From Octopus vulgaris (taxonomy: Eukaryota): a stretch of 64,000 nt of DNA. The notes under the pieces were generated by a model that ran no database searches, was not told where the DNA came from, and saw nothing but the letters and a program-made list of their open reading frames with translations. Position 1 is the first letter of the stretch; the number at the start of each line of letters is the position of its first letter. The translations under genes were made by a program, and so were the position numbers. Positions 1 through 64,000 of this stretch are shown piece by piece. The DNA is taken from positions 93,868,001 to 93,932,000 of the forward strand of contig OX597818.1 of the NCBI GenBank assembly GCA_951406725.2, in the 5' to 3' direction.

Positions 1-49
1 ATTGACACTACCTCTATGATGGTAAATGCTTGTTAAGACTAGAGACAGA

Positions 50-270
50 CACAAACACACTCAAACATACTCACTCACACACATACATATAAACACACAA
101 ATACACACACAAACATGCACACACACACACACATACACACATCTGCACACAAACATACATACACATACACACATGTGCACCATATACACATGTGCACCAT
201 ATACACACATGTGCACACAAACAAATACACACGCATGCACACACACACACATACACAGATGCACACAATA
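50..270. repeat. (CA)n/(TA)n microsatellite, representative of many TA, CA, TACA, ATT, GAT and TAC tracts in the window
   Basis: Seen directly. Other large tracts at 10225-10510, 11205-11362, 17465-17670, 18745-18932, 20065-20286, 44380-44480, 47352-47448, 47821-47985 and 58341-58418. Confidence 0.95.
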
Positions 271-664
271 GGCTTCTTTTAATTTTCATCTCCCAGAGAT
301 AATGATGATGATCATGATGAGGATACATACAACAGATTTCCTGATAATTTCACTCCTCCAAATTTTATCCACAAGGCAAAAAAAAAAAAAAGAAAGAAAG
401 AAAGAAAGAAAGAAAACGAAACCAACACTAGAATGTGTTAGACTGTTTTGTCCCACATAGTAAACTAATATTTTTGAGTTTTGTGAAAAACTAGGCTTTG
501 TACTTACTCTTTGCTGATACTGACCTATCTTTAGTTTCTTTGCTTCACAAGCTCATTATAAAATGTCCTAAAGTTGAAGTGAGTGGTACTACTTAAATAT
601 CTGATACCACAATAGGATTAATTAACCAGAGTCAGCAACCATTATACATTCACTAAATTCTCAT

Positions 665-1850
665 ATGCAGTGGTATTAAAAAATTCCTGGATTAGTTCTG
701 TAGCATACCAACAGATGGCAGCATGCAGTTGTGTGTGCAGTGAGAGCTAGCAGTGATCTTCATGTGGCAGTGTGCTGAGAGACATTGCTGTGTTTACTTC
801 ACAAGTTGTGAAATTTGTATTTTTGTGATCACGTGTATGCTGTAGTCAGAGAGGAAAGTTAAAACAAAGAGCAATCATGAAATTTTCTGTTAAACTTGGG
901 AAGTCTGCTACAGAGACACCAAACATGCTTTGGCAAGCTTACAGGAATGAGGAAATGGGTTATAAATAATGTTTTGAGTCACATGGGTGCTTCAAAAGAG
1001 GAAGAATGTCTCTGGAAGATGATGAATAATCTGGAAATCCTGCCATGAGCATCACCCCTGAAAATGTGGAGAAAATTCATCAGCTTGTGAATGAGAATGA
1101 TCAGAGGACAATCAACGATATTGTTGATGTTGTTGGTCTGTCGTATGGATCTGTGCAGACAATCCTAATATCTGAATTGAACATGTGACATGTCTCTGTC
1201 AAGATTGTCCCCAGTCTGCCAATCACTGAGCAGAAAGAACATTGCATTGAAGTCTGTCAAGATCTCTATTCTGAGACCCCCTTTGGTCATGACACTGACC
1301 ATGGGATTGCACCTAGAAAGTTACCCTCCCAGGTGCAAGTCCGAGCAAGGTTGTTTATGGAAGACCAGCAGTCGCCCATGCATACCGGCCTCCCTTCTGC
1401 ATGCCACCAGTGTTATCCAAGGGAAAGGCAAGGGCCGATATAGCTTGGCACCTGTGATGTCGGAACTCATTTCTACAGCTGAGTGAACTGGAGCAACATG
1501 AAATAAAGTATCTTGCTCAAGAACACAACATGCAGCCTGGTCCGGGATTCAAGCTCACAACCTCACGATTGTAAGCTCAACGCTCTAACCACTGCGCCAT
1601 GTGCCTTCACACGAAGATCTCTATTAGTATGTCACTAATAACCTATCCTTCATATCGAAGACCATCACCAGTGACGAGAGTTAGGTCTACAGGTACAACC
1701 CTGAGACAAAGCAGCAGTCATCACAATGGAAGCACCCTTCATCTCCATGAATGAAGAAGGTACGGCAGCTGCAGCTCAATCAAGAGCATGCTCATAATGT
1801 TTTTTGACATCTGCAGTAATATGCATCATGAATTTGTCCTCCAAGCCAGA
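665..1850 (+). mobile_element. Degenerate mariner-like transposon interrupted by a SINE
   Basis: Broken frames give KLGKSATET, SITPENVEKIHQLV, ITSDES*VYRYNPETKQQSSQW and FFD...HHEFV. Confidence 0.85.
1271..1613 (-). mobile_element. tRNA-derived SINE with 12-bp TSD
   Basis: A box TGGCGCAGTGG on the minus strand and a CORE-like cttgagcaag segment. TSD aagatctctatt at 1259-1270 and 1614-1625. Confidence 0.85.
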
Positions 1851-2825
1851 CAGGATGAAAGGCAAAGTTGACTTCAACAGAATTTGAACTCAGAATGAAA
1901 AGACAGATGAAATATCACTAAGCATTTTGCCCGGTGTGCTAATGTTTCTGCCAGCTCACACCCTTTATATACTTGATATATTAAACAAAAATAGGTCGAG
2001 ATTTTTTGGTAGATTTATAAAACGTTGACCCTGAAATTGTTTGTCCTTAAGGAACTAACAGTTTATATAATTCATATAAGTTGCCTTATGCTTATCGAAA
2101 AGTAATTCCATTCTACACATCACTAACAGCTTGTTTTTCAGTAGGTTGCTGGTAACATGGGTGGCTCTTTAATACATGTACATGCTTATATGTATGTATA
2201 TAAATAAATATATGCATGTGTGTGTGTGTGTATGTGTGTGTGTGTGTGTGTGCATGCATGTGCACTCAGAGGCATGGTTGTGTTGTTAAGAAGCTTACTT
2301 CCGAACCAAGGTGCTACTGTATAGGACTTGGGCAAGTGTTTTCTATTATAACCACAAGCCCAATTTGTATTTTGAATTTAGAAGCTGGAAGTTTCAAACC
2401 AGTTGTCCATAGTTATCCCCTTTCTCTTTGATATTCCAAGAGATATTCACATCAGCATGACAACTAATTTTTCTGATTACATACTTTTTCTTGTCTGTTC
2501 CAAGCAACAATATTAGTCCTGTTATGTTTGCACATTGTGGAAGTTTTGTTTCACCAATATTCCATATGTTGATGTTCATATATGTATTCAATACTGGGTG
2601 GACTATCTATATTTAAATACTTAACTCAAAACTTTTAAATGGTCATATACATTATATATTTATACTTATACATATTTACATATATTTTTATACATATTTA
2701 TATTATTCATTTATATATTTTTAATACAACAATCATTTTTCACACATGTATATCTTTCTGAGGAGTTTTCTGATATTGATTTCCTAATATTAATAATAAT
2801 ATATTATTAAAATATATATATATAT

Positions 2826-3177
2826 ATCATCATCATCATCATCATCATTTAGCATCCGCTTTCCATGCTAGCATGGGTTGGATGGTTCAACTGGGGTCTG
2901 GGAAGCCAGAAGGCTGCACCAGGCCCAGTCTGATCTGGCAATGTTTCTACAGCTGGATGCCCTTCCTAACACCAACCACTCCGTGAGTGTAGTGGGTGCT
3001 TTTTACGTGCCACCGACACAGCTGCCAGACGGGGCTGGCAAACGGCCACGGTTAGATAGTGCTTTTTACGTCCCACCGGCACGGGGGCCAGGCGAGGCTG
3101 GCAATGGCCACGATTGGATGGTGTTTTTTACGTGCCACCAGCACGGAGGCCTGTCGGGCAGCGCTGGCAATGGCCAC
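2826..3177 (-). mobile_element. RTE-type LINE 3' UTR fragment with (GAT)n tail
   Basis: Reverse complement of the tail at 11880-12170. Other copies at about 10511-10663, 13825-14610, 18018-18110, 19432-19535 and 38500-38630. Confidence 0.8.
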
Positions 3178-3788
3178 TTTAATAGTATTAATAATTTGAT
3201 ACAATAGAGCACTCAATATAAATTCAGTATGTAATATTCGCATTGAAAATATATTTAACTAAATATTTATTTATCTCACGATGGTATTTTTTTGGATGGC
3301 ATTATATAGTGTTTTAGTAATGATATTATGTTCCATTGGGTAGTAGTACCTTGATAACGTTTGTGGGCAGCTGCTGATGATGCGTGATGTCTTTCTCAGA
3401 AATGTGACATTGCCTACATTTTCAGTCACATCTCAGGGTTCCAAGGGCTTCACTGTTTATTAGGTATTTGTAGCAATCTGTTGTTCTTTGGTTGCAAATA
3501 CACAACCCTCTCAAGGTGTGATCTGATGCAGTAGTCATGAGTCCAGGAGAGACTGTATTTCATTTTAATATTACAGTAGTCTTCAAGTCTTTGGAAAACA
3601 TACCTATGCATAGTCTTTTTCTGACATGCTGAGCATTTTCTTAAGTGTGTTAGCCAGCTGTTTTGTGGTTGTATGGGAGGTCATCAGGAAGAGACTGCTT
3701 CTTGAGAACCTCACTGCAGACATATAGGATGTTCATTATTTATGTTATTTACAATCGACAGATATTTGTCCTCATCTTGTTTGTTGTT

Positions 3789-3834
3789 AACACAACGTTT
3801 TGGTTGATATACCCTCCAGCCTTCATCAGGTGTC
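3789..3834 (-). ncRNA. Minimal type I hammerhead ribozyme, degenerate (GAAA changed to AAAA)
   Basis: Minus strand reads gacac-CTGATGA-a-ggctg-gagggtatat-caacc-aAAAC-GTT-gtgtt. Confidence 0.7.
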
Positions 3835-3920
3835 TTGGGGGAAATTTCGAACCTGGATTCTCATTTCGATGTTGTTGTTGTTGATGTTATTATTATTATT
3901 ATTACTATTATTATTATTAT

Positions 3921-4078
3921 TGAGTGAGAGAGCAGTTCATGCCATCAAAGTGACACTGGGGTAAAATATACGAAGCCCAATATACCCATCATGACTACCC
4001 GTCTGATAAAGGTACACCAGGCACATGCATCACAGCCAAGCCATGAGAGCCACTGCCTGGTACTGCATCAGGGCATTT
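3921..4078 (+). mobile_element. Short insertion within the (ATT)n tract, probably a retroelement 3' fragment
   Basis: Unique 158-bp sequence flanked by (ATT)n on both sides, splitting the PLE pLTR microsatellite. Confidence 0.5.
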
Positions 4079-4094
4079 ATTATTATTATTATTA

Positions 4095-4146
<52 letters not shown>

Positions 4147-4160
4147 TATTATTATTATTC

Positions 4161-4234
4161 AGGTCACTGTCTGGAATTGAACTTGGAATCTTGGGGTTAG
4201 TAGCCCGCAGTCTTAACCACTACGCCATATGCCC
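4161..4234 (-). other. tRNA-like Pol III promoter module at the end of the PLE ORF
   Basis: GGGCATA-TGGCGTAGTGG (A box), anticodon-like loop CTACTAA, GTTCAATTCC (B box). The acceptor stem is imperfect, so this is not a functional tRNA. Confidence 0.75.
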
Positions 4235-5439
4235 GTGGAGTAAATCTAATATTCTCCTATCCTTCCTTAATGTTGGTTTTCATGTGCTGTTCATATCTGC
4301 ACTCAGTCTGCTTAGGAAGTTGTTGAGTCCTAGAATATGTGCTGCTTCTTTTAGTTTTTGTATTTTCCAGTGGTGTTCTCTGTCTATTATTTTAACTTCA
4401 TCCCACAGGGGGAGGTGGTCTCCATTTTTCCATACATGATCAGCTATACCCAATTTATCAATATCTCCGTGTCACAGCTTTGGGATGTTCCTTTACCCTT
4501 ATTTTGAGGGGATGGCATGTTTCGCCTTTGTATAACCTACCACAGCTGCATGAGATGGAGTACATACAGTTCTTAGTCATATTCTCTTCTGTTGGTGGTT
4601 TTACTCGAAGGAGATATTTGCGAAGTGTTGTATTACTTCAAGAAAAACTAGTGACAGACACCCATCTAAAAGAACGCACTAGTATACCAATAAGAAACTT
4701 GATGGAAATATTGATCTTCTGCGTAGAAACTACCTACTTCAGTATGGACACTGATATATATCGACAAGAAGAGGGTTTAGCTATGGGTTTGCCATTATTA
4801 CTGATAATAGCCAATATATATATGGAATATTTTGAGAATTTGGATTTAGGATCAACATCACTAAAACCAACCCTATGGCTGCGATATGTTGAGGACACCT
4901 TCATACTCTGGTCCCACCAGGAAGATGTCCAAGTGCTGTTAGATCATGTGAACTCAATAAAGCCATCCATACAGTTCACAATGGAAAAAGAAAAAGACAA
5001 TCAGCTAGCATTTCTGGACGTATTAATAACATGCACCAAGTATGCATTCAGGACATTCGCATGCCGCAAGCCGACCTTCACTTGACGATACCTCAACTTC
5101 AACTCCCACCATCCATACAGTGTAAAGGAAGGGACTGCTTAGTGCCTAAAACATTGAGCAATGAATATAAGTAGCGATCGTGATACCCACCACAAAGAAA
5201 TGATCAAGCTCAGTAACAATCTATTAAGCAACAACTAACCCAAAAGCATACTCTCTACTCCAATTATGAAGAAAAGAGAGGATGAAACCAATAAACTGTC
5301 CACAGTCTGTCTACCCTATGTGAAAGGCCTCTCCGAAAAGATACAAAAGATATGCAGCCCATATGACATCAGGATAGTATTCAAAAGTAATACAACACTT
5401 TGGTCACTTTATAGAGTGTTTGAGTGTTGGATTAGTATC

Positions 5440-7715
5440 TGGAATGGGATAGCTTACCTTATGGGCAGGTAGAAGCTCTTTAACCTTGGTTGGTAATCTA
5501 CCTAGGAGAAGGAAATTTTTGAAATAAAACCTGAGGCCTTGGAAGTTCCTGGTTTTGTCAATTTTCATGTCACACCATGGGCCTATGGGTGGGGGTAGTG
5601 CAGTGCAAGCTACACCCATTGAAAATTATTCACCTGCACAGGTACTTCCTGTACACCAGATCTAAGTAAAATCATTGAATTGGTTGGTTGGCAGAAACCT
5701 AAAAATGCACTTGTAACTTACTCTAAAATGTCTCAAACAGATCCAGTAACTGGCAAAAATGCTTGAGAACATCAGGGGAACAGGTCTGGCTCAGCAGGTG
5801 TCCCAGTGTATCACAGGCTGGGCCCAGTCATCATCCTGCCACTGTGGTCAAACAATCTTCAAGAAAAAGTAAAAACAAACTTCCTTTGAATTTTTGGCTT
5901 TTGGAATGTGCACACACTTCTTGATGATAATTTCAACAAAGGCCAGAAAGGTGTACTGCACTTATTGCATGTGAGCTTAAGAAATATTCCCTTGATATAG
6001 TTGCGCTTTCTGAAACTCGTCTCTCTGGTGAGGGTCAAATAAATGAACCTACTTATGGATATACTATCTTTTGGAGAGGCATACTTGAAGGTCAGGGTAG
6101 AGAATCTGGTATGGGTTTGCTCTCCAGAATACATTAATAGCTTCCATTGTAGAGCTTCCAAGTGGTTTATCTGATTGGACCATATCATGCCGTATTAAAG
6201 TGACAAAAGATAGGTTTCTTACCGAGGTCAATATTTATGCACCAACAATGTCCCATTCTGATGAAACTGTAGGACAGTTTTATGATGATCTAGCACAATT
6301 ATTGAGGAAAGTACCAATTTCTGACAAGCTGGTCATATTGGGAAATTTCAATGCAAGAGTTGGAAAGAACTACATTTCATGGGCTGTTTTAGGTCAACAT
6401 GGTATGGGAAAATGTAATAAAAATGGAGTAGCTCTTTTGATGTTTTGTACTGAGAATAATCTAGTTGTTACCAACACTCTGTTTAAGCAGAAAAATAAAT
6501 ATAAAACCACCTGGATGCACCCAAGATCTAAGTACTGGCATCTCATAGATTATATTTTTATCAGGAAACATGATATGAAAGACATTTCTAGTATTTGGGC
6601 CATGAGAGGAGCAGAGAGCTGGACTGACCATCGTCTAATATGTGGAAAAATAAAATTTTCGATAATGCCAAAAAATTGACAGTCTAGTTCTAAGGTACCC
6701 AGAAAGTTAAATGTTGCAAACTTTAAATTATCAAGCAACTTGTAAAGATTCCAAGATGCTATAGAAAGTATCAACCTTGACCCAAACAATCTATGGGAAG
6801 ATTTCAAAACAAAAGTATTTCAGGCTGCAAGTTTGTCAGTGGGATTTAAATCACATAAGTTCAATGACTGGTTCTCAGACAGATCAGCAGAAATTCACGA
6901 TCTATTTTTAGAAAAACAAAACTTAAGTAATACACTTCTTTCTCAGTTATTGAACCCCAACTCAAACGAAGCATACAGAAAGGTGAAAAGGAAAGTGCAG
7001 ATTGCTCTAAGGAAAATTAAACAGGAAAGGTGGAATTATAGAACAAAAGGGGCACATGAAGCAGCTGATAGAAATGATGCCAAGGGTTTGTACTCTTATG
7101 TTAAAGAGGTATATGGCCCCAAATCTTCTTCAATAGCTCCAGTGAGAACATCAAATGTATGTTTGCTTCTGACTGACACTGCTTCTATTCATAAGCATTT
7201 TTCTGCACTTTTGAATAGACCATCATCTGCTGACATGAGGACGATAGAAAAAATTGAACACCCCCCAGTTATAGAAGAGATGGTATTTGAACCAACTCTA
7301 AATGACATTTATTTAGCTGTGAATAAGCTGAATAACAATAAGTCTCCAGGGTCTGATGGAATCTGTGCAGAAGTCTTGAAATATGAGGGTGACAAAATGT
7401 TTGAACTCTTAAATATATTAATTTGTCACTGTTGGAGAACTGAGAAAGTGCCTCAAGATTGGATTGATGCTATTTTAGTCTCCTTGTATGAATTGGGGCC
7501 AAAGGATCTGTGTGGTAACTTTCGTGGGATTTCTTTTTTGTCTGTGGTTGGAAAGGTACTTGCCCGCATTTTGTTAGAATGTTTAAATACCTTCATAGTT
7601 CCAAATATAGTGTCTGAGTCTCAGTGTGGTTTTTGTTCCTCCAGGGGCACAGCTGATTGTATCTTTACTATCAGACAATTACAAGGAAAGTGCATTGAAC
7701 AGAATCTTGTCTGTT
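5440..7715 (+). mobile_element. RTE-clade LINE (APE endonuclease plus RT N-half), frameshifted and 3'-truncated
   Basis: FWNV, ALSETR, IYAPT, LGNFNARVG, TTWMHPRSKYWHLIDY, TDHRL; KSPGSDGI, NFRGIS, ESQCGF. Confidence 0.92.
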
Positions 7716-7885
7716 AGCCACAAGACAATTTATATAAAGAGAGGAATGGAGACATTCTATGAGCTGTCATCCTATCATATATTCATTGTCTGTCTTGGAC
7801 AACATTATGCAACATGTCCTTTCCTCTCTAAGTCAGTGTGGGGAGATTTAGCGGTTATTTCTAACAGGTTAAATGTGTACACATA

Positions 7886-9048
7886 TTGGGTTGTCCGGAA
7901 AGTTCATGCCGATTTTTAAAGGAAAGAAAAAGGTCAATAAATACTTGCCATTACATTTTTAATCAACCAAATATGAACCATTTTGTTGCACAATGCGTCG
8001 CCATCTTTTCTTTAACTTGAAAATACCCTTTTCCCAGAATTGAGGTGGTTTCATCGTAAAGAATTCATCAAGCTATCTTTTTACGTCACCTAAGGAATTG
8101 AAATTTTTACTATTAAGACTATTCTGCAGAGACCTGAATAAGTGGAAATCCGAAGGAGCAATATCTGGTGAATATGGAGGGTGGGGTAACACATCCCAGC
8201 CGAGGTGCAGCAATTTTTGTCTGGTTCCCAAAGAAACGAGTGGTCTTGCATTATCATGTTGGAAAACAACACCCTTCCTGTTGGCCAATTCTGGACATTT
8301 CTCTTGAATTGCTGCTTTTAACTCATCCAGTTGTGTGCAGTATTTCTCAAAATTAATTGTCTGGTTACTTGGGAGAAGCTCATAGTACAGAATTCCTTTC
8401 CAATCCCACCAGACACAAAGTAAGACTTTTTTAGGGTGAAGACTCGCTTTTGGGGTGGCTAAGGGTGGCTCATGTTGCTTACTCCAGGATTGCTTTCTCT
8501 GAACATTTTGGTAGATAATCCATTTCTCATCACCTGTCACAATTTGCTTTAAAAAAGGTGTGTTTTCATTCCGTTTATAAAGCGAATCACAGATGGAAAT
8601 GCAATCCAAAAGGTTCTTCTCACTCAACTCGTGGTACCCAAACATCGTAGCGATTTGCGTACCCAAGCTTTACCAGGTGCACATGAATGATGGATTTTGA
8701 TAGGTTGAGACTTTCTGCCAATTCTTGGGTTGTGCAATGTGGGTATTCTCAATTAATGACTTGATTTGGTCATCATCTGTAGTGGATGGGATGCATGATT
8801 GCTCTTTAACAATAAGGCTACAATCTCCAGCTTGGAACCTTGCAAACCACTTCCGTACAGTTCTTTCAGATAAAGATACAGAAACATCACTGTAAACTGT
8901 GTATATTTCTTTGGTTGCTTGCGAGGCATTTTCCCTTTATGGAAAAAGAAAAGCATCAAGTGCCGAAAATGAACTTTCTTATCTTCCATTTTAAAGGGTT
9001 ACAGAATTAACACAGGTTATAGGAACATAAACCTTGTTCCACGAAAAG
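7886..9048 (-). mobile_element. Mariner (DD34D) transposon, frameshifted, one TIR retained
   Basis: IVTGDEKW, FQHDNARP and HPPYSPDIAPSDFHLF. TA followed by TIR ttgggttgtccggaaagtt at 7886. The other end is replaced by a SINE. Confidence 0.93.
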
Positions 9049-9049
9049 A

Positions 9050-9383
9050 GCGTAGCGGTCTTCGTCCAGTGGTCCTTTGCTATTCGTAAGACCCGCAGAA
9101 GAGAAAGCAGGTCAACCCCTGACACCGAGAGCATCGACGGATAGATGAATGTGCATCCAGGCTCAGCGGTTGCATAGGAAGTCGGGGACAAGAAACAGGA
9201 AGAAAGAGTGAGAGAAAGTTGGAGTGAAAGAGTACAACAGAGGTCGCCACCACCCCTTGCCAGAGCCTCGTGGAGCTTTAAGTTTTTTTGCTCAATAAAC
9301 ACACAACGCCCGGTCTGGGAATTGAAACCGCGATCCTCCGACCATGAGTCCGCTGCCCTAACCATTGGGCCATTGCACCTCTA
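9050..9383 (-). mobile_element. tRNA-derived SINE
   Basis: The head (tggcccaatggttagggcagcggactc...ggtttcaattccc) belongs to the same family as copies at 14061, 22716-23032 and 27984. Confidence 0.8.
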
Positions 9384-10284
9384 CTTGCTGCTGCTGCTGG
9401 TGGCAGTGGTGATAATGATGATGACATTTTTCTTTAACTAGAAAATACAAAAGTACAAAACAGAAAGAAAAAAAACGACAAAGCAAAACAATAAAATAAA
9501 TACAAATAACAGCACTGAAATGAATAACTAAAACTGAGAATTTTTGCTAATAACTTATGCAATACTGCAATTAAGAATTCTTTCGTTAATTGCCATCTAT
9601 GATCAAAGAGCTTATGTAGGTGATGATTCAACAGATTAAGTTAGTGTTGTGCCATTCATTAGTCACCTTAGCAATGCTGTGATTGTCTGACAGAGGTCAT
9701 ATACTTGCTGCTGTCTTTCAAAAAGGACACTGTATTTAATGTTGCTGTTATAACTCTGTCGGGACTATCTCCATTATTTACTGAAGCACTTAGCTTTCAT
9801 TTCTAAGTTAAAGTCTTTTATTGTTTTTCTCAATTAACCCTTCAGTATTAAGATAACTCTATCAAATGTAATGCTTACTTATTCACATTGTTTTGAATTA
9901 AGCATGTATTATCTTGTAGCTTTGAGATTTCACTTATGTGGTTGTATATTTTAAGAATGACATTGAAGAGTAGGTGTGATAGGCCAGATCTGGCTAGTTT
10001 GAACATAAAACAGATGGAAAATTTTGGCTGGATGTACATTTATGGAACCCACTTGGGTAGGAATTTTGACCAAGCTCCACATTTCATTAAAGTTTTGTAG
10101 ACATGCAACTCACATCTTCAGGTGAACAGAGTCACATTCCAGACATCTGAGGATGTTGGCAGTTTTGCATTTACAAAAATTTAAGAGATATCGGTTTGTG
10201 ACAACTTGCTGCTAAATACATATATAAATGGATATATACATATATTCATACATATATATTAACATACATACATACATACATACT

Positions 10285-10316
<32 letters not shown>

Positions 10317-10349
10317 ATAAATAGACATATATACAAACCTGCAAATATA

Positions 10350-10407
<58 letters not shown>

Positions 10408-10450
10408 CCATGTATATATATATATATATGATCCATGCATATATATATGT

Positions 10451-10510
<60 letters not shown>

Positions 10511-10671
10511 TGGCGTTAGGAAGGGCATCCAGCTGTAGAAACACTGCCAGATCAGACTGGGCCTGGTGCAGCCTTCTGGCTTCCCAGACCCCAGCTGAAC
10601 CGTCCAACCCATGCCAGCATGGAAAGCGGACGTTAAATGATGATGATGATGATGATGATGATATATATATA

Positions 10672-11110
10672 TGATTTATGGAGGGTCAAAGTTAGGAACA
10701 AAAACAGGACAGTGGAAACAAACAAGGAAACTGAATGAAAACAAACATGAAGGGTCATTAGACCAGAACGAGGGTAAAATAGCAGACACTTGAGAAATAT
10801 TTTCTTTGAAAAGAGTAAAGATAGAAGATAGAGATAGATATTTCTAGTCCTTAGGACAGTCCTGAAAGAAAAAAAAAGATGATCATGTGAGGAAAAGAAA
10901 GATGGATGATGGTCACATGTGAGCAATGAGAGAGAGAAAAGGAGAAAGAGGCAGGGAAGAGAGGGCAACATATAGAAAACAGTGAAGGGGAGAAAAAGGG
11001 TATTAGAGAAAGGATGGGAGAGAAAACAATGGGGAAGAAAACAGTAGAGAGTAGAGTCGCATCAAAAAGATTAAGATAAGCTTACTTGGAAATGGATGCG
11101 TGGTGTTCAA
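10672..11110 (-). repeat. Interspersed repeat, inverted relative of 16890-17460
   Basis: Reverse-complement similarity over about 300 bp (gtcacatgtgagcaatgagag, aaacaaacatgaagggtc, tatggagggtcaaagtt). Confidence 0.7.
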
Positions 11111-11217
11111 TCAAATAATAATATAAATAATATATATATATGTATATATGCATATATATATATTTAGATACATCGTCATCATCATGGAAAACGGACGTTA
11201 AACGATGATGATGATGA

Positions 11218-11255
<38 letters not shown>

Positions 11256-11314
11256 CACACATACATACATACATACATACATGCATACATGCATACATAC
11301 ATATGCATACATAC

Positions 11315-11349
<35 letters not shown>

Positions 11350-11364
11350 CATATATATATACTC

Positions 11365-12171
11365 GACAGAGCGTTAGTACCTTGAGAGAAATGTTGTACC
11401 TAAGAAGCATCAGTTGTGGTGTGCAAGAAAGACGATTGCGCTGGTATGGTCATGTGGCGAGAATGGATGAAGATAGGTGTGTGAAAAAGTGCCAATCCCT
11501 AGCAGTTGAGGGAACCCGTGGAAGAGGTAGACCCAGGAAAACCTGGGACGAGGTGGTGAAGCACGACCTTCGAACTTTAGGCCTCATTGAGGAAATGACC
11601 AGCGACCGAGACCTTTGGAAATATGCCGTACGTGAGAAGACCAGGCAGGACAAGTGAGCCCAGCCCACTTATGCCTTTCCTCCCTTGGACACAAAGACCT
11701 GTTTAGGCAAGCGAAGTCGATATCGAACCTCATCCGACGACAGGCACCCATGCCAACCCCCTTTGCTTTCGAAGACATGTTGGGGAAAGTGAAATCGAAA
11801 TCGAAATTGAACCAATCCTATGACTGGCACCCGGCAGATGCCAGGACCCCTGGACTGGTGGTACGTAAAATGCACTATCCGAATCATGGCCAATGCCAGC
11901 GCCGCCTCGACTGGCTCCCGTGCTGGTGGCACGTAAATTGCACCAATCCGACCATGGCCATTGCCAGCCTCGCCTGGCACCTGTGCGGGTGGCACGTAAA
12001 AAGCACCCACTACACTCACGGAGTGGTTGGCGTTAGGAAGGGCATCTAGCTGTAGAAACATTGCCAGATAAGACTGGAGCCTGGTGCAGCCTTCTGGCTT
12101 CCCAGATCCCCAGTTGAACCGTCCAACCCATGCTAGCATGGAGAACGGACGTTAAATGATGATGATGATGA
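11365..12171 (+). mobile_element. 5'-truncated RTE-type LINE: ORF C-terminus, 3' UTR and (GAT)n tail
   Basis: [12 protein letters not shown]...[10 protein letters not shown]...DRDLWK. The UTR contains repeated ggtggcacgtaaa units. Confidence 0.9.
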
Positions 12172-13925
12172 TATATATATATATATATATGTACAATATT
12201 CATATATGGGTTGTTACTAACAGTAAACAACATGAAATATGAAAACAAATGAGTTCAATACACAAACAAGAGAAACAAATATATATCTATATCTATATAT
12301 ATGCTTGTATTGATGTATTTAATTTTTGCATTTGATTTGCAAGGTTCTTGATGGAAAAAGTCTCTGTTGAAAGAGATTTTCTGGTATCTAGGGAGGGTCA
12401 TTATGTTAATAATAAATGCATGCACTAGTTCTATTTGAGTTCTTTTATTATTATTAGTCATTTGGTTAATCTTTTAACCAGTTACCTTATTGGTTTATTT
12501 GATGAATCATTTGGTCAATCACTCAATCAGCTAGGTTTATTAAAGTCCTTTCATTGCCATTTGCATTCACATCAATGACATATGCTCTAAACACACACCC
12601 TATTACAGTAATTTCAGCTTAATGAGCAAGGGATTAAGTTTGTGGGAAACTATGTACAGTTAACTATCATCCCATTCCTGAGGAGACATGCTACTTCTCC
12701 AATTCATCTGATTGATGGACAATGATAGAGAAACCAGTGGTAATCACTGGTGACATGAATCCATGATGCCCTTGAAAATACATATCTATTTATGTTATTA
12801 TTTAATGATATAGATTAACATAGGCCCATTTGTTTTTCTAGTAGCATTAATTTCTGTTTCTGTTCATTAGATTAATGAAGCTTGTCAGCTGTGTAAATAG
12901 TTTAGACAGTCATCAACCATAGCACTGACCAATGAAAACAATGGAAATGGTAAGAAATAAAGCAAATATAAACAAAAATAGCTAGCTCTGGTGAGCTGAT
13001 GTTTTCCAAACTTGTACATCACTAAAGATAATGGGACAAGGCTGGCTCTTCACTGTGACAATGAATACAATTGCAAGACTAGACTAGTTGGGGGTTGTTG
13101 TTTCTGATGTGATGTGATGATAATAATGAGGCAATTATTTTAAAGAGTGTTTTAGTTATCATATAGCTTTCCAAACATAATCTACACCATCTTGAGGGTC
13201 TCTCTTACAATGTAGATAGACAATCAAATTAGAAATCAAAAGTGAGAGAGTAACACAAATCAAGGTGAAAGAGCAAATGTTAAAACGCCATTGTTGTCAT
13301 CATCATTATCCTCATCATTTTAATGTCCATTTTCCCCCCATTTTGTATGGGTCAGTTGGAATTTGTTGAGGCAGTTTTTCTACTGTCAGACACTCATCCT
13401 GTTGCCAACCCTCAGCTGTTTGCCAACAAGGTAATAATCACCTAGTCCACTGAACATCACACAGCCTAGACATAGTTACAAGTGTTTTTGTTTACAAAAA
13501 CTGCACATGTCAAGACATATCAAGAAGCCTAAACATGCTGTCACTGTTGACTGCAAGTATATAACACTATATGTATCGTTAACATTGTTGCTGTGTTGTT
13601 TATAGTTGGCAGACATGTAAAGGTAAGAAGAAAATATGAAACCACACACACACACACACACATTAGAACATTAGCTGAAAATATTCATGCAGTGGGACCA
13701 AACCCCTGACCATGTAGTTCCAAAGGGAATGTCTTAACCACACGGTCATGGCTACACCTACAGGATAAACAAATTAGAATTAAAGGTGATAGAGTTGCAC
13801 AAAAGGTTAAAATAATCAACTAGATACCTGTGCCGGTGGCACGTGAAAAGCACCATCCGAACGCGGTTGATGCCAGCGCCGCCTTAACTGGCTTCTGTGC
13901 CGGTGGCACATAAAAAGCACCAACC

Positions 13926-14519
13926 TGATGTCAAATTGCTTTAAACACAAGTCGAGCAGGAACCATGAGTCATTTGTTTGTCTATCTTCTATGAAATCAT
14001 CTCTAGCCTCTACACTGATTCTGGCACCCTTTTGCTTTTATTACCCTTATTTATGTGGGAGTGGAGGCGCAATGGCCCAGTGGTTAGGGCAGCGGACTCA
14101 TGGTTGGAGGATCGCAGTTTCGATTCCCAGACCAGGCATTGTGTGTGTTTATTGAGCGAAAACACCTAAAGCTCCATAAGGCTCCAGCAGGGGGTAGTGG
14201 CAACTCCTGTTGTACTCTTTCACCACAACTTTCTCTCACTCTTTCTTCCTGTTTCTTGAGTAACGCTGCGATGGACTGGTGTCTCATCCAGCTGGGGGGA
14301 ACACATACGCCATAGAAACCGGGAAACCGGGCCCATGAGCCTGGCTAGGCTTGAAAAGGGCGCATAAATAAATACAAAAATTTATGTAGGAACATAATAG
14401 AACATTCTGTAATATAGAGTGACATTTCTGGAAGTTGATTAGTTAATATTCAGGACACATTACCTGATCTAAGTATGGTCTGATCCTAGTTACTAAAAAC
14501 TGTAAAATTTAATTCTAAG
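13926..14519 (+). repeat. Inverted duplicate of 22577-23167 (SINE plus unique flanks)
   Basis: Near-identical reverse complement, including the non-repetitive flanks and the SINE TSD atttatgtggga. Confidence 0.92.
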
Positions 14520-15720
14520 ACTTAATTCTAAATTTAATTCCCAGACTCCAGTCGAACCGTCCAACTCGTGCTAGCACGGAAAACGGACGTTAAACGATGA
14601 TGATGGTGATGCCATACTTGAAGTTAAGGCACAAGCATGGCTGTGTGGTAAAACATTTGCTTTCGAACCACATGCTTCCAGGTTCAGTCCCACTATGTGG
14701 AACTTCTGCTATAGCTTCATAAGTTCACACTCTATAACAGATGGGTAGATAAAGTGTTTAAGTGGCACCTCTTTGCTCTAGGAGATGAGTGACATTCATC
14801 ATTACCATAAATACAATCCTTATCATCTTAAGTATGTTTTCCATGCTTTATTTAAAGCAATAGGTTTAACATGGAAACAATCACACAGCAAACTATAGAA
14901 GTGCACAAATTTATCTCCTGGTTGAAATGATTTTTATTTCAGTTACATAGCAGATGTCATTCAGAAGGCCACAAACACTTCTGCTTTCTCTTCTACATTT
15001 CTAAAATTATAGTTTTTATCTACAAATCTGTCAGCAGTTAATAATTTAGACAAGAATGAGTTCCATAAAAGCTAACTCGCTGTTTGCCTCATCACCCTAT
15101 CTGGTTGAAGGTTTTCTCTTATAAACCAACTGGCCAAATGGATATATTACCATTTATCTTTTATTTTTTACTTGTTTCAATTATTAGACTATGGCCATGC
15201 TGGGACACTGCTTTGGAGAGATTTTGTCAAGTGAATCAACCCCAGTACTTATTTACTTATATTTGAGTACAATATCTTACCAGTCTGTTGTTTTAACCAT
15301 CTCTTGACTGTTATTTTTACTTATCTTTGTCTTCATCATCATTGTTGTTCTCCTAACCACTACCATAATGGTAATTGTTGTTGCCATTGTTATTGTGGTG
15401 GTGGTGATGTTTGGGAGGGTCATAGTGGTGGTGTTATGTTGATTGAAGTTCTCTTGTTAGCTTAAAAATTGTTCAGTCATCAATTGTCCTTTTTGTCAAA
15501 TAATCCCATTCTGCTAGAATTCACCTGTTGCAATGTCGTAACTCTATGAAATCAAGCTCTTGAACAGTTTGATCTTCATCACTCATTTTCTTTTTGTATA
15601 GTATCTAACACCTAAGATATATGTCACACATCTTGTTATCCCCTTCTACAGTGCCATGCGTTTACCTCAGTAGCGATGAGCAAAATTACTCAGCAACAAC
15701 CATATCAAATATATTTGTCA

Positions 15721-16104
15721 TCTCTCTATATATAAACGGCAGTTTGTCTGTGCGTGTTTCTGTGTGTCTGTTTGCTTGTACCCTCACCCTGACCACGGCT
15801 TTCAACCGATTCTGATGAAACTTGACACATACATAGCCCAATGTCATAATTCAAAACTAACGCAGCGAAAATTTTCAAAAGTTCCCCCAGTTCTGAAAAA
15901 AATCGATAAATTCGACATGGGGTCGAGAATCAGAAACACAAACCGCAAACTATCTAGGGGACGCAACTCCACCTTTTTTAACTAAAAAAAAATTTACCAG
16001 CATTTTTTTCCCATTTTTTTTTCTATTTTTTGGCTATAACTCTCTAAAAATGCTTTATAGTTATTTCCCTTACAAACCTGAGCAACGCCGGGCGATACTG
16101 CTAG
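15721..16104 (+). mobile_element. Non-autonomous Helitron
   Basis: A|TC start, ctgagcaacgccggg subterminal hairpin-type motif, CTAG|T end, no TSD. Confidence 0.85.
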
Positions 16105-16526
16105 TCATAGAATAAATATACAACCCAAGACATTTTTAAGGAACAATGTATTGATATTCAGATACAGTTCCCTGATATTAAAAAGATGAGAGATAAACAC
16201 CCTACTGGGGTGGATGCAACATTTGTCTATCACAAGTAACTGCTAAGTTATGGGGATGTAAACACACCAGCATCGGTTGTCAAGTGATAGTGGGGGGGGG
16301 GACAAACAGACACACAAATATATACATACAATAATACATACATACATACATACATACATACAAACATACAATGGCCTTCTTTCAGTTTCTGTCTACCAAA
16401 TCCACTCACTGGTCTAAGGCTATGGTAGAAGACACTTGCTTAAGGTGCCATGCAATGGGACTTAACCTGGAACCATGTGGTTGGGAAGCAAACTTCTTAC
16501 CACACAGTCACTCATATATATGTAAA

Positions 16527-16580
<54 letters not shown>

Positions 16581-16889
16581 CACACACACACACACACACA
16601 TATGTGTGTACATAAGGGTTCTACACTACAGGAAAGCCACTAAGTGGTTTTCCATCACGCTAGAAATGGGGGTTAAATCCCAAACCACGAAAAAGCTATT
16701 CTTATATACATATACAATATAATAATATTTGCAGTCTATGGACATTTTTACTCATGCTGGCCACTGGTAAAAAATTTATATTTAATTTTTCCCATATATT
16801 TCAAATTTTTATACATACATACATAATTACATACATACATTTATGCATACACACATATATACATATATACATATGTATATATACTGTTT

Positions 16890-17460
16890 TCTCTCTCATC
16901 CTTTCTCTAATTTGCTTTTTTCCTCCCCTTCACCATTTTCTATCTATCTGTTTGTATGTCTGTCTCCCTCTTTCTCCGTTTCCCTCTCTCATTGCTCACA
17001 TGTGGCCATCGTCCATCTTTCTCTTCCTCACATGATCTTTTTTCCTTTCATGGCTGTCATAAGGACAGCACATATCTTATCTCTTAGCTTTTCTCTTCTC
17101 AAAGAAAATATTTCTCCAGCATTCTCTATTTTTACCCTCATTCTAGTCTAACGACCCTTCATGTTTGTTTTCATTTGATTTCCTTGTATATCTCCACTGT
17201 CCTGTTTTGTTCCGAACTTTGACCCTCCATAAGTCCCAAATTTTATTTTGGCATGTATAGGAGCAACTGTCTTTGAAGACTCATATTGTCATTCAATGCT
17301 CGAAATGAGGAGTAGATAAATAGCCGACAACTGATGAAGCATCGGTCTTTATGTTACTTGTCCTGTTTTCCATTTGTTTCTCTTGTTGTTTGCATATTGA
17401 AACCATTTGCTTTCATATTTTATGTTGTTTCCTGTTAAGTGATGTTCTGTATTCATTTAT
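16890..17460 (+). repeat. Interspersed repeat with degenerate hammerhead-like motifs (possible PLE pLTR)
   Basis: Similar to 10672-11110. Contains tTGAAGA...caatgctc-GAAA and a downstream CTGATGA. A related layout occurs on the minus strand at 18250-18700. Confidence 0.5.
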
Positions 17461-17490
17461 GCACGTGTATGTGTGTGTATGTATATACAA

Positions 17491-17538
<48 letters not shown>

Positions 17539-17598
17539 ATGTGTGTGTATACATATATACATGTATATATATATATATTATTTATATATATACGTCTG

Positions 17599-17648
<50 letters not shown>

Positions 17649-18115
17649 TACATATACATATATATCTATCTATTTAAAACTGAGAGTGTGTGTGTGTATG
17701 TTTCCATCACTAAAACTCAAGAACTACTAAACCGATTTCATTTAACGTTTGCATATGCCTTACTTAGGGTCTATGCAGTGTTATGGGCTAAAAGAATTTT
17801 CAACTTCTTGCCGAATGCAAGCCTGCAGCAATCTCCTATCTCTAACACTATTACCGTATTACGTGTCAAAAGTGAAACAATGACATTTCTATTGAAATAT
17901 GATATAATACTTTCACTATTATATGGTTTCAATTTCAATTACTATTATTATGTATCTATAGATATTAGTTTCATTTCCATTACTTTCACTGTGTATTTAT
18001 ATACATTTCTATATGTATCATCATCATCATCATCATCATCATCGTTTAACGTCCGCTTTCCATGCTAGCATGGGTTGGACGGTTCAACTGGGGTCTGGGA
18101 AGCCCGAAGGCTAGG

Positions 18116-18147
<32 letters not shown>

Positions 18148-18742
18148 GAATAATATAATAAATAAATAAAATATATGCATCTATACATACATATATGTAC
18201 ATACTTACATCTAAATGTATATATACGTGCATATATATATATATATATATGAGTACAGGACACCACAAATAAACATAGAACACAATGAGAAACGAAACAT
18301 AAAAATCAAACAAGGAAACAGACTTTTTTTAACAACAAAAAAACAAGGAAATGGACTTTTTTTAAAACAAAGAAAAAACAGAGTACAGGACAAACAATAC
18401 AAGGAAAATTCCCCTTCATCAGCAGCCCCTGGTTCGACTGAATGCGTGTTTCGAAGGTAAGGGCAGAACACGGCCAGGCCGAAACAGTCCTTCCTGCAAA
18501 AGGAATTAAGTAAAATTCTTTTGCAGAGGGGTAAAACAAGTGACAAGAACAGGACGTAAAAGCAATACAAATGAAGAAAAAACAGTACAAATAAAGAAAC
18601 AGGACAGGGAACCAACAATAAGGGCTTTTTTTGCCTAGACAGTGGAAAAATTAGTTAGAACGCATGTGAAAAATCGGCTTGCGACAGACAGGCAAGTCGA
18701 TCTATACTTGTTGAAGCACGAAGCTGAAAGAAAGTTTTAGTA

Positions 18743-18782
<40 letters not shown>

Positions 18783-18805
18783 TTGTATATATATATATCT
18801 TTGTA

Positions 18806-18860
<55 letters not shown>

Positions 18861-18891
18861 ATATGTATATATATGTATATTTATGTTTGTG

Positions 18892-18935
<44 letters not shown>

Positions 18936-19358
18936 TGTATATGCATGTGGCTGTGTGCTAACAAATGTGCTTACCGAGCACATGGTTCCGGGTTCAGTCA
19001 CTGGGCAAGTGTCTTCTACTATAGCCTTGGGCTGACCAAAGCCTTCAGTGGATTTGGTTGATGGAAACTGAACAAAGTATGTCCTATATGTATATATATA
19101 TATATATTATGTGTGTGTATTTGTGTCTGTGTTTGTTACCCACCACCATCACTTAGAAACCGATGCTGGTGTGTTTATGTCCCTGCAATGTAGCGGTTCG
19201 GCAGAAGATATTGATAGAATAAGCACCAGGCTTACAAAGAATAAGTCCAGGGGCTGATTTCTTCAATGAAAAGGTGGTACTCCAGCATGGCCACACTCAA
19301 ATGACACAAACAAGTAACAAAGTAAAAGAGTAATATATATAAATATATATGAACATAC

Positions 19359-19432
<74 letters not shown>

Positions 19433-19640
19433 CATCATCATCATCATCATCATCGTTTAGCGTCCGTTTTCCATGCTAGCATGGGTTGGACGGTTCTACT
19501 GGGGTCTGTGAAGCCAGAAGGCTTCATCAGGCCCAATGTATATACAAAGGGGTTTGTATGATTGTGTATAGAAGAATATATTACTCAAAGAAATTCCAAC
19601 TCTGTTTTTCAAGTTTTATTTATATCTTATGATATTAATA

Positions 19641-20038
19641 TCTTTATATATAAAAGAGAGGTTGTGTGTCTGTCTCCTACAATTTAGATTCCTAACTACT
19701 CCCACATTTTGCGGTGCAGTTTAACCAAAACCGGGTATCTTATAGTCGTGATTCATATTGAGCCCTTCTGGGTATTAGCGCGCGTCTACGATGAGTCTAC
19801 GATTTAAAAAAAAATTTACCATAATTTTTTCCATTTTAATGCATTTTTTTCGCTATTATATAAGGGATGTAACTCTCTAAAAATGTCTACGATGAGTCAA
19901 CGGTTTAAAAAAAAATTTACCATAATTTTTTTTCCATTTTTAATGCATTTTTTTGCTATTTTTTGGCTATAACTTTCTAAAAATGCTTATATAGTTATTT
20001 CCCTTACAAACCCAAGCAACGCCGGGCGATACTGCTAG
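19641..20038 (+). mobile_element. Non-autonomous Helitron, near-identical to 24772-25148
   Basis: A|TC...CTAG|T termini, 3' hairpin motif and an internal tandem duplication of about 100 bp. Confidence 0.88.
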
Positions 20039-20140
20039 TAAGATATAAAATAATATAGCAAAAATGTATATATATATATATATATGTATGTATATATATG
20101 TATATATGTGTATATATGTGTATATATATATATGTGTGTG

Positions 20141-20186
<46 letters not shown>

Positions 20187-20197
20187 TATATATATAC

Positions 20198-20240
<43 letters not shown>

Positions 20241-20436
20241 CACATGTATATATATGTATATATATACTCATACATATATATATATATTTAATGAAATGGA
20301 TAAATGAATTATCTTGATACGGATTATTCAAAATTTAACCGATACCTGTGTAGCAAAAATCACACCAGAAAAGACACGGTTGAGGTTACGACCATGGGGT
20401 TTCGCCCCCGTGCTTTAGCGCGGATAATTGAAGTTT

Positions 20437-20915
20437 TATATATTTAGTGAAGGGAAGAAATGGAGCCGAACGAAGATTCTACAAAATTCCTTTTTATTAT
20501 TTTCTACACATGTTTCAAAGGCTGCAAATTCCCAAATTCGGATTGAATAAGGAGACCATTCTGCAGCTTTCTCTTCAGGAAAATCCAGGAATTTAAAATC
20601 TCAAAACAAATGCGCAGCAAGCTTTTCGAACATGGTAAAAATGGTAAAAATGGCACAAAACTGTCTCTCAATATGCACTGACGTCAGAGTTGGTGAAGGC
20701 CGACGAAAAAATCCGTTGGAGTAAACCTAGGTCAAACCACGGTCAAATTAGGTAGGGGAAGAATCACAGAAAACCCAAAGAGTGTGAATATATTCTGTAT
20801 AACTAGTGTTAATGTTCAAATTGTTTTAAGAATGACAGCAACCTTATTTGGGTGTGAGGAACTAATAAAAAGGAATTTTGTAGAATCTTCGTTCGGCTCC
20901 ATTTCTTCCCTTCAC

Positions 20916-20925
<10 letters not shown>
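20437..20925. mobile_element. Foldback element with about 60-bp terminal inverted repeats, containing a hammerhead
   Basis: 20437-20499 is the reverse complement of 20863-20925. Flanked by TA-rich sequence. Confidence 0.85.
20499..20584 (-). ncRNA. Type I hammerhead ribozyme with intact core
   Basis: Minus strand reads attttc-CTGAAGA-gaaagctgcag-(loop)-ttgcagccttt-GAAA-C-atgt-G-TA-gaaaat. Stems I and II pair and the cleavage triplet is GUA. Confidence 0.8.
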
Positions 20926-20951
<26 letters not shown>

Positions 20952-21617
20952 ATATACCTATATATACCTATATGTATATATATTATAGCCTCAAACCGAC
21001 CAAAGCCTTGTAAGTGGATTTCGTAGATGGAAACTGAAAGAAGACTGTCGTATATATGTGTATATTTGTGAATGTGTGTTTATCTATATTTGTACTACCA
21101 CCAGAGTTTGACAATCTATGTTGCTGTGTTTACGTTCCCATAACTTAGCAGTTCAGCTAAAAACACTGATAGAATAAGTACTTGGCTTACAAAGAATAAA
21201 TCCTGAGGTCGATTTTTTCGACAAAAGTTTATATTCATATACCATGAGTTTATATTTATATACCATTAGAGGTAGCCACAGTCACATGGCTGAAATGAGT
21301 AAAACAATAAAAAAAAACTATGCCATTTTAATCCTGAGCAAGGCCGGGTATTTCTGCTAGTATATATATATCATTATCATAATCATCATCATCATCATCA
21401 TCATATATATATTTCTGTATATATTCCACCCCTTGAAGCATCCATACATGGCTGTTGCTCAAAAATATTCACTTATACAGTAATTATAACAAATGAATGA
21501 ATGATCTCCTCTAATGGTATATGAATATAAACTCAGCAACTTAAAGCTGGTGTGTGGTGCAGAAACAAATGCAATCAACTATTAAAGCTTGGTATTCTCC
21601 ATCCTTATATCATCAAG

Positions 21618-22040
21618 TCATCCTATAAGTTCTGTCCGAATTTTGAATAAAGAAAACAAGTGATCAAATGTTATATTTAAATGAAATTTAATCATCAATG
21701 TACTTCCTTGATTATCTATGACTTCCTTCCATCTATTTACAAGCTTTTTAATCCCATCAATGTAAAACTCTTTTGGTTTCAAAGCAATGAACTCTGAAAT
21801 GTCAGTTTTGACCTCCTCCTGGCTTGCAAAAGTTATGTCCCTCAAATGATTCTGTAAACTACAAAACAAATGGTGGTCTGAAGGAGCATGGTTGGGAGAA
21901 TAAGATGGATGAGGAATTTTTTCCCAATCAAGCTCTTCGATTTTCTGTGATGTGATCTTTGCAGTGTAGGGTTGCGCATTTTCCTGATGAAACATCCCTC
22001 CTTTTTGATTCACTAAAGTGGGTCTTTTTTTCTAGGCAAA
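21618..22040 (-). mobile_element. Mariner transposase C-terminal fragment
   Basis: FHQENAQP, IPHPSYSPNHAPSDHHLF and GIKKLVNRW. Confidence 0.85.
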
Positions 22041-22248
22041 GTCTTTTTATTCTAGATTTTCTCATATTTCATATTTATTTGCTATCTTTCCGGTGTTGGT
22101 ATAAGAAAGTAATAGTCAAGTAGTAGGGTCAATAGCATCAACTACACCCTCCCCTCCAGAAGTGTTGGCTTTGTGCCAAAATGAGAAACCATTGTTTCAA
22201 CTTGTTCATTTGTCATTCTGTTTGTCTTTTTTATAGCCCCCACTGCAA

Positions 22249-22423
22249 ATGAATCCACAAATACCTTCAGCCCCAGCGTATTCGCAGATTCCTCAACAAG
22301 AAAATAGTGTACAGGCAGCACCATATAACACACCAGTTCCTCCATATCCTAATGAACCACCCCCTAATTATGAACCGCCCAAAGGATATTATGCGCCATT
22401 CCCTAATCAGCCCAGAGCGCAAG
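22249..22423 (+). CDS. LITAF: LITAF-family protein, coding exon 1 (proline-rich N-terminus)
   Basis: Acceptor ttttttatag ends at 22236 and the ATG is at 22249. Translation is MNPQIPSAPAY...PPYPNEPPPNYEPP..., with PSAP and PPxY motifs. Donor G|gtaagt at 22424 is phase 1, matching the next exon. Confidence 0.9.
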
Positions 22424-22576
22424 GTAAGTACAATTTATTTAATTGATGAGATTGAGTCTGAATATGTTTAGTATGATGACCTAGTTGTTAATATATTGCA
22501 CTTTGTACTTGTCACACATAATGCCTCCAGTGTGAGTAAATAAGAGAGCTTTTACATGGTCAGTTATGTAAGGAGA

Positions 22577-23167
22577 CTTAGAATTAAATTTTACAGTTTT
22601 TAGTAACTAGGATCAGACCATACTTAGATCAGGCAATGTGTCCTGAATATTAACTAATCAACTTCCAGAAATGTCATTCCATATTATAGAGTGTTCTATT
22701 ATGTTCCCACATAAATTTATTTATTTATGCCCCCTTTTCAAGCCTAGCCAGGCTCACGGGCCTAGTTTCCCGGTTTCTATGGCGTATGTGTTTCCCCCCA
22801 GCTGGACAGGATGCCAGTCCATCGCAGCATTACTCAAGAAGCAGGAAGAAAGAGTGAGAGAAAGTTGGGGCGAAAGAATACAACAGGGGTTGCCACTACC
22901 CCCTGCTGGAGCCTCGTGGAGCTTTAGGTGTTTTTGCTCAATAAACACACACAACGCCCGGTCTGGGAATCGAAACTGTGATCCTCCGACTGCGAGTCCA
23001 TTGCTCTAACCACTGGGCCATTGCACCTCCACTCCCACATAAATAAGGGTAATAAAAGCAAAAGGGTGCCAGAATCAGTGTAGAGGCTAGAGATGATTTC
23101 ATAGAAGATAGACAAACAAATGACTCATGGTTCCTGCTCGACTTGTGTTTAAAGCAATTTGACATCA
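22577..23167 (-). repeat. Probable source copy of the inverted duplication; includes a SINE at about 22716-23032
   Basis: Reverse complement of 13926-14519. Confidence 0.9.
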
Positions 23168-23204
23168 TTGCACTGCTCCATGCTCATATATAATATTTAT
23201 GATA

Positions 23205-23587
23205 TCTCTCTATATATAAAGCTGAAGTTGTCTGTGTATGGCAGGTTTGGTAGCCTTCAACTAACACTATCTCCTCTGAGACCCTGCGGCACAAATTGAC
23301 CAAAATTGAAAGTATGATAGAAGAATGCTTGCTCTTCCTTCCTTAGAAGAAAAAATTCAAATAGGACCGTGTTAATACCAAAAATTATTTACACCAAAAA
23401 GGTGCTTTTTTTCTATGAAAATCCCTATTTTTTATGATTTTTTGACTGCTGTGTCACCATTTTTCAGTGTATTTCAAACAGAAAAATGTTCACTTAAAGA
23501 GCTACATGATGCAAAATTTTTACTTTTCAAAAATTCCAATTCTAAAGGGTCAAAACAAACCCGAGCAACGCCGGGCAATACTGCTAG
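23205..23587 (+). mobile_element. Non-autonomous Helitron with a different internal sequence
   Basis: A|TCTCTCTATATATAAA start, cccgagcaacgccggg hairpin, CTAG|T end. Confidence 0.85.
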
Positions 23588-24771
23588 TTATAATATAACA
23601 TAGTATCCTCATCCCTTGCAACACAAATAAGTAACCAGTTAATTCTTAGTCATAAACACATCAGAGGGACATGTAAGATGCACAGACAGCGAGCCCTTTA
23701 GACAGACAAGTTTCCTTGGTTGCAGCTCAGCCCTGAATTAAAGGAATATTTGACTATGATGGACAGAGCATTATTCCTGCCTCTCATCCAAAGCTAACCT
23801 TTTCTATTATTAATGTAACTTTGAACTACATTTGCTTCTAGCACACCACAGTACACTACTGGCAAGCAGCTATATAATCATGTAAATATCGTGCTACGTT
23901 TCTATAAAAATAAATGTTATTTAAACAACATTAGGAGTTGGTTTCTATGTGGGACAGCATGCCGTAAAACCTTATACCAATCAATAAAGATCTATCTAAC
24001 CTGTCTGACAATTAAAATTGCTAGAATTAGCAAGCTTTTTCCCTCACCCCCACCCCAACCACCACCACCACCACCACCACCATCACCATCTACATCATTA
24101 ATTAATGTTTACTTTTCCATGCTTGTATGGGGCAGACAAAATTTGTTGAGGTAGATTTTCAACTGACCACCACCAGTTTTCAAACAAGATAATAGTTTAC
24201 ATGACTAGACACATTTTCACAGAAGTTTGGAAATGAACACCTTGCTTGTATAACAATGGTGCTCATTTACAACCATCACATGATGTCTAGACAAGGGTAT
24301 CATAAAAAAATAATGAAGAAGATATGGGTAATGAAATTGGATTGCAAAATTTGAAGCTAGATATGTGTGTAGTAGTAGTGTTAACAGCATCAGCTAAACC
24401 CTTACCTTCAGAAGTGCTGACTTTGTACCAGAATCAGAAGCCCTTGTTTCAACTTGTTCATTAGTCATTATGCGTGTCTTTTTAATAACCCCTACTGCAA
24501 ATGAATCCACAGGAGTGGCTGTGTGGTAAGTAGTTTGCTTACCAACCACATAGTTCCGGGTTCAGTCCCACTGCGTGGCACCTTGGGCAAGTGTCTTCTA
24601 CTATAGCCTCGGGTTGACCAAAGCCTTCTGAGTGGAGTTGGTAGATGGAAACTGAAAGAAGCCCATCATATATATGTATATATATATATATATACAGTTG
24701 CGACCAAAATGTTCAGAACGGCATTGTTTTCGTCAGAAAAGTAGGTATAAGTTTTTATCAAAGTTGTTTTA

Positions 24772-25148
24772 TCTTTATATATAAAAGTCAAGTTGTGTGT
24801 CTGTCTCCTACGATTTAGATTCCTAACTACTCCCACATTTTGCAGTGCAGTTTAACCAAAACCGGGTATCTTATAGTCGTGATTCATATCCATCCCTTCT
24901 GGGTATTAGCGCGCGTCTACGATGAGTCTACGATTAAAAAAAAAAATTTACCATAATTTTTTTCCATTTTAATGCATTTTTTCGCTATTATATAAGGGAA
25001 GTAACTCTCTAAAAATGTCTACGATGAGTCAACGATTTAAAAAAAAATTTACCATAATTTTTTTTCCATTTTTTGGCTATAACTCTCTAAAAATGCTTAT
25101 ATAGTTATTTCCCTTACAAACCCGAGCAACGCCGGGCGATACTGCTAG
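24772..25148 (+). mobile_element. Non-autonomous Helitron inside the Tc1 left TIR
   Basis: Comparison with the right TIR shows insertion between A and T with no TSD. TC...CTAG ends and cccg-N8-cggg hairpin. Confidence 0.92.
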
Positions 25149-25413
25149 TATTCTATAATTTTCACAGACAATAAATACGATATTATTTGTTATTGTCTGA
25201 GATTTTGGTGTAATTTGAGAGGATAATACAAAAGTTATGGATGATTTAGTGATTTACTGCAAAACCCATGGCGGCCAAAATGATCAGAACGGTTGCTTTT
25301 ACTCCATGTTTTAATATATTTAACCGTCGAACTCAAATGTTTTGAATTTGTTTACGTGACAGTTCGTTTACTAAACATTAGTAAGAATATCTGCAGTGTA
25401 CTTTGTTAATATA

Positions 25414-26454
25414 ATGCCACTTACTCCGTTACCAATTCGTCAGCAGATTATTAAGCTTCGAAAGAAGGATAATTTAAGTATTAGGTCTATTGCAAAGATT
25501 GTTAACAAGTCAAAAAGTGTTGTTCACAGTATACTTAAGGTCTACGATGATTGTGGTTCGTGTGAAGCAAGAAGGTCTACAGGTAAGCCAAAAAAAACGA
25601 CCACGAGAGATCGTGCTATGGTAAAGTTGGTTAAAAAGGACAGATTTAAAACTGCTGCTGTTTTTCGGGAAACGAGCATTGTACTGAAGAAAACTTTATC
25701 TCAAAAAACTGTGTCTCGTCCTTTAGTTGAACATGACCTACAAGCAAGAGCACCTGCAGTGAAGCCACTGATTAGCTCCAAGAATAAAAAGTGTCGTCTT
25801 ACCTTTGCAACCGAACATGTGTTGTGGTCTCAAGAAAAATGGCAAACGGTGCATTTCAGTGATGAATTTAAGTCTATGTTATTTGGCTCAGATGGGAAAA
25901 GGTACGTTCGTCGAAAAGCAGGTGAAAAATTGTCACCTAAATGCCTTAAGACTAGTATTAAATTCAGTGGAGGAAGTGTCATGGTTTGGGGGATGATATC
26001 TGGAGATGTTGTGGGCCCTTTACTGCGATTACATGGAAAGGTAAATGCAGGAGTTTATAAACAACTTGTAAAAGATCATGTCTTGCCTGTGCTGAGAAAT
26101 TCAACTAAGCGACCACCCATATTCATGCAGGACAATGCCCCATATCACAAGGCTAAGGTGGTCATGAACTTCCTCAAGGCTGAAAAGGTTATTGTTATGG
26201 ATTGGCCTGCTCAAAGCCCAGACCTCAATCCTATTGAAAATGTGTGGAATATTCTAGGAGAACGTTTGAAAGCCAGAAATCCTAAAACAACCGAGCAATT
26301 ATGGAATGCCCTTCAGGAAGAATGGAATAAGATCATCCAGCAAGAAATTGAAAATTTAATTTCCCCATGCAGTCGAAAATGTCAAACTTTGATTGAAGCT
26401 AAAGGGCTTCACACTAAATATGAAATAATTCCAGCATTCTCTGTCACTTTTTGA
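25414..26454 (+). CDS. Tc1 transposase (DD34E), uninterrupted ORF
   Basis: HFSDEF, VMVWG, FMQDNAPYH and WPAQSPDLNPIENVW, with 34 residues between D and E. HTH-like N-terminus. Confidence 0.92.
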   Translation: MPLTPLPIRQQIIKLRKKDNLSIRSIAKIVNKSKSVVHSILKVYDDCGSCEARRSTGKPKKTTTRDRAMVKLVKKDRFKTAAVFRETSIVLKKTLSQKTVSRPLVEHDLQARAPAVKPLISSKNKKCRLTFATEHVLWSQEKWQTVHFSDEFKSMLFGSDGKRYVRRKAGEKLSPKCLKTSIKFSGGSVMVWGMISGDVVGPLLRLHGKVNAGVYKQLVKDHVLPVLRNSTKRPPIFMQDNAPYHKAKVVMNFLKAEKVIVMDWPAQSPDLNPIENVWNILGERLKARNPKTTEQLWNALQEEWNKIIQQEIENLISPCSRKCQTLIEAKGLHTKYEIIPAFSVTF

Positions 26455-26692
26455 TTATTTTGTTATTTTTTCAATCGTTCTGATCATTTTGGCCACCATG
26501 GGTTTTGCAGTAAATCCCTATATCATCCATAACTTTTGTATTATCCACTCAAATTACACCAAAATCTCAGATAATACTAATTAATATCGTATTTATTGAC
26601 TGTGAAAATTATAGAATATAAAATTACTTTAATAAAAACTTATACCTACTTTTCTGACAAAAACAATGCTGTTCTGAACATTTTAGCCGCAA

Positions 26693-26742
<50 letters not shown>

Positions 26743-27983
26743 GTGTGTGTTAATGTTTGTGTCTGTGTTTGACCCCCAACATCGCTTGACAACCGATGGT
26801 GGTGTGTTTACGTCCCCATAACTTAGCGGTTCAGCAAAAGAGACTGATAGAATGGGCTTCCAAAAAATAAGTCCTGTGGTTGATTTGCTCAACTAAAGAC
26901 GGTGCTCCAGCATGGCCACAGTCAAATGACTGAAACAAGTAAAAGAGTAAAAGAGTAAAAGAGATACCTTCAGCTTCAGTGTATTTGCAGATTCCTCAAC
27001 AAGAAAGCAGTGTACAGGCAGCACCATATAGCACACTAGTTTCTCCATCTCCCAATGAACTACCCACTAATTACAAACCACCCAAAGGATATTATGCGTA
27101 GTATATTTATGTGTAGTATTCTAAACATAATCTCAGTCAAGGTGTCCATATGTGAATGCTTATAAGTTAAATATAACAACAGCAGAAATTGTGACTAATT
27201 CAAATCATTGAATAAAACTTTTAGAGGAAAGACTTGCATACACATTAGTTAATTCAATGATTTGTTTTGACTTTTTGATGGATTCGTGTGAGACAGCTTT
27301 ACTGTTACTAGAACTGCTATGACTGTTATTGCTACTGCTGTAGCTAACACTGTTGTTATGATTGGTAATCAATGGCAAGCAATTTGTAACACAAGTAATA
27401 TAGAACAGGATGTAGTATTATCAAGGGAGTTAGTCTACTTAGTTTCCATATTTGCCAGCAGATAGCATCATGGTATCTTGGGCAAGAGTCTGCTGCTATA
27501 ACTTTAGGCTGCCCAAAGCCTTGTGAGCAGATTTTGTGGAGGGAAACTAAAAGAAGACTCTTGTATATATATTCATGCATGTGTTTGCATGTATGCGTGC
27601 TTATGCCCCCGCATGTTCTGATATCACATGATAGTTGTAAACAAACATCACCTTTATACCAGCAATGTTTGGAAACAAGGGAGGGTTGGTGACAGGAAGG
27701 CAATTCAACAGTAGGAAATTTGCCTCAATGAACTCTGATCAATGCAGGCATGTAAAAGTGGATGTTAAACTGATGATGAGAAAACACAAATTCTTCCAAT
27801 AAATTGTAAGCGTTATAAAATGGACAAATTTTTTTACCACTAAAATTATTTATTATTACTTAATCTCATTTGAAAATTTAACTAAAATATCACATTGGTA
27901 ATGCTTTTTAAAAAAAATTTTAAGCAAAAACACAATGATGAAGGAAAATAAGAAATGTTTATTAACTAGTTATGGTTCTACAA

Positions 27984-28285
27984 GTGGAGGCACATGGTCT
28001 AGTGGTTAGAGCAGCAGACTCGCAGTCGAGGGATCGCGGGTTCAAATCTCAGATCAGCCGATGTGTATGTTTATGAGTGAAATACCTAAGCTCCACGTGG
28101 CTCTGGCAGAAGGTAATGGTGAACTTCTGCTGACTCTTTCGCCACAACTTTCTCTCACTCTTTCCTCCTGCATCTTGCAGCTCACCTGTGATGGACCGGT
28201 GTCCTGTCCAGGTGGGGAACCTATATGCCAAGGAAACTGTGAAACTGGCCCTTATGAGCCAGGCATGGCTCGAGAAGGAACAAAC
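27984..28285 (+). mobile_element. tRNA-derived SINE
   Basis: tggtctagtggttagagcagc...ggttcaaatctc head with the family body. Further SINEs lie at about 28969-29235 and 37920-38158. Confidence 0.8.
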
Positions 28286-29559
28286 ATGTTTCTACAAACA
28301 TTCGTAAACACATTACAACATGTAATACTTTTCCTGTGCATTAAACCAAAAGAATATAGCTTTTGTTCGTTACTGATTGAATAGTTTATAATCAAGTATT
28401 AGAGTTCACCACAGCTTTTATATACACCTTGCAACTTTCAAAGCCAAGATTTTTATTTAAAACTTTAACTGCCTTTTGAATATTATGTAGAAGGTATATA
28501 GATATCACTATTACATCATATGCCTAAGGAAGTAAGCTGGTAGAATTGTTAGCACGATGGGACACAATGCTTAGTGATATTTCTTCCAGCTTTATGTTCT
28601 GTCTGAGATCAAGTTCTGCCAAGGTCAACTTTGCCTTTCATCCTTTGCAGGTTGATAAAATAAGTACCTGTTGAACACTGGGACTGATGTAATTGTCTAG
28701 CCCTCTCTCCCAATATTTTAGGCTTTGTGCCTGTAGGAGAAAGGATTATTACATGTGTCAAGGTTACTTGATAATAGTTAGATGATGCAAAAAATAAAAT
28801 AATGGGTACTAACAAGTAATAGTAGTAGTAGTAGAAGAGGCTCAGATGAATGCTAATCACTATAATTTATAATCAACAACATGTTCTACTAATGCAATAT
28901 CAGAACCATTACAGCATGATCAAGAAAATTCTAATGATTCTCTTTATCTGGATGCTATTGTAGAGTATGTGGAGGCATGTGGCTTAGTGGTTAGGGTGTC
29001 AGCATCATGATCGTAAGATTGTGGTTTCGATCCCTGGACCAGGCGATGTGCTGTGTTCTTGAGCAAAACACTTCATTTCACGTTGCTCCAGTCCACTCAG
29101 CAGGCAAAAATGAGTAACGCTGCGATGGACTGGCGTCCCGTTTCAGCTGGGGAACACATACGCCATAGAAACTGGGAAACCAGGCCCATGAGCCTGGCTA
29201 GGCTTTAAAAGGGTGCATTTATATTTTATTTTATTGTAGATCATAAAAATTATCCTCTTTTGTTTGTCATGATAATGTTCATAAATTGCCATGGCTAGGA
29301 ATCTATCATTTATGTAGAGAAAAAAAGAAAGGAGTCACTACTCAAAGGTATACTGATCTAATAATAATTTCTGTTTTAGGCAGGAGGCCAGCAGTTTTGA
29401 GGTGTGGCAGTTAACCATTGACCCCAATACTTAACTGGTACTTTATTGACTCTGAAAAGATGAAAGGCAAAGTTGACCTTGACAAAATTTGAATTCAGAG
29501 CATAAAGGGTAGGAAGCAGTACTGCAGATCATTTTTTTTCATCAAAGCTCAAATGATTC

Positions 29560-29790
29560 TTATTTCTTTATTGCCCACAAGGGGCTAAACATAGAGGGGA
29601 CAAACAAGGACAGACAAAGGGATTAACTCGATTACATTGACCCAAGTGCGTAACTGGTACTTATTTAATCGACCCCAAAATGATGAAAGGCAAAGTCGAC
29701 ATCAGTGGAATTTGAACACAGAACGTAATGGCAAACGAAATACCGCTAAGCATTTTGCCCAGTGTGCTAACATTTCTGCCAGCTTGCCAC
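29560..29790 (-). mobile_element. tRNA-SINE with Nin/Deu-like central domain
   Basis: Minus strand carries the gactttgcctttcatc...ggggtcgattaaataagtacc motif. Other copies at about 1852-1965, 28530-28750, 29840-30070, 30826-31030, 37186-37330 and 62280-62540. Confidence 0.7.
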
Positions 29791-31331
29791 CTCAAAGCTC
29801 AAATGATTCTACCAGCTTGCAACCTTGTATGCTGATATAATAACTTTTCTACTAAAAGCACAAGGCCTGAAATATTGTGTGTGTGTGTGTGTGAGTGGGG
29901 GTGGTTAGTTAATTATGTTAATTCCAGTGCTCGACGGGTACTTATTCTGTTAAACCTGAAAGGATAAGACAGTAAAGTCGACTGCATTGGAATTTGAACT
30001 CAAACATAAAGGCAGGATAAATACCATTAAGCATTCTGTCCTGAGTGTTAATGATTCTGCCAGCCTGTCATCTTATGTTGATTTTCAGTACCATTTTAAA
30101 GACAACTGCAGCTGTTTCAGACAACTCAAAATTCAATAATATAAGTATTGAGATTTTAATTGATTTTGTAAGTTTAGAAATTTTTATTCACACCACTTTG
30201 CGATTAACAGGACATTGCCTATTAATTTTCATTTCTCTAATAATTATTATTTCTTTGATGCACAAGAAAGTCATGGGGGTTTTATTATTTGTGATGTTTC
30301 TCTTAATGACAACATTTACAATATAAAATTTCCAACAATAGATGGACTTTGAGTACCTTTATTATAGGAAAAAAGTTGTATATCTCTTCACAATGTCAAG
30401 ATTAAATTTAGTAATACATAACCTACATTCTTGATTTGTAGCCTAACTTATATGCCTATTGTCTATAAGTTTTTAAGAACTTCAATGAAAAATATAAATC
30501 TATTACTATTCATTCTAAGTAGATTTTTCTTCTGGAAATGATTAACAATTTTTTTGTGTGCATATGTGGTGATGGTGATAGTGGTAGTTGTGTTGAGGCT
30601 GCTGTAGGAAGCCAACCATTAATTGAAAGATGGAATAATAGAGGTACATGATTCTCTATGGCATGCCTAGATTGTTGCTGTGAAATATTCTAATAGACTA
30701 ATAATAGTACGAGGTTATTCCTGAAATGTTAATTACATTTTCAACTTTGGTAAATAACACTTTAAAATACATTTTCCTAGTAAGCTGAATTTAAAAATAA
30801 GCTTATCATCAAGTACCAACATAAAGTGGCAAGCTACCAGAATCATTACTGTACTTGACAAAATTCTTATCAGTATCTCTTCCAGCTCTTTATGTTCTGA
30901 ATTCAAATACTGCTTTTCATTGTTTCAGGGTTGATAAAATAAGTACCTGTTGAACACTGGAGTCAATGTAGTCAACTTCTCCCTCCCTTCAAAATTGCTG
31001 GTTTTGTACTAAGATTAGGAAGAATTATCAAGTCCTTTGCATGTTGGTGACTGATCTCATATCAGGTTTGAAAGTATGGGAAATGTGTGTCAGTCATGTG
31101 AAATGCTTTTTGGGATGGAAAATACTGTTGCTGCTTTTCAAAGAATAATTGACGCTATAATTATTGTTAGTCGGTTGCAACATTTGCTAATCCTGATGAT
31201 GCTATTGTATGTGGAGTAAGCATGGAGGTATATCACTAAAATTTAGACTAATGTTACTTATGATTATCAGGAAATATCAAAATGACAGGGGAGGGCGTGC
31301 ACACACACAATATATACATACATACATACAT

Positions 31332-31373
<42 letters not shown>

Positions 31374-31430
31374 TAGTAATGCAATACTAGAGTATTGCTT
31401 TCCAGTAAAGAATAGCCCGTGAGGGAAAAT

Positions 31431-31592
31431 TATACAAAGAAGTAAATATATGGCACAACGAAGTACCGATATTTACTGGAAATAGCGAACGTAATAATAC
31501 GCGGTGAAGCTATACATTAGCGTCGTATTATTACGTTCGCTATTTCCAGTAAATATCGGTACCTCGTTGTGCCATATATTTACTTTTGTATA
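31431..31592. repeat. Inverted repeat with about 70-bp arms and about 22-nt loop
   Basis: agtaaatatatggcacaacga...taataatacg versus cgtattatta...gtgccatatatttact. Confidence 0.95.
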
Positions 31593-31610
31593 TATATATA
31601 TATATATATA

Positions 31611-31870
31611 TATATGTAAATAATTAAGAAACAAAACCTCTATTAAGTAATTCAATTAATAGTGAAAGATATTATCTAGAATAAATCATATAGAAAAGTT
31701 TTAAATATATTATAATAAATCTTATTCTAAAAATCACTATTTAATTTAGTGATTTTTAGAATAATATTTATTATAATATATTTAAAACCTTTCTATATGA
31801 TTTATTATAGATAATATCTTTCACTATCAAATGAATTACTTAATAGACGTTTTGTCTCTTATTTACATAT
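31611..31870. repeat. AT-rich palindrome with about 125-bp arms
   Basis: Centre near 31742 (aaaatcacta...tagtgatttt). The arms match with scattered mismatches. Confidence 0.92.
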
Positions 31871-31944
31871 ATATTGTGAAATTTGATTTAGTATTGCTAA
31901 ATTGAATTTTACCCTGTAAGTTTGGAATTTTATATTCCCTACTA

Positions 31945-31988
<44 letters not shown>

Positions 31989-32989
31989 TCTTCTTTACTC
32001 TTGTTTCAGTCATTTGACTGCGGCCATGCTGGAGCACCACTTTTAGTTGAGCAAATCGACCCCAGGACTTATTCTTTGGAAGTCTAGTACTTATTCTATT
32101 GGTCTCTTTTGCCAAACCGCTAAGTTACGGGGACGTAAACACACCAGCATTGGTTGTCAAGTGATGTTGGGAGACAAACACAGACACACAAACACACACA
32201 TATATATATACATATATACAACGGGCTTCTTTCAGTTTCTGTCTACCAAATCTACTCACAAGGGTTTGGTCAGCCCGAGGCTATAGTAGAAGACACTTGC
32301 CCATGGTGCCACACAGTGGGACTGAACCCGGAACCAAACAAGCTACTTACAACACAGCCACTCCTGCGCCTATATATATATATATAATATAAGGTGCATG
32401 ACCTAGTGGTTAGGCTGTTGGACTCACATATCGTGTGTTTAATTCTCAGACTGGATGGTGCATTGTGCTCAAGAGCAAAACACTTTATTTCATGCTGCTG
32501 CAAATCCCCCTTTCAATGAAGGGAGAATGTTTATCTGCTTGACTAATCAGTGGGGTAGTATTGTTTGAAGGTTAAATTGATGCAAAGTGTATTGTGACTA
32601 ATGATGTGTAACAACATCTAATAGTTTGGTCAGTCACATGACATATATATATATATATATATGATGATTGCTTCAATTTGATGGATGATAGCCATGCCAT
32701 CAACAGACACACACTCAACATGCCATCACACAGTACACTCACTCCATTGACGAGCCCTTAGATGACTTTTAAGACCAGTTGCTGACTGACAGGGTTTAAA
32801 ACACAAGTAACAGATATTCAAGTTTCTTCTATCTCTTTGCCCTTTGGAATCTGTTTCTGAAGGAATATTTTTGCGAACTAGCATATATCTTTAAGTCCAG
32901 ATACTGTCTTACATGTTCTGTGACATATGACACAAATCATAAGAGGCAGTTTCTGTTCAAGATTATTACCTACCTGGGTATTTCAATTT

Positions 32990-33492
32990 TCATGTGACTT
33001 CATATGATTCGCATATCCTGCTTTTGACAACAGAACACAATCACACATAATACATATCCAATGTTCACTGTTGATTTCAGTTCCAATTGTTCCTTTGCGA
33101 CAGGCCCTATTAAGCTGAGAGTGCTGAATCCTCTTTTCCTCCCAGGCATTGCAACCAGTCCTAACAGCACCTCTCCACTAGTTCCGATCTAGAACATCAA
33201 TTTCCCAATCATTTTCGTTAATATCTAGTTTCTTCAGGTTTTCCTTCACACAGTCTTTATACTTTTTTCTTGGCTTATGTTGTGGTCACTTACCAGAGTT
33301 GAGCTCACCATAAAAAAGACACTTTGGCAAGCGCTCATCTTTCATTCTAATAACATGTCCAGCCCATCTCATTTCAACCAAGATAACATATTGCTCAATT
33401 GAGCTACAACGTACCAAATGCAAAACTTCTGTATCTGGTACGAAACATTCCCACTTGACTCCCAAGATACGTCTGAGGCACTTTTGATGAAA
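32990..33492 (-). mobile_element. RTE-clade LINE 3' ORF fragment
   Basis: FHQKCLRRILGVKW, RWAGHVIRM, LPKCLFYGEL and a C-terminal CxxC...H motif. Confidence 0.88.
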
Positions 33493-33686
33493 CACACACA
33501 CACACACATGTATGTGTGGAATTCCCCGTTCGTCGATTAGAGTTGGAAAAAGTTCTTGCAGACTGGAAACAACCTAAGGCCAGAGAATTCCTGTTTGTGC
33601 TTCAAGTCCATAAAATTTGTTAACCGGATCGGTCTAAGGGAGAAAACTCGTCCTGTTTAAATCTTAAACTGAATATTATTCTTAAA

Positions 33687-34450
33687 TTAGCAGATACCCG
33701 GCGTTGCTCGGAATTAAAATGGCAAAGTTTTTTTTTATTTTTACTTGTTTCAGTCATTTGATTGTGGCCATGCTGGAGCACCACCTTTAGTCGAACAGAT
33801 AGAAAGAAAGAAAGAGGGAGAGAGGGAGGGAGGGAGAAAGAAAGAGAAAAAGAGGGAGGGAGACAGAAGGAAAGAAACAAAGAAGGAGGGATGGAGAAAG
33901 AAAGAAAAAAAGATGGAAAGAAGGAAGGAGAGAAAAATGGAAGTAAAGAAAGAAAGAAAGAAAGAAAGAGTGAGAAGGAAAAAGGAAGGGAGAAAGAAAG
34001 CAAGAGGGAAGAAATAATGAAAAAGAAGAGGGAGAAAGAAAGAGAGTGGGAAGGAGAAAGAAAAAAGAGGGATGGAGAAAAAAGAAAGAGAGAGAAAGAA
34101 AGAAAGAATAAAGAACGAAAGAAAAAAAGAGGGAGAAAAAGGGAAGGAAAGAAGACATAGACCGAAAGAGAGGAACTATTACAGAGGGTGAGAGAGAATA
34201 TATGTAAGCAAAAGAAACAGAGAATATGAAAAGGGAGAGAAGTGGTTGAAAACTTCACCTTTTTTTCCCGATTTCTCACTTTGCGCAGGAGCTCTGGGCA
34301 AAAATTTATAGTGCATGACCATCCTTGGTACATAAGTAATGTGTGTGTAAAGTTTGGTGAAAATCGGTTGAAAACTGCAGAAATGCATTTGTATTACACA
34401 CATAGACACACGCACAGACATCTTTTGTTTTATATATATATAGATATAGA
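33687..34450 (-). mobile_element. Non-autonomous Helitron carrying a SINE tail and a purine-rich tract
   Basis: Minus strand: A|TCTATATCTATATATATATAAAAC start, ccgagcaacgccggg motif, CTAA|T end. Confidence 0.78.
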
Positions 34451-34606
34451 TAACAAATTAACTGACTGTAATGGTATTCTATCTCCAGATTGAAGAGAGG
34501 TTATATGCTCTCCGCCATTACAGGTCATGTATAAAGGTAAGAGCTTTATGGATGTGAAACCATTGGCCACTCTATGATTGGACATATATTCAACTGCATG
34601 TAAATA

Positions 34607-35867
34607 CAGGATGGTCCTAAAGTCTTGTCATTCACTACCGAAAAGTAATAAGAATTATAGAGAAACAATATAATAATATCAAACACATGTACTGGTTTTA
34701 GTACTTTCATTGAAACTGACACTGTCACACATTGAGAAAATCTCTATGAACACCATCGTTTTTGTGGCACAGAATGATGCAGTGCCATGTCCTGTGTAAT
34801 ATTTAATGAAGCTATGCTTTGGTGATTGTTGCAAAGGCTAACAAAACAGCGTCCTTCAACTGTTGGGTATTCTGGTATCACTCTTGTGAAACTCTTTCCA
34901 TGATAATACCCCACAGAGAGTTGTCACAAGATGTGGGGTCTGGACTTCTGAGAGGTCAATTGAGAGGTGCTGGAAGTTGTTGCGATCCTCGCCCCATCTA
35001 TCTATCCCCCAAAACTTCATTCAGGTATTCCCTGACATTGATGGTATAGTGGGGTGGAGCACCATCTTGTTCAAACCGACAATCATTCAAATCCACATTC
35101 AATCTCTGGAGCTGTGGAATAAACCACTCCCTTAACATGGTATGGTAAGAGTGCTGGTTAACAGAGCCCTCAGAAAAATAGGGTCCTATCAAGTGCTTAC
35201 TCGATATAGCAGCCCAAATCATCACATGTCGTGGGTTGTGCTCCAGTTCTTCGTAATAGTGCAGATTTTCTTTGCTCCAGAAATAAGTACTCCTAGCCCA
35301 GGTGCTATGGTAAATTGCCCATTCGTTGGAGAAAAACACCTCTCCACATTGTGGGATTATTGGAAACACATCAAGAAACCATCCACATGCCACACATCTC
35401 TTGTCCCTGTCGTTATTACTTAGTTCATTAATGAATGTTGGCTTAAATGATTTCAAATGAAGATCCTTTGTTATGTGTGTTAACATTGTGGTTTTTGGAA
35501 TTTGTACCTCAGAAGAACGTTTTTGCAGTGACATTGAGGGTGATTGTAGCACAGATGTCTCCACCTCTGCACATGTGTCCCTTCATGTTGAGGGTTGTTC
35601 TATCCTCAGTTTGTGTTGTTAATTAGTCCTGTCAGAAACATTTTGTGTTCCCAATGCAATATCATCTTCTTTGGAGGGGCTAGTCTGCTGAATCTTGCAG
35701 TAAAGTCATGTTGCCCATCTCCATACTCTTGCCAGAATTCACTCGATCATGTGCCCATACACTTGCAATCAACCTCTCTTCCAAACTGTAGGAGCTTTTG
35801 TCAGCCATCTGAAATAGAAAATTAAAATAATATTTACAGGGGGTGACAAGAGTTTCGGACCACCATG
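34607..35867 (-). mobile_element. Degenerate rosa/Visitor-like Tc1-mariner element with TIRs and TA targets
   Basis: TIRs cagg-atggtcctaaagtcttgtca and catg-gtggtccgaaactcttgtca. Motifs VMIWAAIS, IGPYF, QDGAPPH and RSPDPTSCD..LWG. Confidence 0.85.
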
Positions 35868-36350
35868 TACATTACTACTCAATAACTTAGAGTGTGCTTC
35901 TTTTTTCGCATATACGATTCATTGACAACATAGTAGTTCAGGGTTCAGTCTTACTATGAAGGATCTTGGGCAAGTGTCTTCCATAATAGATCTGTGAATG
36001 TATTTAGTAGACACCAAAAAAAAAAAAAAAAGCCTGTTGTATATATATGAATGTCGATTGTCAATTATAACAATGAGGGTTCCAGTTGATTCAATTAACA
36101 GACCAGTCTGCTCTTGAAATTAACAAGCAAGTGGCTGAGCAATTCCCAGGAAGAATCAGCATGACACAGAATGTGACAAAGCTGGTCCTTTGAAATACAG
36201 GTACTACTCATTTTTGCTAGCTGATTGGACTGGGTGAACTGGAGCAATGTGAAATAAGGTGTCTTCCTCAAGGACACAACACAATTATCAGAAATCGAAC
36301 TTACAGCCTTATAATCATGAGCTAAATACTAAAACAACTAAGCCACATAA

Positions 36351-36391
<41 letters not shown>

Positions 36392-37348
36392 TTATAATTA
36401 AGATTTGAAATTTAAAATTTAGCATCCAAACTGCATTTTGGGTATATCCCTAGTAGTATGTTGGCAGAACACATTCACCTCTTATGGCTACCTGGCAGCA
36501 TCCATGATAAATGCACATTCATTGCTGTATCTACATTAGGAATTCCTCAGTGCACATTGAATATATTTTAAGTTTATACCTGTAATTATTGGGGCCCTGT
36601 GATATGTAACACACTGCCTAAATACCAATCTTGAGAAATTAGGCTTCTCAAAACCATGAAGGAGAAAGCTGATTCAAAGACTGCAGATCCAATCCATCAC
36701 TGGAAACGTAAAAATTTGTAAAACTTTTTAGAAGTTTATCATTTAAGTATATACCAGAATGTCTAGATATGCAACTTTATGCAGGAAAATGCATGCATAA
36801 AACAAAATATGCAAATCTGCATGTATACCTATGTACATACAAGAATACCCTGTTGATGTTGTTGAAATTCCAATGAAGGAGCCTTGGATCTAAGTTAGAA
36901 ACTAGCTCTTTCTCTATTTGCAAGAAATCTTGAAATAAAACTGAACAATGACATACATACATCTAAAGACATACATATATGTATACATGCAAATAAGCAA
37001 GCCTATATGTGACCATTAGGTCTGCTAGAAATATCAGCCAAATTTGCATCATTTGGGAAGGCCAGCATCATGAAATTTAAACCTTTAGTTACCATATTTC
37101 TATTAAAATATCTTGCCTTAATTTAAATTAATTATGAAAATAACTAACAATTTAGTAAAATTATTGTCATAAAACTGGTGTATAGCAGTAAGCTGGCAGA
37201 ATTGTTAGCATATCAGACAATATGCTTTGTGGTATTTTTTCCTGCTCTTTATGTTCATAGTTCAAATACTGCTACGGTTGACTTTGCCTTTTCTCCTCTT
37301 GGGGTTGATAAAATAAGAACCAGTTGGGCACATTTTGTTTTTTAGTTA

Positions 37349-37914
37349 TTGGGTTGTCCGGAAAGTTTGTGCCAAATTTTAAAGGAAAGAAAAAGGTCAA
37401 TAAATACTTGCCATTACATTTTTAATCAACTAAATATGAACCATGTTGTTGCACAATGCATCTCCATCTTTCCTTTAACTTGAAAATACCTTCTTTCCAG
37501 AATATAGGTGGTTTCATGGCAAACAATTCATCAAAGTATCTTTTTACATCATCCAAGGAATTGAAATTTTTAGCATTAAGATTATTCTGCAGAGACCTGA
37601 ATAAGTGGAAATCCAAAGGAGCAATATCTGGTGAATATGGAGGGCTGGGTAACACATCTCAGCCAAGCTGCAGCAATTTTTGTCTGGTTCCCAAAGCATC
37701 AAGTGCCGAAAATGAACTTTCTTATCTTCCATTTTAAAGGGTTATGGAATTAATACAGGTTATAGGAACATAAACCTTCTTCCACGAAATGATAGCTTAA
37801 ACTGTACTCTAAATGGAAGTGTAATCAAATCCTATTTTATGGATTCAACCATGTTCTAAAATAAGTCAAAAGGTAAGCTACTATAAATCAGCACAAACTT
37901 TCCGGACAACCCAA
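37349..37914 (-). mobile_element. Internally deleted mariner of the 7886-9048 family, both TIRs and TA TSD present
   Basis: ta|ttgggttgtccggaaagtt ... aactttccggacaacccaa|ta. The deletion joins the N-terminus (MEDKKVHFRHLML) to the C-terminal part. Confidence 0.95.
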
Positions 37915-38767
37915 TACTTTCTCAAGTCATACCAACTCATAAAGGACAGTTTCCCAGTTTAACGGCATATATATTCTCCGCTTGGATGGGATGCCAGTCA
38001 ATCACATGATTACTCATTTTTGCCAGCTGATGGATTGCAGCAATGAGAAATGAAGTGTTTCGCTCAAGAACACAATGCATTGTCCAGTTCAGGAATCAAA
38101 ACCACAATCTTATGATCATGAGTCCAACATCTTAACCTCTAAACCACATGCCTCCACATCAGTTGAGCACTGGAGTTGATGAAATTGACTTAATCCTCCC
38201 CAGTTATTTGCCTTGTACCAAAATTTGAAACCATTATTTAGATGCTGTTTGGAACATAAATGAACACAAACTTTTAGGTGCAGGGTTTTCATTTAAATCA
38301 TTTTGAAACAAGAAGTTTGTATCATAGGACCAGATGCAGTATCAGTTTGGTTGGTACCATAAAGGTTAACTTTCACTTATGCTTTGCCTCTTATGTAAGT
38401 TAACATTAAACATCCAACAGATCTTGACCATCTCATTTCTGTGCAGCGTCCACGTCTGAACCTACACATCAGCATCATCATCACCATTGTCATTATCATC
38501 ATTGTCATCATCATTTAGTATCTGTTTTCCATGCTAGCATGGGTTTGGCCGGATCTGGCAAACCAGAGAATTGTGCCATGATCCACTGTCTGCTTTGGCA
38601 TGGTTTTTATGGCTGGGTGTCCTTGCTAATGCCAATGCCCTTCCTACTGTCAAATGCCCTTCCTATTGTCAACACACAGCCCTAAGAATAATTATTCTTA
38701 CCAACTGTAATTGATGTGTTTAATTAACAACTCATAAATTCATTAATTTATTTTGTGTCATTTCAAG

Positions 38768-38984
38768 GACCATACCAACCACCAATATACCCAGGTGGAA
38801 GCACTTCATACCAACATGGACCAAATATTGCACCTCAGCCAGTCCTTGTTGTTCAAGAGATGGGATTCGGCCCAGAACCAAAAGAAATGGTGTGCCCCTA
38901 TTGTCAAGCTTACGTCAGAACCTCAACAGAATACCAAACCGGAGCTTTAACATGGCTGGTCTCTGGACTTCTTTGCTTATTTGG
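38768..38984 (+). CDS. LITAF: LITAF-family protein, coding exon 2 (first CxxC knuckle and hydrophobic segment)
   Basis: Acceptor tttcaag ends at 38767 (phase 1). Translation ...FGPEPKEMVCPYCQAYVRTSTEYQTGALTWLVSGLLCLFG matches the LITAF domain N-half. Donor GG|gtaaat at 38985 is phase 2. Confidence 0.93.
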
Positions 38985-39461
38985 GTAAATTCTCTATTTA
39001 TTGTAATTATTTGAAAAATCATAGAAAATCAATCAAAATGCCTTTCGGTATTTATAATATTTTACATTGTGAGCTCAAAACCTTATGAGAGCATCTTTAC
39101 TTTTCATCCTCTCAGGGAAGATAAAATAAGTACTCATTAAAAACTGAGGTCAATTAATTTTAATTTGTATTATTAACAAAGTACACAAGAAAAGGAGGTA
39201 ATATGAAAGCTAAGCAAGTTTCCACAGCTGAAATTCTGATAAGCTGTTTATATATCTTTCTTAACATTTTCTCAAGTCTTCCCTGTTCCTTCTTTATTAC
39301 AGTTTATTCTGTTTGATCTGTAGTGAAGTATTAAATATCATTAAATGTTGACTAAAGTGTTATGAAACGTTCAACGCTTAGCTTTTTATTCACATACTTC
39401 ATAGCAAACTTTATAATGAGACAATTATTTATAATAAGTGTAGGTCGTATACGAGTGGGTA

Positions 39462-39908
39462 TATGTTTATAAAAAAGAAGTTTGAAAACGCCACTATATA
39501 ATATGAATTTTAATTTTCTTAGAAATTTTACATGTTTTGGTTCTTCTTGAAAAAACGAACCTTATCAAAAATATTTAAAAAAGTTAAGTGTAATAAAAAA
39601 GTTCATAATTGTTTCTTACTGGTCTCAACAGAATCCAAGTGGTGGTTTTTTTGTGGGGAGTAAGCATAATAGCTGTCTTATTTATTTGAACACATAAGAC
39701 AGCTATTATACTTACTCCCCACAAAAATCCCACCATGTGAATTCTGTTGAGACCAGTAAGAAACAATTATGAACTTTTTTATTACACTTAACTTTTTTAA
39801 ATATTTTTGATAAGGTTCGTTTTTTCAAGAAGAACCGAAACATGTAAAATTTCTAAGAAAATTAAAATTTATATTATATAGTGGCGTTTTCAAACTTCTT
39901 TTTTATAA

Positions 39909-39913
<5 letters not shown>
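39462..39913. repeat. Long near-perfect palindrome with about 220-bp arms and 12-nt loop
   Basis: The arms are readable as reverse complements along their whole length. Loop at 39682-39693. Confidence 0.96.
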
Positions 39914-39945
<32 letters not shown>

Positions 39946-39949
39946 TGTA

Positions 39950-40014
<65 letters not shown>

Positions 40015-40374
40015 ATATACTCATATATCTGGGTTGTTGGTGGCTAATTTTTGAAGTTCATCAGGAGGGTGTACCTCTGATGTCACACCCACACACACAC
40101 TCATACAGCTGATACACTGGCCGACACATACATTCACATATTCATGCACACAAGTACTCACACATGGCTGATATACAACTGCACCCATATATACACATAC
40201 CCTAGGAAACACACACAAATGAGCTGATGCTATCAGCTCTCACCCACATGCCAGCCTATCCAACTCATAAATACACACACATAAGTTTTAGATATCCACA
40301 TATACACATGCATACAGCTACCACTCACACACATCCTTGCTGGCCACGTATCTGATGTCCTGCAAGTCTCTACA

Positions 40375-40756
40375 AAGCAAGAAGTCACCAGTTTGTACCT
40401 AATATTCAAGCATGCTATGGACCTACAATTTTTGGCTTCATGGGTCTTTTTGTTCTTGGGGATAAGAGTAGCCTGTGTAACCATCAGCCAATTTATTATA
40501 TCTAGCTCAGCATCCATTGTTTCTTCAGATAGGTTTATAAGAGTTTCCCTGTAGAATGTGAGCTTTTTGTACCAGTAGCCTTCTATCAAGTCTCTCTCAG
40601 GTGATTTTCCATTCTGAAGTTACATAAAAACCACCAGGAATGTTTCACTGATGATGTTATATGATTTGGGAGAAGCATTTACAATACTCACTTCGTAGGT
40701 CGCGTAACCATGCTGCATTGCGGTTGTGCTCTTTGGTTACATTCCAGATTCCCTGC
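40375..40756 (-). mobile_element. Non-LTR RT fragment (R4/NeSL-like)
   Basis: GYWYKKL...TLIPK...KNCRSIACLNIRYKLVTS and IW...EHNRNAAWL. Confidence 0.7.
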
Positions 40757-40815
40757 TGTATGTATGTATGTATGTATGTATGTATGTATGTATGTATGTA
40801 TGTATGATGTATGTA

Positions 40816-40852
<37 letters not shown>

Positions 40853-41229
40853 ATGCATGTATGTATGTGTGTGTGTGTGTCTGTGCGTGCATGCATGTCT
40901 TTGTCCATCACCACTGCTTGATAACCGGCGTTGGTATACTTACGTCCCTGCAACTTAACAGTTCAGCAAAAACATTAGATAGAATAAATATCAGGCTAAA
41001 ATAAAAATTTTTTATTGGGGTCGATTCGTTCGACTAAAATAAGTAAAGGATAAACATAAAAGATTAAAGGAATATAAAATATATGAAGTTAGAAATTAAA
41101 ACTACAAAATGCTAGCTTTGCTCTGGACACTCGTCAAGGGAAATAACTTTTCATCGCTTCAGTCTAGATGAGCTTCGTATCTCCCTCGCACTCAGAGTAG
41201 GATCTGACGTAAACCTCTCGATTCTATAA

Positions 41230-42250
41230 ATCGGTACTTTTCAGTTATCTCCCCACATTAAAAAATTAGGTTATCTCCCCACATTTTATGAAAAATATCG
41301 GTACTTTTGGTTAGCTCCCCCAGCTAAAAATATTGTTTAACCCTCATTAAAAAAAAAAAAATGAAAAATTAATAAACATGAAAACTGAAAAAAATCTTAT
41401 TGAATCTCATAATATTTTTATAACAAATCATACCATGCCTATTGTTAAAAGTCAACAATGTGTTGAAGTATTGAATTAAAAGGATCTAACCCTTTTAATC
41501 CAATCTCTTGTTGCCTAATAAACTTGTACATATATGAATCCTGTAGACTTCTGTGAGTGCCATTTTGTCTTTTACTTTTTTCTTTAGCACTCTTCCAAAG
41601 TCTTTCGATATTTTGGGTGTGAGCTCTATTAGTAGGGTTGACAAAGTGTAGTGAATGATTAACAGCAAGATATTGAAAATGACTAATATTAATAAAATTT
41701 TTATATGCTGACCATTCGTCACTTGTACCTGGTCTTATATTATTTTCCATCATTGGAAGAGGTGTTGTCGCAGACCTGTCAGGGACAATAAACATGAAAC
41801 ACTCTGTTGTTTCTCTCCAAATACCTCCCAAACCCCATTGTCGAGGTAGTTGACCTCTGACATAATTTTTTCTTTTAGTGAACAAACATTTATTTCAACA
41901 GTCATGTTGGGTCCTCCAATCACTCTTTGGTTAACCAAAATGTGTGCAGCATAAATTTCTCTCAAATAATTATTCCAGTCAACAACGCAACTGGCTTTCA
42001 TTTTGAGCTTATGCTCACAAAATTCGATACTTGTGATGTTGTGTGCCCAGCAATATATGAAAAGTGCTGCTTTACGAAAAGATAAACATGAATTAGCAAA
42101 TCAATTATTTGTTCTTAGTCTTTTTTCTTGTCTGCATCCACGAATTCTATACCGCCATCTATTTTGACTTCAAACTGAGAAATTCATAAAATGATCATTG
42201 TTGCATTGACTTTCTTGATGAAATTGGATGTTTCATCTTTGCAAATATTG
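41230..42250 (-). mobile_element. Merlin (IS1595/ISXO2-like) transposon remnant
   Basis: VDWNNYLRE, IGGPNMTVEI, KRK...RG, VPDRSA, SDEWSAY and VNHSLHFV...HTQNIERLW. Subterminal repeats gttatctcccc at 41240-41320. Confidence 0.88.
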
Positions 42251-42279
42251 CTTAGACATAAAAAAGAATCCTTAGGTAT

Positions 42280-42440
42280 CCTTAGGAATGAGAACCAAGG
42301 TTCAAAATTTCCACAAGACACCTGAAGAAGGCTGGAGGGTATATCAGCTGAAACGTTGTGTTAACAACAAATAAGATGAAGACAAATATGTGTCGAATGT
42401 AAATAATGTACAGAATTCCTCATCTCTTAAATATAGAACA
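42280..42440 (+). mobile_element. Solo Penelope pLTR 3' fragment, same family as 3730-3870
   Basis: Matches the reverse complement of 3730-3866. Confidence 0.88.
42317..42362 (+). ncRNA. Minimal type I hammerhead ribozyme (PLE type)
   Basis: gacac-CTGAAGA-a-ggctg-gagggtatat-cagct-GAAAC-GTT-gtgtt. Stem III is the palindrome AACGTT. Confidence 0.78.
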
Positions 42441-42826
42441 GTAAGAAACTTGTTCTGGTCCCGTCTTTCGTACTTTAAATTCTTATCTCTTAGCTCCCTT
42501 CTTCCACTGTAGTTCCATTCATCTGAAGGGAACCTTAGTCTTGCAAGGTACAAGGCAACCTCACTTGTGCTGGTGTCATGAAAAAAAGCATCCAGTACAC
42601 TCTGTAAAGTGATTGCCATTAGCAAGGGCATCCATCCATAGAAACCATGCCATAACTGACATTGGACTACACACAATGCAGTTGGAGTCTACTGAAGCAC
42701 TCAACCTATGCCAACATGGAAGATGGATGTTAAAAGACAATGGTGATGATAATGTTCTTTATAATGAAAAAAATGTAAGGAGAAACTGTAACATTGTATT
42801 GATTTTGGAATTGTTTGTAACTTTAA

Positions 42827-42958
<132 letters not shown>

Positions 42959-44430
42959 ATCCTGTACTGTTTGCACTGCATGTCAAATCCATATAAGCAG
43001 AATATTTTGTTTTTTTCTTCCCCATATATATATATATGTATGTATGTATGTATATTTCAAATATATGTTAGTAAAGATGTACATGCAAAACTTGCAGTTT
43101 AATTCTTGTGTCAGTTAATAGTAAAAGGTAAATGTATGTTTTAAAATAGAGAGTTTCTAGGAAATCTAATATAAAAACTTGAAACGAAAGCATGGAAATT
43201 TACTAGAAAATAATTATATAAATAAAACAATTAAAACAAAAACGAACTTGAAATTTGAGATTTAAAAGTTTTCTCTCATTCTTATAAAAAAAACAAAACA
43301 AATTTGAAATAAATTATTTCTTCTCTTTTATATGAAATATATTCACATTTCTATTCTCCAAATACCTTATATTTACTTGTTGGTATTTTAACTATCTCTT
43401 AATTCATCCTGCAAATTATTTATTTAAAAACTATTTTCCCTGTCTTCATAGGAAATAAGATTATTTAATGATTAAGAAAGCAATGAAAGACCACTCCTCT
43501 CCACTTTGCTTTGAGATTAAAAATTGATCTCGTATTGGTATGTGTGATAACATCCATATATGTAGCAGTATAGAGTCTTAAGTCGAGAGACACATATGGT
43601 GCTGAATTGACAGGGGACTGTGTACAATTAGCTCCTATCACTGATTTTGTGATGTGTCTATGACCTAGAAGCTCAAATTTCAATAGGAGATTCTTTATGT
43701 GGTCTTCAACCTGCTAAAAGTATATTCTGATTCTCCTTTAAATTACATCTTACCATCTTAAAAAAGGGAATTACACATTGGCTGATGCAACTTTAGACAC
43801 ACCCTTTATCCAAATGTAAGATTGGATAATCATAACTAGAACATCTCTGATCATAGGTGTGTTTTATCAGAGCTGACCTGGTACTCAACAACACAGTCTT
43901 GCTTTCAGTTCTATCACCATCATTATCATTCTAATGTTGATAGAAAGGGAAGCCATCACAGGTATGAATAATGATCCAGTTGTGGGATACTTGTGGCTCC
44001 CTTCACTAGATCACTATGCAAGCCATAAGTAAAACACACCAAAACACTCTACACTTGTATGCATGTGTATTCTTTTGTATTTTCATCATTGCATATTATA
44101 GTTTCTATTAGTTGTAATATGATGTCAGGTACATGTAATGAGATAGTTGAAGGATACCTGTGCCTTCACATGATTGATTATACGTCAAGACTAACACATG
44201 CACACGTGTGTCATTGTATGTGTGTATGTCTCTCTCTCTCTGATTCTTATTGCTCTTACTGTGCACACAATAAGTCCTGTGATGATGGTGTTTAAACATA
44301 GAGTGATGATGGCATTGAAAATTGACCACAACAACAATGACATTAACAGGAATGTTAAAAAAGAACATAAACTAAAGTATGATAATGATGATGACAATGA
44401 TGACAATGATTATGATGATGACGACGATGG

Positions 44431-44466
<36 letters not shown>

Positions 44467-46261
44467 CGATGACGACGATGAAGAAGTAGTTGCAGTCGAG
44501 GTGAAAAAACAACAGCCACTGTGTTTGCTATATCAGCACGTTTTTGCTGTTGGTAATAAGGTGGAGATGGTGTCGTAGGATTGATAGATATAAGGTGACA
44601 GATCTATTCTAGACATACAGTCAGGTTGTATGTGCATGAAAGAGAGTAAAACAAAATAACAAAAGAACATGAGTTGAAGAACAGATGATGATGATGATGA
44701 TCTTGATGATTATTGCGGTTGTGGTGGCAGTAGTGGCAGTGGCTATTAATATGATAATGACGACGACGGCAAAGATGGTGGTGAGTGTAGGGGTGAAATT
44801 TACTAGAGAGAGAAAAAGTAAAGATCTTATTCTTTATGTGGCCCAACAATCAAGATGCTAAGTTTCAGGCAATAGTGATATCCCTGTTTCTTATCATATA
44901 CTATGAGTATATCTTCACTTAGGAAATTTCTGAAGAACTACATCCCTTCTCCAACATGCTCCCTTATCTACCCCCACTCCACCCCAATTATTTCACTTAA
45001 ATTAACATCATGTGGAAAGACATGAATATGACGACTTCCTATTTGTATGTCATGTTATTCTCCATCTTCAAATTAAAATTAATGAAACCACGAGTGAACA
45101 TTTGACAATATGTTATGTTATGTGTCTTGCTCAGAGAAAATTTTAACGCAGAACCTGAACGATTAAGTTTATTCTATCTTCATTTTTCATTAATCCCTTC
45201 CGTAGCTCAATTTCTAGCTTTCTTATCTATCACAAGTTAAACAGTATTTGCTGATGGGTAATAAAATATAACTCAGTTATGTCCCTTTACAACATTACCG
45301 TTATAGTGTTATAAAGTACTCTTTTTTTTTTTGTTTTTTACCTTTTTATATTTAGATAAAAGTAATTTTAGTATCTGAGGAGGAAAAGTGAGTGTCTATA
45401 GCTTTTCCATGTGTATTTTTAACTAAAATCTAGGAACTGCTGAGTAAGGTCTGTTAGAAGTATAGTTACTGTTCAGGAGACATGTTTGAAAAATCATGGG
45501 TTAAAAGACAGTCATGAAATAAACATAAATAAATGAATTATAAAAAAGCTGGAATAAAAAATAGCCACTTTTGGGAGAGTAAAATAGTGTCTTAATCAAC
45601 TATTTTCCACTTTCTAAGCAAACAAAGGAAGATGGTGAATGGTGAAGTAAAAAATTAAATTTTTACATTCATTTGAACAGTGAATACTCAAAATTGAATA
45701 CAAAACAAAACTGTTTATCAAATTATACAGTGAACATTAAGTATAAAGTTTAGGTGAATAATTTGTCAATATTTCAGTCAAAAGTGAAGAGGCAATAAAA
45801 TTTATATCTAATTTCCTCCACTTTCCTCTTTCTACTCTTTCCTCCTCTCCTTTTTCTTTCTTATCCCCTCCTTCTCATTTTGACCAATAAGCAATCTTTT
45901 AACTTAATTAACAATGTTAACACAATGGTCAATCAAAGCACCTTTGACTATTTGTAATTCTGACTAAAAGGTATTGGTTTACAACAGAAAGTTCTACAGA
46001 AAATAACAATGGTTTTGATTACTTTATTGTATAAACAATTTCATATATTTTTGACATTTTGTTATTTGTCAAAAAGAATTCAGTTTATAAAGTACCACTT
46101 ACGAAAGAATCATAATTATTCTAAATATCTGCATGTTTCCATGCTTCTCTCTCATTTCTACATGCATGCATACATACATACATACATACATACATAATAT
46201 ATACCTAAGTACATACATATATGCATACGTAAGTACATACATACATATGTACGTATGTATG

Positions 46262-46292
<31 letters not shown>

Positions 46293-46301
46293 GTATATAT
46301 A

Positions 46302-46334
<33 letters not shown>

Positions 46335-46487
46335 TTAGAGTGGCGATCATGATTGGAATCTGATGAATGGAAATGTGAAACTCTGAGTTACAGTTCTGTG
46401 ATGTATTTGCAGCTTTAATTACTCTACCTTCAGTATTCAAGTACTATTTTCTACCACCTTGTTTTAGCATATATGTGTTTACTCATA

Positions 46488-46520
<33 letters not shown>

Positions 46521-46585
46521 GGGACTTAAATGAACACTTGTATTTATCCTTATTTTTCCAACACACACACACACAGGTGAGTTTG

Positions 46586-46619
<34 letters not shown>

Positions 46620-47351
46620 CATATGCATACATACATACATACATACATACATATAAAGAATAATATGCTATATGTATGTATGTTATTATAATTATCAGTT
46701 TAATAAATAAATAAGTGAACATTTTAATGTCCAAAATTTGATGAACCACCTATTGTTCTCCTCCATTTTCTTATTTGCGATATATATGTATATATACATA
46801 TATGTACATACAGACACACACACACACACACAATTATTCTTTCTTTCTCAACCCAATATATCCTGACGGATGGCGTGGGGGGGAATCTGACATAACTCTC
46901 ACCACTGTTTAGTTGACCACAAAACTAAAATGTTTACGCAAGACAGACAGTTGTCTACCTGACAATTCCATGTTTATAATAAAAAGTTTCTTTATAACCA
47001 CTTAAACAGAACAGCAGTAGCATTCTATGTTTTTTTCTTTACAAACTATCTCAGCAATTGCTATGACATTTTATATATATTTTTGATTCTCCTTAGTTTA
47101 TTATATTATAATAGCCTGAAATATCAGTTTGTTTTAGATTTCTAAATTTTTACATTTGTGTAAATCTCTTTGTTGTCTTGAATAGTTTTTGTAATTTTTT
47201 TTTATTAAAAAATTTTTTTTTGTTTTAAAATTTCCCCCTCATCAGAAGCAAATTCAAAAATTTAGTGTTAGATGGTGTTTGTTTGAATATATGTCGACAT
47301 AATACATATATACATACATACATACACACATATGTTAAATGATGATGGGGA

Positions 47352-47452
<101 letters not shown>

Positions 47453-47816
47453 GATTTAGAAATAGAAAGTACTTGGTATGGTATTATGTATTTTTAAATA
47501 ATTTATTCAGTTTGATAATTAAATGTTCATAAATCAATGGAAAAATTATCCAAAGAGCCATTCCTATTCAATTTTTTCAAATATAAATATAAATATAGAT
47601 ATACATGCATACATACATACATACATAGACATATATATATGAACACACACACACACACACACAAACACACAGAGCAGTTGCCATATTTCATTCCATAATG
47701 GTTATATGAGAGCAGGGTTACATAATTGGATTGTTACATAATACTCTGTTGAATCCCTCGTGTGAAACTAATTGGTAGGATCAGCTGTAATGTGTATATA
47801 ATACTGTACACTTTGA

Positions 47817-47905
<89 letters not shown>

Positions 47906-47948
47906 TTATATGTATATATATATATATATGTATATGTATATATATATG

Positions 47949-47979
<31 letters not shown>

Positions 47980-49011
47980 ATATGTACTTTTGTTGTTTTA
48001 CTTCTTTCAATCATAGAACTGCAAATCTATGCCCATACTATTTATCTTCTAGAAGGGTTTAGTTGATTAAATTGACCATATATTTTATTTTTAAGCTTGG
48101 TACTTACTGTATTAGTCTTCTTTTGCTAAACTTCTAAGTTACTGGGATGTAGACAAGCCAAACATCAGCCCGTTTGTGATAAATATCTAAAAGTTTTTTT
48201 TAACTATTCTATGTTTGATCATTTTGGAAGTTGCAGGTAATTGTAGCTAGTTGATATATCTGTCATAGGAAGATCATGAACATGGGAAACATTAGAGTAA
48301 CAGATTAAATGCAATGAGGAATTTAGTTATTTAGTCTGTTTATGTTCTGAATTCAGATCCTGTGAGGCTTTATTCCTACCTATCATTCTTCTAAGATGGA
48401 TAAAGCAAGTACCAATCAATAATGGATTGATTTATTTGACTCTACCTTAAAAAAACAAACACAAAAACAAAACAAAGAAAAATAGCTTGGTCTTGTGCCT
48501 ATGTTAAAAACCTATAGATATCACATACATATACTGAAATATTTCCCCTGTAAATACCTTTATTGCATTTTGTTCAGTTTTGTATGCCTTATTTTATAAA
48601 TAAACTTTGTTGAAATAATAACTTAATATGTAATTATTCTCTCGTGTGTCACTATCTTAGCCACTAGTTGGAATAAAGGTTTCAGAATAAATATGTATTT
48701 AAAACCAAGTTTTGTAGTACCTTGAAGTATCATAATTTGTTTCTGAACCAATATTTCTGTTTACCCACGTAATTTTGCTATGACATTGTACTGTATCCTC
48801 CAAACTTCACTCGGCAAGAAGGTTATGTGTTTTTAAATATGCAAAATTTGGTTAAGTGAACTGAGTTCTTTAGTTTTAAAGGTGTGTTTGGTGCAAATAG
48901 AAACATATACATATTTATATCAACATGCATACTCTCACACATAAACACACACACACACGTACAGATGTGCAGGCATACACACAAACATGTATACATACAT
49001 ATATATATACG

Positions 49012-49058
<47 letters not shown>

Positions 49059-49118
49059 ACGAGTGAGTAGACAAACGAAATAAGGGCACTCAATGCATTT
49101 ATTGGGAGTTACATGTAT

Positions 49119-49265
49119 GGATCAAAATAATTTGATTCAAACTCCTTCGCACTCTGAGTTTCAAGTGTGTCGCTAGTCTTCGGCTGTCGAGGTCTAATAG
49201 CCGAAGACTAGTGACACACTTGAAACTCAGAGTACCAAGGAGTTTGAATCAAACAGTTTTGATCC
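49119..49265. repeat. Inverted repeat with about 67-bp arms and a hammerhead-like core
   Basis: ggatcaaaa...tcttcggct versus agccgaaga...ttttgatcc. Confidence 0.92.
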
Positions 49266-49864
49266 TTAATTTTTATATATATTATATTTTCTGAAATTTG
49301 ATTTAGTATTTCTAAATTGAATTTTTCCCTGTAAGTTAGGAATAATATTCCCTCAAATAATTATTACATATATATATATTCTGTAAATCATTTATCCGAA
49401 AGAGAAGCACCTGCCTCACCGGAAGTACATTTTACTACCGATTAGTTCAATAACTGATATGCAGTAAGAGTCCTCATCTATAGTTCGTCTTTTACCATCT
49501 CGTAAAATGGCCGCTGCCTTTGTAAAGGTCTGATAACTACAAATTCCGATAGTTTTTTCAATTCTAGGTAGAATTTGTGTTGGAACCGATAAGATATAAT
49601 TATGATTTTTAGCATAACCACAAAACTGCAACTTAATGATGAAGAAATAGTTTATTAAAATCTACTTTAATATTCAATTAAGACTTATTTTACCAACCTC
49701 AATATGTTTGAACACAGAACGGAAATATACGTAACTGAATACAGCTAGACATTTTGTTCAATGTTTCACTAATCGTGCCATTTGCAGCTGTTGTATTCAT
49801 ATTAACAGCAGTAATAAAATGGAAGCGATGATATCACTACTACAGCACGATATCACATTCATTG

Positions 49865-49874
49865 ATGACGTCAT
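49865..49874. promoter_or_regulatory. Perfect CRE/ATF palindrome ATGACGTCAT upstream of paralog 1
   Basis: Full TGACGTCA site, identical upstream of paralog 2 while nearby flanks diverge. Confidence 0.45.
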
Positions 49875-49966
49875 AGTTGAAAGTAAATTGTTATTATTAA
49901 ATCATTTAGTTTCATTTCTCTACATTGAGGATAAACTTCAGGTGACCAGAATGAATAACACGGAAA

Positions 49967-51373
49967 ATGATGTTTTCGAGTTGTTATGGAAATCTCTGCT
50001 CACAACCTGAATACATGGTTGATCTAGATGTTCTAAATGAGGAATTACACAAAACTACAGGACTAAATGAATGCAAGAATTTTACAGAAGATAATATTGG
50101 ACATATTGATTCTCGAGACGACGATCGCAAAAATGCTACTGATAATCATATTGGTAATGTGAGGAAAATGATTCAAATAGATGTTAAGGAAGGCCAAAAC
50201 CATGACCAGTTAAACGATGATGATGAAACAGCAAAACATGACTATTCAAAAGACGAGAAAACTAAGAGATATTGTGTATGTGAAGTAGCAGACGATAAGA
50301 AGGTGTATGTAAACAACAGATTGAAATGTAAGACACTGAATGGAGAAAAGTCTGTCAGCCCTGACAACCATCCATTTAAATTGAACAAGAGAAGCGCAAA
50401 ATTAGATAACTCTTTACCAAAGAAAGACAGGGAAAGTTTTGCGATGAACAAAAATTGGAAAATCAAAGGAGGAAAAATAAATTCGATATCAAAAATAAAC
50501 CCACATCGCATTAATACAGCCACGGAAATGATTCAAAATAGTAAGACAAATTTAACTTACTCGTTGTTTTATATTCCGAAATGTTCAAGAAAGGAACAAC
50601 TAGAAAATAATGATGAAATTTCGTCAATTAGAAGACCATTTGAGGAATGCCAAAATTTCACAACACACGAACCCCACCTCAGTATGTCGTCATGTGAATA
50701 CAGCATTTCGTTGGTAGACATGTCATATAAAAGATCTGTAAGAAAAACAGCTTATCCTCCCAGAAGAATTTCTGAAAACAAAGTTTCAGCGCCTCTGAGA
50801 CGTCAGAGGTTTTCATATCCACAAAATAATAATAATTCAGCAAGCCCAAAATCCAAGCAAGGCCGTTCACGTTCACAGCAATATACTGAATTAGAAGATT
50901 TAGAGAAACTTGCGGAATTAGTGGCACCTCGCTCTACTCCAGACATACCTGTACTATATAGTCCACAATATGCACCAGAATATTATGTCGATATAAACCC
51001 ATATTCACGTCGCGGTACACGACGGCGGTCACGAAAATCACTGGAGAATCAATATTATGTAGTGGCACCACAGCCATATCAATGTGTACCAGAATATCAT
51101 CTCGATATAGAGTCAGAATATATTCTTGAGGTAGGGCCAGAATTTTGTCTTGATGTCGAGCCAGAATATCCACGGCGAGTTTCACAGAAATTTGCTACAT
51201 CACGTACATCAAATGTACAAGAACCCCCCCCCCCATCACTTCACATAAGCATTTCCTCAGAAAGGCAGCGGCCAAATTACGATAAAATACGAGGTACATA
51301 TCATTGTCGTCACTGGTCTTTACTACAGAGTACAGATCCAATGGTTTTGCAAGCCTTTAGAAGGATAAATTAA
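49967..51373 (+). CDS. Intronless uncharacterised protein, paralog 1 (468 aa; acidic N-terminus, Arg/Ser/Tyr/Pro-rich C-terminus)
   Basis: A long open frame in AT-rich DNA, alignable with 58526-60328 and sharing the C-terminal stop context (F-R/K-R-I-N*). AATAAA at 51542. The true start is uncertain. Confidence 0.7.
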   Translation: MMFSSCYGNLCSQPEYMVDLDVLNEELHKTTGLNECKNFTEDNIGHIDSRDDDRKNATDNHIGNVRKMIQIDVKEGQNHDQLNDDDETAKHDYSKDEKTKRYCVCEVADDKKVYVNNRLKCKTLNGEKSVSPDNHPFKLNKRSAKLDNSLPKKDRESFAMNKNWKIKGGKINSISKINPHRINTATEMIQNSKTNLTYSLFYIPKCSRKEQLENNDEISSIRRPFEECQNFTTHEPHLSMSSCEYSISLVDMSYKRSVRKTAYPPRRISENKVSAPLRRQRFSYPQNNNNSASPKSKQGRSRSQQYTELEDLEKLAELVAPRSTPDIPVLYSPQYAPEYYVDINPYSRRGTRRRSRKSLENQYYVVAPQPYQCVPEYHLDIESEYILEVGPEFCLDVEPEYPRRVSQKFATSRTSNVQEPPPPSLHISISSERQRPNYDKIRGTYHCRHWSLLQSTDPMVLQAFRRIN

Positions 51374-52397
51374 ACAGTAGTTTACGTAGCCAGGACTGAA
51401 TACAAACCATGGAGAGCCCAGGCTACTTGAAATTCAGTGGGACCGTCATGCACAAGAATTAGTTTTGGAAATTTAGCAAATATTTATTAGAACGTATCTA
51501 TTGCATGTAATTGAATTTAACGAGTTAGTAGAGAAGGCTTAAATAAATGACTGAAAATGTCTCTGTATACACGAAACTGTCTCTGTATACATTTTTTCTC
51601 ACATTCACTTGCAGTGTTTGATTTTTCCTTCATTGTGAAAAATACACTGGAGGAGGGAAGAAGTGGGATAGAATACGATAAAATGATAGAAAATTACGTA
51701 ACAGAAAAATACTGTATATCATTTTAATGGTTGTTGTTGCAAAGCCACGATGAGGGAGTATGTGGGTGAGTGGGGGGAAGACAAACATTTGAAAGGTATT
51801 AATTTAAACAAAATTTGTTTTAAAAAAATGAAAGGCAAAATCCTCACTAAAACGGGGAAATTCCAACATATATGGGACAGCTTTTCCGAAAGTCTGTTTT
51901 TTCACTTTTAAGGAGTGACGGGGTACAATGAGTAATAGTTACCGCATTTTTGACTTGAGGAAAAAAATAGTTTTATAAATATTCATTACCTAACAAAAAC
52001 TACATGAGCTAAGCAAATGATCTTTTCTAAATGCATTAATATACTATAACATTCAGAATACTATTTCGGAAACCTATCTCCGCTCTCTTTGAGTATATAA
52101 AAGACAAATTTAGATGGGGCAAAATGAGTAAGACAAGATGAGGTAAATTTGTCTTTAAATTTTCGAGAATAACATTTGAAAAGAAAACCTCATACTCATC
52201 AATTTCCCCTCTTAGACACTAGAAAGATCAGAAATTCAACAAAAATTTTAAATCTATAGGTCAAATGAAGGAAAATCATGGAAAAATGACAGGATGTGAA
52301 ATAACGAAACTCGACTAGATTAAAAAATCTCAACATAAAATATTCTCTATAGCTTCTATATGATCTATTGGAGTAGCTCTCGGCAGAATTCTAGTTT

Positions 52398-52818
52398 AAG
52401 CACCCCATATAACCTCTCATAACCTTGTTTTATTTTTTAGAATTTTCAAAACATTTTTGAGAATTTGTATTCTACATACTGCAATTCATGCAAATACAAA
52501 AAAAAAATTCTTTTAATTTTTCGAATTAAAAAAAAATCAGTTTTAAATACGGACAGTCAAAACTTTTGGCTTAAATCACAGCAACAGACCATTAAATGTG
52601 TCTATGGAGAGAAAAATTTTGAAAAACATCAAGACGTCAGAGTGACAAACAAACGAGGTGGTTACCAGGTGGTCTTGAGATGTGCTAAAAATAACAGCTA
52701 AATAGCCCTTAAATCATACATGTTTTTTTCATAGTCGTATAAATTCCCGTATGTAGAATACAAATTCGCAAAACTTTTCTGAAATAAAAAAAGTTATGAG
52801 GGTTTATATGGGGTGCTT
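52398..52818. repeat. Foldback/MITE-like element (second copy at 61389-61798)
   Basis: aagcaccccatataacc...ggtttatatggggtgctt with about 90-bp imperfect arms. Confidence 0.75.
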
Positions 52819-52999
52819 TATTCAGACTGGCTCTTGAAAATTATCAAACTGGGCATTAATGGGGGGAAAATTAATGGGCAGTACAACAGAAAAAAGAATA
52901 TTGATTGTTAAACTCAAAAAATTACACTTGATAACAAATTTCAATTTTTTTTTTTAGGTTTGGTATCTAAATTTCTGATATCTAAATTTCCCTATCACG

Positions 53000-54180
53000 T
53001 CCAGGTTTTGTGTCCCATTTTAAAATAAGATTCAAGCATGTTTTCTACGATTTCACGATGGCTTTCAGCTTTGTGGTTTCCAAGAAGATTTTTGACACCT
53101 TCAACAAAAGATGTCCATGCTCCTAGTTCATTCCCATTTAGTTTAGAGAGAAACGATGGGTTGTGGATGACACTGCAGTTCTATGATCCAGTGAAAACTC
53201 CCGCTGCTAGATTTGCATATGTCAATATCCTTTTGAATTTATTCTTTAAATATTAGAAGCCACTACCTTATCATCCATAACCTTCACGAAATTTTTCGTA
53301 AGGCCAAGCTTAATGTGAAGTAGTGGAATATGTACTTTCTAAGAGTCAATAAGTGCTGGGTGTTTCATATTTTGTTTATCAACAGCACGTTCAGTTCTAG
53401 GTGGCCAATCATGTTTTTTGTAGTGGTTCTTGTCACCTCTGCTGTTCCATAGACATAAAAATCATATATGCATTGTTTTGCCCAACTGTAACCCAAGAAA
53501 TACTGATACAACTTTAAGGGTGCTACAAATATTACATATGTGGTCTTTATATTTAATGAGTCATAACAGCAGTTCCATTGATTCATAAGTCTCATTAAGG
53601 CCAGTGGCATGTGCTACAAGTTTTGAAGGTTTCTTCATTGTTGCTGTGCAGTAATACAGCTTTAATGATTGCCTTGCTAGAGTCAGTGAACAATCTCCAT
53701 TCTTTTGGCCAATGATATCGTGGCAGAAAACAAATATTTTCCTCCTGTGAGTAAAATGACGAAAACTGCAGATGGTGACGGCGTAAATGCGAAAGTTTGG
53801 AGTTTGGTTGGAGAAAATTCTATTTTTGAAGTCTGGAACCGAGCAACTCTGTTTTTTCTTTTGGTAATTCCAAATCGCTCACTAAGTCATTTAACATCTA
53901 CTTGATTTAGCAAATGTGGTGAACAAGTTGCATCTGCAACATACACGCCATCATTGCCTATTTCTATATCATGAGCAGAATCTTCAGATGAACTACTGTC
54001 TTCCACAACCGCTCAACTGGATTGTCACGTAGCGACTGACAGTTGCCATCTCCGGATAAATTTTATTAACCAAACTCGTTAGTATTTGTATATAGTTGGC
54101 AAACAAAAATTGCTTCAAGCTTGAAAAGCATGTTTCATATTACTAGCATTAACACGATTAAAACCAAAATCTAGACGTGG
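53000..54180 (-). mobile_element. Decayed DNA transposase, Chapaev3-like
   Basis: Paralogous to 62560-63930, with PLHIKLG..KNFVK and LKLYYC/KAVLLH-type remnants. Confidence 0.65.
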
Positions 54181-55061
54181 TAGTAAATTTTACTAAGTGA
54201 TTTGCATTTTACACAAAATCTAGAGTGATAGAAAAAATATAATTATAGGTTTGAAATCAGCAAACCGAGATTAAAATCTTTGTTGCTAGTGTTATCTAGA
54301 TATTTGGTTATCAGCCTCAATTACAACTGGGTCAAAGTTGAGGAAACATTTCTTGAAAAAAAGTACATGTTACCTGACTATGTTTCAAACTCTGTCAACT
54401 GCAACAACAACTACTGTAGTAACCAATGTTTACATCTAAAACATTCCAAAGGAATTAATTGGATAACTGCTTCGGAACTGGGGCGCAAACTGTTAATTGA
54501 ATGAATTGGTGTCATTAATGTGAATAAATCTATGGTTATTTATCAAACAATAGGATCCATTACATTTTAAAAATATGTTTGTATATTGAAGGAAAGTTTC
54601 TGCATGCAAGATGGCTGGGAGGTGGGGAATTATTGAATTGCGTACTCCATACCCTTCATAGCAGGGGCCTCCGACATCGAGGATGGTCCGGGGCAATTGC
54701 TCACCTCAGCTTCCTTATAAATCCGGCCCTGTACGTAGTAACAGTCCATTAGCGTCAGAAACATCATTTCGTCCTCGTCTCATTTCCAGCTCTAGGTGAA
54801 GCACATTGTCACCATATAGATCATCAAGCTTACATCGGAGCAGTTCACTGGAACCAGAAACATCATTTCCTCTTCGTTGCACTTCTAGATCTGGGTGAAG
54901 CGTACAATATAGTTTATCAAGTCCATGTCGCAGCAGTTCAGTGCCAGCAGGCCCTTTGTGGCCTAACCGAAGCACATCGGAGGAATACAAGGAACGTGAC
55001 TTTTAAACAACAGATACAATTGCTGATCCTCGGGAATTTGAACATCAAGTATCTCCTGTCG

Positions 55062-55605
55062 CAACACGAGACCCTGGCACTTCGAGACGATGATTTGGCA
55101 GTATTTGGGGAAGATGAACGTCGTCCAGATTCAAAGAGTGATTAGTCGAGTGGGTCATGTTTTCAGATTATGTCGATGAACTATATCCTCTGTCAGAGGA
55201 GGAGATAAACTCTGTCTTAAAAAAAGAAGTGGCATAAAGCGTCCTATCGTCGCTATAGTCTAAGTCAGATTAAGTCGCGAATTAGACTTCAAATCACAAA
55301 CATCAAACAATGGCTATTTGAACAAGCACACCCTGTTACAACACGGGCCCGTGGCACTTCAAGACAGAACGTGCTTTTGACGATAATTTGACAACATTTG
55401 GGGAAGATGCACATTGTTAAAAAATCAAAGAGTGATTTGTCAAGTAGGTCATGTTTTTCAGTGAACAAACATCCTCAATCAGTAGAGGAAATAAGCTCTG
55501 TCCAAAAAACGAAGTGGCATAGTGTTCTATCGTCTTTATGGTTTAAGCCAGAGGAAGTCGCGAATTAGACCTCAAATTCCAAACATTGCACAATGGCTAT
55601 TTGAA
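55062..55605 (+). repeat. Diverged tandem duplication, two units of about 280 bp
   Basis: caacacg...tggcacttc...tttggggaagatg...caaagagtgatt...gaagtggcata...gtcgcgaattagac...caatggctatttgaa occurs twice. Confidence 0.85.
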
Positions 55606-58340
55606 TACAATGAACATCTATTTTAATAACAGTAAAATTCTGCCTGTCTAACTAGGATCCCTGTATCTCAGTCTACATTTGCTCTACATAGACATATTAT
55701 AACTTTTTTGGAATCAGTATGATCCCGGGATTGAAAACCTGCCCTTCATTTGGTTCTTGAATATCCAGCCTTGGGATTTGATTTAAAAGCATTTGTGTTG
55801 CTATTTCTAGCAAGTAAAGCGACCATGAGAGGTTTCAATGCTATAGTACAAGAGATACTTTCCTTAGCTTAAAGTTTTAGTAAGGAATTTAGTGATACAT
55901 TTATCTTTTCTAGTCATCAGACTGCGGCCACGTGAAGAATTTTAATCGAATAAATCGACATCACTTCTTTCTTTTTTGTACCTGGTACTTTTTTATTGGC
56001 TTCTTTTACCGGACCGCTAAGTTACATGAACGTAAACACATCAACAGCAGGTATCAAGTGGTGGTGGGTAAATTTTACTGTTATTAATATAGATGTTCAT
56101 TGTATTCAAATAACCATTGTGCAATGTTTGGCATTTAAGGTCTAATTTGCGACTTCCTCTGGCTTACACCATAAAGACTGTGACTTGGCGTTTCTCGCGA
56201 TTTAGGGGTGTTCTAGTATCATGTTCGTGTGTTTAAAAAGGGTTGCGATGATGTTTTCGAGATATATTTAATAGTTGCATCTTTTTGCTGTTAAAGGTGA
56301 CGAGATTAACATGGCCACATTGGAAAATGTTTCCAATGACCCTGTTTATAGTATCAGAGCATGTTTGGTGCAAGGTGTGTTAATTGTTTGGACGCAGAAG
56401 ATTAGTAAGTAATAAAAAAAATGCTGGTAACGTCTACACAGGAATAGCTGTTGTTCGAAGTGACGACAAGTAAGTTGTTGATACAGAATAGGAAAATTGT
56501 GCAGGACCAAGCCGTATGTTAGGGCACACCTGATTTAATTGCGTCCTAGTCAGAGTAAGAGTGTCAGCACTCGTTCCGATGATCTGATCTTACCCGAAGC
56601 CATTGATTCAAATGATTAGAGATGGAGTGAACCAATAAGCCTGCGATATTGCCCGGAGATTTGCATGTCTGACAAGATCAAAAGATTTACAGATGTAGAT
56701 CTACCTCAACGAATGTCATATTGGTGGCTTTTGTGGAGAGAAAGAAATTCAATGTATTGCAGGTTATTGTTAATGGCTGTCCCAATCAGTTTTAAGTTGT
56801 TGGAAATGAAGAATACTCAACACCATGGTCAGAGCAGCGATATTCCAATAGTATGAGAAAAAGAGAAAATATGTATGTATGTCTATATGTATGTATAATT
56901 TTAAATTCCTTCTCCATGTCAATGTATTGACATCGCCAGATAAAAATATTTATCTGGTGGCTGAACTTAAATTTGACACAAAATCTCTAACATAAGTTCG
57001 AAGCTAAACACTATTCTTATTCTAACCTAAGCTCTGTTGTTAACTCATTTGAAATCCGAACCCTATTTTGTAACTACTAAAATGGACTCTTTTCTCTTAA
57101 ATAACCAGTTGTATGGATTGGCCTGGAATGTCATAGAAATGGCCACTTTCCCTTGAATAAATCATGAAAAAGAATAATGCTTAACAAGGGTAGATACAAC
57201 GTAAATGAATATCCTGCCAGAATGATAAGGACAGGCTGTATGTAGTTAGCAGAGGAACCTGATGTATTAAAGAGTAAAAGCAAACGAAATCCATATATGA
57301 TATCCTTTCATTCCAGCCAATATTAGACGATGGACAGGAGCGATACTAGTAAATGCCATGAGTAGAGAGGTTACACACCGTTGTAAATTATTCTGCAATA
57401 TGAAAGTCATCATTTGTCGTATATTTCGGGCAGCACAAATACATTTCGACATTATCACTCTCACCAGCAGTTCCAAATAACATTGATATTACCGGGACAT
57501 ACTCTGTTTCTTTTGTTCTATCACATACTTTTCTCATTATAGATTTCCCTGTCATTTTTAATGTCACTACATGAATCGAGTGACGATTGTAATTACTCTA
57601 ACCCTGTGATTATTTGTTTAATGACTCAAATATTTGGGGATCGTTATCAGCTTTGGTGTTTTCTTAAATACATTAGCCAATACTTTCCCCAAAGTACCGT
57701 CAACTCAGCATCGTTTTCGGACAGAGAGTCATGTCCGAAATATCAGACATCTCATGCTCATGATACGCTAACTTATTGCCTTTACTATTTGTCGATGAAG
57801 ATTATATCTAGCTTTTTCAGATTTTGGGTTTCACTTGAATAAAGTTGATATATGTGTGTTGAGGGCATCAGATATACTGTTGGCGTATTTCAGGAAACAT
57901 GAATAATTTGAAGGATGTAGTGTAATGAGATCTAACAACTGATGCAGGTAGTTTAATAAAGAGAAAAATCTATAAAGAGAAATTCCGTTAAAGAGAAATT
58001 CTATAAAGAGAAAATCTTTCCATGCATATTTATAAGATGTTAAAATGACAAAGGTTTCAGCGGCTGTTATGTATCCCGAAGTTTGCACCTATACAACACA
58101 CACAAGATAGCAGGGTGTGATCTGAGAGAGATTCAATTGTTATAGAGTGAAGTCTCCCTCATTAGTTTGTCTTTCAGTGTTAAAATCGATTAGAGATAAT
58201 TATGATTTTTAACATAGCTACAAAAGTGCAACTTTATGATGAATAACTAGTTGATTAAAATCCTCTTCATCGTTTTACTGATTGCGCTATTAACCGTTAG
58301 TATATGCATAACACCAAGAATAAAGTGGCGTTGATGATGT

Positions 58341-58418
<78 letters not shown>

Positions 58419-58451
58419 ACGAAACCAAAATAATGACTGTCATATTCATTG

Positions 58452-58461
58452 ATGACGTCAT
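58452..58461. promoter_or_regulatory. Perfect CRE/ATF palindrome ATGACGTCAT upstream of paralog 2
   Basis: Same motif at the same relative position as 49865-49874. Confidence 0.45.
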
Positions 58462-58534
58462 AGTTGAAAGTGAATCATTTTTCAATCACTGAGTTTCATT
58501 TCTCTGCATTGAGAGTCAATTTGAGGTGACCAGA

Positions 58535-60328
58535 ATGAATACTACAGAGACTTATGTTTTTTCGAAGTGTTATGAGAACCTCTGTTCCGAAACTGAAAAA
58601 ATGGCTGACCATTCGCAATATCCAGATGTTCTAAATGAGGGATTACACAAAACTACAGAACTGAATGAAGGCGAAGATTTTACAGAAGAAAATACTGGAC
58701 ATATTGATTCTCGAGACGACGATCGTGAAAATAATACTGAGAATCATATTGGTGATGTGAGGGAAATGATTCAAATAGATGTTAAGGAAGGTCAAGACAA
58801 TGACAAGTTAAACGATGATGATGAAACAGCAAAACATGACTATTCAAAAGAGGAGAAAACTAAGAGAAGTGCATGTGAAGTAGCAGACGATAAGAACATG
58901 TATGTAAACAACAGATTGGAATGTAAGACACTGAATGGAGAAAAGGATGTCTGCCCTGACAAACATCCAGTAAAATTGAACAAGAGAAGCGCAGAATTAG
59001 ATAACTCTTTACCGAAGGAAGACGGGGAAAATTTTGCAACGAACAAAAAATGCATAATCAAAGGTGGAAAAATATCTTCCATATCAAGAATAAACCCACA
59101 TCGCATTAATACAGCCACGGAAAGGATTCAAAATAGTAAGACAAATTTAACAAGGTCGTTCTATATTCCTAAACGTTCAAGGCAGGAACAACCAGAAAAT
59201 AATGATGAAATTTCGTCAACTAGAAGACCATTTGAGGAATGGCAAAATTTCACAGCACACGAACAACACCTCAGTATACCAAAACCATATTTTCACCGTA
59301 TGTCGTCATGTGAATACAGAATTTCGGTGGTAGACATGTCATATTACAGATCTGAAAGAAAAACAATTCATCCTCCTGGAAGAATTTCTGAAAGCAAAGT
59401 TTCAGCGCCTCTCCGGTGTCGGAGTGTTTCATATTTACAGAATAACAATAATTCAGCAAGCCCAAAATCCAAGCAAGGCCTTTCACGTCCACGGCGATAT
59501 AGTCACTTACGAGATTCACTGGAACTTGCTAAATTACGATGGGCATCAAACAACCGGGGCTCTCCCTTCACTGCACAACCACATACTTCACGATATGCAT
59601 CAGAATATCACCACAATGTAAGACCACCACACGTATACAGAACTGCACTGAGAGTTGATAGACGACCTCCACGATATGTATCAGACTATCACATTCATGT
59701 AGAGCCATCTAATTCCAAGCATAACTGTTCACGTTCACAGCAATATAGTCAATTAGGAGATCTGAAACTTACTAGATCACAATGGGAAGCAATAGTACGG
59801 CGCCTTCGCTCCACTGAACAACCACATAGTTCCCGATATGTACCAGACTATCACATTCATGTAGAGCCATCTAATTCCAAGCATGACCGTTCACGTTCAC
59901 AGCAATATAGTCAATTAGGAGATCTGAAACTTACTAAATCACAATGGGCATCAATAGTACGGCGCTTTCGCTCCACTGAACAACCAGACTATGACATTAA
60001 TGTAGAGCCATTTCAACCATCTAGTCGATCACCAGAATCACTGAAAGATACTAGATCACATCAACTACATAGTCCAGAGCTATCATATCTACATCGCGAT
60101 TCACTGGAACGAATTGCATCAAATGTACGGCATCCAATCTCCTCTTCACATAACCGTGCGGGTCGTCGTATCTTCACAAAAGCAGCGACCAAATTACGAG
60201 ATAAAGTACGCAGTATTTTTGGTAAAAAACGTACATGGGCGCCAGACACATCATTTCGTCCTCGTCGCAGTTCTTTACCAAAGAGTACCGATCCCGCGGT
60301 TCTTAAAACCTTTAAAAGAATAAATTAA
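58535..60328 (+). CDS. Intronless uncharacterised protein, paralog 2 (about 600 aa, internal 54-aa repeat)
   Basis: Open frame of about 1.8 kb, paralogous to 49967-51373, with frame-preserving indels downstream of the shared ATGG. AATAAA at 60501. No recognisable domain. Confidence 0.72.
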   Translation: MNTTETYVFSKCYENLCSETEKMADHSQYPDVLNEGLHKTTELNEGEDFTEENTGHIDSRDDDRENNTENHIGDVREMIQIDVKEGQDNDKLNDDDETAKHDYSKEEKTKRSACEVADDKNMYVNNRLECKTLNGEKDVCPDKHPVKLNKRSAELDNSLPKEDGENFATNKKCIIKGGKISSISRINPHRINTATERIQNSKTNLTRSFYIPKRSRQEQPENNDEISSTRRPFEEWQNFTAHEQHLSIPKPYFHRMSSCEYRISVVDMSYYRSERKTIHPPGRISESKVSAPLRCRSVSYLQNNNNSASPKSKQGLSRPRRYSHLRDSLELAKLRWASNNRGSPFTAQPHTSRYASEYHHNVRPPHVYRTALRVDRRPPRYVSDYHIHVEPSNSKHNCSRSQQYSQLGDLKLTRSQWEAIVRRLRSTEQPHSSRYVPDYHIHVEPSNSKHDRSRSQQYSQLGDLKLTKSQWASIVRRFRSTEQPDYDINVEPFQPSSRSPESLKDTRSHQLHSPELSYLHRDSLERIASNVRHPISSSHNRAGRRIFTKAATKLRDKVRSIFGKKRTWAPDTSFRPRRSSLPKSTDPAVLKTFKRIN

Positions 60329-60706
60329 ACAGTATTTTACGTAGCCAAGACTGAATTTAAACCATGGAGGTCCTGAGGACTTGAAATTCTGTGGGCCCCC
60401 TCTTACAGAAGAATTAAAGTTATGGAAATATAGAAAATTTATATCTCAAAACCCATCTATTGGATGTAATTGGATGTGATGAGTTAGCAGAGAAATTTTA
60501 AATAAATGACTGAAAATGTCGCTTTACAGATGTCAAAATTCAATTCTTTTCCTCACACATTCATTTGCAGTGTTCGTTTTTATGTTCAATGTGGTAAGTA
60601 CAATGGCGGAGGGAAGAAGGGGGATAAAATACGAAAAAATGAGAGAACCCCCCCACCCAATAAAAATAAAAATATACCATTTTAGTGGTTGTTACTGTTC
60701 CAAAGC

Positions 60707-60753
<47 letters not shown>

Positions 60754-62559
60754 TGTGTGTGTGGGGGGAGAGATATGGATTTGAAAGACATGGATTTTAA
60801 TACATTTTGTTTTAAAAAAGTTTCCCTTCATTGTTTTGCTATCAAGATAAAGGGATAATCCTCACAAAACGGGGTAATTTCAACATGTATGTGATAGCTA
60901 TTCCAAAAACCTGTGTTCTCCGTCTCCAGTAAGGATGGTGGTGTACAATGGGTAACATTGACTGCACTTTTGACTTTGAGGAAAAAAAGTAGTTTTACAA
61001 GCAAATAACCTTCTCTAAATGCATCAAAAATATTGTAACTTTCAAAACACTATTTCACAAAATTATCTCTGCTCTCTTTCAGCATATTAAAGACAAAGTT
61101 AGATGGGGGCCAAATGAATAAGACAAGATAAGGTAAATTTGCCTCTTCAAATTTTTCAGAATAACATTTGAAAAGAAAACCTCGTACTCATCAATTTCCA
61201 CTCTTAGAAACTAGGAGGATCAGAAATTCAGCAAAAATTTCAAATAACTAGGTCAAACGAAAGAGAATTATGGAAAAATGGCACGATATGAAATTAACGA
61301 AACCCAACTAAATCAAATAACTCAACATAAAATATTCTCTATAGCTTCTCATGATCTGCTGGAGCAGCTCTCGGCAGAAAACTAGTTTAAGCACCCCATA
61401 TAACTTTTATATTTTTGGGAATTTTCAAAAGTTTTTTGCGGATTTGTGTTCTACACACGGGAATTCATACAACTATTTAAAAATTCTCTTTTAGTTTTTC
61501 GAATTTTTCAAAAAAACCACACAGTTTAATATACGGACATTCCGAATTTTTTTTGTTGCTTAATCGCAGCAATAGACCATTAAATGTGTTTATGGGGAGA
61601 AAGATTTTGAAAAACATCAAAACGTCAGAATGACAAACAAAAGGGGTGTGTACCAGCTGGCTTTGAGGTATGCTAAAAATTACAGCTAAATAGCTCTTAA
61701 ATCACACACACACACAAAATGTGTGTAGAATACAAATGCGTAAAAATCTTCTGAAAATTTCAAACAATAAAAGTTATGAGAGGTTATATGGGGTGCTTAT
61801 TCATTCTGGTTCTCTTCCTGATACATTTCTACACCATGTAGTTAAAGAGAAGAGATTACTGAAATTAGTCATAACTTATTTTGCCCCAGTTTAAAAATTA
61901 TTTGTTCAATATTGAAAATAATCAAATTGGACATTAATGCGGGGAAAATTGATGTGTAGTCTAACAGAGAAAAGAAAATTGATTGTTGAACATCAAAAAT
62001 TACACTAGGTAACAAATTTCAAGTATTTTGTTTTTGTTACAGACACCACTTGGTTCCTACCAAATTTCTGATGTTAATTTCAGATCTGATATCTAAATTT
62101 CTTTATCACGTCCAGATTTTGTGTAACCGAAAATCCCTATTATTCATTATTTCTCATCCGCTTCTATTACGAAAGTTGTCTAAGCTACTTTTCCATACCA
62201 TGTTCCATATTAAGTATACTTAAGTAAGTGAACAGGGAAGTCTTTCCTCCTTTATTCTGGCTTAAGACAGACAGCGGAATTCCGCAGGCAGAGTTGTCAC
62301 CCCTGCACTCAACCATCCACCCAAAGCGCCTTAGTATTTTGTTACTACCTATTTCTTTATTACCCACAAGGGGCTAAACATAGATGGGACAAACATGGAC
62401 AGACATAGGTATTAAGTCGATTCCATCGACCCCAGTGCGTAACTGGTACTTAATTTATCGACCCCGAAAGGATGAAAGGCAAAGTCGACCTCGGCGGAAT
62501 TTGAACTCACAGCGTAACGACAGACGAAGTTACTACCGAAAGGCAACTTCTTCTTAATC

Positions 62560-63930
62560 AAAACTTTGGTGTTTCCTCTTCCTTTGCCGCTTGTAGGATG
62601 ACGAGCTTTCCTTCTACAAGAAACAACATTAATTCCCCATCATATTTCCATAACTGAGATGTGTTGGTAGATGCACTCACCATGCTCGTCACTCACAGCC
62701 CCAAGGTTAGCCGGGAAGAAGTCAAGTGGAGAATGTAAAAAATATATTTTCAAAGACATTTTGCATCCCATTTTTCAAGCATGTTTTCTATGAGTTCACG
62801 ATGGCTTTCAGTTTTGTGGTTTCCAAGAAAAATTTTGACAGCTCCAATAGAAGATGATCATGTTCCTAGTTCATTTTCATTTAGATTCGAGGGAAACAAT
62901 TGGATGTGGATAACACTGCGGATCTGTGGTCCAGTAAAAACTCCAACTTCTAGCTTAACATCTGTCAATATTCTTTAAACATTGGAAATCACTACCTTAT
63001 GAGCCATAACCATCACGAAATTTTTCATAAGGCTAAGTTTAATGTGAAGTAGTGGAATATGTACTTTCTGAGGTGTCAACAAGTGCTGGGTGTTTCATAT
63101 TTTGTTTACCAACATCATGTTCCATTCTAGATGACTAATTACGTTCTTTGTAGTGGTACATGTCATCTCTGCTGTTCCATACACACAAAAAGCACACATG
63201 CTTTGTGTCGCTGAATTGTAAACCAAGAATTAATGAAAGAACTTTCAAATCACCACAAATATTACATACATATTTCGTCCTTATATTCGATGAATCTTAG
63301 CAGTAGTTCTATTGATTCATAAGTTTCATTAATACCAGTGGCATATGCCACAGGTATTGAAGGTTTCTTCATTGTTGCTGTGCAGTAATACAGCTTTAAT
63401 GATAGCTTTGCTAGAGTCAGTGAACAGTCTCCATTCTTTTGGATCATAGCAAAAGCCAATCTTTCCCTCCAGGCCAATGACATCGTGGAAGATACAAATA
63501 TTTTCCTTCTGTGAGTAAAATGATGAAATGGTGACGGCGTAAATGCGAAAGTTTGGTGTTTGGTTGGAGAAAATTTTATTTTTGAAGTCTGGAACCGAGC
63601 AAGTCTGTTTTTTCTTTTGGTAATTCCAAATCGCTCACTAAGTCATTTAACATCTATTTATCTTAACATATGTGGTGAACTAATTGCATCTGGAACATAC
63701 ACACCATCTTTGCCTATTTCTATATCACGAGCAGAATCTTCAGATGAACTGCTGTCTTCCACAACCGCTCAACTGGAGTGTCATATAGCGACTGACAGTT
63801 GGGCCGTTACTATGATCTTGACTTAGTGTTGCCTTCTCCGGATAATTTTTATTAACCAAACTCGTTAGATTTTGTATATAGTTGGTAAACAAAAATTGCT
63901 TTAACCTTGAAAAGCATGTTTCATATAATT
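62560..63930 (-). mobile_element. Decayed DNA transposase, Chapaev3-like
   Basis: Minus-strand remnants GCKMSLKIYFLHSPLDFFPANLGAVSDEHGE, PLHIKL..MKNFV, CGDLKV and SIPVAYA. The family assignment is from memory of these motifs. Confidence 0.7.
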
Positions 63931-64000
63931 GGTACTAAGATGATAAAAACCAAAATTTATTTGTGGTAGGGATCATGGTTTTGACGATAATCTGGCAGCA

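Follow-up and report, generated by a model that had tools for sequence, protein, structure and literature searches.

The combination of a tRNA-derived head, a Penelope ORF and a hammerhead motif is a real, family-level structure in the genome of Octopus vulgaris and gives a Penelope-like element of an apparently unreported make-up, while each of these ingredients has a precedent. The unit runs from the ORF and its stop codon through a spacer, the head and an (AAT)n tract to the ATG, with the hammerhead lying in the first codons; its non-coding part is made up of the 29-nt spacer, the head, the (AAT)n tract and a leader of ~22 nt. The copy under study lies in a window, by which we mean the whole analyzed stretch of 64,000 nucleotides (positions 93868001-93932000 of contig OX597818.1), and the genome that was searched comprises 2.8 Gb in 227 contigs. 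This copy and a second family end in the same window are laid out as follows:

4637..5400, plus strand: RT region, an inverted 5′ piece of the Penelope element (family ORF nt 1359-2122; 95% to the family majority).
4241..4637, minus strand: 3′ end of the ORF with the GIY-YIG endonuclease region (family ORF nt 2108-2506) and a premature TGA at 4282-4280.
4235..4240, minus strand: 6-nt leftover of the 32-nt stop and spacer, with a net 26 nt gone, including the family stop codon.
4160..4234, minus strand: tRNA-derived head of 75 nt (A box 4227-4217, B box 4182-4174); a degenerate cloverleaf and no tRNA gene.
4079..4159, minus strand: upstream portion of the (AAT)n tract.
3922..4078, minus strand: later insertion, foreign to the Penelope unit, of an unrelated repeat whose 557 nt are here reduced to the initial 41 and the terminal 117 (98-100% to the L073 copy).
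3865..3921, minus strand: downstream (AAT)n/(AAC)n portion of the tract and the partly deleted leader ahead of the ATG.
3735..3864, minus strand: family ORF nt 1-129 (the "pLTR body"), with the ATG at 3864 and a tail-less 3′ end 58 nt beyond the ribozyme cut site.
3789..3834, minus strand: putative minimal type I hammerhead composed of stem I, a core in which A9 is followed by an additional nucleotide, a stem II of 5 bp and a palindromic stem III, laid out as described in PMC4209133.
42288..42443, plus strand: second family end, ORF nt 1-156, tail-bearing and without a head.

The window copy was compared with an ORF-linked set, in which 110 loci were narrowed to 31 with the whole endonuclease region adjoining the head, two of these being the window itself and 29 being others. 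The first-pass annotation had reported a minus-strand frame (...KEAAHILG...MNST-stop-KPTLRKDRRILDLLHGHMA-stop), which indeed reads in this way, and had taken its internal TGA (4282-4280) for a decayed Trp codon, an interpretation that is borne out by the TGG found in 25 of the 29 other ORF-linked copies. The final TAG (4222-4220) does fall inside the A box (4227-4217), but it is not where the ORF of the family normally ends: the family stop is a TAA 29 nt upstream of the head, which is kept in 25 of the 29 other copies, deleted in three and substituted in one, and the window copy reads through into the A-box TAG because a net 26 nt, family stop included, are missing from its spacer. Similarly, the reported succession of (AAT)n and a hammerhead after the head stands as to its order, but the tract is split by the 157-nt repeat insertion (4078-3922) and the hammerhead, with a predicted cut between 3794 and 3793, carries an A (3801) at core position G12, the catalytic base, along with a stem II mismatch (3804), and is therefore predicted to be dead. 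The window copy is an ordinary dead, ORF-linked and 5′-inverted element and no solo unit. Small internal deletions are frequent in copies of this family (in the spacer, e.g., L001-L030), and an identical 10-nt spacer deletion between short direct repeats is seen in L005, L012, L018 and the window.

Other repeats were encountered in the window and in the (AAT)n tracts. The 557-nt repeat, of which L073 is a full copy, is found in (AAT)n tracts, often those of this Penelope family, with 11 matches in 9 of 60 evenly placed 10-kb stretches of the genome, and a simple core pattern detected no hammerhead in it. Several pieces that we take to be of Dong/R4-like LINEs (L074, L090, L259, L271, L302 and L320 are such pieces) are likewise inserted into (AAT)n tracts, including that of the tRNA-headed family. 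Elsewhere in the window are what is presumably a decayed RTE-like LINE with endonuclease and RT frames (5859-7717, plus strand), presumable mariner-like transposase pieces and a 359-aa open frame of a Tc1-like transposase (8073-8997, minus strand, and 25375-26451, plus strand), as well as two related long open frames of 472 and 611 aa (49955-51370 and 58493-60325, both plus strand), the second of which features a 162-nt duplication.

Judging from its sequence, the family is a Penelope/Poseidon-type retrotransposon. Its ORF of ~833 aa (~2.5 kb) codes for an RT followed by a GIY-YIG domain in a single frame, as in EN+ Penelope-like elements (PLEs), and copies display the inverted 5′-truncated partner and the one-sided tail of 30-40 nt that mark PLE insertions. 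The family protein matches Pfam RVT_1 with E=2.7e-6, below the curated cut-off; the GIY-YIG part was identified by its motifs, with no Pfam match for GIY-YIG; and the protein has 2914 homologues, many of them 825-855 aa long. A linker finger of the form CX2-5CxxC between RT and EN is not visible in the protein P0001. The sequence reads as a minimal type I hammerhead, with the extra nucleotide after A9, G10.1-C11.1 and a palindromic 15.2-16.2. Near ORF nt 390, an A-run at first suggested a frameshift, which was discarded, as 12 readable copies split into in-frame and out-of-frame ones and the relatives have one ORF. A distant Poseidon-like protein used as the query retrieved only the window's family among the 30 loci examined. 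The longest stop-free frame is a natural one of 569 aa in L165; given the absence of an intact full-length ORF among the scored matches, the unit may describe a past state.

That the tRNA module is integral to the element and no chance SINE insertion, as originally suggested, is upheld by the junction search, wherein all 40 scored matches (from 3760 candidates, the window included) span the ORF end and the head, and copies of the element lacking the module were not seen among them. The module could also have been the head of an ordinary SINE with an unrelated body; however, no alternative common body emerged in 30 loci chosen by the head alone: in 24 the hammerhead body lies downstream on the same strand, and in the remaining six (AAT)n is followed by differing sequence, with an inverted family partner in five of the six. 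In L022 and L401 the ORF end, head and ORF start follow each other in tandem, while in L214 and L224 the hammerhead body and its tail run on in frame into the N-terminal part of the ORF; P0004 (847 aa, 55% identical) has the same motif near its start. The hammerhead body being continuous with the start of the ORF, the "pLTR body" is therefore coding, like that of the anole Poseidon (PMC11167929), and, as the hammerhead overlaps the first codons, the head sits at the place expected of the promoter, which is the one taken by the internal promoter in Drosophila Penelope (PMC2377424).

Pol III usually starts at a purine ~10-20 nt before the A box and terminates at runs of four or more Ts, and the consensus of its A and B boxes is known. 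The head matches the SINEBase description of a SINE-type head (tRNA-, 7SL- or 5S-derived, with internal A and B boxes), and among family copies the A box is intact in 100 of 129 and the B box in 82 of 129. Aligned with host tRNAs, the window head scores 57.5 (300 shuffles: mean 33.5, maximum 48), and a better-kept head copy scores 67.5, coming closest to Arg among the 10 isotypes sampled, with Cys, Ala, Ser and Thr close behind; the idea of a tRNA-Thr origin was dropped, as the comparison with these isotypes did not bear it out. The stems of the head are degenerate, and neither ARAGORN nor Rfam calls a tRNA at the window head; Rfam also returns no hammerhead in the window, only low-complexity or chance matches.

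The 5′ ends of the copies point to a sharp boundary at this head. They were surveyed in 96 of the first 100 listed matches of a body 25-mer on contig C1, chosen blind to the upstream sequence. Sixteen of these arms end in the body and 26 in (AAT)n or at an interruption, so that 42 of the 96 stop short of the head, and 54 reach it; of the latter, 17 end inside the head, 27 at -7..+6, two in the spacer and eight in or beyond the ORF end. The 27 ends compare with 2.1 expected from the rate inside the head. They include three that had first been placed at -14/-19 and were manually reassigned to -7, being fold-backs in which the inverted partner mimics the spacer, and arms belonging to one inverted pair are not independent. 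Per nucleotide at risk, ends amount to 0.0063 inside the head, 0.080 at its start and 0.0023 upstream. In a set of 91 heads (out of 145 in total), from loci not selected by the ORF, 57 end at 0..-10, 15 go to -12 or beyond, and 19 are joined to a perfect inverted copy of themselves by folding back, at 16 junctions. The boundary coincides with G(-6), which precedes the A box by 13 nt.

Longer copies and template jumps were inspected for the same boundary. Among 30 loci chosen by ORF nt ~160-345, a same-strand head lies upstream in five: two begin at +4 and -2 against unrelated DNA and cover 1065 and 498 nt of the ORF without a repeat at the 3′ side, another is a read-through from the ORF end, and the last two stop within the head, each at an inverted junction. 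L405 and L407 have template jumps that land at -6/-7; counted against a start at -6 are the jump in L394, which lands inside the head, L022 and L401, which read through the head from upstream, and the 42 arms that stop short of the head. The pile-up of short-copy 5′ ends is thus supported as lying where Pol III would start, and the head is probably a Pol III promoter with its RNA start at about -6. Across L384-L412, many copies consist of a 5′ piece of the ORF followed by a second piece with the start of the ORF or the tail, a layout that looks as if the RT had leapt from a template's 5′ end to a site lying 300-600 nt inside the ORF. Two jumps at the hammerhead cut site were dismissed as evidence of cleavage on account of a shared 5-nt microhomology, and ORF pieces ending near nt 350-420 (12 of 30 loci) were not retained as a sign of a terminator, since they may merely reflect the edge of the query.

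In the reading that we consider probable, Pol III would start at G(-6), with the A box following 13 nt later, and would meet no TTTT in the unit, and the RT of the element would initiate internally on this RNA, at two positions beyond the hammerhead, in the way demonstrated for the anole element. Whatever RNA is begun at a head would then give a ~270-nt solo copy ending at the transcription start site, and two cDNAs, one with and one without a tail, would join head-to-head, often via a small TGCCC/GGGCA palindrome exposed at the start-site end; RNAs begun at an upstream head and run through the ORF would result in ORF-linked copies like that of the window. A further and less certain possibility is that Pol III, using the captured tRNA promoter, also makes the full-length mRNA, that this uncapped RNA with its 2.5-kb ORF is translated and that internal priming near its 5′ end has produced the ~50,000 SINE-like solo copies.

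The 5′ ends might instead be read with the head as a passenger, i.e., a SINE head captured long ago in the 3′ UTR and overlapped by a Pol II promoter, so that the pile-up would mark a Pol II start or a snap-back of the RT at the small palindrome. We consider this unlikely, even though the promoter of Drosophila Penelope is described as TATA-less, DPE-type, internal and located in the pLTR (PMC2377424), the palindrome flanks +1, fold-back junctions are present, L022 and L401 read through, and the RNA-seq data hold nothing specific. Against it speak the position of the boundary 13 nt before a consensus A box, with the B box at tRNA spacing, and the recurrence of the pile-up in arms without an inverted partner (8 of 19 end at -7..+6, with 0.65 expected). 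Moreover, a template running further upstream would be expected to leave the longer spacer-type palindrome at the joints, but this is kept in 0 junctions among the 91 heads from loci not chosen for the ORF. The lack of a T4 run in the unit is a further point against a passenger head.

Specifically, at a depth of 11-252, T3 runs number 13 in the majority ORF and T4 runs 0, against 2.9 T4 expected by synonymous shuffle (P=0.025) and 4.3 by base shuffle (P=0.007), and the spacer and head are likewise without T4. A control head-less Penelope family of the same genome and the same T content (22.9%), which belongs to a different clade with twice the Phe content, displays 9 T4 in 2325 nt (7.9 expected), a contrast to the 0 of the headed family with p=0.0014, and 17 T4 per 4271-nt unit; no A/B-box pair was found in this control family. 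T4 runs are also low in seven Dong-like ORFs (8 observed vs 14.3 expected), with 6 vs 4.2 expected in two Gypsy-like ORFs and 7 vs 7.1 in one RTE-like ORF. The absence of T4 is thus compatible with Pol III transcribing the element at full length, but is no more than modest support for it. Three RNA-seq runs of one study under the same species label (sampled at ~6% of each run) cover the family on both strands at equal depth, and neither starts nor ends of reads accumulate on the head; in two of the runs, coverage of the ORF declines in the direction of its 5′ end, paralleling genomic copy number. This pattern fits passive transcription of old copies and is uninformative as to Pol III. The control head-less family, seen in L381 (G000:C1:27841000-27850900) and L382, is itself young, with identical 4271-nt tandem units and many intact copies, and is Neptune-like, as we presume from its motifs; its 775-aa RT/endonuclease frame and a 454-aa one, read in a different phase, overlap by ~90 nt, pointing to a frameshift or an intron.

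The short, ORF-less units with a head and a hammerhead, which the first-pass annotation had envisaged, constitute the majority of the family. In 60 evenly placed 10-kb stretches (600 kb) there are 11 loci with head or body and 0 with an endonuclease or RT probe, from which we estimate ~50,000 loci (point value ~51,000; 26,000-92,000), and a 25-mer taken from the body is matched exactly 9,881 times in the genome vs 0 for its control. Among 30 loci chosen by the body alone, the endonuclease region lies within 1.5 kb in three, one being the query. An inverted partner accompanies 65 of the 96 arms, the copies being solo or head-to-head. One may thus ask whether the short copies form an independent Penelope-mobilized SINE lineage with its own masters, derived from the pLTR: most loci are without an ORF (8 of the 96 arms reach it), and internal RT initiation would allow the re-copying of any intact solo copy. 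However, of 18 variable sites, 17 show no difference between short and ORF-linked copies and one does at p=0.024. Two or more subfamilies can be told apart by three linked non-CpG sites, and their alleles are present in both classes; non-CpG divergence is alike, at 4.7% (56 short copies) and 5.1% (58 ORF-linked copies). With alleles and age common to both classes, the short unit does not hold up as a separate non-autonomous family, and such a lineage appears improbable; it is the end of an autonomous PLE and not, like a SINE, a separate family relying on a LINE. Ohshima and Okada reportedly described three octopus retroposons as tRNA-derived SINEs in 1994, and a SINE entry for the short unit may exist already, either in Repbase/Dfam or as one of these retroposons.

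The 3′ ends bear on the role of the hammerhead, whose core is intact in 47 of 109 copies and whose self-cleavage is predicted to occur after ORF nt 70. In 365 alignments, with overlapping loci kept, the 3′ end falls at ORF nt 120-129 in 162 and at 150-164 in 147, i.e., ~55 or ~85 nt beyond the cut site, and at 65-74 in 3. Thus, the hammerhead does not set the ends of the copies, and the "ribozyme-terminated" RNA of the original proposal finds no counterpart in them (309 of 365 ends in the two classes, 3 near the cut). In inverted pairs, a tail arm is joined to a no-tail arm in 55 of 62 arm views, pairs anchored on both sides being counted twice. The anole Poseidon is described as having two internal RT start sites and as inserting independently of hammerhead cleavage (PMC11167929), and a one-sided tail has been described in PMC8557442; the bimodal 3′ ends of the octopus family match the anole start sites and the one-sided tail, which contradicts a ribozyme-terminated template. 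A mobile unit in the form of a ~190-nt Pol III transcript that the hammerhead has cleaved, in the manner of a retrozyme or the Schistosoma Sm-alpha, would have the head and the hammerhead in the right order and a core that is often intact, but is highly improbable given the three ends near the cut site, a stem III that needs a second copy, copies that are dispersed or head-to-head without tandem arrays, and an anole element that inserts without need for cleavage (PMC11167929).

The proposed Pol III-driven Penelope unit can be placed among several known systems. It is like the Penelope/Poseidon PLEs, as described for Poseidon_Ac of Anolis (PMC11167929) and the Penelope of D. virilis (PMC2377424), in its single ORF with an RT followed by a GIY-YIG at the C terminus, in an ORF start that overlaps the hammerhead, in two 3′-end classes ~30 nt apart, in inverted 5′-truncated partners and in the expectation of a promoter in the pLTR. 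It differs in that its UTR is nearly all A/B-box head and (AAT)n, whereas the Drosophila Penelope promoter is of the DPE type and is accompanied by an intron (PMC2377424); the consulted portions of these two descriptions mention no tRNA head. Hammerheads as such were already known from PLEs (PMC4209133). The Schistosoma Sm-alpha/Sj-alpha likewise feature a Pol III-type promoter followed by a hammerhead; however, as portrayed in PMC6765202, they are non-coding tandem units freed by cleavage, with no autonomous partner stated in the portion consulted, while the octopus sequence is the end of a protein-coding element whose copies extend past the cut site. Non-LTR retrozymes are short hammerhead units akin to PLE pLTRs and are thought to use PLE enzymes, but they are defined as tandem repeats with a hammerhead per unit (PMC7229834; bioRxiv 10.64898/2026.07.22.740005). 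The octopus family is dispersed or head-to-head; head-to-tail repeats each with a hammerhead were not found in it, and partial tandems occur only with ORF pieces. In the consulted text of the retrozyme preprint (bioRxiv 10.64898/2026.07.22.740005), "tRNA" has 0 occurrences.

Small-RNA-derived Pol III promoters in a terminal repeat are also seen in the Helenus, Ajax and Cassandra TRIMs ("TRIMp3"), which are, per PMC10886601, non-autonomous LTR elements with PBS, PPT and TSDs and with no ORF or ribozyme; the octopus element, with its RT/GIY-YIG ORF and PLE-type ends, falls outside this class. It shares with tRNA-derived SINEs, as characterized in PMC3531059, the A/B-box tRNA head, a length <700 bp and tens of thousands of dispersed copies, but differs from them in having a PLE and not a LINE as its partner, an internal simple repeat, inverted pairs and no separate lineage. 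We found no report of a tRNA-headed or Pol III-driven PLE in the open-access literature.

Thus, the unit joins three things that are usually separate: a SINE-type promoter, a Penelope coding unit and a hammerhead. Autonomous retroelements use Pol II, as a rule stated in PMC3531059. If Pol III does make the mRNA of this element, it would be an exception to that rule, with a SINE and its own LINE, as it were, within one transcription unit, and cap-independent translation would be directly testable. Even under a weaker reading, internal priming by Penelope would generate SINE-like repeats without a LINE partner, a route that may account for some of what is listed as unclassified "SINE" sequence in genomes of this kind. 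Furthermore, the sharp 5′ boundary preserves in the genome a seldom-seen trace of the way in which head-to-head insertions of Penelope are joined.
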